The notes below the pieces were generated by a model, which saw only the letters and a list, made by a program, of their open reading frames with translations, was not told the origin of the DNA and searched no databases. The position numbers and the translations under genes are program-made. From positions 25,277 through 89,276 of the forward strand of contig JAZOBJ010000035.1 of assembly GCA_045595895.1 (NCBI GenBank): a stretch of DNA of 64,000 bases, in the 5' to 3' direction. Positions within the stretch are counted from its first letter, which is position 1. Each line of letters opens with the position of its first letter. Shown here one piece after another: positions 1 through 64,000 of this stretch. The DNA comes from Candidatus Alloscybalousia sp. GTDB lineage: Bacteria; Bacillota_I; Bacilli_A; RF39; UBA660.

Positions 1-2341
1 CTTTATGTTTTTCGAGTTCAATGTAATCTTTTTCGGTTTTGAAACATATATCCCTATAACTACAAAATTCACATCCGATTATATCTTTATCAACTTTTTT
101 TGGATTAATAGAAAAATCACCATTTAGGATTAAGTTAGTTCCTTCTTCAATTTTAGATTCAACTAGTTTATCCATTCTATCCATTTGTTTATCACTTAAT
201 ATTTTAGAATAAGCATAAAAACCTTCTTTTTTCTTTTTTAAACTACTTATAACTTCGCTATCATAATAAGTCATGTCAAACTTTTCTAATAATTCTTCAT
301 TATCAGTTGAGTATCCTACAAGTTTTAGGGCATTTTCTTTAAGTTCATTAATAGTTTTACCGGATGTGGCTTTCATATCTTTATTTATTATCTTTTGAAG
401 GTAGAAACCTACTATTTCTAGGTTTGGAAATAAAGAACTTCTTTTTATAAAATATAAATAGATTGGAAGTTGCATACCGATACCATAAATAATATTATTT
501 AAATTAGATGGGAGATGTCCTGTCTTATAATCCGTAACAGCTACTAGTGTTCTATTTGGTTCTTTTAAAAAACTAATTTTATCTACAATGCCAACAAAGT
601 TAACTGGGATGTTTTTATTATTTTTAATAGGAATAGAAAATCTCTTTTCATATAAAAATTCGTTAAAATAACTATAATTTTTATGTTTATTAATTATTTC
701 TATATCGTATTTTAATTCTTGTTTTAATTTTTCTAGAAGAATTATTTTATCAAAAGTAAATTCATATTTACTTGCTTCTTTATTCCATGATTCATCAAAA
801 TTAAAATTACTATTAAAACACTGCGACAAAACATAGTGAAAAATATTGCCAATATTCATATAAAATTCATCTATGTTTTCTTCTTTTATATTTAAGATGT
901 TACTAATATAGTATCTAAAGCCACAACGATAGTATTCATCAATGGTTGAATATGAAATGTTAAATGGATTTTTAAGATTGGCTAATAATTTATCATTATT
1001 AATACCTTTAAATTTATTATCATAAGTATGATATTTTAAATCTTTATAGTTTGGCATTAAATATTCTAAATTATCACTAATTGTTCCATATTTATAGAAT
1101 TTATCATATTCTTTAGATAAAGTTATTTCATTATAAAAATTAGAAATATTAAATGGTATCTTAGGATTTTTTATTACCTCATATCCCTCTTCTTTTATTA
1201 GTAAACATGGATTGTATGAATTAAATGCTGTTTTTAATTTATATGTAATAGTTAGATTTATATCTTGATTCAATTGATTTTTAAGATCGTTTAAACTGTT
1301 TATATTATTACTATTACTATCAAATAAACCTAATTCAGTTTTCATACTGTCACTTAGAAAATCTTCATCTTTATAGATATTTGGATAGTTTTCTTTATTA
1401 AAACCAATTAAATATGCATAATCATTTTTGTTGACTTCGTATAAATCACATGTACTTACACAATCAGTTTCATGTTTTTGGTTTAGATATGTATTTTTAA
1501 GATCATTTTCAATCATTTCATATAGTTCTTTTGTATCACAATCAAACTCGACATATTGATTAAAAATATTAATTATCTTATTTAAAACTTCAACATCTAT
1601 TTTCTCTTTATAAGTATCGATTATTTCTGAAAATGAAATGTTATCTTTTATTTTAGTTAATATCTCTTTACCTATTTCTATATCATAAAGCGATATTTTT
1701 TTATCAGATTTTAATGGTATATGGCACCAATTAAAAATAGTTTTTAATAGGTTTTCATATTCACTACTTGGAGTTATAATCTTAATATTATTAATTGAAA
1801 TGCCATTATCTATTTTTACCTTAATATCATGACAAATGTAAGCTATTTCGTCTTCAATATCATCGAATTCATATACGGTGTGTATTCTTTTATTATGATT
1901 TTCTTTAATATGATTGAAATTTGGGAGATTTGAGAATATTTTTTCATAAAATGGGGCAAGTTTATTATATCCATATACTATTACATTAGTTTTATTTAGA
2001 TAATACTTAAAAAAAGGATTCTTTATTAATAGTTTTCTGACTTCTAATTCTTTTTTTACAGTTAATAAAGTATTTAATTTTTTTGATTTATAGTTTTTAT
2101 CTTCTAAATAATAAAGTGACTGTAAATATTCTATTATGATATTATATTTAAGGTTTATTTTATTCATTAAATGAAAGATAGTTTTTTTATTATATGAAAA
2201 GAAGTAGTTTTCAGTAAATTCTTTTAAATCCATTATTTTATATGAAATTAGTTTACTGCTTTTATTTAATTCTACTACTACTTTCTTCTTTATACTATTT
2301 GGACATATTATTAAGTTATTTTCTTTTAAATTGTCTATCAT
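1..2341 (-). CDS. addB: ATP-dependent helicase/nuclease subunit B (AddB/RexB). N-terminus at 2341; C-terminus runs to or just past the left window edge, which is why it is absent from the ORF track.
   Basis: My own translation of the reverse strand gives an uninterrupted ORF of more than 780 aa starting MIDNLKENNLIICPNS. The PD-(D/E)XK RecB-nuclease motif AVTDYKTGHLP lies near 520-545. The C-terminus at positions 1-80 reads DIIGCEFCSYRDICF, the AddB Fe-S Cys cluster. No Walker A in the N-terminal region. Confidence 0.6.
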   Translation of the reverse strand, partial: MIDNLKENNLIICPNSIKKKVVVELNKSSKLISYKIMDLKEFTENYFFSYNKKTIFHLMNKINLKYNIIIEYLQSLYYLEDKNYKSKKLNTLLTVKKELEVRKLLIKNPFFKYYLNKTNVIVYGYNKLAPFYEKIFSNLPNFNHIKENHNKRIHTVYEFDDIEDEIAYICHDIKVKIDNGISINNIKIITPSSEYENLLKTIFNWCHIPLKSDKKISLYDIEIGKEILTKIKDNISFSEIIDTYKEKIDVEVLNKIINIFNQYVEFDCDTKELYEMIENDLKNTYLNQKHETDCVSTCDLYEVNKNDYAYLIGFNKENYPNIYKDEDFLSDSMKTELGLFDSNSNNINSLNDLKNQLNQDINLTITYKLKTAFNSYNPCLLIKEEGYEVIKNPKIPFNISNFYNEITLSKEYDKFYKYGTISDNLEYLMPNYKDLKYHTYDNKFKGINNDKLLANLKNPFNISYSTIDEYYRCGFRYYISNILNIKEENIDEFYMNIGNIFHYVLSQCFNSNFNFDESWNKEASKYEFTFDKIILLEKLKQELKYDIEIINKHKNYSYFNEFLYEKRFSIPIKNNKNIPVNFVGIVDKISFLKEPNRTLVAVTDYKTGHLPSNLNNIIYGIGMQLPIYLYFIKRSSLFPNLEIVGFYLQKIINKDMKATSGKTINELKENALKLVGYSTDNEELLEKFDMTYYDSEVISSLKKKKEGFYAYSKILSDKQMDRMDKLVESKIEEGTNLILNGDFSINPKKVDKDIIGCEFCSYRDICFKTEKDYIELEKHK

Positions 2342-2428
2342 ATTACCACATCTTTTCTTTTTTTATTATATCAAAAAAACATACCAAATGGTATGTTTTA
2401 TTTTTGTAGGATTATACTTTCTTAAATA

Positions 2429-3361
2429 CTAGTTACCAGCAACAACTGCAGCGTTAGCGTAAACGTTAACTCTAACTTTAAATGCTTGTCCATTTAATGG
2501 ATAGAATTGTTCGCTAGCACTGAAACCTTCTGGTGCTTCTGTTAAACCAGCAGCCTCAGCTTGGCTTACTGTATAAATAGTTCTATCAGTACTTACATAA
2601 GCAATTCTTTCATAGTTACCTTTTGTAGCATCATCTAATGCATAGTATGCAGTTGAAGTAATTAAATTACCATCTTCAATTAATTCATCAGCATTTAATG
2701 CAGCAGTACCTGTAGCAGCTGATTTTAATACGAATTCGTATGGTGAGTAGTCAGCACTTTCGTTAGCTGCTCCACCTTTGATCCACATTCTTAAATTGAA
2801 TGTTCCATTATAGTTTGTAGCAACTCCGTCTTCAGCACCAGGAACAGTACCTTCAAACATAACTCTTTCATCTACACCGTCTGGTAATGTGATATCTTCT
2901 GGTGCATCTAATTCACTAAATAATTTAACTGTAGTAGTATCACCACTAGTAGTATAAGTGTAGTTAGTTCCATTAGCAGCATCACCAGTATTTTCTAAAT
3001 ATAATTTAACTTGGTTGTTAGCTAAGCTAGAAGCTTCTAAATCTTTTCTAGCAGTAACTACATATTCAATATTAGCTTCTCCAGTAATCTTTGATGTAAC
3101 AGTGAAATTAAATACATTGTTATCACCAGTTTGTGCCATACCATCTGTATCGCTCATTGGTAAAGCATCTTGAATGTTGATACCATTTCCTTCTGCTTCT
3201 TTTTCATCGTATAAGAATGTAATAGTACCAGTTGAAATTGTGTTTTCTGTCACACCTTCTTTAGTATAACTAAAGAATGCATAAGTAACTCCAGCAGTAA
3301 TTAAAACTAAGCTAATTACGCCAAGTACTGAAAGTAATAATCCAGTTGACTTTTTGTTCAT
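2429..3361 (-). CDS. Secreted TasA/camelysin (M73)-family-like protein with a SipW-cognate-type signal peptide
   Basis: N-terminus MNKKSTGLLLSVLGVISLVLITAGVTYAFFSYTKEGVTENTISTGTITF matches the TasA/CalY signal-plus-mature motif (GGGTWAAFND...ASGTLDL). The rest is T/G/N/A-rich and extracellular-like. Confidence 0.5.
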   Translation of the reverse strand: MNKKSTGLLLSVLGVISLVLITAGVTYAFFSYTKEGVTENTISTGTITFLYDEKEAEGNGINIQDALPMSDTDGMAQTGDNNVFNFTVTSKITGEANIEYVVTARKDLEASSLANNQVKLYLENTGDAANGTNYTYTTSGDTTTVKLFSELDAPEDITLPDGVDERVMFEGTVPGAEDGVATNYNGTFNLRMWIKGGAANESADYSPYEFVLKSAATGTAALNADELIEDGNLITSTAYYALDDATKGNYERIAYVSTDRTIYTVSQAEAAGLTEAPEGFSASEQFYPLNGQAFKVRVNVYANAAVVAGN

Positions 3362-3502
3362 TTTATTTTCCTCCTACAATAATATTTAGATATCTTCATA
3401 TCTTAATACCATTATACCAAAGCTACATTTTTTTTCAATACTAATTTTTTATTTTTTTTAATTACCTTATATTTAAAGAGAAAAAATATAAATTTGACAA
3501 TG

Positions 3503-4624
3503 TCAATTGACACTTTTTGTATTATTTTGGATAAATTTGTATCTAAATAGTGAAAAACCGTGATAATTTTTTGTTTTTTGTAGAACTTTGATTTGTTTTT
3601 CAATAATACCATCGTTTTCTAACCATTCGTTTATTCCCTTTCCTGCATATCCATCTTGTTTTCCAACTTTATATAGGGCTAATACTGGGATTAACTCAGA
3701 TTTATTTTTAACTAACTCATTCCACTCATTAAGTGTTTTAATAAATGGTTTAGTTTGATGGTTAAAACCATAATAAATTTGTGGCATTATATAATCAATG
3801 TAGTCATCATCTTTTAACCAAGTTTTCACATCTGCATAATGGTCTTGGTAATTATTATCGATATTTCCGTCTGGTGAAATTCCAAATAATACATTAGGTT
3901 TAATTTCTTTTATTTTTTTATAAATAGTAGATATCAGTTGATTAACTTGACTTAATCTATAATCTTTTATTGAAATTGTATTTTCTACTTCTTTATAATT
4001 TTCTAAATCAATTGTATCATCAGGATAAAAATAATCGTCAAATAGAATGCCGTCGATATTATAGTTTTCTACTATTTCAACTACTCCACTTAATATTAAT
4101 TCTTTTACCTCGTTACTAGCTGGATTATAATATATTCCTTTATCTTCTATTATTTTTACATGATTAGTATTTAACCATTTATATCCAGGGTTATCTTTAC
4201 TTAATAAATTTATATCTGTTTGATTAGATATTCTATATGGGTTAATCCAAGCATGTAGTTTTATATCTTCGTTGTGTGCTTCCTCTATAAAATATTTTAA
4301 TATATCTATATCAATATCTTTTCCCTGGGTTCCTGAAATTGTATGTGTAAATGGGAAAATTTTTGAATCATAAATACTGTCAGAAAAAGGTCTTACATGT
4401 AAGTAAATTGTATTTATATAATTTTTCTTACATTCTTTTACCATTTTTTTGATTTCAGTTTGTATTGAATCAGAACTCTCTCCCTGGAAATAATCTAAGT
4501 ATTCTATATATGAAATGAATATTCCTTTTGTTTCTTTTTTAGATTCTTGTTCATCATTATTAACTAAATAAATAAAAAAAGCAGTAATTATAATTACTGC
4601 TGTAACTTTAAGAAAATTTTTCAT
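3503..4624 (-). CDS. Membrane-anchored GHL10/DUF187-like putative glycoside hydrolase (YngK-like)
   Basis: N-terminal TM or signal segment, then a TIM-barrel-like pattern (IYLHVRPFSD...HAWINPYRIS...IDGILFDDYFYP) reminiscent of the DUF187 'glycoside hydrolase-like 10' family. Confidence 0.45.
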   Translation of the reverse strand: MKNFLKVTAVIIITAFFIYLVNNDEQESKKETKGIFISYIEYLDYFQGESSDSIQTEIKKMVKECKKNYINTIYLHVRPFSDSIYDSKIFPFTHTISGTQGKDIDIDILKYFIEEAHNEDIKLHAWINPYRISNQTDINLLSKDNPGYKWLNTNHVKIIEDKGIYYNPASNEVKELILSGVVEIVENYNIDGILFDDYFYPDDTIDLENYKEVENTISIKDYRLSQVNQLISTIYKKIKEIKPNVLFGISPDGNIDNNYQDHYADVKTWLKDDDYIDYIMPQIYYGFNHQTKPFIKTLNEWNELVKNKSELIPVLALYKVGKQDGYAGKGINEWLENDGIIEKQIKVLQKTKNYHGFSLFRYKFIQNNTKSVN

Positions 4625-4666
4625 AGCTCACCATCCATTTAATTTTATGTACAAGCTATTTTATTA

Positions 4667-5947
4667 TTACTTTTTCTTTGGTCTTATAATAAGTGTTGAA
4701 CTATTAGTGAAGTCAATACCCTTTATAACTTTATTGTATTCATTTTTATTTAAAGAACGAAATATCTCAGTTTTGTTTGGTATTAATTTACCATATTCAA
4801 TAATATCACTAGCTATATTATCAAGTGTTACTGGCGCGTTATCTATCATCATTACTTCTGATGAGATCCAAACTTTTTTTAATCTTTCTAATTCAGTTTC
4901 ATCTATTTCTGTATTTTTTAACTCATGTTGGATCTTTTCTACTAACTCTTCTGGTTTTTCACTATCGGCTTTAAATGTAATAGTTAAGTAATCTCCTACT
5001 ATTTCCCTTTCCATATAGAAAGCTGTCATTAAACCTTCTTTTTTTAGTGTTTCTCTAAATATTGAAGATAAACCAAATTTAATATTTAGCAACATGCCTA
5101 TATAAAGACCAAATTTATAAACATCTTTTATACCTTTTAATGGTATTTTAATTCCATATCCAACTTTAGTATTTACGGCATTAAAAGTTATTTCTTTTTT
5201 TGAATCATTTACTTCTAATGGTTCTTTTTCACTATATACTTTAATATCAAAATTAGTTTTAGCGTTATTTAGTGTTTTATTATTCTTAATAATTTCAATA
5301 GCTTCTTCTTTATTAAAATCACCACTAATCATTAAGAACATGTTACTAGGCTGGTAGAAGGTATAATATGTATCGTATAGGTCTTCTTTAGTAATTTTGT
5401 AAATAGATTCAACTGTTCCAGCTATATCAATACGATGGTTATCTTTTTGGAATAATGCTTTTTTCATTTCTTCTTCGAAAGCCCATTCTATTTCATCATC
5501 ATACTGTTTTATTTCTTCAGCAATAATGCCTTTTTCTTTTTCTACATTCTCATCAGTAAAGTATGGACTACCAACAAAATCTAATAAATAGTTTAAATTT
5601 TCCTTAAAGGCTTGATTACCTTCGAAATAATATCTAGTGCAGTCATAGTTAGTTGATGCGTTTGAATAAGTTCCTGTTTTGGAAGCAAAGGTAAATGGAT
5701 CTACTCCATCTTCTTGTTCAAACATTTTATGTTCTAGAAAATGTGCGATTCCATCAGGTACTGTTATTTTTTCTTTTTTACCAAATGGTGTAAAAGTTGT
5801 TTGTACTGAACCATATTTAGTTAAGTAATGCATCGAATAATTACTTTTGTTTTTATATGGTATTAAATATACTTCTAATCCATTATCTAATTTTTCATAA
5901 TAAACATTTTGATCAAGTCCTACTAATTCAATTGTTTTCATCTTCAA
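4667..5947 (-). CDS. M16 (pitrilysin/insulinase) family zinc peptidase, catalytic subunit
   Basis: Inverted zinc motif HxxEH present (GIAHFLEHKMFEQ). 426 aa; overlaps the upstream paralogue by 20 nt. Confidence 0.75.
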   Translation of the reverse strand: MKMKTIELVGLDQNVYYEKLDNGLEVYLIPYKNKSNYSMHYLTKYGSVQTTFTPFGKKEKITVPDGIAHFLEHKMFEQEDGVDPFTFASKTGTYSNASTNYDCTRYYFEGNQAFKENLNYLLDFVGSPYFTDENVEKEKGIIAEEIKQYDDEIEWAFEEEMKKALFQKDNHRIDIAGTVESIYKITKEDLYDTYYTFYQPSNMFLMISGDFNKEEAIEIIKNNKTLNNAKTNFDIKVYSEKEPLEVNDSKKEITFNAVNTKVGYGIKIPLKGIKDVYKFGLYIGMLLNIKFGLSSIFRETLKKEGLMTAFYMEREIVGDYLTITFKADSEKPEELVEKIQHELKNTEIDETELERLKKVWISSEVMMIDNAPVTLDNIASDIIEYGKLIPNKTEIFRSLNKNEYNKVIKGIDFTNSSTLIIRPKKK

Positions 5948-7202
5948 GTACCCCCTCTAGTAAGAAAATTGTATCTAGTTTTACTTTTTTAGCTACTTTT
6001 ATAATATCTTCTTTGGTAACTTTCATAATTTCTTTTTTTCTTTCTTCAATATCACCAAGATTTAATAAATCTTTAGCTAAATACGTTTCAATAATAGCAT
6101 TTTCATTGTCTTCTATTTCTTTAAGTAAGGAAATATAACTTTCTTTAACAACATTTATATTTTCTTCAGTAAATTTCCCGTCTTCCATTTCTTTCATTAG
6201 TTTTTTAATAAGTTTAACTGTTTTATCAAAGTTATCTTTTGAAATTCCAGCTTTTATAATCATTAAACTATCTAATTTATTTAATGACGAATAAACATAA
6301 TAAGCTAATGAATGTTTTTCACGAATAATTTGGAAGAATTTTGATTCACTATTACCACCTAAAATCATGTTGTATAGTGTTAAAACATAGTTTCTTTCAA
6401 ATTCTGTTAAATTTCCTATTTTGCATCCAATCGATAATTTAGATTGATTACTATCTTCTGTTTCTTTAAGGGTTTTTATTTTTGATGGTAGTTTATCATG
6501 TTCAATTAATTGTTGTTCTTTTGGACGTTTAAAAGTAGTAAAATTGAAATGCTTTTCAAACATTTCTACCATTTCTTCTTCGTTTATATTTCCAATTACA
6601 TAAACATCTACTAAACTATTATTTAGTACTTTTTTATAGTAATTCATTAATTCTTCTTTATTTAATTTTTCTAAATCTTCCTGATATCCAAATTCACGAT
6701 AACTATATGGCATATCTTTATCCATTTCTTCTAACATACGTATTACACTATAAGTAGTTGGATTTTCTTTAACTGCTCTCATACTACTTTCCATATTTTC
6801 ATATAAGAACTTATACGCTTGGTTAAACTCTTCTTCTTTTGAAAAGTTAGGATTAAAAATTACTTCACTTAAAAATTTAATACTTTCTTCTTGCATACCT
6901 TCTTCAGTATACTTTTCATTTAGCATTGACATGCAAAAATTAATCACATTGAAACGACCTGATCTATAGGATTTTGTATATACATTTACGCCATATAAAT
7001 CCTGTGCTTTTAATACCATATCTCTTTTAGTTGAATATGTATCAGTTGAATATGTTAAAAATGATGTTAACATATTACGAAGTGTTATTTCCTCTTTTTT
7101 TATTTTATCTCTTAAACATACTCTGATATTTACAGTTTTAAAACGGTCTGTTTTTATTAAATGTAAGTTGAATGCTGTCATATCAATTTTTTTATATTCC
7201 AT
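5928..7202 (-). CDS. M16 family peptidase-like protein lacking HxxEH (non-catalytic partner)
   Basis: 424 aa, same architecture and length as the adjacent M16 gene but no HxxEH motif. Typical paired insulinase-family genes (YmfF/YmfH-like). Confidence 0.6.
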   Translation of the reverse strand: MEYKKIDMTAFNLHLIKTDRFKTVNIRVCLRDKIKKEEITLRNMLTSFLTYSTDTYSTKRDMVLKAQDLYGVNVYTKSYRSGRFNVINFCMSMLNEKYTEEGMQEESIKFLSEVIFNPNFSKEEEFNQAYKFLYENMESSMRAVKENPTTYSVIRMLEEMDKDMPYSYREFGYQEDLEKLNKEELMNYYKKVLNNSLVDVYVIGNINEEEMVEMFEKHFNFTTFKRPKEQQLIEHDKLPSKIKTLKETEDSNQSKLSIGCKIGNLTEFERNYVLTLYNMILGGNSESKFFQIIREKHSLAYYVYSSLNKLDSLMIIKAGISKDNFDKTVKLIKKLMKEMEDGKFTEENINVVKESYISLLKEIEDNENAIIETYLAKDLLNLGDIEERKKEIMKVTKEDIIKVAKKVKLDTIFLLEGVLEDENN

Positions 7203-7241
7203 CTGTCCACCTCTTTCTTAGTATATACAGTTTTTATAAAA

Positions 7242-7949
7242 CTATTTCAAAATTGATTCTAAAGCTATTTTAATCATTGTGTGGAAAGAATTTTGTCTTT
7301 CTTCGCTAGTTGTTTCTTGTTTTGTCACTAAACTATCTGATACTGTTAAAATACATGTAGCTTTTTTATTTAAACTTTTAGCATTTGTGAATAAAGCAAA
7401 TGTTTCCATTTCTACTCCAAGTACGTTGTATTTATTAACTAATTCTTGATAATTATTATTTTCTTTATAAAAAACATCACTACAATGAATTATTCCATTT
7501 TTTGTATCTACATTTAAATCATTAGCTGCGCTAATTAATTTTTTATTTAATTCTTCACTACTATAAATGATATTATCTTCTAAATTCATTTGTTCTTTAG
7601 CATAATTGGATACTGAATATGAACCTTCTACGATAATTGTATCATATAAATTCAATTTTTCTTTATATGCACCACAAGTCCCTACTCTAATTATTTCTTC
7701 TACATCATAAAATTTAAATAATTCATAAGAATAAATTCCCATACTTGGATTACCCATACCTGATGCAAAAATAGTTACTTCCTTTCCTTTATAAGTTCCA
7801 GTATAGGCTAGAATATTTCTAACTTGATTTACTAATTTATAATTTTCTAAATAAGTTTCTGCTATCATTTTGGCTCTTAGAGGATCTCCAGGCATTAAAA
7901 CGATTTTAGCTATATCTTCTTTTTTTGCTTCAATATGTGCTGTTGCCAT
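7242..7949 (-). CDS. deoD: Purine nucleoside phosphorylase, DeoD type
   Basis: MATAHIEAKKEDIAKIVLMPGDPLRAKMIAE...GMGNPSMGIYSYEL...IIRVGTCGAY matches the PNP/UDP family-1 signatures. Confidence 0.85.
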   Translation of the reverse strand: MATAHIEAKKEDIAKIVLMPGDPLRAKMIAETYLENYKLVNQVRNILAYTGTYKGKEVTIFASGMGNPSMGIYSYELFKFYDVEEIIRVGTCGAYKEKLNLYDTIIVEGSYSVSNYAKEQMNLEDNIIYSSEELNKKLISAANDLNVDTKNGIIHCSDVFYKENNNYQELVNKYNVLGVEMETFALFTNAKSLNKKATCILTVSDSLVTKQETTSEERQNSFHTMIKIALESILK

Positions 7950-8084
7950 AATGTTACCTTCTTTCTATTTTTATTTACTACATAAACATTATACCAAATT
8001 TTGGAATTAACTTACCATAAATATTTAATATTTATTGAAATTATTTATTTTTTGTGGTTGTTGTGTTATAGTAAATAGCACGAA

Positions 8085-9239
8085 ATGAGTGATGTTATGG
8101 CAAAATACGGATGGAATTTAGATGAACTCAAGAGTAATTTGTCACTTTTACAAAAAATATTAAAAATAGAAACTGATACTGATAAAATTAGTGTGTTAAA
8201 TGATTGTATTGAAACGTACTGTGAAATGATTAGTTTAATTGATGAAGATTCTAATTTAACTGTAAAAGACAACGAAAATCCTTTGGATGATACATTGAAA
8301 TATGATAGTTTTGAAGATTTAAAGCAAGAACAAATAGAATCATATCAATATTGTAATCATACTATTATCAATACTATTCTTTCAAGTTTTGCAATTTTAA
8401 ATGATGTTTACCATAGTGATTTTATTTTAAATGGAAATTTATATAATCATTCTGATGAAGAATTAGTTCTTGTTACTAGAAATTTTATAAATAAAATGGT
8501 TCCTGACTGTTTTAAGAAACAATTTTTTGATGCTTTGCAATCATACAACAATATTCATTTTAATAGTAGTAAAAATATTAATACCTATTCAGGTATGACT
8601 TATTTTGAACCAATTTTTAAGAGAAAAGATATTTTTGTTTCAAAATCTGGTTTGTTGATAGATTTAGCAATTTTACCCCATGAGATTTTCCATTATTTTT
8701 TTAATGATACCAATGTATGTGTGGTGAATAATTACAATACATATTATACGACTGAATTTGAAGGGTGTTTTGCTAATCTATTATTTGGTGATTATATTTA
8801 TAATAATGCTACTGAACTTAATAATTATTTTAATTCTTATTTTTTAGATCAATTTTATGATGATATGCTTAAACTGTTTATGAGAAATTGTTTTATTCAA
8901 TCTATTAGAGAAAACGGAAGTTTTAGATTAAATAAATTTAATAAATGTTTAGAAGGTTATAATATTCTTCCTTTTGATGATAAGAATGAGATTGGCGAGT
9001 TTTTAAATTCACCACTTGAAATGGATATTAAATATACCCTCGGTTATTTAGTTGCATTTGACTTATACTATATTTATAAAAAGGATCCTGAGTTTGCTTT
9101 TTATTTATTAAAAAATATTAGGTTTATGAAGCATGAAAATGATATATTAGGATTACTTAGAAATAATCATATTACGTTTATGGATGATGGGTATGAGAAT
9201 TTAAAAAAATACGTAAAGAAAATAGAAAGACAAAATTAG
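8085..9239 (+). CDS. Hypothetical protein with HExxH motif (putative zinc metallopeptidase)
   Basis: 384-aa ORF in 27% GC DNA, unlikely by chance. Motif LAILPHEIFHYFFN. No recognisable family. Weak RBS, so the exact start is uncertain. Confidence 0.4.
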   Translation: MSDVMAKYGWNLDELKSNLSLLQKILKIETDTDKISVLNDCIETYCEMISLIDEDSNLTVKDNENPLDDTLKYDSFEDLKQEQIESYQYCNHTIINTILSSFAILNDVYHSDFILNGNLYNHSDEELVLVTRNFINKMVPDCFKKQFFDALQSYNNIHFNSSKNINTYSGMTYFEPIFKRKDIFVSKSGLLIDLAILPHEIFHYFFNDTNVCVVNNYNTYYTTEFEGCFANLLFGDYIYNNATELNNYFNSYFLDQFYDDMLKLFMRNCFIQSIRENGSFRLNKFNKCLEGYNILPFDDKNEIGEFLNSPLEMDIKYTLGYLVAFDLYYIYKKDPEFAFYLLKNIRFMKHENDILGLLRNNHITFMDDGYENLKKYVKKIERQN

Positions 9240-9250
9240 TCTTTCTATTT

Positions 9251-11548
9251 TTATTCTTCATCATCATTAACTAGTTTAATTAATACTTCGCGAGGTTTAG
9301 AACCATTTTGTGGACCAATGATACCTCTTTCTTCTAGTAGATCAATTATTCTAGCGGCACGATTGTAACCTAATCTATATTTTCTTTGTAATAGTGATGC
9401 ACTTACTTTACCAGAGTTTACTACGAAATCTACTATTTCATTATATAATGGATCATCATATTCTTCTGGGGCATTTTTAACATCTCCTACACTCATACTT
9501 TCACTACTTGGTTCACTTTCACCCAAATTCATGAATCTTTCGTCATATTGTGCTTTTTGTTGTTCAATTGTATGGTCAACAATTTTTTGTAGATCTTCAT
9601 CAGATACATAAGCTCCTTGAACACGAGATGGTGTTATATCACCCATTGGAGAGAATAACATATCACCTTTACCTAATAACTTCTCTGCACCGCTTTGATC
9701 TAGGATAGTACGTGAGTCAATATTAGATGATACTGCAAATGCTATACGTGATGGTATATTAGCTTTAATTACACCAGTAATTACATCTGTAGATGGTCTT
9801 TGTGTTGCAATAATTAAATGGATACCTGCAGCACGTGCCATTTGTGTAATACGCATAATTGAGTCTTCAACTTCTTTACTAGCTACTAACATTAAGTCAG
9901 CTAATTCGTCTACTATTACTACGATGTATGGCATATGATTCATCTTATCTTCATCAGGTAGATTTTCATTTTGTTTATCCACCCATTCGTTATATGTAGC
10001 AATATTTTTTACACCTTTATCACTGAATTTATCATAACGGTCTTCCATTTCACGAACAATTCTTTTTAAAGCATCATTAGCTTTTCTAGGATCCGTTACT
10101 ACTGGTATTAATAAGTGCGGTACACCGTTATACATACTAAGCTCTACTTTTTTGGGGTCAACTAATACAAGTTTTACTTCACTTGGTTTAGTTCTCATTA
10201 AGATTGATGCGATGATACAGTTGATACATACTGATTTACCAGACCCTGTAGCACCAGCTACTAAAAGGTGTGGCGTTTTATCAATTTCACAGAAGATACT
10301 ATTACCCATGATATTTTTACCAAGAGCTACTAGTAACTTACTCTTTTCTTTATTAGCTGGTACTGCTTCTAAAATTTCTCTTAGTCCAACTGGTGTTACT
10401 GAATCGTTAGCAAGTTCAATTCCAACTGTACTTTTACCAGGAATTGGTGCTTGAATACGTACATCTTTCTTAGCTAGAGCTAAAGAAATTTCTTTATTTA
10501 AACTTGTGATTTTACTCATCTTAGTTCCTGATGATATTTCAAGTTCATATTGAGTAACACTAGGCCCAACATTAACTTCTACTACTTTAGCATTAATACC
10601 AAAGTCTTTTAATACTTTTTCTAACTTCATTATATTAGCTTCAATAACATCGTTGTTACTTCCTGCTGCTTTCTTCTTAGTTTGAGATAAAATAGAAATT
10701 GATGGAAGTTTATAGTTATAATTAGTATTATCATTTATTCTTACTTCTGGGGTTTTAGATATAGGTTCAACTGGTCCTACACTGCTAATATTAATGTTTG
10801 GTATTTGAGAAGTTTCTTGTTTAGGCTCATCTTTTAAATGGGTGATTTCATCAATACTATGGATTTTAATTTTATTTTCATCTTTTGATTCTACCTGAGT
10901 TAAAGCATCCCTAATTACTGATGAATCATTAACAATGACACCTGTATCTTCTAAAGACAATTTTTTCTTTTTCTTACGTTTAAATGGTTTTAATAATATA
11001 CCAATTAAGTCAACGCCTGTCATGAATACAATACCAAGTATTATAAGTACTATTGATACTATATATGTTCCTTCTATTGCGAATAATTTAAAGAACAAAA
11101 CACTAAGTGCTGCACCGATAATTCCAGCACCTTTTAATGTTAATGGCGATTCATATAATGCGTTTGAAAAATTTGCTAGTAAGTTATCCATAGTTTTTTG
11201 GAATACTACCATTATGTCGCTAGTATGTTCTTTTACATAGCCAACGTGTGATAAAACTAAGATTCCTATTATTAAAATATAAAAACCTATTAATCTACCT
11301 GTAAAGAAATCAGGCCATTCTCTTTTATATATTAAATAGAATCCTAATATTAATACTAATAATAATAAAATTTGATATCCAGTTCCTACTAGAAACATTG
11401 CGAAACTAGCACCCATTCTACCAATTCCACCGAATGGTTCAGGCACAATACTTAGAATACTAATAATTATTAAGACTATTCCTATTATTTCTGTCCAATG
11501 TTCAAATTTCTTTTTTGCTGGATCTTTTTTTCTTTTTTTCTTTGCCAT
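9251..11548 (-). CDS. ftsK: DNA translocase FtsK/SpoIIIE
   Basis: N-terminal multi-TM region. Walker A VAGATGSGKSVCIN, Walker B VVIVDELADLM. C-terminal gamma winged-helix LLQRKYRLGYNRAARIIDLLEERGIIGP. RBS AAGAGGAG upstream. Confidence 0.95.
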   Translation of the reverse strand: MAKKKRKKDPAKKKFEHWTEIIGIVLIIISILSIVPEPFGGIGRMGASFAMFLVGTGYQILLLLVLILGFYLIYKREWPDFFTGRLIGFYILIIGILVLSHVGYVKEHTSDIMVVFQKTMDNLLANFSNALYESPLTLKGAGIIGAALSVLFFKLFAIEGTYIVSIVLIILGIVFMTGVDLIGILLKPFKRKKKKKLSLEDTGVIVNDSSVIRDALTQVESKDENKIKIHSIDEITHLKDEPKQETSQIPNINISSVGPVEPISKTPEVRINDNTNYNYKLPSISILSQTKKKAAGSNNDVIEANIMKLEKVLKDFGINAKVVEVNVGPSVTQYELEISSGTKMSKITSLNKEISLALAKKDVRIQAPIPGKSTVGIELANDSVTPVGLREILEAVPANKEKSKLLVALGKNIMGNSIFCEIDKTPHLLVAGATGSGKSVCINCIIASILMRTKPSEVKLVLVDPKKVELSMYNGVPHLLIPVVTDPRKANDALKRIVREMEDRYDKFSDKGVKNIATYNEWVDKQNENLPDEDKMNHMPYIVVIVDELADLMLVASKEVEDSIMRITQMARAAGIHLIIATQRPSTDVITGVIKANIPSRIAFAVSSNIDSRTILDQSGAEKLLGKGDMLFSPMGDITPSRVQGAYVSDEDLQKIVDHTIEQQKAQYDERFMNLGESEPSSESMSVGDVKNAPEEYDDPLYNEIVDFVVNSGKVSASLLQRKYRLGYNRAARIIDLLEERGIIGPQNGSKPREVLIKLVNDDEE

Positions 11549-11577
11549 ACTTAAACTCCTCTTATGATTCTAATAGT

Positions 11578-11586
11578 ATTATAACA
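11578..11586 (-). promoter_or_regulatory. Candidate extended -10 promoter (TGTTATAAT) upstream of ftsK
   Basis: Reverse strand reads ATATGTTATAATACT about 35 nt upstream of the ftsK ATG. No good -35. Confidence 0.3.
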
Positions 11587-11629
11587 TATTTTATTAAAAT
11601 AAAAAAATAGTTTAGACAAAGTTTTACCT

Positions 11630-12415
11630 TTAATCTAAATTATTTTTTAATTCTTTTAAGGTTTGTAAGAACTGGTTTGCATTTTCTATTTCGATGTCTG
11701 GAACTTTTTTTGTTTCTATTGGGGGTTTTTGTATACCATATACTGGTGATAAATAAGGACTATTTTTAAAAGTTGAATTAGATTGAGTTGATGCTGTTTT
11801 TTTCATATCACTGAAATCTTCCATTTCTACTTTGTTACTTTCCTCTTCACTTTCTTTTTTCTTATATAATTCTTCAATATTAATTGGAATTTCATCATCT
11901 TCTAGATATTGAATTTTTTCGTTTTCACTATATAATTTCTCAAAAGATTCTTTTAATTCGTTATAACTAATGATAGCATTTTTTTCTTGTTCCTCTTCAA
12001 ATATTTCATATTTATCTTTATCTTGTTTTTCTTCTATTTCAGCTTTTTCCAAAGCTTTGGTAATTTCTTCTACTCTAATTTGAGCTTGAGTTTTTTCTAA
12101 GTCATTTTCAGTATATATTTCATCAAGTTCTACTTCATCTAAAATATCACTACTAGTTACTATTTCTGTTTCCTTAATTGGTTGTAGACTTTCAAAATCT
12201 TCTATATCCTTTTTAGAATTTATTTCGATTATTTCTGTTTCTTCTACTTCTTCCGTCTTCAATGCTTCTGGATCTGCTATTATTTTCATATTTAGTGTAT
12301 CAAATAAGTTTTGATTTCTTTTTTTAGTTTCTTTTTTATCTAAAACAATTATCACTATAATTAAAACAATAACTATAGCTATTAATCCATATACAAAAAA
12401 TAGTTCACTATTCAT
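11630..12415 (-). CDS. Hypothetical membrane-anchored protein with an acidic Glu-rich coiled region
   Basis: Start moved to the internal Met (MNSELFFVYGLIAIVIVL) because GGAGTGAGAAG lies 6 nt upstream. One N-terminal TM, then an E/K-rich segment. Confidence 0.45.
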   Translation of the reverse strand: MNSELFFVYGLIAIVIVLIIVIIVLDKKETKKRNQNLFDTLNMKIIADPEALKTEEVEETEIIEINSKKDIEDFESLQPIKETEIVTSSDILDEVELDEIYTENDLEKTQAQIRVEEITKALEKAEIEEKQDKDKYEIFEEEQEKNAIISYNELKESFEKLYSENEKIQYLEDDEIPINIEELYKKKESEEESNKVEMEDFSDMKKTASTQSNSTFKNSPYLSPVYGIQKPPIETKKVPDIEIENANQFLQTLKELKNNLD

Positions 12416-12422
12416 ATACTTC

Positions 12423-13148
12423 TCACTCCATATCCAAATATCTAACAACACTCATTATAAATGTTGATGCAGTTTCTGTTCTTAAAATACTATTTCCTAA
12501 AGATAAAGAAATAAATCCATTTTCAATGAACTTTTTTTCCTCTTCTTCAGTAAAACCACCCTCGGGTCCTATTACAAATAACATTCTAACACTTCCATTT
12601 AAATTTGATAATACTTTTTTGATATTTTGGCTAGTTTCATTCGTTGAACATAAAAATTTAATGTCATAATCTGACAAGTTTACTAAATTGGATAGTGTCA
12701 TAGCATTAGTAACGTTTGGGATAGTATTTCTTTTTGATTGTTCTGATGCTTCTTTTACTATTTTTTGCCATCTCTCTATTTTTTTATCTTGTTTACTATC
12801 AAGTTTGATTATTGAACGTGATGCTATGTATGGAATGATTTCAGATACTCCGAGTTCAGTAGTTTTTTGTAGTATATAATCCATTTTTTGTTCTTTTACT
12901 AGTGATTGAGCAATAGTTACACTGATTGATAGTTCATTATTTATTTCTATTTCTTCAACTATTTCTACTTTCACAACCGGCGTTAGTGCTAAAATTTTAC
13001 CTATATATAGTCGTTTATTATAAATTATTTCAACTTTATCTTCTTCCTTCATTCTCATTACTGTGGTTATATGATAAGTATCGTTTTCTGATAATATAAA
13101 TGTGTTATTTTCTTTTTTATCTACAAAGTATCTTTGCATTTCTATCAC
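12423..13148 (-). CDS. rsmE: 16S rRNA (uracil1498-N3)-methyltransferase RsmE
   Basis: MQRYFVDKKEN... N-terminal PUA-like region and C-terminal SPOUT end (FISLSLGNSILRTETAS) typical of RsmE. Confidence 0.8.
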   Translation of the reverse strand: MIEMQRYFVDKKENNTFILSENDTYHITTVMRMKEEDKVEIIYNKRLYIGKILALTPVVKVEIVEEIEINNELSISVTIAQSLVKEQKMDYILQKTTELGVSEIIPYIASRSIIKLDSKQDKKIERWQKIVKEASEQSKRNTIPNVTNAMTLSNLVNLSDYDIKFLCSTNETSQNIKKVLSNLNGSVRMLFVIGPEGGFTEEEEKKFIENGFISLSLGNSILRTETASTFIMSVVRYLDME

Positions 13149-13266
13149 CTACATTAATTTTACTTAAATGAAGTTAAAAAGTAAAGTTTATCCTGTTTTT
13201 TTTAAATGTTTTAAGATGTATTTAGAAGCTGTTATGGTAAATATAAAAAAGTATTAAGCATTTAGC

Positions 13267-13497
13267 TTAGTACTTTTTAAGTTTAAAAAATTCACTATTT
13301 ACTATCTCATATCCTTTTACTGATAATCTCTCTGGAATATATGATAATATTAAATATTTTATATTACTATATTTGTTATCTAATAATTCATTATATATTT
13401 CTATTATTTTTTTATCATTTGATTTATTTTGATTTGATATTTTAATTAATTCTTCACTTATTCTGTCAGCTTCTTTTATATATAAATAGTTATTCAT
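13267..13497 (-). CDS. Small hypothetical protein (76 aa)
   Basis: ORF only; intergenic position between rsmE and ftsW. No motif recognised. Confidence 0.3.
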   Translation of the reverse strand: MNNYLYIKEADRISEELIKISNQNKSNDKKIIEIYNELLDNKYSNIKYLILSYIPERLSVKGYEIVNSEFFKLKKY

Positions 13498-13572
13498 AGG
13501 TTAACTCCTTTATTTTTTCTTATGTTTATTATTATAATGGTTATACAGCCAATAGTCAATAAACCATGTTAA

Positions 13573-13860
13573 TTGGTAAAATTTACCATAGGATGTGTTA
13601 TAATGGTAAAAGTAAATATTGAGGGTGGTTATTACCTATTTAAACTTAATAATATTTTAAAAGAAAGAGAAATTAGTAAGAATAAATTGATGCGTGAAAC
13701 AAATACTGATTTTAAAGTAATTCAAAGAATTATTACTGGAGAGCTTACGAAACTTGATATTATTGTGTTAGCTAGAATATGTAATTTTTTAGATTGTCAT
13801 ATATCTGATATTGTTGAATACTACCCTGTTTTAACTAAAGATTTAGAAGAAGTTAAATAA
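13573..13860 (+). CDS. Small XRE/Cro-family HTH transcriptional regulator
   Basis: LKEREISKNKLMRETNTDFKVIQRIITGE...LARICNFLDCHISDIVEY is a classic Cro/C1-type HTH. The true start is probably the internal MVKVNIEGG. Confidence 0.55.
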   Translation: MVKFTIGCVIMVKVNIEGGYYLFKLNNILKEREISKNKLMRETNTDFKVIQRIITGELTKLDIIVLARICNFLDCHISDIVEYYPVLTKDLEEVK

Positions 13861-13869
13861 TAACTTCTT

Positions 13870-14961
13870 TTATTTTTGTCCTCTAGAAATATTTAATAAA
13901 ATACCAATTGATACTAGTGTTATTAATAAACTACTACCTCCATATGATAAAAACGGTAATGTTACTCCCGTTACTGGTATTAAACCAATTACTACCATTA
14001 GATTCATTACTGCTTGAATTAAAATTTGAAATATCATTCCAAATGCTAGATATTTAGGAAAATTTTCTTTACAGTTTAAAGCTATTTTTATACCTCGATA
14101 AAGAATTATTAAAAATAATGTACTTACTATTATTACTCCCAGTATTCCAAATTCTTCACTAATAATTGAAAAAATAAAATCGGTTTGGGGTTCTGGTAAA
14201 TAGAATTGTTTTTGTCTAGAGTTTAGAAATCCTTGACCTAAGAGTCCTCCTGGACCTATAGCATATAAACTTTGAATGATTTGAAATCCTGTGCCTAACG
14301 GATCTTTCCATGGGTCTAAAAAGGATGTTATACGGTCCATACGATATGGTGCTATAACGATTAAACCAATAATTCCAAATACACCTAATGCTCCTAAGCC
14401 AATGAAGAACTTCATATTTACTCCAGCTACAAATAACATTGCTAAAATACTTACTACAATAATCATACCAGTACCAAAATCTGGTTGAAGCATAATGAGA
14501 CCAAAGATAGTAAATAATACAATTAAAATTGGTATAACACCTTTTCTAATATCTTTTAAGAATTTGTTGTTGTTTGATAAATATTTTGCGGTGAAAATAA
14601 TAAGTCCAAGTTTGGCGAATTCGCTAGGTTGAATACCAAATGAACCTATCCCAAACCAACTTTGACTACCATTTCTAACAGTACCAATACCTGGAATTAG
14701 GACAAGTACTAATAAAAAGAGACAAACTACTAGTATTAAGTTTGTCTTTTTATAGTACCATGAATAATCTATTTTTGATATTCCAATTATTAATATGATT
14801 CCTATTACGATGAATAATGATTGTTGTTTAACATATTTAAAACTATCGTTAAACTTATACCCTGCCCAGATTGATGAAGCTGAATATATCATTACGAGTC
14901 CAAATAATATTAAGAGTATTACTGCGATAAAAAGAACTACGTCAATTTTTCGCTTTTTCAT
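13870..14961 (-). CDS. ftsW: SEDS-family peptidoglycan glycosyltransferase (FtsW/SpoVE/RodA)
   Basis: Ten-TM SEDS pattern, IYSASS motif, length 363 aa. Sits downstream of mraY as in dcw clusters. Confidence 0.85.
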   Translation of the reverse strand: MKKRKIDVVLFIAVILLILFGLVMIYSASSIWAGYKFNDSFKYVKQQSLFIVIGIILIIGISKIDYSWYYKKTNLILVVCLFLLVLVLIPGIGTVRNGSQSWFGIGSFGIQPSEFAKLGLIIFTAKYLSNNNKFLKDIRKGVIPILIVLFTIFGLIMLQPDFGTGMIIVVSILAMLFVAGVNMKFFIGLGALGVFGIIGLIVIAPYRMDRITSFLDPWKDPLGTGFQIIQSLYAIGPGGLLGQGFLNSRQKQFYLPEPQTDFIFSIISEEFGILGVIIVSTLFLIILYRGIKIALNCKENFPKYLAFGMIFQILIQAVMNLMVVIGLIPVTGVTLPFLSYGGSSLLITLVSIGILLNISRGQK

Positions 14962-14975
14962 TTAATCACTCTTTC

Positions 14976-15957
14976 TTATAACCATACTCCAAAGAAAATT
15001 CCACACATAGCTAGGATTAATCCTGTTACCCAGAATAATTTAACTATATCTTGTTCTTTCCATCCTAATTTTTCAAAATGATGATGAAGTGGTGACATTA
15101 AGAATAATTTTCTTTTAAATACATATAACCAAATTACTTGTAGTATTACACTTAATGTTTCAATTATAAATACACTTGCTACTACTGCTAAGGTAACTTC
15201 ACGATGTGTTAAGACTGCTATCGTTGACATTACACCACCTAGTGCCAAACTACCAGTATCACCCATAAATACTCTAGCTGGATGTGTATTAAATACTAAG
15301 AAACCAATAACACTTCCGGCTAATATAAATGTAAAAATACCCATATCTTCAAAACCAACTACCATTGAAATTAAACTAAAGGCAATGAATGCTATAGCTG
15401 ATAATCCTCCAGCTAAACCATCCAATCCATCAGTTAAGTTAACAGCATTTGAACCACCTACTAATAAGAATAGGATAAATAATCCATATAGCCATCCCAT
15501 TTCTATATTAATTCCAAGTGTTGATACAACAAGTGCTGTTTGACCACCATTACTAACATACATATAAAAGAATACTAAAGCAATTAGAACTTGACCTATT
15601 AATTTTTGAACCTCTGTTAGTCCCTCATTATTTCTTCTTTTGATACTTAAATAATCATCTAAAAAACCAATTACTGCATAACCAACGAATACTATTAATA
15701 CAATACCTAAGTTAGCTGTATATTCCATCTTACCAGTTATTAATAATATCAGTGTAGTAAGTAGTGTAGAAATAATAAATATTAGTCCTCCCATAGTTGG
15801 GGTTCCTTCTTTTTTTCTATGGCTTTCGCCTACAAAAACACTAATTCTCTGTCCTACATTTAATTTTTTCAAAGCAGGTATTAAAATTAGCCCTAGTACT
15901 ACAGAACATAAAAAACCAATCATGATTGCGAAAATTGATTTGGTTAGAATTAGCATA
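14976..15957 (-). CDS. mraY: Phospho-N-acetylmuramoyl-pentapeptide transferase MraY
   Basis: Start moved to MLILTKS (RBS AGGAGTG 5-6 nt upstream; a TATAAT box lies between the first and second ATG). Typical MraY TM pattern and DDxxD-like region. Confidence 0.9.
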
Positions 15958-16085
15958 TAATCACTCCTATTTCTGATAAACATTATACTACATTTTTTTA
16001 TTAATTCTAAGTATTATTATTTTTTTATACATAATTTTACATTAGCACTATTTCATTATATGGGATAAATTTTGTATTTATACTT

Positions 16086-18005
16086 TTAATCACTTCCTAG
16101 TAATAAGACAACTGTTTCATCTGCTGCTAGTCTTTCACCTGCTTTAGGACTTTGGGTAATTATCTTATCACCACTACCTGCATATTCTATCTTCCAGTTG
16201 GTTAGTAGTTTTTTAGCTTCTTTTATAGTCATTCCTTCTACATTTGGAACTTCATAATATATTTTATCTTCCCAAGTATATTCTTTTACTATTTGGCCTT
16301 CTTGTTTTGGGATATCAAGTGCATCAATAATGTCTAATAATACACGTCTAGCGATTGGAGTAGTTGTATAGCTTGATAAAAGTGCAGTATTTTTAGGGTT
16401 GTCTAACGCAATATATAATACTGCTTGCGGGTCATTAGCTGGTACTACTGACATGAAACTCATTATATAATTTCCTACTAAGTATCTTCCGTTTTCTACT
16501 TTCTGCGCTGTTCCTGTTTTGCCACCTACTCGGTATCCATCGATATATGCTGCTTTACCTCCACCTAATGCTACTACACTTTCTAGTGCTCTACGCATTT
16601 TATTACTAGTTTCTTCAGAGATGGTATTTCTAATTAGTGTTGGTTTATTTTCTTGAATTATGGTATTAGTTTCAGGCTCTAGTATTCCTTTAACCACATA
16701 TGGTTGATATAGTTTTCCACCATTTACTATTGATGATACAGCTGTTGTTTGTTGGATTGGAGTTACACTTACCCCTTGGCCAAAGGCAGTTGTTACTAGT
16801 TCTAGTTCTCCTACTTTATCAAGTGGAAAGATTATGCCTTCGGCCTCACCATTTAAGTCAATCCCAGTTTTTGAACCAAATCCAAATAAATCTAGATATG
16901 AAAACAATCTTTCTTTTCCTAACATTTGTCCGAGTTTTACGAATCCCGGGTTACAAGAATTTTGTAGAACCTGTAAATATGTTTGATCGCCATGTCCTCC
17001 AGCTTTCCAACATCCTATTCTAGCCCCACCTATATGTACGCTACCTGAATCATAAAAATGATCATTATCCATATCCATTAATCCTTCCTCTAAAGCAGCA
17101 GCAAATGTTGCGATTTTAAAAGTAGAACCTGGTTCGTATGATGCCCATATTGGTAGGTTACGGCTTAAAACTTCCATAGTTGAATCTTGATAATTATTTG
17201 GATCATATGTAGGTCTTGATGACATAGCGAGTATTTCACCAGTATTAGGGTCCATTACTACAGCAAGCGCCATATCTGGATTAAACGCTTTAACTGCATT
17301 ATCTAACTCTCTTTCTAAAGACATTTGAATATTATAATCAATAGTTAGTTGTAGGTTCATTCCACTAGTTGGGGCAACATATATATCTGATAATTCTAAT
17401 TTATTTCCTTTAGCATCCGAAAAATACTTTATTGCCCCACTTTCACCAGTTAGATATTTATCATATTCTAATTCAAGACCACTTAGTCCTTGATTGTCTA
17501 TCCCAACATATCCTAAAACATGTGCTAATGTGTTTCCGTATGGATAATATCTTTTTGCTTCTTTAACTAAATATACCCCTGGTAGTTCTAATTCATCTAT
17601 TTTATTTGCCACTTCATATGATAATCTTCTTCCTTCTGGGTGAACTCTTTCAATGGAAGTGATTTTATTTACATGAGTATCCATTTCTTCTTTTGTTACG
17701 CCTAGTATTTCTGCTAGTTTTTTGCTGGTATTATCCTTATCTTTAATTTGATTAGGTATTAATACTAGTGATGTTGTTGTAAGGTTGTCTGCTAGTATTA
17801 TGCCATTACGATCAAGTATTAATCCACGATTAGCTTCAATGGGTAAATCTCTACTCCATAAATCATTAGCTAGCAGTGATAATTTTTCGTAACTAATGAG
17901 TTGAATAAAAGCAACTCTTAATATTATAAATATAAACATCAATACAATAATATAAAATACTAATTTAATTCTAGAATCAATTCTTTTTAAAAACAATAGA
18001 CTCAC
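16086..18005 (-). CDS. ftsI: Class B penicillin-binding protein with C-terminal PASTA domain (PBP2B/FtsI/SpoVD-type)
   Basis: N-terminal TM. SxxK (GSTFK), SxN (SCN) and KTG (GKTGTAQ) motifs. One C-terminal PASTA domain. The start codon appears to be GTG or TTG. Confidence 0.85.
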   Translation of the reverse strand: MSLLFLKRIDSRIKLVFYIIVLMFIFIILRVAFIQLISYEKLSLLANDLWSRDLPIEANRGLILDRNGIILADNLTTTSLVLIPNQIKDKDNTSKKLAEILGVTKEEMDTHVNKITSIERVHPEGRRLSYEVANKIDELELPGVYLVKEAKRYYPYGNTLAHVLGYVGIDNQGLSGLELEYDKYLTGESGAIKYFSDAKGNKLELSDIYVAPTSGMNLQLTIDYNIQMSLERELDNAVKAFNPDMALAVVMDPNTGEILAMSSRPTYDPNNYQDSTMEVLSRNLPIWASYEPGSTFKIATFAAALEEGLMDMDNDHFYDSGSVHIGGARIGCWKAGGHGDQTYLQVLQNSCNPGFVKLGQMLGKERLFSYLDLFGFGSKTGIDLNGEAEGIIFPLDKVGELELVTTAFGQGVSVTPIQQTTAVSSIVNGGKLYQPYVVKGILEPETNTIIQENKPTLIRNTISEETSNKMRRALESVVALGGGKAAYIDGYRVGGKTGTAQKVENGRYLVGNYIMSFMSVVPANDPQAVLYIALDNPKNTALLSSYTTTPIARRVLLDIIDALDIPKQEGQIVKEYTWEDKIYYEVPNVEGMTIKEAKKLLTNWKIEYAGSGDKIITQSPKAGERLAADETVVLLLGSD

Positions 18006-18126
18006 CTCTCTAGGTAAGTCTATGTCTTAAACTTAAATTTTATTAAAAACTAATTTATTCTCCTTATTATATATACTATCTTTAGTATTTAACATAAGAA
18101 AACTTACCTGTTATGGTAAGTTATTG

Positions 18127-18972
18127 CTACTTATTTTTTACTTTTATCTTTGCTGGTTTTTTATTATATAACACAAATTTTTGTGTATCTTGGTTTAAAT
18201 ATGCGATGCTATTTTTATCTCCTGCTGTTGTTTTTACATAGTATAAAGCTTGGTCAGCTTCTTCCTTCTTATGTAGTAATTCTTTCTTTTGAGCATCATA
18301 TATATCACTATCTCCTAAATATAAAGATAATCCTACAGAGATTGATAATGGTATACCTAATTCTTCACCTAATAATTTTATTTCTTTTTGAATTGTACAC
18401 ATTTTTTCTAATATACATGTTATTTGGGATGTTTCAAAAAATAATAAGAATTCATCTCCACCAATTCTACACACACAATCTTGAGCTGATCTTTTATTTT
18501 TATCAAGTATTTTAGCTACTCCTTGCAGAGCTTTATCACCAACCATATGTCCAAATGTATCATTTATTGTTTTAAAATCATTAACATCGCAGATAACAAT
18601 TACACATGATTTCCCATTTAATAATATATCTGTTTCTTTTGCATTAGCAGCAGCTACATTTCCAATTTTGGTAAGTGGGTCTTGTTTTAATTCTCTAGAC
18701 AATTTTTTATTCTCTACTAGGAATAGTGTAACCTCAATAAATTCTTCCTGGATTAGTTCATAGTCGTGGATTGTTATAAGTTGGGATTTTTTCTTCCAAT
18801 ATCTATTAGTTACTTTGTCATAATAAATATCTTTAGCTATTAAGTTCATTGTAAAGAAACTATCCTCAACTTTTTTACTAATATTTAATATTTTTCCTTG
18901 GTTACTTCTTAAAATAATAACTGTATTTAAGTATTCCAATTGAAATTCATATTTCATATTATCTTCCCCCAT
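18127..18972 (-). CDS. GGDEF-domain diguanylate cyclase, cytoplasmic
   Basis: RIGGDEFLLFF present, and the DxN/FKxxND motif upstream. No TM segment; N-terminal domain unassigned. Confidence 0.75.
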   Translation of the reverse strand: MGEDNMKYEFQLEYLNTVIILRSNQGKILNISKKVEDSFFTMNLIAKDIYYDKVTNRYWKKKSQLITIHDYELIQEEFIEVTLFLVENKKLSRELKQDPLTKIGNVAAANAKETDILLNGKSCVIVICDVNDFKTINDTFGHMVGDKALQGVAKILDKNKRSAQDCVCRIGGDEFLLFFETSQITCILEKMCTIQKEIKLLGEELGIPLSISVGLSLYLGDSDIYDAQKKELLHKKEEADQALYYVKTTAGDKNSIAYLNQDTQKFVLYNKKPAKIKVKNK

Positions 18973-19011
18973 TTTATAATATGTGTACTTTAGATAAAGA
19001 AAGAAAAACTT

Positions 19012-19557
19012 TTATACTGTCATTAATTCATTTTCTTTTTCTTTAGTTTTATCTTCAATTAACTTATTATATTTATTAACTAAGTCTTGAACTTGATTTT
19101 CAAGTGATTTTTGTTCATCTTCAGAAATTTCTTGTTTTTCAATTTCTTCGTTAGCATCACGTCTAATATTTCTTATTGAAACTTTAGCATCTTCTGCCAT
19201 AGCTTTTACTTGTTTAGTTAATTCTTTTCTTCTTTCCTCAGTTAATATAGGAATTATAATACGTATTGTTTCACCGTCATTATTTGGTGTATATCCTAAG
19301 TTTGATTCAAAGATTGCTTTTTCAATAGCTCCTAGACATCCTCTATCGAATGGTTTAATTAATAGTTGTCTTGCTTCAGGAACTGATATTGTTGCAAGTT
19401 GTTTTAGTGGTGTTGGTACACCATAATATTCTGCACTAATCCCATCTAAACTTGAAGGATTTGCACGTCCTGCTCTAACAGTTGCAAATCTACTATCTAA
19501 ACTTTCTAAAGTTTTATCCATTTTTTCTTGTGTTAAATTAATAACATCTGTATTCAT
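19012..19557 (-). CDS. frr: Ribosome recycling factor
   Basis: 181 aa; DGISAEYYGVPTPLKQLATISVPEARQLLIKPFD is the Frr signature region. Confidence 0.9.
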   Translation of the reverse strand: MNTDVINLTQEKMDKTLESLDSRFATVRAGRANPSSLDGISAEYYGVPTPLKQLATISVPEARQLLIKPFDRGCLGAIEKAIFESNLGYTPNNDGETIRIIIPILTEERRKELTKQVKAMAEDAKVSIRNIRRDANEEIEKQEISEDEQKSLENQVQDLVNKYNKLIEDKTKEKENELMTV

Positions 19558-19625
19558 AAGTTTTAATTCTCCTTTTAACTAATTTATGTTTTTATTTTAT
19601 CACTATTAATTATTTGTATCAATAG

Positions 19626-19651
19626 AAAAAGCATCGTTTTGATGCTTTTTT
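19626..19651 (-). terminator. Rho-independent terminator after tsf (perfect palindrome, usable on either strand)
   Basis: AAAAAGCATC-GTTTT-GATGCTTTTT gives a 10-bp stem flanked by T-runs on both strands. Confidence 0.6.
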
Positions 19652-19659
19652 GTTATTTA

Positions 19660-20535
19660 TTATCCGTTAATTTGGTTCATTACTTCTTCAGCAAAGTTTT
19701 CTTGTTTTTTTTCGATTCCTTCTCCTACTTCGTAACGAATCATACTTACGATTTCTGAACCATTAGCTGTTACATAATCTTTAACAGTTTCTTTATTTTC
19801 AGCTTTTATGAACACTTGGTCTTCTAAGCAAACTTCAGCATAGTATTTATTTACTTTTCCAACTAGAATACCATCGATTCTATCAGCTGGTTTTCCTTCT
19901 TTAAGAAGTTGTTCTCTCATAACATCTTTTTCACGTTCTAATACTTCTGTAGGAACTTCACTTGATTTTACATAAGCTGGATTCATAGCAGCAGCATGCA
20001 TAGCTACTTCTTTAGCTACTTCTTCATTAGATCCGTTTAATAGAACTAACGTAGCAATTCTTCCACCCATGTGTGAATATGTACCAAATACTTGGTTATC
20101 ATTTTTATTTAATCTTGTAAATCTTCTGAAAGAGATTTTTTCTCCAATTTGTGCAACTGCAGCAGCAACCATATCTGCTATAGTACCTTCATCAGTAGTA
20201 AGTGCTAAAGCACTATCCATATCATTAACATCACTGTTCATGATAGCATTTGCTAATTTATCAACAAATTCAACAAACTTTTCATTTTTTGCAACGAAGT
20301 CAGTTTCAGAGTTAACTTCAAGTATTAATGCTTCATTTCCGTTTACTACCATTTTTGTAGTACCTTCAGCAGCAATTCTTCCTTCTTTTTTAGCAGCTTT
20401 TGCCATACCATTTTCTCTTAACCAATCGATTGCTTTTTCCATATCTCCATTTGTTGCATCTAGAGCTTTTTTGCAATCCATCATTCCAGCTCCAGTTCTT
20501 TCTCTTAAATCTTTTACATCACTAGCACTAAACAT
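19660..20535 (-). CDS. tsf: Elongation factor Ts
   Basis: 291 aa. The N-terminal UBA-like MFSASDVKDLRERTGAGMMDCKKAL is the canonical EF-Ts start. Confidence 0.9.
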   Translation of the reverse strand: MFSASDVKDLRERTGAGMMDCKKALDATNGDMEKAIDWLRENGMAKAAKKEGRIAAEGTTKMVVNGNEALILEVNSETDFVAKNEKFVEFVDKLANAIMNSDVNDMDSALALTTDEGTIADMVAAAVAQIGEKISFRRFTRLNKNDNQVFGTYSHMGGRIATLVLLNGSNEEVAKEVAMHAAAMNPAYVKSSEVPTEVLEREKDVMREQLLKEGKPADRIDGILVGKVNKYYAEVCLEDQVFIKAENKETVKDYVTANGSEIVSMIRYEVGEGIEKKQENFAEEVMNQING

Positions 20536-20556
20536 ATTTATTTCCTCCTAAAATTA

Positions 20557-21513
20557 TTATTTACTTAAAACTTCAACTAATTCAGCTTTTTTTAAGCTTG
20601 TGTATCCTTCGATACCTTTTTCTTTAGCCATAGCTTTTAATTCAGCTACTGTTAATTTAGAAAGATCAGTTGTTTCTTTTTTAACTTCTTCTTTCTTAGC
20701 TTCTTTTTTAGGAGCAGCTTTCTTTGTTTCTTTTACTTCTACTTCTTTAGTTTCTTCTTTAACTTCTTCTTTTACAGTTTCTTTCTTTGTTGCTTTACCT
20801 TTATCTTCATCAGTTAAATAATCAACCATTTCGCTACCATTAGCTTCACTAATTGCGTTAGCTAAAACTCCAATCATTAATTTAACACTTCTTACAGCGT
20901 CATCATTTCCTGGAATTACATAATCAACCATATCTGGATCACAGTTAGTGTCTACTACACCAAATACTGGGATTCCTAAAATACGTGCTTCTTTAATAGC
21001 GTTTTCTTCTTTACGAGGATCAACAATGATCATTGCTTCAGGCATTTTCTTCATTTCTCTGATTCCTCTTAAGTTTTTATTTAATTTTTCGTATTCTTTT
21101 TTGATTTGAATAACTTCTTTTTTAGGTAATAAATCGAAAGTTCCATCTTGTTCCATTTTTTCGATTTCTTCTAATCTTTTAATTCTAGTACGGATTGTTC
21201 TGAAGTTAGTTAATGTACCACCTAACCATCTTTCATTTACGAAATACATGTTAGTTCTGTTAGCACATTCTTCAGCTGCTTCTTGAGCTTGTTTTTTTGT
21301 ACCAACAAATAATACTTTACCACCGTTTTCAGCGATTTCCTTTAGTGCTTTGTATGCTTCTTCAATTTTCTTAGCTGTTTTTTGTAAATCGATTATATAA
21401 ATGTCATCTCTTGTTGTGAAGATGTATTCTTTCATTTTTGGATTCCATCTTCTTTTTTGGTGTCCGAAATGTACACCTGCTTCTAATAAATAATTCATTG
21501 AAACTACTGTCAT
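20557..21513 (-). CDS. rpsB: 30S ribosomal protein S2 with a roughly 70-aa Lys/Glu-rich and Rho_N/HeH-like C-terminal extension
   Basis: S2 core ([27 protein letters not shown]...). 318 aa versus about 245 typical. The tail ...[55 protein letters not shown] is shared with rplT. Confidence 0.9.
20615..20721 (-). repeat. Copy A of a near-identical roughly 110-nt DNA repeat encoding the shared C-terminal extension (rpsB 3' end)
   Basis: About 110 nt with a single mismatch relative to 21668-21783. Flanks about 80% similar over about 180 nt. Confidence 0.7.
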
Positions 21514-21558
21514 TATAATTTTCTCCTTTTCGTTTTAATCTTCTACTAATTTCTAAAA

Positions 21559-21585
21559 CTAACCACCTATTAGGCACTAGGTTAG
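21559..21585 (-). terminator. Hairpin (CTAACC...GGTTAG) then a U-run between rplT and rpsB; probable intrinsic terminator or attenuator
   Basis: Inverted repeat CTAACCACCTATTAGGCACTAGGTTAG followed on the minus strand by TTTTAG. Confidence 0.4.
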
Positions 21586-21609
21586 TAAATTCATTAATAT
21601 GTTTATTTT

Positions 21610-22170
21610 TTATTTATTTAATGCTTCAACTAGTTCAGCTTTTTTCATTGTAGTGTAACCTTCTACACCTTTTTCTTTAGCCATAGCTTTTAATTCAGCT
21701 ACTGTTAATTTAGAAAGATCAGTTGTTTCTTCTTTAACTTCTTCTTTCTTAGCTTCTTTTTTAGGAGCAGCTTTTTTAACTTCTTTTACTTCTACTTCTT
21801 GTTTAGAAATTTTTCCAGCTTTTCCATCTTTAGCTACTTTAACTAATTCAGCAAATGCTTTTGGATCGTTAATAGCGATTTCTGATAACATTTTTCTGTT
21901 AACTTCAACACCAGCTTTAGTTAAACCTTCAATAAATCTTGAATAACTAATTTCGTTAGCACGACATGCAGCGTTGATACGTGCGATCCATAATTTTCTG
22001 AAATCTCTTTTCTTTTGTTTACGATCTCTAAATGCATATTGTCCTGAATGCATTAATTGTTCTTTAGCAGTTTTGTATAATCTATGTTTACTACCAAAGT
22101 ATCCTTTTGCTTGTTTTAATACTTTTTTATGACGAGCTTTAGTAACAGCTCCGTTTTTTACTCTTGCCAT
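21610..22170 (-). CDS. rplT: 50S ribosomal protein L20 with the same roughly 68-aa Rho_N/HeH-like C-terminal extension
   Basis: L20 core [38 protein letters not shown]...[24 protein letters not shown], then ...[55 protein letters not shown]. 186 aa versus about 118 typical. Confidence 0.9.
21668..21783 (-). repeat. Copy B of the repeat encoding the shared C-terminal extension (rplT 3' end)
   Basis: See copy A; about 99% identity over about 110 nt. Confidence 0.7.
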
Positions 22171-22195
22171 GTTTATTCCCTCCTATTTTATATTA

Positions 22196-22384
22196 TTAGA
22201 TAATATTCTTGAATCTGTTTTGATCTGCTTTACTTAAACCAGATTGTTTTCTTCCTTTTCTATTGAATGCTGCAGACTTACTACCAGTATTATGTCTTGT
22301 TCCTGGATGTCCAATAGTGATAGTTCCACTTTTTCTAACGTTAAGTACTTTTTTCATTCCTTTATGTGTTTTTAATTTTCCCAT
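22196..22384 (-). CDS. rpmI: 50S ribosomal protein L35
   Basis: 62-aa basic protein MGKLKTHKGMKKVLNVRKSGTITIGHPGTRHN...; position between infC and rplT is conserved. Confidence 0.8.
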   Translation of the reverse strand: MGKLKTHKGMKKVLNVRKSGTITIGHPGTRHNTGSKSAAFNRKGRKQSGLSKADQNRFKNII

Positions 22385-22398
22385 AATATCCTCCTATA

Positions 22399-22932
22399 TT
22401 ATTTATCTTTTTTTGGTGCTAATAACATTATCATACTTCTACCATCAAGTTTAGCTTGTTGTTCTATGATAGAAATTTCTTCCAATCTTGCTGCAAATTT
22501 TTCTAGTACTTCTTTACCTAATTCAGTATGAGCCATTTGTCTACCTTTAAATCTAATAGATAATTTGATTTTATCTCCTTTTTCAAGGTATTTAGTTACT
22601 TGTCTTAATTTAGTTTCAAAGTCACCAATATCTATAACTGGTGATAGTCTAAACTCTTTTAAGTCAGCACTACTAGCTTTTTGTTTCTTTAATGCTTCTT
22701 TTTCTTTCTTTTGTTTTTCATAACGATATTTGTTATAATCCATTACTTTACAAACTGGTGGATTTTGATTTGGATTTAACATTACTAAATCAAGTCCTGC
22801 ATAGTTTGCTAAAGTTAAAGCATCTTGAATTGGTTTAACTCCTACTTGTTCCCCGTTTGGTCCAATTACTAGTACACTACTAGCTTTGATTTGCTCATTA
22901 ATCATAGGTTGATTACCTTTGTTACTTGCGAT
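22399..22932 (-). CDS. infC: Translation initiation factor IF-3. The start is ambiguous: an ATG at about 22905, or a non-ATG start (ATC) at about 22932 behind the strong SD GGAGGTG.
   Basis: INEQIKASSVLVIGPNGEQVGVKP...LDLVMLNPNQNPPVCKVMDY aligns with IF3 N- and C-domains. The track ORF start at 23037 would add about 40 non-homologous residues and overlaps the leader. Confidence 0.8.
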   Translation of the reverse strand: MASNKGNQPMINEQIKASSVLVIGPNGEQVGVKPIQDALTLANYAGLDLVMLNPNQNPPVCKVMDYNKYRYEKQKKEKEALKKQKASSADLKEFRLSPVIDIGDFETKLRQVTKYLEKGDKIKLSIRFKGRQMAHTELGKEVLEKFAARLEEISIIEQQAKLDGRSMIMLLAPKKDK

Positions 22933-22949
22933 AAGAAACACCTCCATAA

Positions 22950-23063
22950 AATATAAAAAAGATGGACATAAAAGTCCACCTTTAAAAAACCTAATTAATA
23001 TAATTTTAATTATTATATCTAATGGCTCTTTACCCAAAGCTACTCGCTATCAGGTGGACTTTT
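22950..23063 (-). promoter_or_regulatory. infC-rpmI-rplT 5' leader with terminator hairpin (GGUGGAC-UUUUAU-GUCCAUC + U6) and an upstream complementary segment (AAAAGUCCACC); L20-type attenuator candidate
   Basis: Hairpin at 22961-22980 followed by a U-run directly upstream of the infC SD. The 11-nt segment at 23053-23063 is complementary to the 5' half of the terminator, giving mutually exclusive structures. Confidence 0.4.
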
Positions 23064-23092
23064 AATCGCTTTCCTTTTTTAATTTCTATTCA

Positions 23093-23121
23093 ATTATACA
23101 TAAATTATGTATAGTTGTCAA
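23093..23121 (-). promoter_or_regulatory. Consensus sigma-A promoter (TTGACA-17-TATAAT) for the infC operon
   Basis: Reverse strand reads TTGACAactatacataatttatgTATAAT in the 100-nt gap between the upstream gene stop and the infC leader. Confidence 0.6.
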
Positions 23122-23141
23122 CATTTTTTATTGTATATATA

Positions 23142-25556
23142 TTACACAGTTTTTACTTTAATTATTGATTTAAATTCATCTTCTGTTAAACCAAGTTCAT
23201 CTAAAGTATAATATTCATCATTAGAAGCTACTGTAGTAATTATTGCATCTTGGAATTCAGGATCAATAATTACATCATCAGGAATTACATTTTCTTCAGG
23301 TGCTGTAGGTTTAGATGGTTCAACTGGTTGTGTTGGTTCAGATGGTGCTGGTTCAACCGGTTTGGTTTGTTCTGGTGTAGGAGCTGGTGTAGGAGCTGGT
23401 GTAGGTTGAGTTTGAGCATTTTGCTCTTGATTCTTTCTATTTACCTCTGCTTCTACATTTCTTCTATTTTCAGCATCTGCTTTTGCCGCATTATAACGAC
23501 TTGCAACTTCTCCGTCACTAGATGAAGCCCAACTTGAATTATATCCATTAGCATCACCTGCATAGAAATATTCATATGTTTGTGTATATACATTTTGTAA
23601 CATTGCTGCTCTTTCAGCTGCAGCTTTTTGTGCTTGTTCGTCAGCTTTTTGACTAGCTTCAGGTGTTGAAGCATCAACTTGACCAGTTGCTTTTTCTGTT
23701 TCTTTTCTTGCTTCTTCCATTGCTTGTTGTGGTGTAGTTTGGTTACCATTACTATCTGTAACTATAGCGTTAGGAGCAGTTAACTCTTTAGAAGTTGTTG
23801 TTTTACCAACTTCTTTTTTAGTTGTAACTTCATCTCCTTTTTGACCTTGTGTTACACCATGTTTACTATTATATTCCATTTGTAATTCTGAACGTTTAGC
23901 AGTTAAGAAATATACTTGATTTTCAGGATATAATCCTTGTTCTTTTAAATCATTATTAATTAACTCTAATAATTGACTAATTACATAAGTTCCTTCAGTT
24001 AGTTGATCAAATCTTGTATTAACATTATCCATTTGAGAAACAACTTGATCACCAATTTTTACATCACTTTCTGGATTTACTGTGATACTTCCAGCATAAG
24101 CTGCTTCAGAAATTGTATTCTCTGTTCTTAATGCATTAATATGTGAATTTGCTTGATTTAATTTTTCTATTTCACCACTACAGTAATCATCAGCAAAGCT
24201 TCTTGGCTTATCTGGTAATCTTAATGTATATCTAGAAGATGAAATATCATTTTCTTTTAAGAATTTAACTTCATCAAATTTATCAAATCCTTCAACTAAA
24301 TTTCTCATCATTAATTCATCAAATAAAGCTGTTTTAATTTCTAGTGTTTTATATACATCATTTTTAGTATCGTATACATCAATTGATTCTTTATCTTGAT
24401 ATTGATATATCTCAGAAACTATGCTGCAAGCAGGAAGGATAGTTCTTAATAAATATGATTTAGCACTATCTAATTCTGGATCCATAGTGTTTGCAAATTC
24501 ATTCCACCATTTTTTAATTTCTTGCATTTTTTCAAATGCTTCTTTTTCTTTTGTTTCGTCTTTTGCTAACACTTTCCATTCAGCAAACATTGCTTCTATT
24601 TCATTAACTTTAGCTAATTCTTTTTCATTAAAATTAATTAATTGTTCAATATTTAAATCACATTCATCACTACAAATATAGTATGTTCTAATACTATTCA
24701 TAGCATTATTAGCTGTATCGATAGTATTAACTGTATCGATATTAGCTCCACCTGTTAACGTTACATATTCATCATTTGTAAAATGTCCAAATCTTAATGA
24801 AAGTGAATATGCTTCCTCTGCAGTTAATCCAAAAGTACATTCAGGATTAGCAAGTCCATATTTTTCCATTTGTTCTTCAGTTAAAACAACTTTACCCCAA
24901 GATTCAGTTTCAAATTGAGAAAGCCAACTATGTGCTTTAACAGTTAAACTCTTTTGGTTTGTTTCAAGTGCGTTTTCACTATAGAATGCAAAATCTTTTC
25001 CATATATACTAGGAGTTTCTTGCAATTCTTCTATATTTGTATTATTAAATTCATTATTCTGTTTTGTTTCATTTTCTTTAGGTTTATGGTATTTATCATA
25101 AATTACTAATCCACCAACTCCTATTAAAGCAGCTAGTGCAATAAGTGCTGCTCTAGCAGCATCTTTTTTTTCGTTTTCTTCTTCTTCAATTTCAGGTGAA
25201 GAATTGATTATAGCGTCTGCTTTAGCGTAACTATCTTTAAATCTTTTATCGTTTACATCATACATGTTATAGTTTTCTATGTTTTCAAGATCTTGTCTAA
25301 TTTTATAGTTAATTGCATCAATTAATAATCCTCTATCTTCTATATCTATGTCTGTTAAATCAAATATTTGAGCAGTACCATCTGTATAGAAAACACATAT
25401 TATTTCTGAAGCAAGCTTCTTCTTATTGCCATCTAATCTATTATACTCTGCTTTATTACTACCAATAACAGCTTTTTCTATTGGCATGGATGGGCTATTT
25501 TTAAAATCTTCTACTGCAATTTGTAATTTTTCCATTTCGCTCATGATTATTAACAC
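23142..25556 (-). CDS. Hypothetical large membrane protein: about 130-aa cytoplasmic N-terminus, one TM, large extracellular region with a Pro/Thr-rich segment
   Basis: TM AALIALAALIGVGGLVIY. C-terminal QPTPAPTPAPTPEQTKPVEPAPSEPTQPVEPSKPTAPEE linker. No known domain recognised. Confidence 0.4.
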   Translation of the reverse strand: MLIIMSEMEKLQIAVEDFKNSPSMPIEKAVIGSNKAEYNRLDGNKKKLASEIICVFYTDGTAQIFDLTDIDIEDRGLLIDAINYKIRQDLENIENYNMYDVNDKRFKDSYAKADAIINSSPEIEEEENEKKDAARAALIALAALIGVGGLVIYDKYHKPKENETKQNNEFNNTNIEELQETPSIYGKDFAFYSENALETNQKSLTVKAHSWLSQFETESWGKVVLTEEQMEKYGLANPECTFGLTAEEAYSLSLRFGHFTNDEYVTLTGGANIDTVNTIDTANNAMNSIRTYYICSDECDLNIEQLINFNEKELAKVNEIEAMFAEWKVLAKDETKEKEAFEKMQEIKKWWNEFANTMDPELDSAKSYLLRTILPACSIVSEIYQYQDKESIDVYDTKNDVYKTLEIKTALFDELMMRNLVEGFDKFDEVKFLKENDISSSRYTLRLPDKPRSFADDYCSGEIEKLNQANSHINALRTENTISEAAYAGSITVNPESDVKIGDQVVSQMDNVNTRFDQLTEGTYVISQLLELINNDLKEQGLYPENQVYFLTAKRSELQMEYNSKHGVTQGQKGDEVTTKKEVGKTTTSKELTAPNAIVTDSNGNQTTPQQAMEEARKETEKATGQVDASTPEASQKADEQAQKAAAERAAMLQNVYTQTYEYFYAGDANGYNSSWASSSDGEVASRYNAAKADAENRRNVEAEVNRKNQEQNAQTQPTPAPTPAPTPEQTKPVEPAPSEPTQPVEPSKPTAPEENVIPDDVIIDPEFQDAIITTVASNDEYYTLDELGLTEDEFKSIIKVKTV

Positions 25557-25564
25557 TCCCTTTT

Positions 25565-26830
25565 TTATTTATTTCTTGTTTTACCTGTCATTGTATATCC
25601 TTGACTTAATAATGTTTTATCATTATAACTTGACCATTTATATGTTGTTTTAGCTTCTTGTAATAAAGTACGAGTTCTTACCTTATAATAACTTACATAT
25701 GCATAATATGGTTTTGAAGCTTCTTTTAATACTTGTACCATTGTTGTTTTTTGTTCTGTTCCATATAGTGGAATAGATCTATTTTCTGTTTCAGTACAAG
25801 TTGCAGCAATATTAGAATATTTAGTATATTTAGTTACTTTTCTAACTTGTTTTCTATATACTGGATATGGGTGATTAGTACATTCTTCGCTACATTCAGC
25901 ATTATTATCACCTTGAACAATCCATTGTGTATCTACAGTATTTGCTGGTGGATTGTATCCATATTCCCATTCATCAACATATTCCCAATCTGAATCAATT
26001 CTATAAATTGTTTCAGCATCTGCTACATATGTATAATTTGTACATACTGTATAATTATAAGTTCCTATTTGAACTGGTACAGTTTGTGTTACAGATGCAT
26101 ATTCATATTTTGGTTTAGTCATACCAATTTTAACATATTCAGTTCCTAAATCAACTACTTCTTTAGTATCAGTTAATCCGTATACAACACCATCATTAGC
26201 TTTCTTAATGTGTTTTGTCCAAGCTGACCATTCACTATATTGTGCTGTTATTGTTTTAGAATATTCATATTCTTTTTGTTTTACTGGTTTTACTGTAGGT
26301 TTAGTTGTTGGTTTTGGTGAAGTTGTTGGCTTTGAAGTTGGTTTTGGTGATACTGTTGGTTTAATTTCAGGTTTACCATCATCTTTTTCACATATATCAT
26401 ACTTACAATATGAATAGCATCCTAGATGAACTTCAATATAATCTTCTTCCTCACCACATTTTAAATTAACTTTCATTAAATACTCATTTTCTTTTTTCTC
26501 TAATGAAACATAAGATGCGGTTACATCACAAGAATCTCCATTTTTATCTGTAAATGGAATTAATAATTTCATGTCTAACATTTTTTGTAGAGTTATTGTA
26601 GTTTTATCTCCTACTTCTGCTGGTAATTTATCTGTTGTGAAATAAAGAATACCCGCATCTCTCATGTTGTATAAGTTAGCACTAAATATTTGATCTTTTA
26701 ATGGATTAATTGCTTCCATATTAGGCCATGGTACTAACCATCTTAAAAGTAACACAAAGATGATAATTAAAATTAATTTAAGTATGAAGTCTTTTATTAA
26801 ACTTCTTTTTTTGTTTTCTTCTGTATACAT
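25565..26830 (-). CDS. Hypothetical N-terminally anchored extracellular Cys-rich protein
   Basis: N-terminal TM (ILKLILIIIFVLLL). PT-rich linker PTVSPKPTSKPTTSPKPTTKPTVKP. Many Cys and aromatic residues. 8 nt downstream of the previous gene, so a likely operon. Confidence 0.4.
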   Translation of the reverse strand: MYTEENKKRSLIKDFILKLILIIIFVLLLRWLVPWPNMEAINPLKDQIFSANLYNMRDAGILYFTTDKLPAEVGDKTTITLQKMLDMKLLIPFTDKNGDSCDVTASYVSLEKKENEYLMKVNLKCGEEEDYIEVHLGCYSYCKYDICEKDDGKPEIKPTVSPKPTSKPTTSPKPTTKPTVKPVKQKEYEYSKTITAQYSEWSAWTKHIKKANDGVVYGLTDTKEVVDLGTEYVKIGMTKPKYEYASVTQTVPVQIGTYNYTVCTNYTYVADAETIYRIDSDWEYVDEWEYGYNPPANTVDTQWIVQGDNNAECSEECTNHPYPVYRKQVRKVTKYTKYSNIAATCTETENRSIPLYGTEQKTTMVQVLKEASKPYYAYVSYYKVRTRTLLQEAKTTYKWSSYNDKTLLSQGYTMTGKTRNK

Positions 26831-26878
26831 ACAAAATTCCCCCTTTGATTTATGCCGTATTATAACACAAATTTTTTT

Positions 26879-27181
26879 TTATGTCAAATATTTTTCTTCG
26901 ATTTCCACTATTGTACAACCGACATTGAAGAAATTAATATAATATTTATCCACTCTCTTATCTTTTTTTAATAATGAGTGAACTTGTTTTTTTAGTATTC
27001 CTGTACCAATTCCATGGATAATAATCAGTTTTGGATTTTTTAGTTTAACATTATCATCAATGAATTGTTTGACTAAAATTTCCGCAGTTATTCTATCTTC
27101 TCCATGTAAATCAATAGTAGGAAGATTACTATATAGTGGTAAATTTATATTAGTTATTTTTTTCGACATATTACCACCCAA
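26879..27181 (-). CDS. Stand-alone Smr (small MutS-related) domain protein
   Basis: IDLHGEDRITAEILVKQFI...LIIIHGIGTGILKKQVHSLLKK matches the Smr DLHG...IHGKGTG pattern. Confidence 0.65.
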   Translation of the reverse strand: MGGNMSKKITNINLPLYSNLPTIDLHGEDRITAEILVKQFIDDNVKLKNPKLIIIHGIGTGILKKQVHSLLKKDKRVDKYYINFFNVGCTIVEIEEKYLT

Positions 27182-27232
27182 TATATATTATAGCAAAAAT
27201 GAAGTTATCTTGGAAGATAAATCTTCATTTTT

Positions 27233-29164
27233 TTAGAATATCCAAGTTGATAACCATCTAATACTATTTATGTAATCTTCACTAGTAAACATTCCTGATA
27301 TAACCGGATAAAATATAGCAAATAATAAAATTACTAATGCTACATAGAATATGTAGAAACTATTACTCTTTATCTTTTCTGTTATCCATTTAACAAATGC
27401 CACTATTGCTAGCATTATAAATGGTAAAACTGGGAAGTAGTGATACATAAACATAGCTCGATTTATAAATATATATGGTAACCAATTACATGCTATGAAT
27501 GCTAGTATAAATAGGCATTCTTTATTCTTTTTGCTTACTGATTCGATAATTACATAAATCATAGCTATAATTCCAAACCACCATATTGCAGGATTACCAA
27601 TACCTACTATTGTAGCTCTAATATTTTCACTTAAACTACCTGCATAATACCATACAGGTTTTATCATAGCTGGCCATTCATACCAATTAGATTGGAAGTT
27701 ATGTCCTTCTGTTAGAGTTGAATGATATCCAAACATATCTTTCGTTTGATTAATAATTCCTGCAATACTATTATTATCGTAGTTATATACATTTGGGAAT
27801 AATAAATAGCTTAACAGATAAATAATTAATGGAATTAATATAAAGAATACTAAACAACTAACAAACAATTTCCATAAACTTTTATCTTTCTTTAAAAGAT
27901 TAATAATTAGTATTGCTACTGCAATTAATACTGCTAGTACGTAATAAATAAATATTAATGATGTTGCAATTGACATTGTTGCAAAATATAGTGCTGCATA
28001 GTAGATAATTATTGGTACTATTCCTAAAACAAATAATAAATATAGTACTTTTCTTAATAGTTCATCTTTTTCTGCTTTCTTTCTTTTATCAGTATATTCA
28101 TATAATAAATCAACAAAGAAAACTATTGCTAATCCTAGTCCAGCATATAATCCTGTCCATTTTGTACAAATGGCTAATCCCATAAATAAACCAGACCAGA
28201 ACAGATTTTTCATTTTAGATGTTAATGGGGCTTTTTTATCTATTGATATATATTGATACATAAATAATGATGCTAATATTATAAATAATACTAAGAAACT
28301 ATCAACAGTCCCCATTCTTGTTTGTGCAAAATGGAAACAATCAAATGTCATTAATATTCCTGCTAACGATGCCCATTTGCGATTTTTAAATATTCTTTTA
28401 GCAAAAACATAAATAACAGGAATCATAGCTATACCTGCTAAACATCCCATCAAACGATAACTAAATGTACTCATTCCAAATAATAAAATTGGAATTGCCA
28501 TTATTAGTTTTCCTAATGGTGGATGAACCCATTCCATTGTGTCTATTCCATTTACATATTCATAGGCACTACGTGCAAAATATACTTCATCAAAGTAACT
28601 ACTATTAATATTACTTATTGTAGCTGGGACAGTGTCACTTTCATCAGCAATTACTACACTTTGATCATCTGTTGCCATTATTGCTACTTTTTTGCCATAT
28701 TTATTATATAGTTGAATTTCTCCTAAAAAACTTCCTGCTGTCGTTGAAACAATTTTTAAATTTTTAATACTATTATTTTTAGTAATTTCTAAATCTTCCC
28801 AGGCAAAGGCAGATTCAGCTTTGATTGTAGCTATTTCTTTATATGTTTCTCCATCACTAGAAGCTAGTACATTAAAACTTCCAGTTTCTGAACCATTATA
28901 ATAACGTATTTTTGAAATTTCTTGATTAGAACCTGATATTATAACGCCAATCGATTCACCACTATAAGTAAAATTATAAAAAGTTTGTGGGTTTTTAAAA
29001 GTTCCTAAATGATAAAAAGAAATTATTGTATAAATAGCCATTAATATACCCATGATAATTAAATCTTTTTTATCAATTTTCCAATTTTCATGGTTTTTAG
29101 CTAATAATCTGTTTCTTTCTTTTTTAAACTTTTTTCTTTCTTCCCTATCTTTATTCTTTACCAT
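27233..29164 (-). CDS. GT39 (PMT-like, dolichyl/polyprenyl-phosphate-mannose) family membrane glycosyltransferase with an extra N-terminal TM plus extracellular module
   Basis: Loop-1 DE motif and downstream signature FDEVYFARSAYEY...MEWVHPPLGKLIMA, followed by more than 10 TM helices. The first about 190 aa (one TM plus soluble segment) is additional to the canonical PMT fold. Confidence 0.55.
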   Translation of the reverse strand: MVKNKDREERKKFKKERNRLLAKNHENWKIDKKDLIIMGILMAIYTIISFYHLGTFKNPQTFYNFTYSGESIGVIISGSNQEISKIRYYNGSETGSFNVLASSDGETYKEIATIKAESAFAWEDLEITKNNSIKNLKIVSTTAGSFLGEIQLYNKYGKKVAIMATDDQSVVIADESDTVPATISNINSSYFDEVYFARSAYEYVNGIDTMEWVHPPLGKLIMAIPILLFGMSTFSYRLMGCLAGIAMIPVIYVFAKRIFKNRKWASLAGILMTFDCFHFAQTRMGTVDSFLVLFIILASLFMYQYISIDKKAPLTSKMKNLFWSGLFMGLAICTKWTGLYAGLGLAIVFFVDLLYEYTDKRKKAEKDELLRKVLYLLFVLGIVPIIIYYAALYFATMSIATSLIFIYYVLAVLIAVAILIINLLKKDKSLWKLFVSCLVFFILIPLIIYLLSYLLFPNVYNYDNNSIAGIINQTKDMFGYHSTLTEGHNFQSNWYEWPAMIKPVWYYAGSLSENIRATIVGIGNPAIWWFGIIAMIYVIIESVSKKNKECLFILAFIACNWLPYIFINRAMFMYHYFPVLPFIMLAIVAFVKWITEKIKSNSFYIFYVALVILLFAIFYPVISGMFTSEDYINSIRWLSTWIF

Positions 29165-29274
29165 ACTAAAAGCCTCCTATATTATTATTATAAAACAAAA
29201 AGAATTATCTTCCAAGATAATTCTTCATTTTTTTACTTTTAATTTTTTCTTATTGAATTTGATTTATTAGATGG

Positions 29275-29766
29275 TTATTTAATAAAAACAGTTATAGGCC
29301 CTCGCTCATTTACATATTTGCTTACTACTTTATACCCATCTTTTAAAATATTTCTTATTGAATATATGTTATCAGAATGTGCCTTTGTAAACATATGTGT
29401 TTTTCCTATGCTTTTTGCATATTGATTCAATATATTCATCATATCTTTCTGTAATCCATTACCAATATATTCTATTCTAACCATTATTGGTCCTAAACTT
29501 CCTGTGACGGATTCATCATATTCTATATTATATTTTCTTAACGTTTGATTTGAAGTCGGAATATAAAACATTGAACATACCGGGGTGTCATTATCGTAGT
29601 ATATCCATATTTTACCGCCTATTTTCAGAATGTCCTCTATTTCATTTTTTGTGAAAGTTCCCAACCATTCTGGGTGTTCCATATTTTCTCTAACATAATT
29701 ATATAAAAATAGGTATTCATCTATGTTAATGTTATTGCTAATCTCTTTAAAATCAGTTAATTTCAT
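29275..29766 (-). CDS. Putative GNAT-family acetyltransferase
   Basis: VRIEYIGNGLQKDMMNILNQYAKSIG resembles GNAT motif A (Q/RxxGxG/A). 163 aa. Confidence 0.4.
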   Translation of the reverse strand: MKLTDFKEISNNINIDEYLFLYNYVRENMEHPEWLGTFTKNEIEDILKIGGKIWIYYDNDTPVCSMFYIPTSNQTLRKYNIEYDESVTGSLGPIMVRIEYIGNGLQKDMMNILNQYAKSIGKTHMFTKAHSDNIYSIRNILKDGYKVVSKYVNERGPITVFIK

Positions 29767-29794
29767 AATATCACATCCTATATTGATTATATCA

Positions 29795-29824
29795 AAAAAA
29801 GACTAGATTTCTCCAGTCTTTATT
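29795..29824 (-). terminator. Rho-independent terminator downstream of the EAL gene
   Basis: AAAGACTAGA-TTTCTCC-AGTCTTT hairpin followed on the minus strand by UUUUUUUGAU. Confidence 0.55.
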
Positions 29825-29995
29825 TTATTAATTGTTTTCTTTTACTATAGCTTGTACCGCCACATGTTTGTGGGAACTTTTATTCAATGTATAATTAAGC
29901 ATTAATATTTTTATAGTTATTATTACATATTTTTCAAACCTGTCAAAATTTAGATAACCATAATCTAATTGTGTGAAATATCACTTATTAAAACT

Positions 29996-30955
29996 TTATT
30001 TATTATATTTTTTATAAAGTAATCTTTTCTCATAATTCGCCTTAGGTAATGGTTTATCATAATAATATCCTTGAATAATGTCACAATTAATACTTTTTAA
30101 ATAATTTAATTGATCCTCATTTTCTATTCCTTCGCATATTACTGTTTTACCTAGTTTTTTCATCATATCTATAGTCGATGATAAAATAATTCTGCCATTT
30201 TCAGTATTATATTTATCAACAAATGATTTATCCATTTTTATAATATCGAATGGCACTTGTAATAATAATTCTAATGAAGAATATCCCTTACCATAATCAT
30301 CTATTGATACTTTAATACCATATAGATGTAAAATTTCTACAAATTTATTAATTATTGTATAATCTTCAAGCGTTCCTGCTTCAGTAAATTCTATTTCAAT
30401 ATATTTGGTATCAATACCATAGCTAAAGATTGTACTAATAATTCTTTTAATAAAACTAAAATCTTCTTTTTGATCTATAAAATGATATCTTGAAAAATTA
30501 ATTGATACAGTTACTGGCTCAATTCCTTTTTCTAATTGTTCTTTAATATCTTTACATACTTTATTTAATATATAAAAATCTAATTCGCATACATATCCAT
30601 ATTGTTCTAATATTGGAATGAATTTATTAGGCGGCAAAATTTTTCCATCATTAGTAAACCACCTAGATAATGCTTCTGATGAACATATAGTGTTATTACT
30701 TATATCTACTTTAGGTTGATAATATGGTTCTATTTTTCTATCATTTAAATCTGCAAAAAAAGTTTTTTGTACTAATCTAGATAACTCTATTTTTTCTTTT
30801 ATTTCTTCAGCTAGTTCATCAACATTTACATTATTTATATTTAAGCGTGGAGAAATATCTGAAAATAATTTATTCAATTCCATAATCAAATCATTAATAT
30901 TAATATAATCATTTTCAAATTTTTGAAAAATTAATTTTAATAAATCATTATACAT
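29996..30955 (-). CDS. EAL-domain c-di-GMP phosphodiesterase
   Basis: EALSRW (EALxR), DDYGKGYSS (DDFGTGYSS) and KMDKSFV (KxDxxF) motifs. 319 aa, cytoplasmic. Confidence 0.85.
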   Translation of the reverse strand: MYNDLLKLIFQKFENDYININDLIMELNKLFSDISPRLNINNVNVDELAEEIKEKIELSRLVQKTFFADLNDRKIEPYYQPKVDISNNTICSSEALSRWFTNDGKILPPNKFIPILEQYGYVCELDFYILNKVCKDIKEQLEKGIEPVTVSINFSRYHFIDQKEDFSFIKRIISTIFSYGIDTKYIEIEFTEAGTLEDYTIINKFVEILHLYGIKVSIDDYGKGYSSLELLLQVPFDIIKMDKSFVDKYNTENGRIILSSTIDMMKKLGKTVICEGIENEDQLNYLKSINCDIIQGYYYDKPLPKANYEKRLLYKKYNK

Positions 30956-30966
30956 ACGTCGACCGC

Positions 30967-32810
30967 CTATCTTACTTTTTTCTTTTGTTTGGCAGCATAC
31001 ATATCTTTATCGGCTATATCAATAAGTTTTAAAAGTGATAAATCATTTTCATTATCTATTGCAATAATTCCTATACTAGCATTTAATCTAAATGGCGAAT
31101 ATTCAAAATAATTACTTTCATTTAATTCATCAATAAAATCATTTAATTCTTTAACAAAATTTTCAGCATCTTCTTTAGTGGCATTTGCCCCAAAAATTAC
31201 AAATTCATCGCCTCCAAATCTCATCATTAAATAATTATATTTTTGGTTTATATGTGTTAATGCGTTAGCATAATCACTTATAAAAACATCTCCATACTTA
31301 TGTCCTAAACTATCATTTATATATTTTAATCCATCTAAATCAGCAAAGATCAAAAACATTGGTTCATTTAAATATTTAGAACGTGCATATATTTTATCAG
31401 CTTTATCAAAGAATCCTTTTCTATTAAACAGTTTAGTAAGAGTATCATGACTACTTACTTCTTCTAACTCTTTATACATTTGTTTCATTTTCTTATAAGT
31501 ATTAATAGCTTCTAATGAATTAGCTATATTATTAATAAAAGTTCTAAATAATTCATTGTATAATGGTCCCATATAATTATTTGTTATTACATAACCATAA
31601 TAATTGTTTAAATAATGTAGCGGAATTATTATAGAAAAATTACCTGGTTCTGTGTTTTTTAATTCAGGCATAATATCTTTTTTATCAATTGTTTCATTAA
31701 TACACATATCATCTTCTAATACATAATGTAATGGTACAGTTAATTCAGTATTTCCAATATTCTCATCAATGCACATACAAAATTCAGTTACTTTAAATTT
31801 TTTTAAATATTTTGGTATTAAAGCAATTAATTTTTCAATTGAATCAGCTGCAACAAATTCTGACGCCGAATCATTTATAAACTTTGAATATTTTAAATGT
31901 TCAATATTTTCTATTGCATAATTTTTATATTTTTGCATTAACTCGCTATCATCCAACTCTTGATAATTTATACAACAACTTTTTCTAAATTTTGGTATAG
32001 CTTTTACTATTTCATCTTCAGCTACTTCGTTTTTTGATAACGCTAATAATTTATTAAATGCTATTAATCCAATATAATCTTCCTGTCTTTCCACTGATGT
32101 TATACTTGGTAAATTATATTTTGCTTGAGCGATATCATCAAATCCAGTCAATAAACAATCGTCTGGTATTTTATAACCTAATTTTGTTAATTCATTATAA
32201 GCACCTAAAGCCATTTGATCATTTGCACATATGTACACATCAGCATCCAATAAATTTTTACTTTGAAAATAATCTATTGCACAACTTCCACTATCAGCTA
32301 AAAAATCTCCATAATAAATTCTATTTTCATCTAATTCTATATTATTTTCTTCTAATATTTTCTTACAGCCATATAATCTTTTTTGAGTATCTGAACTGTT
32401 AATAGGCCCACCAATAAAATTAACCTTTTTTACGTTATGTACTTTTATTAGATGATCCATAATTTCTATCATTGCATAATAATTATCAGTTGAAATATTA
32501 GTACCAATTTTTATATCATAATCTATACTAACTATATTTTTGTTAAACGTTCTAATTTTTTCAATTAATCTTTCTCTTAATTCTTGACTGTAAATTGTTT
32601 CGGAATATAGAATAAATCCATCATATGAATCCATATCAATCCTATTAATATATTCAAATTCACCTTGGTTGTAACTTACTTCATCGGAACTAAAAAATGA
32701 AAATATATTAAAATCAATATTATGCTTTTTGCATTCTTCATATATACTTAATATAACTTTTCTTTGCGTATCTAGATGAATTTGTCCTAAAAACATTGCA
32801 ATTTTTTTCA
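30967..32810 (-). CDS. Sensor diguanylate cyclase: periplasmic-binding-protein (LacI/PBP type 1)-like ligand-binding domain fused to GGDEF
   Basis: Start set at MKKIAMFLGQ (GGGGGGAA RBS). The N-terminal about 300 aa resembles a sugar-binding PBP1 fold (..ANDQMALGAYNELTKLGYKIPDDCLLTGFDD). C-terminal RFGGDEFVIF. Confidence 0.7.
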
Positions 32811-33003
32811 TGATATTCCCCCCCGTTAAAAACTTTTCGATTACTTTATCACATTTCTCAAAAAAAATCAATAAAAAAGGATTAAGCAAAAGCTTAACCT
32901 TTTAATTATTTATTTATTTTCTTGAACTACAGCTTGTACCACAGTTTAGTTCGGGATGCCATAATATAAATTTAAGTTAGATGACTTTTTTTACATCTAA
33001 ATG

Positions 33004-33303
33004 TTAATCACTAATTCTTACGTTAACCCCATCTATATTTTTATATACACGTTTTTCGTTTTTAGAAACCTTTTTTTCAATTTCGTCTGCTAAATCAAAA
33101 CCTAGCATTTCAGATAATCCCATTAAGTAAATAGCAATATCAGCTAATTCTTCATTCAAATCATCTTTTTTCTTTTTCCAAGCATCATATGCTTCAGACA
33201 CTTCCCCATACAGTAAACAAAATTCTTTATTTACATCTGTTGTATTAAATCCTTTGTTTAATTTATTTTGCCAAATATCTTTTTGAATCTTTTTTAATTC
33301 CAT
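33004..33303 (-). CDS. MazG-like all-alpha NTP pyrophosphohydrolase domain protein
   Basis: Start at MELKKIQ (AAGGAGG 6 nt upstream). CLLYGEVSEAYDAWKK...LNEELADIAIYLMGLSEMLGFDL carries the EExxE/D metal-binding helix pattern of MazG/YpjD-type enzymes. Confidence 0.55.
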   Translation of the reverse strand: MELKKIQKDIWQNKLNKGFNTTDVNKEFCLLYGEVSEAYDAWKKKKDDLNEELADIAIYLMGLSEMLGFDLADEIEKKVSKNEKRVYKNIDGVNVRISD

Positions 33304-34852
33304 GTTTTTCCTCCTTAAATTCATTGTAATATTCTATTACCTTATTAACATTATACTCTAAAAATTTATTTAATTCAATCTCACTAAGCGTTTTATCGTT
33401 AACAATAGTATATACTGGAATAATTCGTTCATCAACTAATAAATATCCAAAAGTTTCACCCATTTTTGTATATTCAAATATGTCTTTTGAGTATACATTG
33501 TTCATAGTATCATCAGAAACATAATGCCCACCATTCTCAAATCTTATTCTGTTTCTATTTTTTCTTGTTTCTAAACTAGAAACTAAATTAACAATAATAC
33601 AATTGTCACTATTTTGCAAATCGTTTATAAAACTTTTTATACTACGAAAATATGCATTTTCAGAAAATTCTAATTCGTATAACTGATCCCTGCCTCTTGA
33701 AAATTGAATTATATTATGTGTTTCTGAATTTACAACTGCCATTTGAATTATATAATCCCATAGAATAGGTCTTATTATATCGTGTCCATCTCCCAGCTTT
33801 GCTGGTTTAGTATAGTGACTGATTGAATTTATATTATCATTATACTCTTCCCATATTTTATTAATATATCTAAGTTCATTTTTAATTTTTTTAAATTCCT
33901 CTATTTTATTTTGATATAGTAAATCATCTAGCATAAACGTTTCTAATAATGGCGCTAAATCATCTATATCTGAATATATATTATAGTAGTTTTTAAAATA
34001 ATCAATAAATGTTGTTTTTCCAGCACAAGAATTACCTATAACAATAATATTATTAGGAAGTAATTTTGATTTGGTAGTATTATCTATACATGATTGTATA
34101 GATAATAAAGGTCCTATATTTTCTATAGATTTGCTAGAATTATAAATTCCTTGTGAAATAGACTCATCTATATCTTGAGTAATTATATATTTTGATAAGA
34201 ATCCACCAATAAAAGAATCTCCAGCACCAGTAGTAGATTTAATATTATTGTTGTTCGTCACATTATAACTAATTGTATTAGTTGGCGTTATTGCAATGAC
34301 AGGCTTGTTTTCATTTGTTACTATTACTAACGGTATATCTTTTACATATTTTTTTATTATATTGTACTCATTAATATTACAAAATAAGATTTCTATTTTT
34401 GAAGCATATTTTTCTATTATAGGTATAAAATCTACAACACTATGTATCATTACATCTATCGAAAGATGATTATAATTCAATAATTTATTTTCTAAAATTC
34501 TTTGGACATCTACACCTTTTCTTAATGATATATGTAAATGATTGACAGCTATTTTTGTTTCTAATTTAATTATATCTGTATTATAAAATTGTGATTCACA
34601 AGTGGCTTTTGATTCATCAATTATAAACTCTGTCATCCTATCAACGATAGTTCCATAAAACTCTATTTGCTTTTCTTTTAATAGTAAACGTGTATCACTA
34701 TCCACTTTACTTATTATTGCGATTCTACCATCATAAGAAGTTCTCGAAGAAAAGCTCGAATATATACAACTTCCTCCTAATGTATTGTAAATTCCGTTAT
34801 TTACAATGATTTTATCATTGGAAGAATTACCTACATAACATAAATCAATCAT
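33263..34852 (-). CDS. Fusion protein: N-terminal PfkB-family (ribokinase/nucleoside kinase-like) domain plus C-terminal P-loop NTPase/kinase domain
   Basis: PfkB signature NIKSTTGAGDSFIGGFLS at about residue 200. Walker A IIVIGNSCAGKTTFIDYF at about residue 265, followed by an about 250-aa kinase-like region (FSRGRD). Confidence 0.55.
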   Translation of the reverse strand: MIDLCYVGNSSNDKIIVNNGIYNTLGGSCIYSSFSSRTSYDGRIAIISKVDSDTRLLLKEKQIEFYGTIVDRMTEFIIDESKATCESQFYNTDIIKLETKIAVNHLHISLRKGVDVQRILENKLLNYNHLSIDVMIHSVVDFIPIIEKYASKIEILFCNINEYNIIKKYVKDIPLVIVTNENKPVIAITPTNTISYNVTNNNNIKSTTGAGDSFIGGFLSKYIITQDIDESISQGIYNSSKSIENIGPLLSIQSCIDNTTKSKLLPNNIIVIGNSCAGKTTFIDYFKNYYNIYSDIDDLAPLLETFMLDDLLYQNKIEEFKKIKNELRYINKIWEEYNDNINSISHYTKPAKLGDGHDIIRPILWDYIIQMAVVNSETHNIIQFSRGRDQLYELEFSENAYFRSIKSFINDLQNSDNCIIVNLVSSLETRKNRNRIRFENGGHYVSDDTMNNVYSKDIFEYTKMGETFGYLLVDERIIPVYTIVNDKTLSEIELNKFLEYNVNKVIEYYNEFKEEKHGIKKDSKRYLAK

Positions 34853-35346
34853 TTTCTCACCAATTTCTTTACTTGACTTCTAACTTGTTCAATATTTGCT
34901 TCATGAGTATTTATAGCAATTACATCTATAAATTTAGAAGAATATTCCATAATTTCATCATATTTTTTATTTAATTCTTCATAATGATTTGCAATAACTT
35001 CATAATCACTTTTTTCATCATTTCTTCTTTTTAATAAAACATCTTTAGGAGCTGTTAAATAAATAATTTTAGCTCCAGCATTTTTATATGCAACTAATAG
35101 TTTTGTGTAATCTTCAAGGCTTAATTTACATTTATTCCTTATAACCGGTCCATAAACCATTTCACTAATAAATGATCTATCTAGCACCAATTCACTATCA
35201 TCTTCTAATAAAACTTTCATGTATTTTGAGAATAAATCCATGTTTTTTGAATCATAATCAAAATGATATTTTTTCATTCCATAACTTTGTAAATGTTCAA
35301 CTAAAGTTGTTTTACCTACACCATCTATACCTTCTATTATTAACAT
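34849..35346 (-). CDS. Thymidylate-kinase-like small P-loop (d)NMP kinase
   Basis: MLIIEGIDGVGKTT matches the Tmk EGxDGxGKST P-loop. About 165 aa, with a lid-like region. Confidence 0.55.
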   Translation of the reverse strand: MLIIEGIDGVGKTTLVEHLQSYGMKKYHFDYDSKNMDLFSKYMKVLLEDDSELVLDRSFISEMVYGPVIRNKCKLSLEDYTKLLVAYKNAGAKIIYLTAPKDVLLKRRNDEKSDYEVIANHYEELNKKYDEIMEYSSKFIDVIAINTHEANIEQVRSQVKKLVRK

Positions 35347-35366
35347 TAGAATTCCCCCTTTAACTA

Positions 35367-36128
35367 TTATTTCCTACATTTGCATTTTACTTCAACGCAA
35401 TCTCTTAATGGACAATTTTCAGGATTATGTTTATTGCAAAAATAGCGTTTATAATAAATAAGAACTAAATGACAAAACCATGTAGCATTATCATAATTTT
35501 CTACTTTAAGTTCTTCATATCCATTTTGTTTTATTATTTCTTCCACATTATTATTCTTTACTAATACTTCTAATTCTTTTCTTAAAATATCGTGCCCTAA
35601 TGCATTTTTATATTGTTCAAATCCTAAACAAGGTAATTCTACATCCTTCATACCACTATCCACTGGTATTATACCTGAATAATATCCTCTTATGTACAAA
35701 ACACAACATTGTGCTACTTTGTAAGATGCACCACTAACATTATCAGCAATTAGTTTAATCAATTCATCATTAGATAATGTTTTTATTTCATTATCATATT
35801 TTTCTATAAAATCAATCATTGATGACAAATATTTATATCTTGTATTTGACAATCCTAATCCTTTAATTATATTAATGATTTCATCTTCCGTCATATTTTT
35901 GATTTCATCATAAGTGTAACTATTTAAATCATTTATTACTTTTCTATAACTATCTATCATATTATAAGAGATTCTAGTAGAAAGACCCGCAATCAATAAT
36001 CTTTTTCTATAATCCTCTACTTCTAGAGGCCACCATAAGTTATTATTGTGATTCTTTTTTACTGCATTTCTGACTTCTTCCTGATTACTACATATATCAA
36101 TAATCTTTTTAAATTCTTCTCTCGTCAT
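35367..36128 (-). CDS. Endonuclease III/MutY-family-like HhH-GPD DNA glycosylase with a C-terminal 4-Cys (Fe-S-like) loop
   Basis: LLIAGLSTRIS...IINIIKGLGLSN aligns with EndoIII helices. HhH-GPD segment VSGASYKVAQCCVLYIRGYYSGIIPVDSGMKDV (Lys and Asp present). C-terminal C-x7-C-x4-C-x4-C (CNKHNPENCPLRDCVEVKC). Confidence 0.5.
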   Translation of the reverse strand: MTREEFKKIIDICSNQEEVRNAVKKNHNNNLWWPLEVEDYRKRLLIAGLSTRISYNMIDSYRKVINDLNSYTYDEIKNMTEDEIINIIKGLGLSNTRYKYLSSMIDFIEKYDNEIKTLSNDELIKLIADNVSGASYKVAQCCVLYIRGYYSGIIPVDSGMKDVELPCLGFEQYKNALGHDILRKELEVLVKNNNVEEIIKQNGYEELKVENYDNATWFCHLVLIYYKRYFCNKHNPENCPLRDCVEVKCKCRK

Positions 36129-36139
36129 GCTTACCTCCT

Positions 36140-36781
36140 TTAAATATTATTGTCTCTTTTAATCTTTGCAAATAAGCTTGAATTGCTCGAAATAATTTGT
36201 GTATTCAACTTATATTCTAAGTTCTCTATTATGCCAATTGTAGGTAAATTTGTACAAGATATAATAATATTTTCGTATTCATTTAAGTAATTTTCTTTTA
36301 TTAATTTTTCTAATTCATTTATTCCATAATTAAAATAATCTGCTGTATGTAATAAATCTAAATTTATATTTTTTATAACTTTTATTCCATTATCTTCTAA
36401 CATTTTTGCTATTTCTTTTCCTAATTTATCATTATATGGTGTTATTAATAAACATTTTTTAATATTTCTTATTTTTGATTCCTCAATCAATGAAATAGTT
36501 GGATTTATTTCCTCTACTCCATTTTCTAATGCTGAAGTAGTACAAAAGAATGCATTATAATCAACATCTAAATATTCTAAGTCTTTTTTCTTATTATTTA
36601 TATCTGTAGCAAGATCTTCTAGAAACTTTATTTTATCTTCCTTATAATTTGTTTTATAATCTAGTTTAGATATATAAAATACACTTTTTCCTATATCAAA
36701 ATATCCTTTACTAAAAAGCATTTGCAATTCATATTCAACAGTCAAATTAGTTTTAGGTATTAATAATCCTATTTTTTTCAT
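36140..36781 (-). CDS. Asp/Glu/hydantoin racemase superfamily protein (maleate-isomerase/arylmalonate-decarboxylase-like fold)
   Basis: MKKIGLLIPKTNLTVEYE and IISCTNLPTIGIIENLEYKLNTQIISSNSS match the two-Cys signatures of this superfamily. Confidence 0.5.
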   Translation of the reverse strand: MKKIGLLIPKTNLTVEYELQMLFSKGYFDIGKSVFYISKLDYKTNYKEDKIKFLEDLATDINNKKKDLEYLDVDYNAFFCTTSALENGVEEINPTISLIEESKIRNIKKCLLITPYNDKLGKEIAKMLEDNGIKVIKNINLDLLHTADYFNYGINELEKLIKENYLNEYENIIISCTNLPTIGIIENLEYKLNTQIISSNSSLFAKIKRDNNI

Positions 36782-38286
36782 ATTATTTCTCCAATAATTG
36801 TTCTATTACCAATGTATCCAACTACTTTAACTTTATAAAATTCATCTAATTTTAGCTCCTTGTTTAAAATTACTACTCTTACTGGACATGTACCCATTTG
36901 TCTTAGAATTGAATCACCATCTTTATACATTTCCATTCTTAATTCGCTAATTTCTAAACCAATTGGAAAAACTTCTTTTAGCATTGGAACGATAAATTCA
37001 TTTTCTATTGTTTTACTCCAAAGATTAAATTCTTTTAAATCTTCTTCACTATAATTATCAAATTGTTCACCATAAGGAGAAGTTAATTTCCTAACAAAAA
37101 CTCTTCTTACCCAATTTCCAGAATTTAATATTTTATTAAAATTATCTAAATTATGTCTTAATGTATTTTCGTTTTGACCGTCTAATCCATAAATTATATT
37201 AATACCTGGAAGTAATTTAGGTAATCCGTTTTTTCCTCTTTCTTTCCCATATTTATTAATTATAGATATTGATTTATGAATATCATCTAAAGATCCATTT
37301 AAATTACATTTTTCTCTTATTATTGGATCAAATGATTCAATTCCAAAGGGTGTAATGTTTCCTGCTGTAGTATATTTAGCTACTAATTCAGTTATTTGCT
37401 CACCGGATTCTGTATTTACATTATGGGGACTAACATTATCAATATGTAACGTTTTAATATTTGGACAAGCACTCCAAATTCCTTTAAATAAGTTTTCTAT
37501 TTCTTCTACATTACAATTCTTATAGGCATAAAAATTTGGTTGCCTTCCTAATCTAAAATATAAGGCTCCATTAGCATATAAACTATTAATTTCATCTATA
37601 ATATCTTCTTTTTCCCTAAACTGTAATGGCAAACCTCTCATTCCTTCTATACAAAATGTACAACCAGGATTTCTATTACATCCTGTAGCAGTTTCTATCT
37701 CAATTACTAGTGGTCTTTCTATTTGTTCTAATACACTTGATGAATCAATTGCAATTTGTCTTAACTTATCATAATTTGGTTTAAACTTATTACCACTTTC
37801 TCCAATAAAATAATTATAAGTATTACCAAAAATAATATCATTAAATAAATTGCTAGGTACTGTTTTCCTAATATTTTCTCTTGTTAATTCACTTCCACCA
37901 AGAGAATAAAATAATAATTTATTAGTTTCTTTGTTACAGAAAAGATTTAATAATTTTTCTACTTCTAAAAAAGTAGGAGGTTCTGCTGAAACATATTCAT
38001 ATTTAACAAAACATCCCATTACAACATAAATATTTGTTGCATTTTTCAATATTTCTGAAACATTGTTAGCATTTTTTGTTTTATTTATTATTCTTTTATT
38101 ATATGAACTATCAAAATGTTTTTCTCCATTTGCAAAACGTAAATCATCAATTGTTAAATAATAATAGTTAACATTTTTATTTTTTAAAGCACCTGCTATA
38201 TATCTAGAATGTACACTTAAATATGGTGGTACGCCTAATCCTGATGGTTCATCCGTATAACAATCTATTATTACATCATATTTCAT
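36778..38286 (-). CDS. Radical-SAM-like protein with non-canonical CX5CX2C cluster motif, N-terminal flavodoxin/B12-like region and TRAM-like C-terminal barrel
   Basis: VIEIETATGCNRNPGCTFCIEG. C-terminal CPVRVVILNK...YKVKVVGYIGNRTIIGEII resembles a TRAM domain. Architecture echoes MiaB/RimO-type enzymes, but the sequence is highly divergent. Confidence 0.45.
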   Translation of the reverse strand: MKYDVIIDCYTDEPSGLGVPPYLSVHSRYIAGALKNKNVNYYYLTIDDLRFANGEKHFDSSYNKRIINKTKNANNVSEILKNATNIYVVMGCFVKYEYVSAEPPTFLEVEKLLNLFCNKETNKLLFYSLGGSELTRENIRKTVPSNLFNDIIFGNTYNYFIGESGNKFKPNYDKLRQIAIDSSSVLEQIERPLVIEIETATGCNRNPGCTFCIEGMRGLPLQFREKEDIIDEINSLYANGALYFRLGRQPNFYAYKNCNVEEIENLFKGIWSACPNIKTLHIDNVSPHNVNTESGEQITELVAKYTTAGNITPFGIESFDPIIREKCNLNGSLDDIHKSISIINKYGKERGKNGLPKLLPGINIIYGLDGQNENTLRHNLDNFNKILNSGNWVRRVFVRKLTSPYGEQFDNYSEEDLKEFNLWSKTIENEFIVPMLKEVFPIGLEISELRMEMYKDGDSILRQMGTCPVRVVILNKELKLDEFYKVKVVGYIGNRTIIGEII

Positions 38287-38299
38287 CTTAAATTCCTCC

Positions 38300-38794
38300 T
38301 TAATCGATTAAAGTTATAACATGAAATGGAATTACCTTTTCTTTTAGTTCTGATAGCGCCAAAAATAATATATCATGTGTATCATCAATTAGAATAGCTA
38401 ATTCACATTCGTTCGAATCTAATTTTTCTCTTATTTTATCAATTTTTATTTTCTTTCTAGATTCAAAGTTTTGTGATAAAACAAAAATTTTATTTTTTTC
38501 TTTAATATATGGCATATATTTGTCAAGCCACAAACTTTTTTCCTCTGCTTGTTCTTTATATAAGCATGAACTTAATATAAACATTTCACAATCTATTTCA
38601 TCATTAATCCTTTGTAAATTATTTATTGTAGTATATATAGGTCTCTTATTTAAATATAGTCCAGGTTTATTGTTCTTTATATTTTCTCCTTCTCCAAACC
38701 TGTAATCTGCTATTACTCCATCCATATCTACAAAAATAGAAATTTTCTTAGAATTGTTTTTTATTATTTTTTTTATTTCTTCTAACAAATACAT
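38300..38794 (-). CDS. HAD-superfamily 5'(3')-deoxyribonucleotidase-like (NT5C/YorS family)
   Basis: Motif I ISIFVDMDGVIADY (DxDGV) near the N-terminus, typical of the NT5C family. 164 aa. Confidence 0.55.
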   Translation of the reverse strand: MYLLEEIKKIIKNNSKKISIFVDMDGVIADYRFGEGENIKNNKPGLYLNKRPIYTTINNLQRINDEIDCEMFILSSCLYKEQAEEKSLWLDKYMPYIKEKNKIFVLSQNFESRKKIKIDKIREKLDSNECELAILIDDTHDILFLALSELKEKVIPFHVITLID

Positions 38795-38850
38795 AGAATA
38801 CCTCCAATTAACTATATTATAACATAAATATGAACTTTTTTAATACTATC

Positions 38851-38880
38851 AAAAAGACCAAGATTTTGAAATCTTAGTCT
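38851..38880 (-). terminator. Rho-independent terminator of ppdK
   Basis: AGACCAAGATTT-TG-AAATCTTAGTCT hairpin followed on the minus strand by UUUUUGAUAG. Confidence 0.6.
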
Positions 38881-39014
38881 AATTTATATGTATATATCTA
38901 TTATCATAGGTTCTTTTAACCTAACATTTTTTAATTCTGGTATTTTATCAGAATACCTTTTAACATCATCATTTGTAATGATTAAGCGTGTTAAGAACAG
39001 GTCGTTTTCGCGGA

Positions 39015-41645
39015 CTAATTGTTCTCCTTTTCGCGTATAACCGCTTGAGCAGCAGCTAAACGAGCAAGTGGTACTCTGAATGGGCTACAAGATACATAAG
39101 TAAGTCCTAGTTTGTGACAGAATTCAACACTTGATGGTTCACCACCGTGTTCACCACAGATACCAAGTTTGATATCAGGTCTTACACTTCTACCTTTTTC
39201 AACTGCAATTTTCATAAGTTCACCAACACCTTCTTGGTCAACTTTAGCAAATGGATCACTTTCGAAAATAGCTTTTGAATAGTAATCTTCTAAGAATTTA
39301 CCAGCATCATCTCTTGAGAATCCATAAGTCATTTGAGTTAAATCGTTAGTTCCAAATGAGAAGAATTCAGCTTCTTCAGCAATTTTATCTGCAGTAAGTG
39401 CAGCTCTTGGGATTTCAATCATTGTTCCTACATGGTATTTTAATTCAACACCACTATTTTTAATAATTTCGTCAGCTGTTTCAACTACTACATTTTTAAC
39501 ATACTTAAGTTCGTTAATATCTCCTATTAATGGAATCATGATTTCAGGAGTAACATTTAATCCTTCCTTATTTACATTAATTGCAGCTTCAATAACAGCA
39601 CGAGTTTGCATTTTAGCTATTTCTGGATAAGTTACAGCTAAACGGCATCCACGATGTCCCATCATTGGGTTAAATTCTTTTAATGATTCAACACGTGCTT
39701 TTAAGGCTTCAAATGTCATACCTAAACTTTCTGCTAAAGGTTTAATTTCTTCATCAGTGTGAGGTAAAAATTCATGTAGAGGTGGATCTAAGAAACGAAT
39801 AGTAACTCCATATCCTTCCATAGCTCTAAATAATCCTTCAAAGTCATCTCTTTGATAAGGTAAGATTTTTTCTAAAGCTTCTTCTCTAGCTTCTAGAGTT
39901 TCAGCTGTAATCATACGTCTGAAGTTGAAAATTCTATCAGCTTCAAAGAACATGTGTTCAGTACGGCAAAGACCGATTCCTTCAGCTCCAAATTTTCTAG
40001 CTTGAATAGCATCTTTTGGAGAATCAGCATTTGTTCTTACTTTTAGAGTACGAATTGCATCTGCCCAAGACATAAATGTTTCGAAATCTCCTGAAATTGA
40101 TGGTTCTACAGTTTTAACTTGGCAACCATATACATTACCAGTTGAACCATCTAAACTCATCCAATCACCTTCACGGTAAACATTACCATTTGGTGCAGTT
40201 ACTGTTTTGTTTTCTTCATCTATTTTTAATGAACCACATCCAGATACACAGCAAGTACCCATTCCACGTGCAACAACAGCAGCATGTGATGTCATACCTC
40301 CACGGATAGTTAAGATACCATGTGCAATATTCATTCCTTCAATATCTTCTGGACTAGTTTCAAGACGAACTAATAAGATATCTTTTTCTCCAGCTTCTTT
40401 AGCTTTAATAACATCTTCAGCTGTGAAATATATTTTACCTGTAGCAGCTCCTGGAGATGCAGCAAGTCCTTTAGCAATTACTTCACTAGCTTTTAAAGAT
40501 TCAGTATCAAAGTTAGGATGTAATAATTGGTCTAATTGTTTAGGCTCTACCTTAAGAATTGCTTCTTCTTTAGTTAACATTCCTTCGTTTACTAAATCAA
40601 CTGCGATTTTAAGTGCAGCAGCAGCAGTTCTTTTACCATTTCTAGTTTGTAGCATGAATAATTTACCATCTTCAATAGTAAATTCCATATCTTGCATATC
40701 TTTATAATGGTTTTCTAGAATATCACAAATTTTAACAAATTCATTATAACATTCAGGCATAGTTTCTCTTAATGTTTCAATTGATTGTGGTGTACGAATA
40801 CCAGCAACAACGTCTTCACCTTGAGCGTTCATTAAGTATTCACCGAATAATTTCTTTTCTCCTGTAGCAGGATTACGAGTAAATGCAACACCTGTACCAG
40901 ATGTCTCTCCACGGTTACCATATACCATTTCTTGAACGTTAACTGCAGTTCCCCAACTAGATGGAATATCATTTAATCTTCTATATGTGATAGCACGGTC
41001 ATTATTCCAGCTTCTAAATACAGCTTTGATTGCTTCCATTAATTGAACTTTTGGTTCTTGTGGGAAATCTACTCCTGCATGTTTTTTATATTCTTCTTTA
41101 TAGATATTAACTACTTCCATTAGATCTTCAGCAGTTAATTCTGTATCAAATTCAACATTTTTTTCTTCTTTGATTTTATCAAATAATCTTTCAAATGAGC
41201 TTTTTGGGAATCCCATAACTACATCTGCAAACATTTGAATAAATCTACGGTAAGAATCGTATACAAATCTTGGATTATTTGTAACTTCACTAAATCCCTT
41301 AGCTACTTCATCATTTAAACCTAAGTTTAATACAGTATCCATCATACCTGGCATTGAAGCTCTTGCACCACTTCTTACAGATACTAATAATGGATTTTTG
41401 TTATCACCAAATGTTTTACCAGTGATTTGTTGTAATTCATTAATTTTTTCTTCAATTTCATTTATGATTTCTGGTGCTATATCTTTACCATCCTCATAAT
41501 ATCTAGTACATGCTTCTGTTGTAACAGTAAATCCTCTTGGTACTGGTAAACCAATACTAGTCATTTCTGCTAGGTTAGCACCTTTACCTCCAAGAAGGTT
41601 ACGCATGTCCTTATTTCCTTCACTAAACAAGTAAACGTATTTCAT
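39015..41645 (-). CDS. ppdK: Pyruvate, phosphate dikinase
   Basis: 876 aa. N-terminal MKYVYLFSEGNKDMRNLLGGKGANLAEMTSIGLPVPRGF, central phospho-His domain, C-terminal PEP/pyruvate-binding TIM domain. Confidence 0.95.
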   Translation of the reverse strand: MKYVYLFSEGNKDMRNLLGGKGANLAEMTSIGLPVPRGFTVTTEACTRYYEDGKDIAPEIINEIEEKINELQQITGKTFGDNKNPLLVSVRSGARASMPGMMDTVLNLGLNDEVAKGFSEVTNNPRFVYDSYRRFIQMFADVVMGFPKSSFERLFDKIKEEKNVEFDTELTAEDLMEVVNIYKEEYKKHAGVDFPQEPKVQLMEAIKAVFRSWNNDRAITYRRLNDIPSSWGTAVNVQEMVYGNRGETSGTGVAFTRNPATGEKKLFGEYLMNAQGEDVVAGIRTPQSIETLRETMPECYNEFVKICDILENHYKDMQDMEFTIEDGKLFMLQTRNGKRTAAAALKIAVDLVNEGMLTKEEAILKVEPKQLDQLLHPNFDTESLKASEVIAKGLAASPGAATGKIYFTAEDVIKAKEAGEKDILLVRLETSPEDIEGMNIAHGILTIRGGMTSHAAVVARGMGTCCVSGCGSLKIDEENKTVTAPNGNVYREGDWMSLDGSTGNVYGCQVKTVEPSISGDFETFMSWADAIRTLKVRTNADSPKDAIQARKFGAEGIGLCRTEHMFFEADRIFNFRRMITAETLEAREEALEKILPYQRDDFEGLFRAMEGYGVTIRFLDPPLHEFLPHTDEEIKPLAESLGMTFEALKARVESLKEFNPMMGHRGCRLAVTYPEIAKMQTRAVIEAAINVNKEGLNVTPEIMIPLIGDINELKYVKNVVVETADEIIKNSGVELKYHVGTMIEIPRAALTADKIAEEAEFFSFGTNDLTQMTYGFSRDDAGKFLEDYYSKAIFESDPFAKVDQEGVGELMKIAVEKGRSVRPDIKLGICGEHGGEPSSVEFCHKLGLTYVSCSPFRVPLARLAAAQAVIREKENN

Positions 41646-41750
41646 ATCATCATCCCTTCCGCATTTTTACCTGCATTCCTAGTATAGCAAAAAAAAATGT
41701 CTAAAACAATTTAAAATGCTTGATTTTACTGTTTTTTGACATTTATTTTA

Positions 41751-43778
41751 TTATTTTTCGTATTTACATTCTGGATTACTACATTTAATCTTCTTATTTT
41801 TTTCAGTTAGTAAGCTATTGCATTGAGGACAAGTTTCACCTGTTGGTATGTCCCAAGTAGCTATTTTACATTTTGGATAATTATTGCATCCATAGAAAAC
41901 TTTACCTTTTCTAGTAGTTTTTTCAATAATCTTGCCTTGCTTACAGATTGGACAATCCATAATCTCTTTAATTTCTTTTTGTTCCTTTTTAATGTATTTA
42001 CATTCTGGGTAATTACTACATGCTGTAAATTCTCCAAAACGTCCTTTTCTTACTACTAAAGGATTACCACATTCTGGACAAGTTTCACCTGTTTCTTGTG
42101 GTTTAGCTTTTTCCATTTCACCGAATGCTTGTTTTAAAATAGGATCAAACTTTTGATAGAACTCAGTTAATACTTCAATGTTGTTTGCTTCATGAGATGC
42201 AATTTTATCTAGATCATCTTCCATGTTAGCAGTATATTCTACATTAATAATATCTTTAAAGAACTCTTGTAGTTTATCTGTTACTTCAAATCCAATATCG
42301 GTTGGAACAAATTTTTTTTCCTCAACATTAACATAACCACGATCACGAATATTACTAATAATAGTTGCGTAAGTAGATGGTCTTCCAATTCCTAGTTTTT
42401 CCATCTCTTGAATTAGTTTTGCTTCTGTATAACGTGCAGGTGGATTTGTAAAATGTTGTTTCTTTTCTATATTATCTGTTTGATAAATTTTTTCATTAAA
42501 TTCTGGCAATACTTTATCTTCACTTGATTCATAATCAGCATATACCTTTAGGTAACCATCAAATACTAATACTTGACCAGTTGTTTTAAAATGATAATCT
42601 TCATTATTTAATACTACTGTTGTTTGATTTACTTTTGCTTCTGCCATGATTGAAGCTAAGGCGCGATAATAGATCATTCTATATAATTTATATTCATCTG
42701 GTGATAAATACTCTCTTACTTTATCTGGGGTTCTCAATACACTTGTTGGACGAATTGCTTCGTGAGCATCTTGAACATTATCTGTTTTTTTAGAAACTTT
42801 TACTTTACCTACATATTCTTTACCATATGTATTTTCAATATAGTTTTTACCACTACCAATAAATTCATCTGATAAACGAATTGAATCAGTTCTCATGTAA
42901 GTAATTAAACCGACTGTTTCATTACCTAAGTCTACACCTTCATATAATTTTTGAGCTAAACTCATTGTTTTCTTTGCTGGAAAACCTAATTTAGTGGATG
43001 CTTCTTGTTGTAAGGTACTAGTTATAAATGGAGGTTTACTATTTTTATTTTTTAACTTTTCTTCAATATTTAATAATTCATAATTGTTAGTTAATTTACT
43101 TAGAATATTATCTGCTTCTTGCTCTGTATTAATTTCTAGTTTTTTATCTTTATATTCAAACAAATCAGCTTCAAATTCATCAAAAATCGAAGTAATAGTC
43201 CAATATTCTTCTGGAATGAATGCTTTAATCTCTCTTTCTCTATCAACTATTAACTTTAATGCGACACTTTGAACACGTCCAGCACTAGTTCCACCAGTTT
43301 TAGATTGCATCAATTTAGATAGTCTGAAACCTATAATACGATCTAGGATTCTTCTTGTTTCTTGACTTTTTACTAAATCATCATCTATTTTTCTTGTTTC
43401 TTTAAAAGCCTCAATTACTTTATCATGAGTGATTTCATGAAATAAAACACGCTCATAGTTTTTATCTTTAATTCCTAACGCATCTTTTAAATGCCAACTA
43501 ATAGCTTCCCCTTCACGGTCAGGGTCGGTTGCCAGGTATACCATATTGGCTTCTTTTACTTCTTTTTTTAATTCACTCACTAATTTCTTTTTACCATTAA
43601 TATATGTATAACTTGGTTCGAAGTTATTTTCAATATCTACTCCAAGTCCATATTTACCAGTTGTAGCTAGGTCTCTAATATGACCTTTAGATGAAACTAC
43701 CTTATAGTCACTACCTAAATATTTTTCAATAGTTTTACTTTTAGCTGGGGACTCCACTATTACTAAATTTTTTGCCAC
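41751..43778 (-). CDS. topA: DNA topoisomerase I with C-terminal C4 zinc-ribbon repeats
   Basis: TOPRIM N-terminus (LVIVESPAKSKTIEKYLG), active-site Tyr region, and three C-terminal CxxC...CxxC ribbons. Confidence 0.95.
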   Translation of the reverse strand: MAKNLVIVESPAKSKTIEKYLGSDYKVVSSKGHIRDLATTGKYGLGVDIENNFEPSYTYINGKKKLVSELKKEVKEANMVYLATDPDREGEAISWHLKDALGIKDKNYERVLFHEITHDKVIEAFKETRKIDDDLVKSQETRRILDRIIGFRLSKLMQSKTGGTSAGRVQSVALKLIVDREREIKAFIPEEYWTITSIFDEFEADLFEYKDKKLEINTEQEADNILSKLTNNYELLNIEEKLKNKNSKPPFITSTLQQEASTKLGFPAKKTMSLAQKLYEGVDLGNETVGLITYMRTDSIRLSDEFIGSGKNYIENTYGKEYVGKVKVSKKTDNVQDAHEAIRPTSVLRTPDKVREYLSPDEYKLYRMIYYRALASIMAEAKVNQTTVVLNNEDYHFKTTGQVLVFDGYLKVYADYESSEDKVLPEFNEKIYQTDNIEKKQHFTNPPARYTEAKLIQEMEKLGIGRPSTYATIISNIRDRGYVNVEEKKFVPTDIGFEVTDKLQEFFKDIINVEYTANMEDDLDKIASHEANNIEVLTEFYQKFDPILKQAFGEMEKAKPQETGETCPECGNPLVVRKGRFGEFTACSNYPECKYIKKEQKEIKEIMDCPICKQGKIIEKTTRKGKVFYGCNNYPKCKIATWDIPTGETCPQCNSLLTEKNKKIKCSNPECKYEK

Positions 43779-43867
43779 AAAATCACGTCCTTCATTAATT
43801 TTATACTCGTTATTTTATCTTTTGTCAACTTTAACCCTGATAATATTATACATAAGTATGTGTCAAT

Positions 43868-44488
43868 TTACTTTAAATTATTTAAAATTTGTTTATATTT
43901 TTTATTTACTTCATTAAAGTCAATTAGTTTTAAGAAATTATTTATATAATCTTTTCTATTATTTCGATAATCTAAGTAATATGCATGTTCCCAAACATCA
44001 ATATTTAAAATTGGAATCATTCCAAAACTATATGGACTATCTTGATTAGGTAAATCTAATAGATATAATTCTTTACTAGGTTTTACTACTAAGAAGGTAT
44101 AACCTGATCCTGGTAATAACGATGCCAGACTAATGAATTGATTAACAAAATCAGTAATACTACCAAATTTTTCTATTAAAGCACTATTTAATGGTTCAGG
44201 AATTATACCATTACCATTAGGCGTCATACTATCAAAATATAGTTCATGATTTACTACTCCACCAGCATTAAATAATATTTCATCTCTATCTTTAATAGGA
44301 AATATATCAATGTTTTTAAATAAATTCTCAACTGAATACTGAAATTTAAAATTATTCTTTATTAATACATCATTTAAATTTTTTAGATATTTTAGATAAT
44401 GACTATTGTAATGTGTTTCAAGTGTTACTCTACTGATATTTGGCTCTAAAGCATTATAATCATATTTTAAGATATATGGTTCATACAT
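43868..44488 (-). CDS. sodA: Fe/Mn superoxide dismutase
   Basis: DVWEHAYYLDYRNNRKDYI C-terminal signature and N-terminal His ligands. Confidence 0.9.
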   Translation of the reverse strand: MYEPYILKYDYNALEPNISRVTLETHYNSHYLKYLKNLNDVLIKNNFKFQYSVENLFKNIDIFPIKDRDEILFNAGGVVNHELYFDSMTPNGNGIIPEPLNSALIEKFGSITDFVNQFISLASLLPGSGYTFLVVKPSKELYLLDLPNQDSPYSFGMIPILNIDVWEHAYYLDYRNNRKDYINNFLKLIDFNEVNKKYKQILNNLK

Positions 44489-44533
44489 ATAATTTTCCTC
44501 CTAAAAAATTATATGAAAAAGAGAAAGAATAAT

Positions 44534-45007
44534 TTATCTTTCTCCTATTTTTTTAGTTTTTGATTTTAATTTTAGTATTTCACTAATCATATCTTGAGGT
44601 AATGGAAGTGTAACTAAATCATATAAAGCTGATTCATTTTGATTTCCATTTATACTATATATATCTGAATAAAACTTTTTAATTGTTCCAAATGTTTCAA
44701 TAGCTTGATATACATTTACACTTTTACTAAAATTATTATTCTGTATATGATTAATATGTCCCTCTAAAATTTGAAATAATCCACCAATTGAATTATTAAT
44801 AATATCAATATTACCATTATTATAATCCATTAATAATCTTCTAAATGTTTCTTTACCACCAATTAGTGCAAATGTTTCTTCTGGAAAATACTTACTATTA
44901 TAAGTATCCATTTCTGCTGATTCTGCTTGCCTTAATAATTTAAAGAAATTTATAAGTGCGTAAACTTCACATTCTATTTGTCTATCTTTAAAAAATTCTT
45001 CCGTCAT
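44534..45007 (-). CDS. Hypothetical protein (157 aa)
   Basis: ORF only, no motif recognised. Confidence 0.35.
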   Translation of the reverse strand: MTEEFFKDRQIECEVYALINFFKLLRQAESAEMDTYNSKYFPEETFALIGGKETFRRLLMDYNNGNIDIINNSIGGLFQILEGHINHIQNNNFSKSVNVYQAIETFGTIKKFYSDIYSINGNQNESALYDLVTLPLPQDMISEILKLKSKTKKIGER

Positions 45008-45057
45008 AAATAAACCACCCTTACTACTAATAATATTCTAACAACTTTATTTTTCTT

Positions 45058-45681
45058 TTACAAGTTTTTAGCTACAATTTCTGAAATTGGTTTAAATGTT
45101 TTACGATATCCTTCAATAAGTCCATATTTCTCAATTGCTTCTATATGTTTTTTTGTTGGATACCCTTTATGTGACTTAAAACCATACATTGGGTATTTTT
45201 TATCAAGTTCAATCATCATTCTATCTCTTGTTACTTTTGCTATTACACTAGCAGCTGCAATTGAAATACTTTTGGCATCGCCTTTTATTATTGAAGTACT
45301 AGGCATTTCTAAATTTTCTAATTTCATAGCATCTATTAATACATGTTCTGGTTTGATACTACTATTATTTATTGATTGATACATAGCTAATTTTGTAGCT
45401 TCATAGATGTTAACATCATCTATTACTTTTTCATCCATCATACCTACACTAACACTTAATGCGTGTTCCATGATGTAATCATAATACTCTTCTCTTTTTT
45501 TCTCTGTTAATTTTTTTGAATCATTTAATCCATCAAGCTTAAATTCTTTTGGTAATACTACACACGCTGTTACTACTGGTCCTATTAATGGTCCTCTTCC
45601 TACTTCATCAACACCACCAATATAATTTATACCTGAGGTCCATAATTCTTTTTCATATTTATATAAATCTATTTTTTCCAT
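45058..45681 (-). CDS. rnhB: Ribonuclease HII
   Basis: GVDEVGRGPLIGPVVTACVVLP (DEVGRG) catalytic motif. Confidence 0.9.
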   Translation of the reverse strand: MEKIDLYKYEKELWTSGINYIGGVDEVGRGPLIGPVVTACVVLPKEFKLDGLNDSKKLTEKKREEYYDYIMEHALSVSVGMMDEKVIDDVNIYEATKLAMYQSINNSSIKPEHVLIDAMKLENLEMPSTSIIKGDAKSISIAAASVIAKVTRDRMMIELDKKYPMYGFKSHKGYPTKKHIEAIEKYGLIEGYRKTFKPISEIVAKNL

Positions 45682-45762
45682 TTTATTTCACCTTTTCTTA
45701 TTATAAAACTAATTATAATTTCAAACAAGAAAAAACGGAGATAAAATCTCCATTAATTAAAC

Positions 45763-46104
45763 TTATTTAGTTTTTTTAAATTTACTAAGTACTTTTTGAA
45801 ATGTTTCTTTTCTTTTTTGTTTTTTATCTCGATTTATTTTAAATTTAATAAATTCTTTATAACTCATAGCTTTTACAATCTTTACATCTAAATTTTGCAT
45901 TTTTTCAGTATATGCTAATTTTGCTTCTTCTGTTTTACCATTTTCTGGCATCTTAGTATATAGTAATTCTTCCCAATCTTTATCTACTTTATAGTTAAAG
46001 ATCATTCTCTTTAGTATTTGTAAAAGCTCTTTATCAGTTAAACTTTCAACATCAACTGTATAGTCTTTTAAGTACTCTTTTAATTTTAATAGTTGTTCTT
46101 CCAT
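45763..46104 (-). CDS. Hypothetical Lys-rich small protein (113 aa) between rbgA and rnhB
   Basis: ORF only. Confidence 0.35.
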   Translation of the reverse strand: MEEQLLKLKEYLKDYTVDVESLTDKELLQILKRMIFNYKVDKDWEELLYTKMPENGKTEEAKLAYTEKMQNLDVKIVKAMSYKEFIKFKINRDKKQKRKETFQKVLSKFKKTK

Positions 46105-46116
46105 AAAACCTCCATA

Positions 46117-46977
46117 TTATATACGATCTAAAGTTATTTTACCAAAATTTCCGTCCTTTAAATCTCGAATAATTATATTATACACTTTTTCGTAATTAAT
46201 GCTACCCCCTTTTTGTAGGGCACCTCTTTTTTTAGCTATTTCATCTAAAGTAATTTCGATGTTATCAAAATCAATATTTTCTAGTTTATATCGTTCTTTT
46301 AATTTTTCTGGATATAAATCATTCATGATTTTCAAGATAAAAAGTGCTAAGTCTTGACTAACTAATATTTCTTCTTTGATTGAAGATAAACTAGCTAAGA
46401 TTGAAGCTTGATGTTGGTCTTGTAACTTAGGCCATAAGATACCTGGTGAATCTAATAAATCTATATCTTTATGAATTCTAATCCATCCTAAGTTTTTAGT
46501 TACACCTGGTTTATCACCAATACTAACTACTTTTTTACCAACCAAACGATTGATTAAAGTACTCTTACCAACATTTGGTGATCCTACTACTAAAGCGCGA
46601 ATGTTTCTTGGTTTTAATCCCTTCTCTTTTCTTTTTTCGTTCATTTCTTTTAATAGTGATTCACTTTCAGTTATAATTCTATTTACATTTTTACCATTCA
46701 TTAAATCAACAGTAATTACAGTGTAACCTTTTTCTTTATACATGTTTAGTATTTTATCAGTTTCAACAGTATCACATAAATCATATTTAGTTACAATTAA
46801 TAGTCTAGGTTTATTTTTTACTAGTTCATCAATATCAATTATTTTAGAACTAATGGGCATTCTAGCATCTACTACTTCATAAATAATATCTATTAAGTCT
46901 AATTTTTCTTTTATCTCTCTTCTGGTTTTAGCCATGTGACCAGGATACCAGTTGATGTTTGTTTTATTTTCGTTCAT
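46117..46977 (-). CDS. rbgA: Ribosome biogenesis GTPase A (YlqF/RbgA), circularly permuted GTPase
   Basis: G4 (TKYDL) precedes G1 ([16 protein letters not shown]). N-terminal [12 protein letters not shown]. Confidence 0.85.
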
Positions 46978-46993
46978 ATTATCACAACCTTTA

Positions 46994-47722
46994 TTAACTT
47001 AATTTTCTTATTCTAATTTTATCACTATATTGTGGGTTTTTTTCGACAAAATTATCTACAACAATCGTTCTATGAACATCTGTATCTTCATCACGTAATG
47101 ATATTCTCGGAACAAGATTAACTTTCCATCCATTTTCAAAATAATTTGTAAAAATATTCAGATCTAAAGATGAAGTTGTTATAGCTCTTTTTTCTTTAGC
47201 CTCAACTTTATGAAAACCACAATATCTAACTAATATATCATTTATATCATCTTTAGATAAACTAATTATTCTGTCTAAATCAGCCTTTTTATCTTTTGAA
47301 TTATTTTCTAAATTGATAAATTTTTTCAAGAAGATTATTTTTGATGATATAATGCCAATTACTAATTTAATTATTAAGGGGTCTGTCAAATCACAAAAAT
47401 CTAAATGAACATATTTTTGTACATCATTTCTTGTAATAGTGTTGGTTTCGACTATTCTTTTATAAGTTTCCTGCTCATCTAGTAATATTTTTTCTAATGT
47501 TATAGAGTCTGTTCCACCATTAAATTGGTATTTTGCCAGGCTATAAATATACATTAGATTTTCTTCTTTATGTCCTCTTTCACCAAAACTGTTAAATAAC
47601 AGCCCTTTTGAATTAATATAAAAACTGTTCGGGATTATATAATTCTTTTTGACTCCATCACCAAATGGAAGATATATTTCTCTGCTATTAGTCTTATCTA
47701 ATTCACTATAATATTCAAGCAT
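46994..47722 (-). CDS. Hypothetical protein (242 aa)
   Basis: ORF only. Confidence 0.35.
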
Positions 47723-47836
47723 ATTTATTTCTCCTTTTCGGTATTTTTATTATAGCATAAAAAGATAGATTTTGTATTAATCTATCTATATTTTCATTAT
47801 TAATATTATATATTATACGCCAGTTATTTTACTAAG

Positions 47837-50320
47837 TTATATTTTTCTCTTCATTTTAAATATATAAAATATGATTATTCCAATTATTATTACTACTGTT
47901 CCTATACCTATATAAATGTTTGTGTTTAATTTTGTAGGTTTAGGGGATGGTATTGTTTCTATATCATCTATATCTTTAGATATTATTTCTACATCAAATG
48001 TCGTCATATGATTTTCATATTCTACTGTTATTGTATTTATACCAAGTTTACTATTATCAAAACCTGTTACTTTTACTTCCTCGCTTGTCATATCTATAAT
48101 TTCTATTGATTTGTCATCATAAGTTATAGTAATTTCGCCGCCTGTTAAATCTAATAATTCTTCATTCTGTATATATTGTTTCTTAGTTGGATTTGTAATG
48201 CTGATATCCGTTATTTTTGCAACAACAGGTCTTAATATTACGTAGTAATCCTTGTCATATAGAGTTTGATAATTGATAAATTCTAACACACTTTTATCAA
48301 AACCTGGTTTATCATAAGCATCATATAAGAAATACTTATAATCACATGTAGTACCCGTTGCAATTTTTAAACTCTTTTCACATGTAGTTTTAGATGCATG
48401 TCTTGCATATTCTTGTTCATAGTAATCCGCCACAAATTCATTTCTCAAATTTTTAATACCACTATCTTTATCATATACGCCATTAGCACCTACAAATTTG
48501 CCATCAACATATATGTATGCATATATGCCCTCCTCATTTGTTTTCTTAGGGATTACTTTATTACCAGTTCCTGTTTGATCTGTTATATAATATATTAAAA
48601 CGTCTCCGTTTTTAAAATCATTGGGATTTATTGTTTTAGCACGTATTTGATCCTCTACAAAACGTGGAAGATAATATAAGTCTTTATTTTTATCTTTAGA
48701 ATATTTATTAACTAAACCACTATAGTAATTATTTAATATCATTTTTGAGAAATATGTTTTATTTTCTTTAATTTGTATTGTTGATTTTACTTTTGGATCA
48801 GAACCTGTAACTTTTTCTAACAGCTCACTGAACATAAAATCATCTTTAAATGATATTTTATATTTATTACCATAAGCACATTCATAAACAGCGTCTATTA
48901 GTGCCAAACCTTTAAAATTGTTTTTATTTGTTTCATAACAAGAAGTAAATGATATTTTCGGTTCTGGATTTTTCGTTATTATTGAATTTTCTACGGTACC
49001 TGTTGTTAAATAAATATTCTTGTTTTTAGTTGAATAAAATTTACCTGTTGAAACCACTTTTTTGTTTAGATTTTTTGCATCATCCTTTACTTTTACAGTA
49101 TACTTTAATGTTTTTGTAGCATTATTAGCTAAAGAAGGTATTTGCCAAACTATTTTATTCGTACCGCTCTTATAATTACCGTCTGAAGATACATATTCTA
49201 CCATACTTGTTAACTGTTCTTCGATAGCAAAAGTAGGATAACTAATTTGATTGTAAGCAACGCCACTTTTATTTGTAATTTTTATTGTATATGTTAATTC
49301 ATCATCAAAATTAACACTATTATTATCACCTTTATCAACTGTTTTTTCTATTAATAAACCTGGATATTTTGTTCTTAGAAGTGCCTTTGAGTATTGTTCT
49401 TTATCAATTGGATAATTAAATATGGCATTGCCTTTTTCATTTTCATAGAATGGTCTGATTACAGCACATTCATGTTTTTGACAACTTAAATTACCATTAG
49501 AATTAACGAAATTATTCATTTGACTAAACCATACGAATTGAACTGAACCTTCTTCTGATACATCTAATACACCATTATTACCGTATGGACTTTTAAAAAA
49601 ATTATATGATAACCTAGAAGTTCCATCTATTCTGGTAGAAATATATTCATCTGCAGTGGAATTTAAAATTATGGCATCCTTTTTGCCTGTATTTGGATTT
49701 ATAGCTATATCGTATACAATTAACGCATGTCCAGTATATACAACCAAATCTCCTGGTCTCATATTATTTATTAAGGTTTCTAAATCACCTTTTGCTTCAT
49801 TAACGTCATTATCACCATATACATATTTAATTTTAGTGGTTTTATTATTGGTATTACTAATTTTACAATTATCATTATGGCTACCTATAAAGGCATGTTG
49901 ATAGTAAAGTAAAAAAGTCCCGTCTCCTTTGACCATTTCATCATTTTTTCTAATTTTATTTTTATAATAATCATATGCTTGTTCTGAAATATTATAATTA
50001 TATCTTGGAAATTTATCATAGGATGACTTAGAATCATATTTTATTCCAAAAGCCTGATTATGAACACTATAAGTATAAGCTGCACACACTGAATATGTGA
50101 TATCTTGAGAAGTAGCTTCTTCTGGTGAATTTATTGGGTAATTTACTTTTGAGTAATTATATTGAATATTTCTACCTCTTATATAGTAAGATTTCATGAC
50201 TTCTTTAACTATTTTTTGTGCTGTTTCATAATCGCCATATTCTTGTTTTATAAAATCTGCTGATACTATAGTTGGACTTAATATAATTAATAAAATAATT
50301 AATTTAAAAATTTTTTTCAT
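47837..50320 (-). CDS. Large secreted, C-terminally membrane-anchored surface protein with an NlpC/P60- or CHAP-like papain-fold domain plus DUF11/Ig-like repeats
   Basis: Signal peptide MKKIFKLIILLIILSPTIVSA (the track ORF starts 7 codons earlier). Candidate Cys (DITYSVCAAYTY) and His (PGDLVVYTGHALIVYDI). DUF11-like block (LTYTIKITNKSGVAYN...). C-terminal TM IYIGIGTVVIIIGIIIFYIF plus KMKRKI. Confidence 0.45.
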   Translation of the reverse strand: MKKIFKLIILLIILSPTIVSADFIKQEYGDYETAQKIVKEVMKSYYIRGRNIQYNYSKVNYPINSPEEATSQDITYSVCAAYTYSVHNQAFGIKYDSKSSYDKFPRYNYNISEQAYDYYKNKIRKNDEMVKGDGTFLLYYQHAFIGSHNDNCKISNTNNKTTKIKYVYGDNDVNEAKGDLETLINNMRPGDLVVYTGHALIVYDIAINPNTGKKDAIILNSTADEYISTRIDGTSRLSYNFFKSPYGNNGVLDVSEEGSVQFVWFSQMNNFVNSNGNLSCQKHECAVIRPFYENEKGNAIFNYPIDKEQYSKALLRTKYPGLLIEKTVDKGDNNSVNFDDELTYTIKITNKSGVAYNQISYPTFAIEEQLTSMVEYVSSDGNYKSGTNKIVWQIPSLANNATKTLKYTVKVKDDAKNLNKKVVSTGKFYSTKNKNIYLTTGTVENSIITKNPEPKISFTSCYETNKNNFKGLALIDAVYECAYGNKYKISFKDDFMFSELLEKVTGSDPKVKSTIQIKENKTYFSKMILNNYYSGLVNKYSKDKNKDLYYLPRFVEDQIRAKTINPNDFKNGDVLIYYITDQTGTGNKVIPKKTNEEGIYAYIYVDGKFVGANGVYDKDSGIKNLRNEFVADYYEQEYARHASKTTCEKSLKIATGTTCDYKYFLYDAYDKPGFDKSVLEFINYQTLYDKDYYVILRPVVAKITDISITNPTKKQYIQNEELLDLTGGEITITYDDKSIEIIDMTSEEVKVTGFDNSKLGINTITVEYENHMTTFDVEIISKDIDDIETIPSPKPTKLNTNIYIGIGTVVIIIGIIIFYIFKMKRKI

Positions 50321-50467
50321 ATATATTTCTCCTATCCACATCTTAAATTTTACTTAATACTACTTGATTTATGTTATTGTTATATCTATTCAATTATAAC
50401 ACAAAAGAGTAGATTTTTCATCTACTCTTTAAAACAATTAACTGTTTATATTTAATATAATTGCTTA

Positions 50468-51367
50468 TTATTCATTGTACATTTTTCCATTGGAATCTTT
50501 TTGAATTTCAAATCCATATTCAAAAATATATGACATGCTAAATATAATTAAAATTTCAAGTATACTTATAAGTTCAAATCCACTACTACCTTCTGATAAA
50601 CCTAACATTAGATTAAATGATATATCAGATAGAGGACTAATTATAATCAATGCAATCATTAGATATGAGATCTTTTTTATATAATTTACATTAACCAAGG
50701 TAAATGGTGTATTATTATTTTTTATATTTTCGAATAGTTTTTCTACACATCCTAGTATTATTATTATAATTATCAAATCTATTAATAGAAATACTAAACC
50801 TGCTTCTAAGTATCCTATTATTTCATATTTTGAATTATTATTAAATACGTTAACTATCATCTCTTTATCTACATTATCTTCTAAATCTAATAATACTATT
50901 CCATATAATTGTATTTTATCTTTATCTACTACTTTTATATTATCTGACTTAAATGATATATTATTATCTTCTACTTGGATGTTATTTACAAGATATGGTG
51001 TTAATATCATAGCTATTATTACAAATGGTATAGCTACTTTTAATACTATTCCTCCTATTTTACCTATTAATCTGATTACATTACTTAATGTCTTAACTTG
51101 ATTTTGTTTTTCTTCGTTAAACTTAACAACATTCATAACTATTTCCTCATCTAATGAAGCAATATCACTCATATCATCATGAACAAGATCATTTATCTTA
51201 CAATCAAATATTTTACATAATTCTAAAATATTATTCATTTCAGGATAAGCTTCACCTGTTTCCCATTTTGATACTGATTGTCTTGAAACATTAACTTTTT
51301 CTGCTAATTGTTCTTGTGACATTTTTTTACTTTTTCTTATTTTTTTTAAGTTATCTCCAAACTTCAT
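50468..51367 (-). CDS. Membrane-bound XRE-family HTH regulator (N-terminal HTH plus multi-TM C-terminal domain)
   Basis: LKKIRKSKKMSQEQLAEKVNVSRQSVSKWETGEAYPEMNNILELCKIF, then 4-5 hydrophobic helices. Confidence 0.65.
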   Translation of the reverse strand: MKFGDNLKKIRKSKKMSQEQLAEKVNVSRQSVSKWETGEAYPEMNNILELCKIFDCKINDLVHDDMSDIASLDEEIVMNVVKFNEEKQNQVKTLSNVIRLIGKIGGIVLKVAIPFVIIAMILTPYLVNNIQVEDNNISFKSDNIKVVDKDKIQLYGIVLLDLEDNVDKEMIVNVFNNNSKYEIIGYLEAGLVFLLIDLIIIIIILGCVEKLFENIKNNNTPFTLVNVNYIKKISYLMIALIIISPLSDISFNLMLGLSEGSSGFELISILEILIIFSMSYIFEYGFEIQKDSNGKMYNE

Positions 51368-51472
51368 TAAAACTTTCTCCTTTCATGCATTAAGTTTATC
51401 TTGTTTTCTTTACTTTTAATATCAATTTTAAGTTGCACTTTAATAACGCAACTAGAAATTGTCAATTGTTCT

Positions 51473-51985
51473 TTATATTAAAATAAATTCATATCCAACT
51501 TCTGGATATTCTTGACCACCGAAGTTAATATTATGTTCGCCTTTTATTACTCCGCCCATTCTTTCGTAAAATTTTTTTGATGGGTAATTTTCTTTTAAAC
51601 ACCAAATTATCATTTTCTTTTTATTTTTTTGTTTGAATTCGTTTACTATGTAATTAAACATCATTTTTCCAATACCTTTATGTTTTTTATCTAATCTAAC
51701 ATATAAAGCAATTATTTCACAATCAATATCATCATATTCAGGTGTGAATTGATTAGTATCAACATATCTAGAAAATCCTACTATTTCATTGTTTTCTATT
51801 GCGACAATGAAACCACCTTTTTGGTAATCTTTTTTTCTTCTTTCAGTTATTTCATCAATATTCATTGAATCTAAAAAACTATTATCAATAATATTTTTAT
51901 ATGTATCCTGCCAACTAGTTACTTGAATTTTAACTACTTCTTTCAGATCTTTTTCTTCAACGTTTCTGATTGATATATTTCCCAT
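51473..51985 (-). CDS. GNAT-family N-acetyltransferase
   Basis: ALYVRLDKKHKGIGKMMFNYIVNEF (motif A) and FYERMGG. Confidence 0.7.
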   Translation of the reverse strand: MGNISIRNVEEKDLKEVVKIQVTSWQDTYKNIIDNSFLDSMNIDEITERRKKDYQKGGFIVAIENNEIVGFSRYVDTNQFTPEYDDIDCEIIALYVRLDKKHKGIGKMMFNYIVNEFKQKNKKKMIIWCLKENYPSKKFYERMGGVIKGEHNINFGGQEYPEVGYEFILI

Positions 51986-51996
51986 ATATTCACCTT

Positions 51997-52632
51997 TTAT
52001 TTAAAACTAATATATTTAAACCCTAATTCCTTATAAATATCCGATGCTCTTGGTAAAGATAGGATTCTTGCGAATATTAAGTTATATAATTCATCTATTA
52101 AAAAAATAGCACATAGTGTAAAAGATATTGTTAAGAATGTTTTTTTAGGAAGTTTTTTAGCTAAATTGAAGCAAACTGGTACTATTAAATATATTAGTAA
52201 TAAGCTAGATATTCCAAAAAACATTACACTTCTTAAGCATACAAAACCACCAATATTACCAAAGTTTAATATTTCAGTATTATAATTCCAGCATCTAAAA
52301 CCATCACCGATAATGTACATTCCATATCCACCAATAAGTTCTATAATTCCACTTGAAATAAATCCTATTAAAAATACTTTCAATGGTTTTTTTCTGTGTT
52401 TATAAGATAATAGGTATATAACTACAGCACCTATCGCGTAAATGTTAATCCAAGGTAAGAAATTACCTCCACGCCAGTAGAAATGTTCCATTCCTTCATT
52501 GAAATAATAAAATATTAATTCATATACAAAACCAAATATTCCAGAAATAACTATTATTAAACTTATTATTCCTAACATCGTTAACTTATCAAATGAATTT
52601 TTTTTATTTAGATATTCTTTATACTTCTTCAT
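51997..52632 (-). CDS. Hypothetical integral membrane protein (about 5 TM)
   Basis: Hydrophobic helices throughout; no motif. Confidence 0.4.
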   Translation of the reverse strand: MKKYKEYLNKKNSFDKLTMLGIISLIIVISGIFGFVYELIFYYFNEGMEHFYWRGGNFLPWINIYAIGAVVIYLLSYKHRKKPLKVFLIGFISSGIIELIGGYGMYIIGDGFRCWNYNTEILNFGNIGGFVCLRSVMFFGISSLLLIYLIVPVCFNLAKKLPKKTFLTISFTLCAIFLIDELYNLIFARILSLPRASDIYKELGFKYISFK

Positions 52633-52661
52633 AAGTTTACTTCCCTTTTTATTCTTTATAA

Positions 52662-53063
52662 TTATTTAAGCGTTTTTATCATTTGCTTGTTTCTTCTCTT
52701 AATTAGTTGTCCGTCTTTTAATTCTAATCCTAATGTTTCTAGCGCATTATCCATTTGTGATGCGATAACTATATCTAGTGGTAAACAACCAATATGGTAC
52801 TGTTCTGCTTTTTTTAAGTCAGCATTAGGATCAATCACTAGATATACCTTGCCAGTTTCATCTGTTGCATGAAAATATATTCTAGACTCTTCATTATAGA
52901 ATAATAATATTTCTATTTCACTATTCATTATGTCTAAGTTTTCATTTATCACTTTATCAAATTCAACTGTTTTATCATAAGATATCATTTTATTACCTAG
53001 CGCCCTATTTGTGTATATTAAAGCCATACTTGCGATATCTTCAAATTTTGTTCTTGTTCCCAT
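52662..53063 (-). CDS. Hypothetical protein (about 133 aa)
   Basis: ORF only; start trimmed to MGTRTKF to reduce overlap with lepB. Confidence 0.3.
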   Translation of the reverse strand: MGTRTKFEDIASMALIYTNRALGNKMISYDKTVEFDKVINENLDIMNSEIEILLFYNEESRIYFHATDETGKVYLVIDPNADLKKAEQYHIGCLPLDIVIASQMDNALETLGLELKDGQLIKRRNKQMIKTLK

Positions 53064-53073
53064 GTGTCCTCCT

Positions 53074-53571
53074 TTATTTACTTCCAAATCTATTAAATGG
53101 ATAAATTATATATGTTGCGTGCCCTAAAATTTTATTTTTAGCAAATGGTCCTAGTTCTTCACTATCTAGTGAATCTCCTCTATTATCACCAAGTACAAAG
53201 TACATTTCTTCTGGTATTTCTTGTAGTTGGATATCATTGGTTTCTGTACTAGGATATGGATCTTCCATTTCTTTTCCATTTATATATAAAATATTATCTT
53301 TATATTGTATTGTTTCACCTGGAAGACCAATAACTCTTTTTATTATTTTACCTCTTTCTGTTTGAATAACAACAATATCAAATCTCTTTATTCCATTTAG
53401 TCTCATTCCCAGTTTATCTAGAATCATAATGTCATTTTCATGAAGCGTTGTCATCATACTTTCACCATTAACGATAACTGGTGTGAAAATAAATTTCTTT
53501 ACTAAAAGTACTACTATTATGATAATTATATAAGGTATTAATTCTTTTACTGTCTTTTTTAGCTTTTCCAT
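53074..53571 (-). CDS. lepB: Signal peptidase I (P-type, SipS/LepB-like)
   Basis: Boxes B (VNGESMMTTL), D (IKRVIGLPGETI) and E (FVLGDNRGDSLDSE). Confidence 0.85.
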   Translation of the reverse strand: MEKLKKTVKELIPYIIIIIVVLLVKKFIFTPVIVNGESMMTTLHENDIMILDKLGMRLNGIKRFDIVVIQTERGKIIKRVIGLPGETIQYKDNILYINGKEMEDPYPSTETNDIQLQEIPEEMYFVLGDNRGDSLDSEELGPFAKNKILGHATYIIYPFNRFGSK

Positions 53572-53669
53572 ATATTCCTCATTTACTTTCTATATTAAAT
53601 TATACCTTGTTTTAATAGATTTTAATAGTGTTTTTTTATTTTTACAAAAGAAAAAATAAGGCGTTAACC

Positions 53670-54017
53670 TTATTTATCTCTTCTTTCTTTAATTCTGTAT
53701 CCACCAACTAATCCTTTTAAGAAGTTTAATTTAGCACGTCTAACTTTACCCTTCTTAACAACAGTGATTCCAGCAAGTTTTGGTGAATGTACTGGGAATA
53801 TTCTTTCTACACCCACACCAGCAGACATTTTTCTTACTGTAAATGTTTCAGAAACTCCTCCACTTTTACGAGAAACTACGATTCCTTCAAAAGCTTGAAT
53901 TCTTTCTTTGTTTCCTTCAATAATTTTAACATCTACTCTAACAGTATCACCAACACGGAATTCAGGAACGTTAGGGTTTAGTTGTTTAGCAGTAATTTTA
54001 TCAATTACATTTGCCAT
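53670..54017 (-). CDS. rplS: 50S ribosomal protein L19
   Basis: Start at MANVIDKI (AAAGGAGAG 7 nt upstream). [16 protein letters not shown]...RAKLNFLKG. Confidence 0.9.
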
Positions 54018-54088
54018 ACGATATCTCTCCTTTCTGTTTTTTACAGTAATCATATCAAACTAGTAACAGCGGATTACTAACGAGTTAA

Positions 54089-54117
54089 ATTATAGCATAT
54101 ATTTTTTTAATATGCAA
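54089..54117 (-). promoter_or_regulatory. Sigma-A-type promoter TTGCAT-17-TATAAT for rplS, followed by a short hairpin leader
   Basis: Reverse strand reads TTGCATattaaaaaaatatatgcTATAAT, then TAGTAA-tccgctg-TTACTA hairpin before the RBS. Confidence 0.55.
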
Positions 54118-54124
54118 ATATTTT

Positions 54125-54586
54125 TTATCTAGATTTACCTTCCATACTATTTGAGTATTCATTTTCATAATTTTGTTCTAAATAATATAATCTTATTTTA
54201 AGTTCATGTTCTAAGATACCTAATTTCTTTTCAGTTAGTTCGAACTGTTCTTGTTCTAAATGTTTTTTATATTTAGTTAATAGTTCTAATCTAAGTTTAC
54301 TAATTTCATTTAAACCTTCACGGTATGCAGTACCAGTTTCATCATCAGATTCAAAGATAACATTTAATAACTGTAAAAGTTTACGAAATTTAATATCTAC
54401 TTTTTTACTAGCGACTTTGTTTGCTAGAGATGGGTTAATAATTACTACTTTATTTACATTAATAGCATCTTCAATCTTAACACCTTTTTTAGGTGATAAA
54501 TCGTATCCTTCCATTTTATCGTACTCAAAATATGTAATTGTTTTATCATTTTTACTTTTTACAATCAAATATTTTTTATCTAACAT
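54125..54586 (-). CDS. Hypothetical protein (153 aa) inserted between trmD and rplS
   Basis: ORF only; C-terminal coiled-coil-like region. Confidence 0.4.
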   Translation of the reverse strand: MLDKKYLIVKSKNDKTITYFEYDKMEGYDLSPKKGVKIEDAINVNKVVIINPSLANKVASKKVDIKFRKLLQLLNVIFESDDETGTAYREGLNEISKLRLELLTKYKKHLEQEQFELTEKKLGILEHELKIRLYYLEQNYENEYSNSMEGKSR

Positions 54587-54599
54587 GATATTCCCACCT

Positions 54600-55265
54600 T
54601 TACTTGTTTAATAAATCTGGTCTTCTTTCTTTAGTTCTATTATAGCGCGAACTTTGTCTAAATTCATCTATTTTTTTATGATCCCCTGATAAAAGTACAC
54701 TTGGTACTTCCATACCTCTAAAATTCTGTGGTTTGGTATAAGTTTCATAATCAAGTAAATTATCATTAAAACTATCTACTAAATGACTTTCTTCTTCAAT
54801 AACACCTGGTACTAGTCTAATAATAGAATCAGCTACTACCATAGCTGGATATTCACCACCAGTTAAAACATAATCTCCAATTGAAAGTTCTAAATCAACG
54901 ATATTTCTAATTCTTTCATCAAAACCTTCATAATGACCACAAAGTAAAATTAAATGTTTTTCTTTTGATAAATCATATGCCATACTTTGTTTATAAGTTT
55001 TACCATCTGGTGTCAACATAATTACTTTAGAATCATCTGTTTTTATAGCTTCTATCGCATCATAGATTGGTTGGCACATAAGTACCATCCCACTTCCACC
55101 ACCATATGGTGTATCATCAACTTTGTTATGTGGATCAGTTGAATACTTTCTAAAATCAATTACATTTACTTGTACGATACCTTTGGTGGTAGCTCTTTTA
55201 ATAATTGATTCAGTAGTGAAATTTTCAAACATTTCTGGAAATAAAGTTAAAATATCTATTCTCAT
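54600..55265 (-). CDS. trmD: tRNA (guanine37-N1)-methyltransferase
   Basis: MRIDILTLFPEMFE...GGGSGMVLM...LLCGHYEGFDERI SPOUT signatures. Confidence 0.9.
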   Translation of the reverse strand: MRIDILTLFPEMFENFTTESIIKRATTKGIVQVNVIDFRKYSTDPHNKVDDTPYGGGSGMVLMCQPIYDAIEAIKTDDSKVIMLTPDGKTYKQSMAYDLSKEKHLILLCGHYEGFDERIRNIVDLELSIGDYVLTGGEYPAMVVADSIIRLVPGVIEEESHLVDSFNDNLLDYETYTKPQNFRGMEVPSVLLSGDHKKIDEFRQSSRYNRTKERRPDLLNK

Positions 55266-55759
55266 TCAAACATCCCCTTAATAGGTTTGATTTGTATTTT
55301 TTTATTAATTAAATCAATATTACCAATGAATTCTTTTTGATAAGGAATGAATACTTCTTTATCATTAGTTTTAATAACTAAGAATTTATTATGACCTGAA
55401 TCTCTTATATCAGTAATTATTCCTTTTTCTTCATTATCAACTAATACTTTTAAATCAATTAAATCAGTTTCTAAAAATTCACCATCTTCTAAGTGTAAGT
55501 CTTCTTTTTTTACGTAAACATAAAGACCTTTATATCTTAATACTTGATTAATATCAAAATAACCATCCATAGTAATCATGTCAAAGTTTTTATGATGTCG
55601 GTATGTATTGATTATTTCTTTTTCTTTTTTTCTACCGATATAGATCGGCATACCTTTTATAAAAACTTTATCTTTTTTTTCAAAATCAGATATAATTCTA
55701 ATTTCACCTTTAATACCATGAGTATTAACAATTTTACCAATATAAATAAAATCTTCCAT
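55262..55759 (-). CDS. rimM: 16S rRNA processing protein RimM
   Basis: IGKIVNTHGIKGEIRI N-terminus and C-terminal PRC barrel; overlaps trmD by 4 nt. Confidence 0.85.
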   Translation of the reverse strand: MEDFIYIGKIVNTHGIKGEIRIISDFEKKDKVFIKGMPIYIGRKKEKEIINTYRHHKNFDMITMDGYFDINQVLRYKGLYVYVKKEDLHLEDGEFLETDLIDLKVLVDNEEKGIITDIRDSGHNKFLVIKTNDKEVFIPYQKEFIGNIDLINKKIQIKPIKGMFE

Positions 55760-56499
55760 TAGTCCCTCCTAGAAAGTTCATATAACAATATACTTGCCGC
55801 AATCGCTACATTTAAACTTTCAACATCACTGTTTAATTCAATATAAATATATTTATCACATAGTGCTAGTATTTCAGGATTTACCCCTCTTCCTTCATTT
55901 CCCATGATAAGAGCAAATTTTTCTTTATCTCTTGGTGTTAGAGTTCTTATGTCTTCACCAAACTCAACTTTAGTTCCTAATACTGGTATTTCTTTTTCTT
56001 TTAATTCGGTAATCAAATCATTTAGGTTTCTAGATACAATATTCATATGAAAACCTATACCTTGTGTTGAACGAATTACTTTATCATTATATACATCAAC
56101 ACAACCATCTCCTAAAACAACGGTATCTATACCAAAAGCCTTACTACTTCTAATAATAGTTCCTAAATTGCCTGGATCTTGAACTCTATCTAGTAATAAT
56201 AATCTATTACCTAAATCATTATTTTCTTCTTTCTTTTTACATAATCCGATGATGTGAGTTGGTGTTTCTAATTGTGATACCTTAGCTAGTATTTCTTTAG
56301 TTACATATGTTACATCTAACGGTAAAAGTGTTACTTCATCCTCTTCAATAAAAATTTCTTCTAATAGTCCGCTACGATAAGCCTCTATTACTAAGTGTTC
56401 ACCTTCAACTATAAACTCATTATATTCATCACGGTACTTTTTTTCTTTTAACTTAATTAATTTTTTTATTTTTTCATTATCTAAACTTGTGATTAACAT
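55759..56499 (-). CDS. SpoU/TrmH-family RNA 2'-O-methyltransferase (RlmB-like)
   Basis: LLLLDRVQDPGNLGTIIRSSKAFGID...LIMGNEGRGV...SLNVAIAASILLYE. Confidence 0.75.
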   Translation of the reverse strand: MLITSLDNEKIKKLIKLKEKKYRDEYNEFIVEGEHLVIEAYRSGLLEEIFIEEDEVTLLPLDVTYVTKEILAKVSQLETPTHIIGLCKKKEENNDLGNRLLLLDRVQDPGNLGTIIRSSKAFGIDTVVLGDGCVDVYNDKVIRSTQGIGFHMNIVSRNLNDLITELKEKEIPVLGTKVEFGEDIRTLTPRDKEKFALIMGNEGRGVNPEILALCDKYIYIELNSDVESLNVAIAASILLYELSRRD

Positions 56500-56509
56500 A
56501 TTTACTCCT

Positions 56510-57148
56510 TTAATAATTCTTCATTATTTTTCTAATTTTTTTATAATTAGGATAATTTGTTTCTACTACTTCCCAAAATCTACTTGAGTGGTTCATTTCA
56601 ATAAAATGTGATAGTTCATGAACGATTACATAATCAAGACATGAAATATCTTTTTTCATTAATTCTAAGTTAAGTGTAACTCTTACTAATTTTGAATTGC
56701 ATACACCCCAACGTGAAGTCATTTTTCTAATCGTTAAAGATGGATATGGGATTTTTCTATCAAAATTATTATACCAGTAGTCTAATCTTTCTTGAAATAA
56801 TTTAGTTGCCTCTTTTTTTAGCCATTTATCAATATCTAGGTTACTTGGTATAAATATTTTTTCTTCACCAAAAATTATATCTTTATTATTAGTTCTTACT
56901 ACATCGTATTTTGTACCTAAATAGTAGAAATCTTTTTTTTGACTTTGTTTATATGCTTGCTTCTCATACATTTTAATGATAGAATCCATATTTTCATTTA
57001 TTACTTCTTTTACTTTTTTATCAGTCATAAAAAAAGATGTTGTGATATGGAGCTTTAAATCTTCTTTTACTCTTAGGTACATATTTTTGTTACCAACTTT
57101 TTTAGTTATGATAACTTCTACTTTCTCATCATTTATATTAATGTACAT
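56510..57148 (-). CDS. YgjP-like DUF45 metal-dependent hydrolase
   Basis: C-terminal YVIVHELSHFIEMNHSSRFW (HExxH...H). Confidence 0.65.
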   Translation of the reverse strand: MYININDEKVEVIITKKVGNKNMYLRVKEDLKLHITTSFFMTDKKVKEVINENMDSIIKMYEKQAYKQSQKKDFYYLGTKYDVVRTNNKDIIFGEEKIFIPSNLDIDKWLKKEATKLFQERLDYWYNNFDRKIPYPSLTIRKMTSRWGVCNSKLVRVTLNLELMKKDISCLDYVIVHELSHFIEMNHSSRFWEVVETNYPNYKKIRKIMKNY

Positions 57149-57257
57149 AAAACCACCACTTAATCTTTATTTATTTTATCATAACAAACTAAAAATTACT
57201 ATATTTTCGTATAAAAGTTACGGTTTTATACACACTAGTATTGAAAGGAGAATTATT

Positions 57258-57473
57258 ATGAATTTGGATATTAGAAGTCATATTATTAATAATTTTAAAG
57301 GCGATGATATTAAAGTTTTAAAAGATGCGATTGAAGAAAGTATTAAAAACAATGATGAAATTACTTTACCTGGAATGGGAGTCTTTTTTGAACTTGTTTG
57401 GCAAAAAGCGGATGATGAAACTAAAAATAAAATCCTTAATATTTTAGAAAGTTGTGTTAAAGGTAACGAATAA
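57258..57473 (+). CDS. sspI: Small acid-soluble spore protein SspI
   Basis: MNLDIRSHIINNFKGDD...ITLPGMGVFFELVWQKADDETKNKILNILES matches the SspI family (LPGLGVLFE...). RBS AAAGGAG. The track's longer 165-aa ORF start is not supported. Confidence 0.7.
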   Translation: MNLDIRSHIINNFKGDDIKVLKDAIEESIKNNDEITLPGMGVFFELVWQKADDETKNKILNILESCVKGNE

Positions 57474-57495
57474 TTACCTTTTTTATTTTTTTGTA

Positions 57496-57525
57496 TTGAC
57501 AATTAGTTATTAATCGTTATATAAT
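57496..57525 (+). promoter_or_regulatory. Sigma-A promoter (TTGACA ... TATATAAT) driving the tRNA
   Basis: TTGACAattagttattaatcgtTATATAAT about 25 nt upstream of tRNA position 1. Confidence 0.55.
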
Positions 57526-57550
57526 TTAAATGTTCTCGAGTTTGGTATCC

Positions 57551-57627
<77 letters not shown>

Positions 57628-57640
57628 CTTGATAATATAA

Positions 57641-57668
57641 AGCGAACCCTATCGGTTCGTTTTTTTTT
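57641..57668 (+). terminator. Rho-independent terminator after the tRNA
   Basis: CGAACC-CTATC-GGTTCG followed by T9. Confidence 0.6.
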
Positions 57669-57855
57669 GTTAATTTATTATAGTTTTATGAGATTAATGT
57701 TTATTGTTTACATTTTGTTATAAAATAAGTTTCATGTTATAATGTATTTGTCAAGGAAACTTGCATAAAATAAAAAAGGGAAATACTTAACTTTTCCGAG
57801 TTGAGTACTTGCCCTGTTTAATGGTTAAAGTACTTAATCTTTTTTAGATTGAGTA

Positions 57856-57945
57856 CTATTTTTTTATGCATAGAATCATTAAAGAGACTATTAATAAAAT
57901 GATAATTAGTATTAGAAATGAGATTAACAAATCTTTTTTCTTCAT
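57856..57945 (-). CDS. 29-aa hydrophobic peptide MKKKDLLISFLILIIILLIVSLMILCIKK (type I toxin-like or small membrane protein)
   Basis: Strong SD GGAAGGAGG 8 nt upstream of the ATG. Single TM helix flanked by Lys. The transcript would be bounded by 14-bp perfect inverted repeats (57800-57813, 57978-57991) and a 3' hairpin plus U-run (57776-57800). Not in the ORF track because it is shorter than 60 aa. Confidence 0.35.
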   Translation of the reverse strand: MKKKDLLISFLILIIILLIVSLMILCIKK

Positions 57946-58075
57946 AAATATCAAGCCTCCTTCCTATATTAGAAGTTGGCAAGTACTCAACAGTTAGTAT
58001 TCTCAAAACAAATTATACAATAAGTAAACTTTATATTCAATCGAAAAAGTATATTTTTTATAAAAAAAGAAGGTT

Positions 58076-59032
58076 CTACCCTTCTAAAATATTACAACAA
58101 TTCTTAGTTATTACTTCTTTCCCTTCTACTTGGAAAATTACACTTTTTATATCATATGTTGCGAATACTGATTCAGATATTGTGTATGTGACTTCTTCTA
58201 GTAATTTATCATTAGTAAAAATGTTATTATTAAAATTCAAAGTCATGATCTCATCTTCTATCTGATAACTTATTAATTCAGTATCTTGATTAAGTAGCGA
58301 TATTAAATTTGATTCATAGATATAATGACTAGCTAAATTATCTATAATTATACTAATTTTTTCTCTATCATCATTTAAATATTTAGTTACTGGCACATAA
58401 TATGAATTATCATTAATTTCATCTAAATAATATAAAGTAACTTTTTTAATTCCATTTAAATTATCTATATCAAATACTTTATTTATTCCAAAATTTCTAT
58501 TTAACACTTGTGGTAATTGTTTCTTAGTTTTAGGAAGTTCTGTAAGCGAAGTTCCATCCACCTTAATAATTACTCCTTCTATTCCATCAATATTTATTAA
58601 ACTGTAGGTTATTGCTTCAACTATTCTTTCTTCTAAAATAATATCTGTTTCTAATAATTCTTTACTAAAGTCTAGTGTGATTATTTTATCATTTATTTCG
58701 ATATTATTTAATTTAGTATTAGCTGGAATGATACCTGATAAACCATTGGGAATCTTACTACTTTTTTGGACTGTTAGATAATCAATAATACCTCTAATTT
58801 TAGTATTTAAATTTTCTTCATTTAATAAAACATTAGTTTTTACTAAATAATTATTAGGACCTAATAAGTATATTTCATTAGTACCAACATTTGTTACATA
58901 TTCTATATCAATATCCGGGTCTAAATAATTACTATTACTATTTAATTTTTCTGGAATAATACAAATTACTAAAACTGTTAGAAAAGAAAATGTAGTTATG
59001 ATTATCTTTCTAAGCGCTTTTCTTTTTAACAT
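58076..59032 (-). CDS. gerM: GerM-like lipoprotein with two GerMN domains
   Basis: N-terminal signal or lipobox-like ITTFSFLTVLVICII. Repeated GerMN-type blocks (KITLDFSKELL..., VTLYYLDEINDNSYYVPVTKY). 318 aa. Confidence 0.55.
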   Translation of the reverse strand: MLKRKALRKIIITTFSFLTVLVICIIPEKLNSNSNYLDPDIDIEYVTNVGTNEIYLLGPNNYLVKTNVLLNEENLNTKIRGIIDYLTVQKSSKIPNGLSGIIPANTKLNNIEINDKIITLDFSKELLETDIILEERIVEAITYSLINIDGIEGVIIKVDGTSLTELPKTKKQLPQVLNRNFGINKVFDIDNLNGIKKVTLYYLDEINDNSYYVPVTKYLNDDREKISIIIDNLASHYIYESNLISLLNQDTELISYQIEDEIMTLNFNNNIFTNDKLLEEVTYTISESVFATYDIKSVIFQVEGKEVITKNCCNILEG

Positions 59033-59111
59033 ATAATCACCTTACCTAATTCAATATATGAACTTCAATTACTCTTTAGAAGTAGAAAAAAAGAATAAAT
59101 TTAATTTATTC

Positions 59112-59327
59112 TTATAATTCAATTTCTTTTAATTTTAATAACTCTACAACAGCAGCAGCTCTACCGTTTACATCTAATTTTTGGATGACATTAGAAATAT
59201 GATTTCTAACAGTTTTTTCACTGATTCCTAATTCATCTGCTATATCTTTAGTCGTTTTATTTAATATAAGTAAAGAGAAAACTTCATATTCTCTTTTGGT
59301 TAATATTTTAGCACTCACTTTTTTCAC
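59112..59327 (-). CDS. gerE: Spore-coat transcription regulator GerE (LuxR-type HTH)
   Basis: 71 aa: LTKREYEVFSLLILNKTTKDIADELGISEKTVRNHISNVIQKLDVNGRAAAVVELLKLKEIEL, near-identical in pattern to Bacillus GerE. Confidence 0.85.
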   Translation of the reverse strand: MKKVSAKILTKREYEVFSLLILNKTTKDIADELGISEKTVRNHISNVIQKLDVNGRAAAVVELLKLKEIEL

Positions 59328-59399
59328 TCCTAATCTTTTTTACATATAATTACCTATAGTATTTTATGTAAAACAAGTATTAAGAGATAGTCATTTTAC

Positions 59400-59924
59400 C
59401 TATTTTTCAAATTTTACTGTTATGTACATCTTATTACTAAATTCATTTTGGATAGTTTTCATTATACTATTTGCCAGTTTCATATCATGTTTATCTTTTA
59501 TAGCTACTACTTTTACCTCATTAGTGTCAATTTTGATAAAACACTCGATACCATAATCTTTTTTTATTTTTTCTTCTAATTGAGATTCCTGTGACTTGAG
59601 ATTGGTAATATATTTTATTTGTTCATAGGCATCATTTTTTTCTTGGCTAGTTGCTTCCTCATTAGTTAATGTAGTTCTAAGTTCTGCCATAACAGTGTTT
59701 CTTTCTTCTTCTAGGTTTACTCTCATTGTAACTAGAAGTTCACTTTCTTCTATCATTACATTGGTATCACTGTTACTATCTCCATCACCGCTAGTTGGTT
59801 CTGTGTTCAAATAATTACTGTTATTAGTTAATAGTAATTCGTTAGGCATTGTAATATAATATACGCTAAGTACAAGTATTAAACTGAATAATGTTAAAAA
59901 CCACAAACTTTGTTTATTTATCAT
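59400..59924 (-). CDS. spoIIIAH: SpoIIIAH-like sporulation membrane protein
   Basis: Start at MINKQSLWFLTLFSLILVLSVYYITMP (RBS AAGGAG), resembling the SpoIIIAH N-terminus as I recall it (..VWLLTMLSLVVVLSVYYIM..). Acidic coiled region, then conserved C-terminal domain (VKVVAIKDKHDMKLANSIMKTIQNEF). Confidence 0.45.
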   Translation of the reverse strand: MINKQSLWFLTLFSLILVLSVYYITMPNELLLTNNSNYLNTEPTSGDGDSNSDTNVMIEESELLVTMRVNLEEERNTVMAELRTTLTNEEATSQEKNDAYEQIKYITNLKSQESQLEEKIKKDYGIECFIKIDTNEVKVVAIKDKHDMKLANSIMKTIQNEFSNKMYITVKFEK

Positions 59925-60001
59925 ATAATTTCTCCTTTTAGTATAGGATATGACATAAAAAAAAGAATATTCTAACAAAAGAATATTCCTAGTTTATTCA
60001 A

Positions 60002-60559
60002 TTAAGCACGAGATGAATATTTTCCATCTTTAGTAGTTACTAATACTGTTTCGCCTTCTTCAATAAATAATGGTACTTTAATAGTCATTCCATTTTCTAA
60101 AGTAGCATCTTTCATAGCGCCACTAGATGTGTTACCTTTAACAGCTGGTTCAGAATGAGTAATTACATATTCAATCTTATCTGGTAAAGCCATACCTAAT
60201 ACTTCACCTTCATAGAAAGTAATATTAACCATTAAGTTTTCTTTTAAGTATTTAGCATCATCACCTAAAGTATCACTACTTAATTCAATTTGATCATAAG
60301 TTTCCATATTCATGAAATAATAAGTTCCACTCATTTCATATAAGTATTGCATATCTCTTTTTTCAATACGAGCAGCTTCTACTTTAGTACCAGCATTAAA
60401 TCTTTCTTCAATGATTGATCCTGTTCTTAAATTTTTTAATTTAGCTGTTACGAACGCAGCACCTTTACCAGGTTTAACGTGTCCAGTTTCTAATACTGTG
60501 AAAATATTTCCATCCATTTGGATAGTCATACCTACTTTTAAATCGTTAGTGTTAATCAT
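60002..60559 (-). CDS. efp: Elongation factor P
   Basis: KPGKGAAFVTAKLKNLRTGS loop with the modifiable Lys; 185 aa. Confidence 0.9.
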   Translation of the reverse strand: MINTNDLKVGMTIQMDGNIFTVLETGHVKPGKGAAFVTAKLKNLRTGSIIEERFNAGTKVEAARIEKRDMQYLYEMSGTYYFMNMETYDQIELSSDTLGDDAKYLKENLMVNITFYEGEVLGMALPDKIEYVITHSEPAVKGNTSSGAMKDATLENGMTIKVPLFIEEGETVLVTTKDGKYSSRA

Positions 60560-60614
60560 TTTAAAACCTCCTTAGAAATTAAAAGAGAATTAAATTCTCC
60601 TTAATTACTTTATA

Positions 60615-60779
60615 CTATTTCTTTTCTTTATGGTTTGTATGTTTTCTACAATTAGAACAGTATTTGCTAAGTTCTAAACGGTCTGTAGTGTTTTTTACAT
60701 TTTTACTTTTTCTATAACCTTCTTTACCACAAACAGTACAAACTAAAGTTTTATTTTGTCTATTACCTACTTTTGCCAC
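60615..60779 (-). CDS. rpmG: 50S ribosomal protein L33 (GTG start)
   Basis: AKVGNRQNKTLVCTVCG...DRLELSKYCSNCRKHTNHKE. AAGGAGGG sits 7 nt before a GTG; the track's longer ATG-initiated form lacks an RBS. Confidence 0.8.
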   Translation of the reverse strand: MAKVGNRQNKTLVCTVCGKEGYRKSKNVKNTTDRLELSKYCSNCRKHTNHKEKK

Positions 60780-60860
60780 AATAATCCCTCCTTGTTTCCT
60801 ATATGTATTATACATTAGTATTTTGAAAAATGCAAAACTTTTTTATTTTTTTATAAATTG

Positions 60861-61751
60861 CTATTTTATGTACTTTTTTGCCATCAATTCAGTATCAATT
60901 ATTTCTTCTATTTCTTGTCTTAGATTTTTTATAAATTTTGTCATTAAGAATTTATCTACTTCCTTAAAATTTTCATCATCAAAAAGGTTTTCAATTTCTT
61001 TTTTAAATTCTAGTCTAGTTATTCTCGGATTATCACAGCAATTATATTCGTTTATTATACTTATAATACTATTAATTATTGCTGATGGGAATGTTGCTTC
61101 AAAGCATGACAAACTTTTTCTTACAAATCTTTTTGATAATTTTTTATTTTTATTCATGTCATAAACCACTGAAGCTGCATATTCAAAACTATTTGTATAT
61201 GTATCTAAAGCAGTAACTAAGTTAATTATATTTTCAGAACAGTAGTTATAAAAGCCAATAGGATCATTTTTTAATGGAAATTCATATATTTCATCACCAT
61301 AAATAGATACTAATAAGTTAACTATATATGCTTCAAAGCTACGCGTGTTTGGAATTTTTCCTGCCCTACGTGCTAAACTTTCTGCAAAGCCTTCATTTAT
61401 ACCTTTTCCATAATAGTCTTTTTTAAATTTGAAAATAATACCATTTTTTTTAATATATTTACTTGATATTTTCTTATTGATTTCATTTTTATTATTAAAT
61501 GCCATATGTGCTATTTCATGTAGTAATACATTCTCATCCGATAAATTAATTATGTTTTTATAAGAATTATATCCACCATCGAGGTATCCTAATTCATCAT
61601 CAATATAAATTTCTAATGTTACCTTATTTATATAATAATTAAATTGTGCTTGATAGGAAAATTGTAATAATAGTTCTTCAAATGCTAATAATTGTTTTTT
61701 ATAATCGTCTAATTTTTTTATTTTTTTATTTTCAACCATGTTCAACCTCAA
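60861..61751 (-). CDS. Hypothetical HExxH-motif protein (putative metallopeptidase)
   Basis: VLLHEIAHMAFNN; 296 aa. The true start is possibly MVENKK. Confidence 0.4.
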   Translation of the reverse strand: MRLNMVENKKIKKLDDYKKQLLAFEELLLQFSYQAQFNYYINKVTLEIYIDDELGYLDGGYNSYKNIINLSDENVLLHEIAHMAFNNKNEINKKISSKYIKKNGIIFKFKKDYYGKGINEGFAESLARRAGKIPNTRSFEAYIVNLLVSIYGDEIYEFPLKNDPIGFYNYCSENIINLVTALDTYTNSFEYAASVVYDMNKNKKLSKRFVRKSLSCFEATFPSAIINSIISIINEYNCCDNPRITRLEFKKEIENLFDDENFKEVDKFLMTKFIKNLRQEIEEIIDTELMAKKYIK

Positions 61752-61786
61752 AATTGTGCTTATTATAACACATTAGTAATATTTTT

Positions 61787-63814
61787 TCAATTATTTATAG
61801 GATATAATTCAAAGTATTTATTAGATATTTTTCTTGCTATTAATCTATTCATATAGGTAATATGATCATTATTTGATGTCATATATCTAACATCTGGTGA
61901 TGTCACCGTTATACTCATTTTAGGATTATTGCTAGGCGCATAACCAACAAAAGCGTTGCTAAGTGTTTCAGTGTCTATTTTACCATCCCCATCTGTATCA
62001 ATGAAACTTTCGCTAGTTCCAGTTTTCCCAGCAGGATTAGGGCTTTTTCCCATAACGTTTTTACCATATCCATAATCCATTACCGCAATAAAACCTTCTT
62101 GCACTCTTCTTAAATATTCTTCTTTAGTAGTTACCTTATTTAAAACAATTGGATTATTTATTTTTACAAGTGTTCCTATTTCATTAGTATCACTTGGGTT
62201 TCTAATTTCTTTTAATAAAAGTGGTTTTAACCTATTACCATTAGATGCGATTGTCGTGACATACTGAGAAAGTTGGATTGGTGTATAACTATCATATTGC
62301 CCTATTGATAAATTTAATAATAGGTCTGGTGATACTGTTTTACCACTATAACCTAAGCTTTCTATTGGTAGGTCTATTTCCGTTTTAACACCTAAACCAA
62401 ATTCTTTAAATGTTTTTCTATAAATATCAAATGCTTCTTCAGTTACTGATACTTTTTTGTTGTATGAATAATCTATTCCTGCTACTCTCATAGCTATTTT
62501 AAACTGATATACGTTACTTGAATTAGCTAGTGCTACTATGTCATTTACTTTACCATACTGAGTGGCAGAACACTTTTTGGGAATATTATATAATTTTATA
62601 CATTCATCAGTCATGGTTTCACCTATTTTAACGGTTCCTGTATTATAACCTACTAACATAGATGCTCCTTTTACTACTGAACCTGGAGTCATTGGATCAG
62701 TTAATGCATATGAAGTAATATCATAAGTTTTATATTTACCATTTTGTTTTAAAATTTGTCTTCCAGAAATAGCTAGTATTCCACCAGTATTTGGTTCCTG
62801 TATAATAGCATAAGTTTTATTTAAATATTTAGTATTCACCTCACTTTTAGCTTTAATTAACTCTTTATCAATAATATTATCCACTTCTATCTGTAAATTA
62901 ATATCAATATTTAAAACTATATCTTTTCCACGTTTAGCTTCATTTATTAATACTACATTGTCATTATTAATTTTTTTGTATTCTGCTTTTTCACCTTTTA
63001 ATATATCCTCATACTGTTTTTCTATATTACTTATTCCAACTGTATCAGTTAAAGCATAACCTTTAGCTAAATAGTCATTTTTTAGTTCTTTAGGTATACT
63101 TCCTACACTACCTAGTATACTTCTTAATGTATCACCATATAAATAATTTCTTTCCCAAGTAACTTTAGTATCAAAACCATTTAATTTAAAATTATTTTCT
63201 GAAAAGTATGCATATTCTTCGTGAGTTACATCACTATTTTTAATTATTTTTTCAGAGTAAGAATATCCTGTATTCATTAAATAATAAAGATAAGCAGTTT
63301 TTCTATCTTTTTCATTAAAAATACTTAAATCTTCTTCTGTAATTCTAGATATTTTTAAATTTTCAATATCATTATTAGATAGAATACGTTGTTTTAGTTT
63401 TTCCCATTCTTCATCAGTAATTTTATCATTGCATTTATCTGGATATAGTACTAAATAGAATTCTTTTAGGTTTCTTATATTTAATTTTTCATATGGAATA
63501 TTAATTTTATCTATTATAGAATAAGCAAGTTCTATTTCTTCTTTAACAGTTATATTATCGTCTTTTTTATAATAGATAACTGGTACTGCAATATTATCTA
63601 CTAATAGATTATAATTTCTATCATATATTCTACCACGTGGTGCGCTATCACCATACACAATTACATTAGTTAATTGTTTTAATCTTTCTGTATAAAAAGT
63701 GCTTTTTAATAGAAGAATTTTTACTAAAAATACTATTATTATTAAGAAGATGCTGAACATAATTATTTGAACTAGATTTATTCTTTTATTCATTAATTTT
63801 AATTTCTTTTTCAT
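61787..63814 (-). CDS. Class B penicillin-binding protein (PBP2/PBP2A/PBPH-like elongation transpeptidase), no PASTA
   Basis: N-terminal TM; SxxK (GSVVKG), SxN (NSSN), KTG (GKTGTSE). Confidence 0.85.
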   Translation of the reverse strand: MKKKLKLMNKRINLVQIIMFSIFLIIIVFLVKILLLKSTFYTERLKQLTNVIVYGDSAPRGRIYDRNYNLLVDNIAVPVIYYKKDDNITVKEEIELAYSIIDKINIPYEKLNIRNLKEFYLVLYPDKCNDKITDEEWEKLKQRILSNNDIENLKISRITEEDLSIFNEKDRKTAYLYYLMNTGYSYSEKIIKNSDVTHEEYAYFSENNFKLNGFDTKVTWERNYLYGDTLRSILGSVGSIPKELKNDYLAKGYALTDTVGISNIEKQYEDILKGEKAEYKKINNDNVVLINEAKRGKDIVLNIDINLQIEVDNIIDKELIKAKSEVNTKYLNKTYAIIQEPNTGGILAISGRQILKQNGKYKTYDITSYALTDPMTPGSVVKGASMLVGYNTGTVKIGETMTDECIKLYNIPKKCSATQYGKVNDIVALANSSNVYQFKIAMRVAGIDYSYNKKVSVTEEAFDIYRKTFKEFGLGVKTEIDLPIESLGYSGKTVSPDLLLNLSIGQYDSYTPIQLSQYVTTIASNGNRLKPLLLKEIRNPSDTNEIGTLVKINNPIVLNKVTTKEEYLRRVQEGFIAVMDYGYGKNVMGKSPNPAGKTGTSESFIDTDGDGKIDTETLSNAFVGYAPSNNPKMSITVTSPDVRYMTSNNDHITYMNRLIARKISNKYFELYPINN

Positions 63815-63888
63815 ATCAATCTTCCTTTTCTTTTTTAGTTTGTGTTAAAACTTTAAAAACTTACATATATTTTGTTAGGAGGAATGAA

Positions 63889-64000
63889 ATGTATAAGCAA
63901 ATAATAAAGAGTTATGTCGAAAAAATAAAAAAAGAAGATATTATTAAATATATAGATAGCAATAATTATGTGATTAGTGATAAAGAAATTGATACTATTT
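63889..64000 (+). CDS. Hypothetical protein, 5' fragment (continues past the window end)
   Basis: AGGAGG RBS 8 nt before ATG; MYKQIIKSYVEKIKKEDIIKYIDSNNYVISDKEIDTI... Confidence 0.35.
   Translation, partial: MYKQIIKSYVEKIKKEDIIKYIDSNNYVISDKEIDTI

Follow-up and report, generated by a model that had tools for sequence, protein, structure and literature searches.

Between a tRNA-Arg gene and gerM, in the stretch of 64,000 nucleotides analysed here (the window), lies what appears to be a previously unannotated module with the features of a toxin-antitoxin pair: one gene encodes a membrane peptide of 29 residues and the other, convergent with it, an antisense RNA. We consider it probable that this cassette is a type I toxin-antitoxin module located on the chromosome, and that its family has yet to be described. 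An earlier note on the same DNA had proposed a type I toxin-antitoxin reading, which is supported at the level of sequence, as each of its testable sequence features was found. The module would represent a new family of a known kind, similar to bsrG/SR4 by its architecture and unrelated to it by its sequence.

Two predicted convergent transcription units between tRNA-Arg and gerM

Both flanking genes named in the earlier note were found. The tRNA-Arg(TCT) gene occupies positions 57551-57627 on the plus strand, and a scan for promoters and terminators places its terminator at 57639-57663. The upstream 318-aa gene contains a Germane domain (Pfam search, E 2.4e-25) and is therefore GerM-like; it has its own terminator at 58085-58068, found in the same scan. 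The cassette had been delimited to 57776-57995. It is indeed present there, but this extent is too narrow: the full module reaches from the antisense −35 box to the toxin −35 box, 57715-58040, and uses both strands. The two arms of the 14-nt inverted repeat, 57800-57813 and 57978-57991, are perfectly complementary, as announced. Allowing 2 mismatches, the 14-mer has only 2 sites in the 64-kb window, and two matches were obtained in 0 of 100 shuffles; the entire window contains 6 inverted repeats with an exact seed of at least 13 nt within 300 nt. From the sequence, we predict that the cassette is made of two convergent transcription units.

The toxin promoter was detected by the promoter scan on the minus strand at 58012-58040, with a −35 box TTGAAT (58040-58035), a 17-nt spacer and a −10 box TATAAT (58017-58012). 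A promoter of the form TTGnnn-16..18-TAnnnT was present at the same distance in 36 of the 38 unique intact relatives, its −35 box being usually weak (TTGTTT). In the relatives the −10 box sits 20-24 nt ahead of the 5′ arm, so the transcript should start with the first nucleotides of the helix that closes the mRNA (see below). Placing the start 7-9 nt past the −10 box and the end at the U-run, the predicted toxin mRNA is ∼240 nt long (57767-58005, minus strand). The ORF runs on this strand from the ATG at 57945 to the TAG at 57856 (29 codons, 57856-57945) and encodes MKKKDLLISFLILIIILLIVSLMILCIKK, exactly the 29-aa peptide read previously. It is preceded by the Shine-Dalgarno (SD) sequence GGAAGGAGG at 57964-57956; the spacer between GGAGG and ATG, given earlier as 8 nt, is actually 10 nt. 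The peptide has a 22-residue hydrophobic span between Lys residues, in agreement with the single span and Lys caps attributed to it. It is thus a short (<70 aa), hydrophobic, transmembrane peptide with a coding ORF, and it satisfies the definition of type I toxin peptides after Fozo et al. (PMC2887945). Its C-terminal tail consists of KK only, whereas many known toxins have longer tails.

Within the family described below, the ORF is exactly 29 codons long in 37 cassettes. Among 29 unique nucleotide sequences of this 29-codon ORF, pS was 0.37 and pN 0.10 (ratio 0.28), and the entropy at codon positions 1, 2 and 3 was 0.46, 0.15 and 0.54, respectively. By these measures, the 29-codon ORF is under purifying selection and genuinely coding. 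A 62-aa ORF had been noted in another frame over the same DNA. It does exist (57818-58006), yet it is not conserved: its frame has a pN/pS of 2.72, and the open stretch ranges from 28 to 62 codons across relatives. On this pattern, the annotated 62-aa ORF is spurious.

Database comparisons did not link the peptide or the RNAs to any known family. No Pfam-A family matched the peptide at E ≤ 1, in a search where short peptides limit sensitivity, and there was no relevant match in NCBIfam at E ≤ 10 or in PHROGs. Rfam gave nothing meaningful besides the tRNA at E ≤ 10. A look-up of GerM and of the 29-, 32- and 62-aa products found no exact record, and the exact 29-aa peptide is absent from a collection of 15 billion proteins. 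When a relative extended in frame to 43 aa was used as query, only six matches were returned, all unnamed and artefactually extended ORFs. A full-text literature search with the peptide motif yielded nothing.

The toxin mRNA is predicted to fold at −58.9 kcal/mol (z = −5.1, 200 shuffles), with its first ∼25 nt paired to the 3′ UTR. The 14-bp repeat of the earlier note is the inner portion of this closing helix. The 5′ leader (57978-58002, minus strand) forms the 5′ half of the helix, contains the 5′ arm GUUGAGUACUUGCC (57991-57978), and is close in sequence to stem-loop 2 of the antisense RNA (described below) minus its loop. Each pair of the leader is kept in 29 to 30 of 31 aligned relatives, and the 5′ arm is as conserved as the 3′ arm, although it lies outside the pattern used to search for relatives. 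Pairing of the mRNA's 5′ end with its 3′ end, already proposed from the window, is part of the predicted fold in 35 of 36 intact relatives, and it shows co-variation from one paralogous subtype to another. In minimum free energy (MFE) folds the closing helix has 22-30 long-range pairs in 34 of the 36 intact cassettes, and 16 pairs in locus L059.

The segment 57778-57814 has several roles, on both strands: it would provide the 3′ half of the closing helix (3′ arm 57813-57800), the terminator hairpin of the toxin mRNA, and the complement of antisense stem-loop 2. A terminal hairpin with a U-run had been placed at 57776-57800; hairpin and U-run are both there, but the stem is larger and spans 57778-57814. 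It is an imperfect stem, GGG.CAAGUAC.UCAAC / GUUA.AGUAUUUCCC, of −13 kcal/mol when folded alone, and does not appear in the output of a simple terminator scan. Directly 3′ of it stands the U-run UUUUUUAUUUU (57767-57777, minus strand), which is conserved in the alignment.

The SD is predicted to be held in a short local hairpin (57956-57975, minus strand), in which CUUCU (57975-57971) pairs with the GGAAG of the SD, in both the MFE and the centroid folds. The partner of the SD is local, at nt 27-34 of the toxin mRNA. In relatives the same pairing is made by UUUC/GAAA, CUCUU/AAGGAG or a full CCUCC/GGAGG, so that the SD sequestration known from type I mRNAs is found in the window and, by different sequences, in its relatives. 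On average, the SD is predicted to be unpaired with a probability of 0.31. When the 3′ region was masked in silico, mean SD accessibility was 0.31 in both states, and it was lower in 15 of 35 cassettes only, the 3′-masked folds of the window, L016 and L041 showing an extension of the SD hairpin through GCC:GGC. For an antisense-driven drop in SD accessibility, the thermodynamic model thus gave no consistent effect. Control of translation by antisense binding is possible by analogy with bsrG, and unsupported by these folds.

The second transcription unit lies on the plus strand. The promoter scan detected its promoter at 57715-57743 (−35 TTGTTA, 17-nt spacer, extended −10 TGtTATAAT), and the predicted RNA, the presumed antitoxin, is ∼115 nt long (57750-57866). 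It is composed of a 5′ hairpin (57750-57764), stem-loop 2 (57777-57816) and a terminator stem-loop detected by the terminator scan (57829-57857), which on the toxin strand is the hairpin just past the stop codon. The U-run that follows, TTTTTTT (57859-57865), overlaps with the ORF's final Lys codons and its stop codon. The antisense RNA folds at −34 kcal/mol (z = −5.2 compared to shuffled sequences). The predicted overlap of the two RNAs, 57767-57866, is ∼100 nt long and covers the entire 3′ UTR plus the last 11 nt of the ORF. The earlier note had suggested looking for a convergent transcript, and a conserved plus-strand promoter and terminator are what the sequence offers on this point. The antisense gene itself, half of the module, was absent from that note.

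A promoter TTGNNN-17-TGnTATTAT precedes the antisense RNA in 44 of 55 unique relatives, 43 of which have the extended TG, and its −35 box is often TTGACA; compared to the weak −35 box of the toxin gene, this makes the antisense promoter the stronger of the two. In the family alignment, 93% of the cells are paired for the two antisense hairpins, and the terminator helix is 96.6% paired across 43 sequences. Conserved U.G wobbles pair on the plus strand only and become C×A mismatches on the toxin strand (41/43 and 38/43 sequences); the wobble within the terminator hairpin is found on the plus strand in 38 of 43 sequences, and for 41 of the 43 the antisense strand gives the more stable version of this hairpin. 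Such a strand asymmetry argues that the plus strand is a selected RNA. The stems of the 5′ hairpin vary (GCAAG/CUUGC, GAUGAAG/CUUCAU, GAUGAGA/UCUCAU, GCAAU/AUUGC). Altogether, the antisense part is the best conserved segment of the cassette, and a covariance model of this RNA scored 132.6 bits at 57738-57867 on the plus strand, as a single copy in the window. With a promoter and a terminator of its own, and with complementarity to the toxin mRNA, this RNA has the sequence attributes of a cis-antisense RNA.

Distribution, decay and subtypes of the cassette

Scanning species genomes for GerM gave six loci, from metagenome-assembled genomes of uncultured gut Bacilli. In L005 the cassette is intact and encodes the same peptide, from a GTG start; in its 3′ arm a C has become U, so that a G-C pair is now G.U. 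L004 has lost the promoter, the 5′ UTR and the start codon, and its ORF is frameshifted; L006 retains nothing but the antisense half, and L001-L003 lack the cassette. The gerM locus of close relatives is therefore polymorphic for the presence of the cassette, with four cassette states.

Metagenomic DNA was then searched, in one scan, with the pattern GTACTYAAYN{5,9}RGTTRAGTAYTTCC, and 61 loci were collected, mostly from human gut and rumen; as the pattern targets the antisense half, toxin-only loci are outside its reach, and part of the 3′ element is fixed by it. These 61 loci and 3 gerM-linked ones constitute the family set. One locus, L046, looks like a chance match to the pattern. An intact peptide ORF is present in ∼45 of the 61 metagenomic loci. 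The family is present in dozens of copies in uncultured gut Bacilli.

In at least 9 loci, all that survives is the antisense gene, together with its promoter. The toxin gene is decayed or deleted, and the antisense gene and promoter kept, in L004, L006, L009, L048, L064 and L066. The last five, which are toxin-less, retain the antisense promoter together with the last ATAAAAAAATAG of the ORF, and this terminal segment is the U-tract of the antisense terminator. The toxin would be the first part lost in decay, an order read mainly from the few loci ascertained through gerM. Retention of the antisense gene where the toxin has decayed is an indirect hint, and the only one, that the peptide may be toxic and the RNA protective.

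The flanks of the family loci correspond to at least 29 unrelated contexts (29 to 37 by clustering). Their 88 neighbouring proteins match 109 Pfam families, including EF-P, SRP54, ScpB, SpoIIP, germination protease and ZIP, and many copies adjoin tRNA genes. No copy was found in collections of viral contigs, phages and plasmids. An association with mobile elements was considered and rejected, as the neighbours are diverse housekeeping genes, with only two XerC/D-type integrases among the 88 proteins. Tandem duplication, spread over several loci and decay starting with the toxin are typical of chromosomal type I loci (PMC2887945).

Applied to the fetched loci, the covariance model revealed diverged second copies in tandem with the first. 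The peptides of the diverged copies are MKKREYNICILRLISLILLLLIILIIVIKK, MKTKTFIIKVLKLIAIILFLLIIVIVVIKK, MKTKTFVIKVLRLIAIILLLSTLLVLAIKK and MSKRDYLIFFLIIIILLLIGLLYK, and some of the tandem second copies are orphan antisense genes without ORF. At least three co-varying subtypes can be distinguished (A, B, B2, C). The arms of L059, GTTGGATGTCTACC and GGTAGACATTCAAC, belong to subtype B and keep 14 of 14 inner pairs; compared to the window, five positions are changed on both sides, giving compensatory pairs. Since the subtypes differ in the register of the helix, we used a matrix of duplex energies between leaders and 3′ segments, cognate and non-cognate. Cognate duplexes ranged from −27 to −38 kcal/mol, and cross-type ones from −4 to −23. 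This difference and the joint changes are the strongest evidence for selection on the 5′-3′ helix. Inside the main subtype the helices are almost invariant and co-variation is weak; with part of the 3′ element also set by the search pattern, little is gained there from RNAalifold or from counting pairs. One position runs through the series G-C / G.U / A-U.

Relation to known type I systems

The closest parallel is bsrG/SR4, from the SPbeta prophage of Bacillus subtilis. Structure probing showed that nt 1-35 of bsrG mRNA pair with nt 232-262 in helix P1, and that a 4-bp hairpin immediately to the inside of P1 contains the SD; once SR4 binds, nt 1-33 (the 5′ strand of P1) become single-stranded, the SD helix grows to 8 bp, and RNase III cleaves the duplex (PMC3834814, PMC6562991). 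The window cassette, known here from its sequence, has the same parts in the same order: a P1-like helix, an SD in a short hairpin on top of it, and an antisense RNA complementary to its 3′ half. Homology was not found, as the peptide has no match in Pfam or NCBIfam and the RNA none in Rfam. Several traits also distinguish the two. There is no separate terminator stem-loop past P1 in the window mRNA, where the 3′ half of P1 refolds into the terminator; the antisense RNA is ∼115 nt long, compared to 183 nt for SR4; and the window family is off prophages, multi-copy, and divided into at least three co-varying subtypes.

In the other B. subtilis systems txpA/RatA, bsrE/SR5 and yonT/SR6, the two genes are convergent and the antisense RNA covers the 3′ end of the toxin mRNA (PMC8594479). 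In B. subtilis systems a few base pairs hide the ribosome binding site, and the antitoxin acts by promoting RNase III-dependent decay (PMC6562991). The window cassette shares the convergent, 3′-overlapping layout of these three pairs and of Gram-positive type I loci in general, without homology. Its overlap reaches the last 11 nt of the ORF only, and txpA/RatA, bsrE/SR5 and yonT/SR6 are mostly prophage-borne single copies, unlike the window family.

The primary transcripts of hok/Sok and aapA/IsoA are stable, closed by end pairing, and contain local anti-SD hairpins (PMC6733600). End pairing and anti-SD hairpins are likewise predicted for the window cassette. However, in hok/Sok and aapA/IsoA the long-distance interaction itself masks the SD or a translation activator, and 3′ trimming activates the mRNA, whereas in the window the SD is predicted to be masked by a local anti-SD just upstream. 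The antisense RNA of those systems overlaps the 5′ part of the mRNA or the ORF; that of the window lies over the 3′ UTR and would target the 3′ arm of the long-distance helix.

The Gram-positive pairs fst/RNAII (par of pAD1) and SprA1/SprA1as are convergent, share a terminator region, and repeat one sequence element, which stands at the toxin mRNA's 5′ end and recurs in the antisense gene (PMC8594479), three features also seen in the window cassette. In par, it is through these repeats that the 5′ ends of the two RNAs are complementary, in a region beyond the overlap (PMC8594479). In contrast, the repeat of the window is inverted in the DNA and its antisense RNA reads in the sense of the 5′ arm; the peptide, moreover, gave no Fst match in Pfam. 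Both points set the cassette apart from the Fst/RNAII family. Finally, ibs/Sib, ldr/Rdl and zor/Orz are known for tandem duplication in one intergenic region, for paralogous specificity classes and for ORFs missed by annotation (PMC2887945). The window family has the same tandem copies, specificity classes and missed ORFs, but the three systems belong to Proteobacteria, differ from it in RNA layout and are not homologous to it.

Proposed mechanism, alternatives and meaning

In the mechanism we propose, a moderate sigma-A promoter would produce the ∼240-nt mRNA for the single-span membrane peptide, the presumed toxin. Pairing of its ends would close the molecule, in a compact form that is probably long-lived, while the short hairpin with the upstream CUUCU would hold part of the SD. 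The stronger, extended −10 promoter would produce the ∼115-nt RNA, the presumed antitoxin. Its predicted complementarity to the toxin mRNA is complete over the last ∼100 nt, a stretch that takes in the post-stop hairpin as well as the 3′ half of the closing helix and the terminator. With the repeat inverted in the DNA, the antisense RNA and the toxin 5′ arm read in the same sense, and the two would compete for the 3′ arm. Pairing probably begins at complementary hairpin loops, with a likely loop-loop contact at the post-stop hairpin; spreading of the duplex would then displace the 5′ leader and open the closing helix. RNase III would cut the long duplex and the toxin mRNA would be destroyed, as in txpA/RatA and bsrG/SR4. 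As for bsrG, the freed leader may lengthen the SD hairpin, here through GCC:GGC.

The same observations can be read otherwise. The peptide could be a harmless small membrane protein, with a regulatory, envelope- or spore-associated function, tuned by a cis-antisense RNA and devoid of addiction or defence behaviour. Such a protein would be under purifying selection like any functional small protein, the neighbours are housekeeping and sporulation genes and not mobile elements, and the toxicity of certain predicted type I toxins, BsrE among them, is only weak (B. subtilis review, PMC6562991). Nevertheless, a fixed cellular job would not be expected to go with at least 29 unrelated contexts and frequent tandem duplication. 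Moreover, close relatives differ at one and the same locus in whether the cassette is present, decayed or missing, loss of the ORF leaves the antisense gene and promoter in place, and the elaborate translational and structural restraint predicted for the mRNA is typical of toxin mRNAs. We regard this explanation as unlikely. A good deal less plausible still is a reading in which the small plus-strand RNA, acting in trans on other targets, is the chief functional product, the peptide ORF being secondary or a decaying passenger. The antisense part is indeed the best conserved, and survives alone with its promoter in at least 9 loci, but these orphan copies are equally explained by toxin-first decay, or by protection in trans against paralogous toxins. 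In addition, ∼45 of 61 loci have an intact 29-codon ORF with SD and promoter and a pN/pS of 0.28, and the toxin 5′ leader co-evolves with the 3′ segment, unlike what a passenger would do.

That the element might be a non-coding, MITE-like repeat, or a mere bidirectional terminator for gerM and the tRNA with an ORF arisen by chance, we find hardly credible. It is true that copies are numerous and contain inverted repeats, that they are frequently adjacent to tRNA genes, and that terminator-like hairpins occur on both strands. Yet gerM and the tRNA each have their own terminator, and conservation stops at the two outward −35 boxes and not at terminal inverted repeats, the arms being internal to the transcript. 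The length and frame of the ORF are conserved, with an asymmetry between codon positions, and viral, phage and plasmid collections hold no copies. A generic repeat without the ORF, which the earlier note had named as the outcome that would go against its reading, was not what we found: the whole cassette is repeated, its ORF present or visibly decayed, and ORF-less copies are deletions that keep the antisense gene. We conclude that this explanation is already largely refuted, as far as sequence can tell.

Coming back to the type I toxin-antitoxin module, a bolder version of it can be formulated, which we hold to be doubtful. The 5′ leader would be a built-in copy of the recognition stem of the antitoxin, occupying the target of the antitoxin on the same molecule, with a three-way competition for the 3′ arm. 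Subtypes A, B, B2 and C would be orthogonal “immunity classes”, and those orphan antisense genes that have a promoter would be anti-addiction elements acting in trans against paralogous toxins encoded elsewhere in the genome. In subtype B2, the CCUCC of the leader could pair alternately with the SD and with a GGAGG decoy located in the 3′ arm; if true, this CCUCC would be a genuine long-range translational switch.

As a probable type I module, the cassette would add a family of such systems to an uncultured, spore-forming, low-GC lineage of gut Bacilli in which none is annotated. Gene callers miss the 29-aa peptide, and may call the spurious 62-aa ORF instead. Cassettes of this kind can hinder cloning and genome engineering of the host organisms. 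The dozens of copies constitute a natural data set for examining how a bsrG-like closing helix, a terminator and an antisense target share one sequence, and their co-varying specificity classes can show how paralogous type I systems remain orthogonal.

Genes and repeats around gerM and tRNA-Arg

The tRNA-Arg(TCT) gene beside the window cassette (57496-57663) has its own consensus promoter (57496-57525) and its own terminator (57639-57663). In the window it lies on the strand opposite to gerM, whereas in loci L004, L005, L006, L009 and L064 the two genes point the same way; its orientation in the window is thus inverted relative to the same locus of relatives. Immediately upstream of gerM, a minus-strand gene (59112-59327) encodes a 71-aa helix-turn-helix protein of the GerE/LuxR type (Pfam GerE, E 3e-19), and on the far side of tRNA-Arg from these two genes lies a YgjP-like metallopeptidase gene (56510-57148). 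Scanning the whole 64-kb window for inverted repeats also returned another perfect 14-nt pair (58971-58984 and 59203-59216), which spans the gerM 5′ end and the GerE-like gene, and a pair of 34-nt arms (22948-22981 and 23052-23085), 71% complementary and separated by 70 nt.

Decayed, hybrid and length-variant cassettes

In L002, a gerM-linked locus of a relative, no cassette adjoins gerM; a decayed main-type copy lies 2.5 kb downstream of this gene (L002 7491-7585). The ORF of this copy carries a frameshift, and its post-stop hairpin and 3′ arm have been lost by deletion. The cassette found near tRNA-Ala in locus L019 (9611-9900) is subtype-B-like in its 5′ half, which includes the peptide MKIKTFIIKVLELIVIILLLSTLLVLVIKK, and main-type in its 3′ half; this hybrid looks like a recombinant. 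The 5′-3′ helix was not present in its predicted fold, the sole such case among the intact cassettes folded. Regulation may be faulty in this apparent recombinant, or decay may be under way.

The A-run directly 5′ of the stop codon (AAAAAAATAG) is variable in length in L036, L044, L051 and L061, and an altered length leads to C-terminally extended peptides, such as ...IKKSTQFTNRK... (also proteins P0004-P0006). This variation could be due to sequencing error; alternatively, slippage at the A-run could inactivate the presumed toxin.

Possible subtype- and locus-specific routes to regulation

In L018, L026 and L034, the body of the antisense RNA (the presumed antitoxin) starts 69 nt from a tRNA-Leu(TAG) gene on the same strand, and the tRNA-Leu 3′ end occupies the place of the usual -35 box of the antisense promoter. 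The antisense RNA may be produced there from a tRNA operon, by read-through and processing.

The tandem second copies of L047 (3272-3402) and L056 (193-321) both have CCUCC at the end of the 5′ arm, able to pair with the Shine-Dalgarno (SD) sequence (AAAGGAGG). In the L056 copy, CCUCC has an alternative partner, a GGAGG within the 3′ arm. These complementarities make it possible that CCUCC pairing in this subtype is a genuine long-range SD switch, and the window's subtype differs in being devoid of such a CCUCC-based switch.
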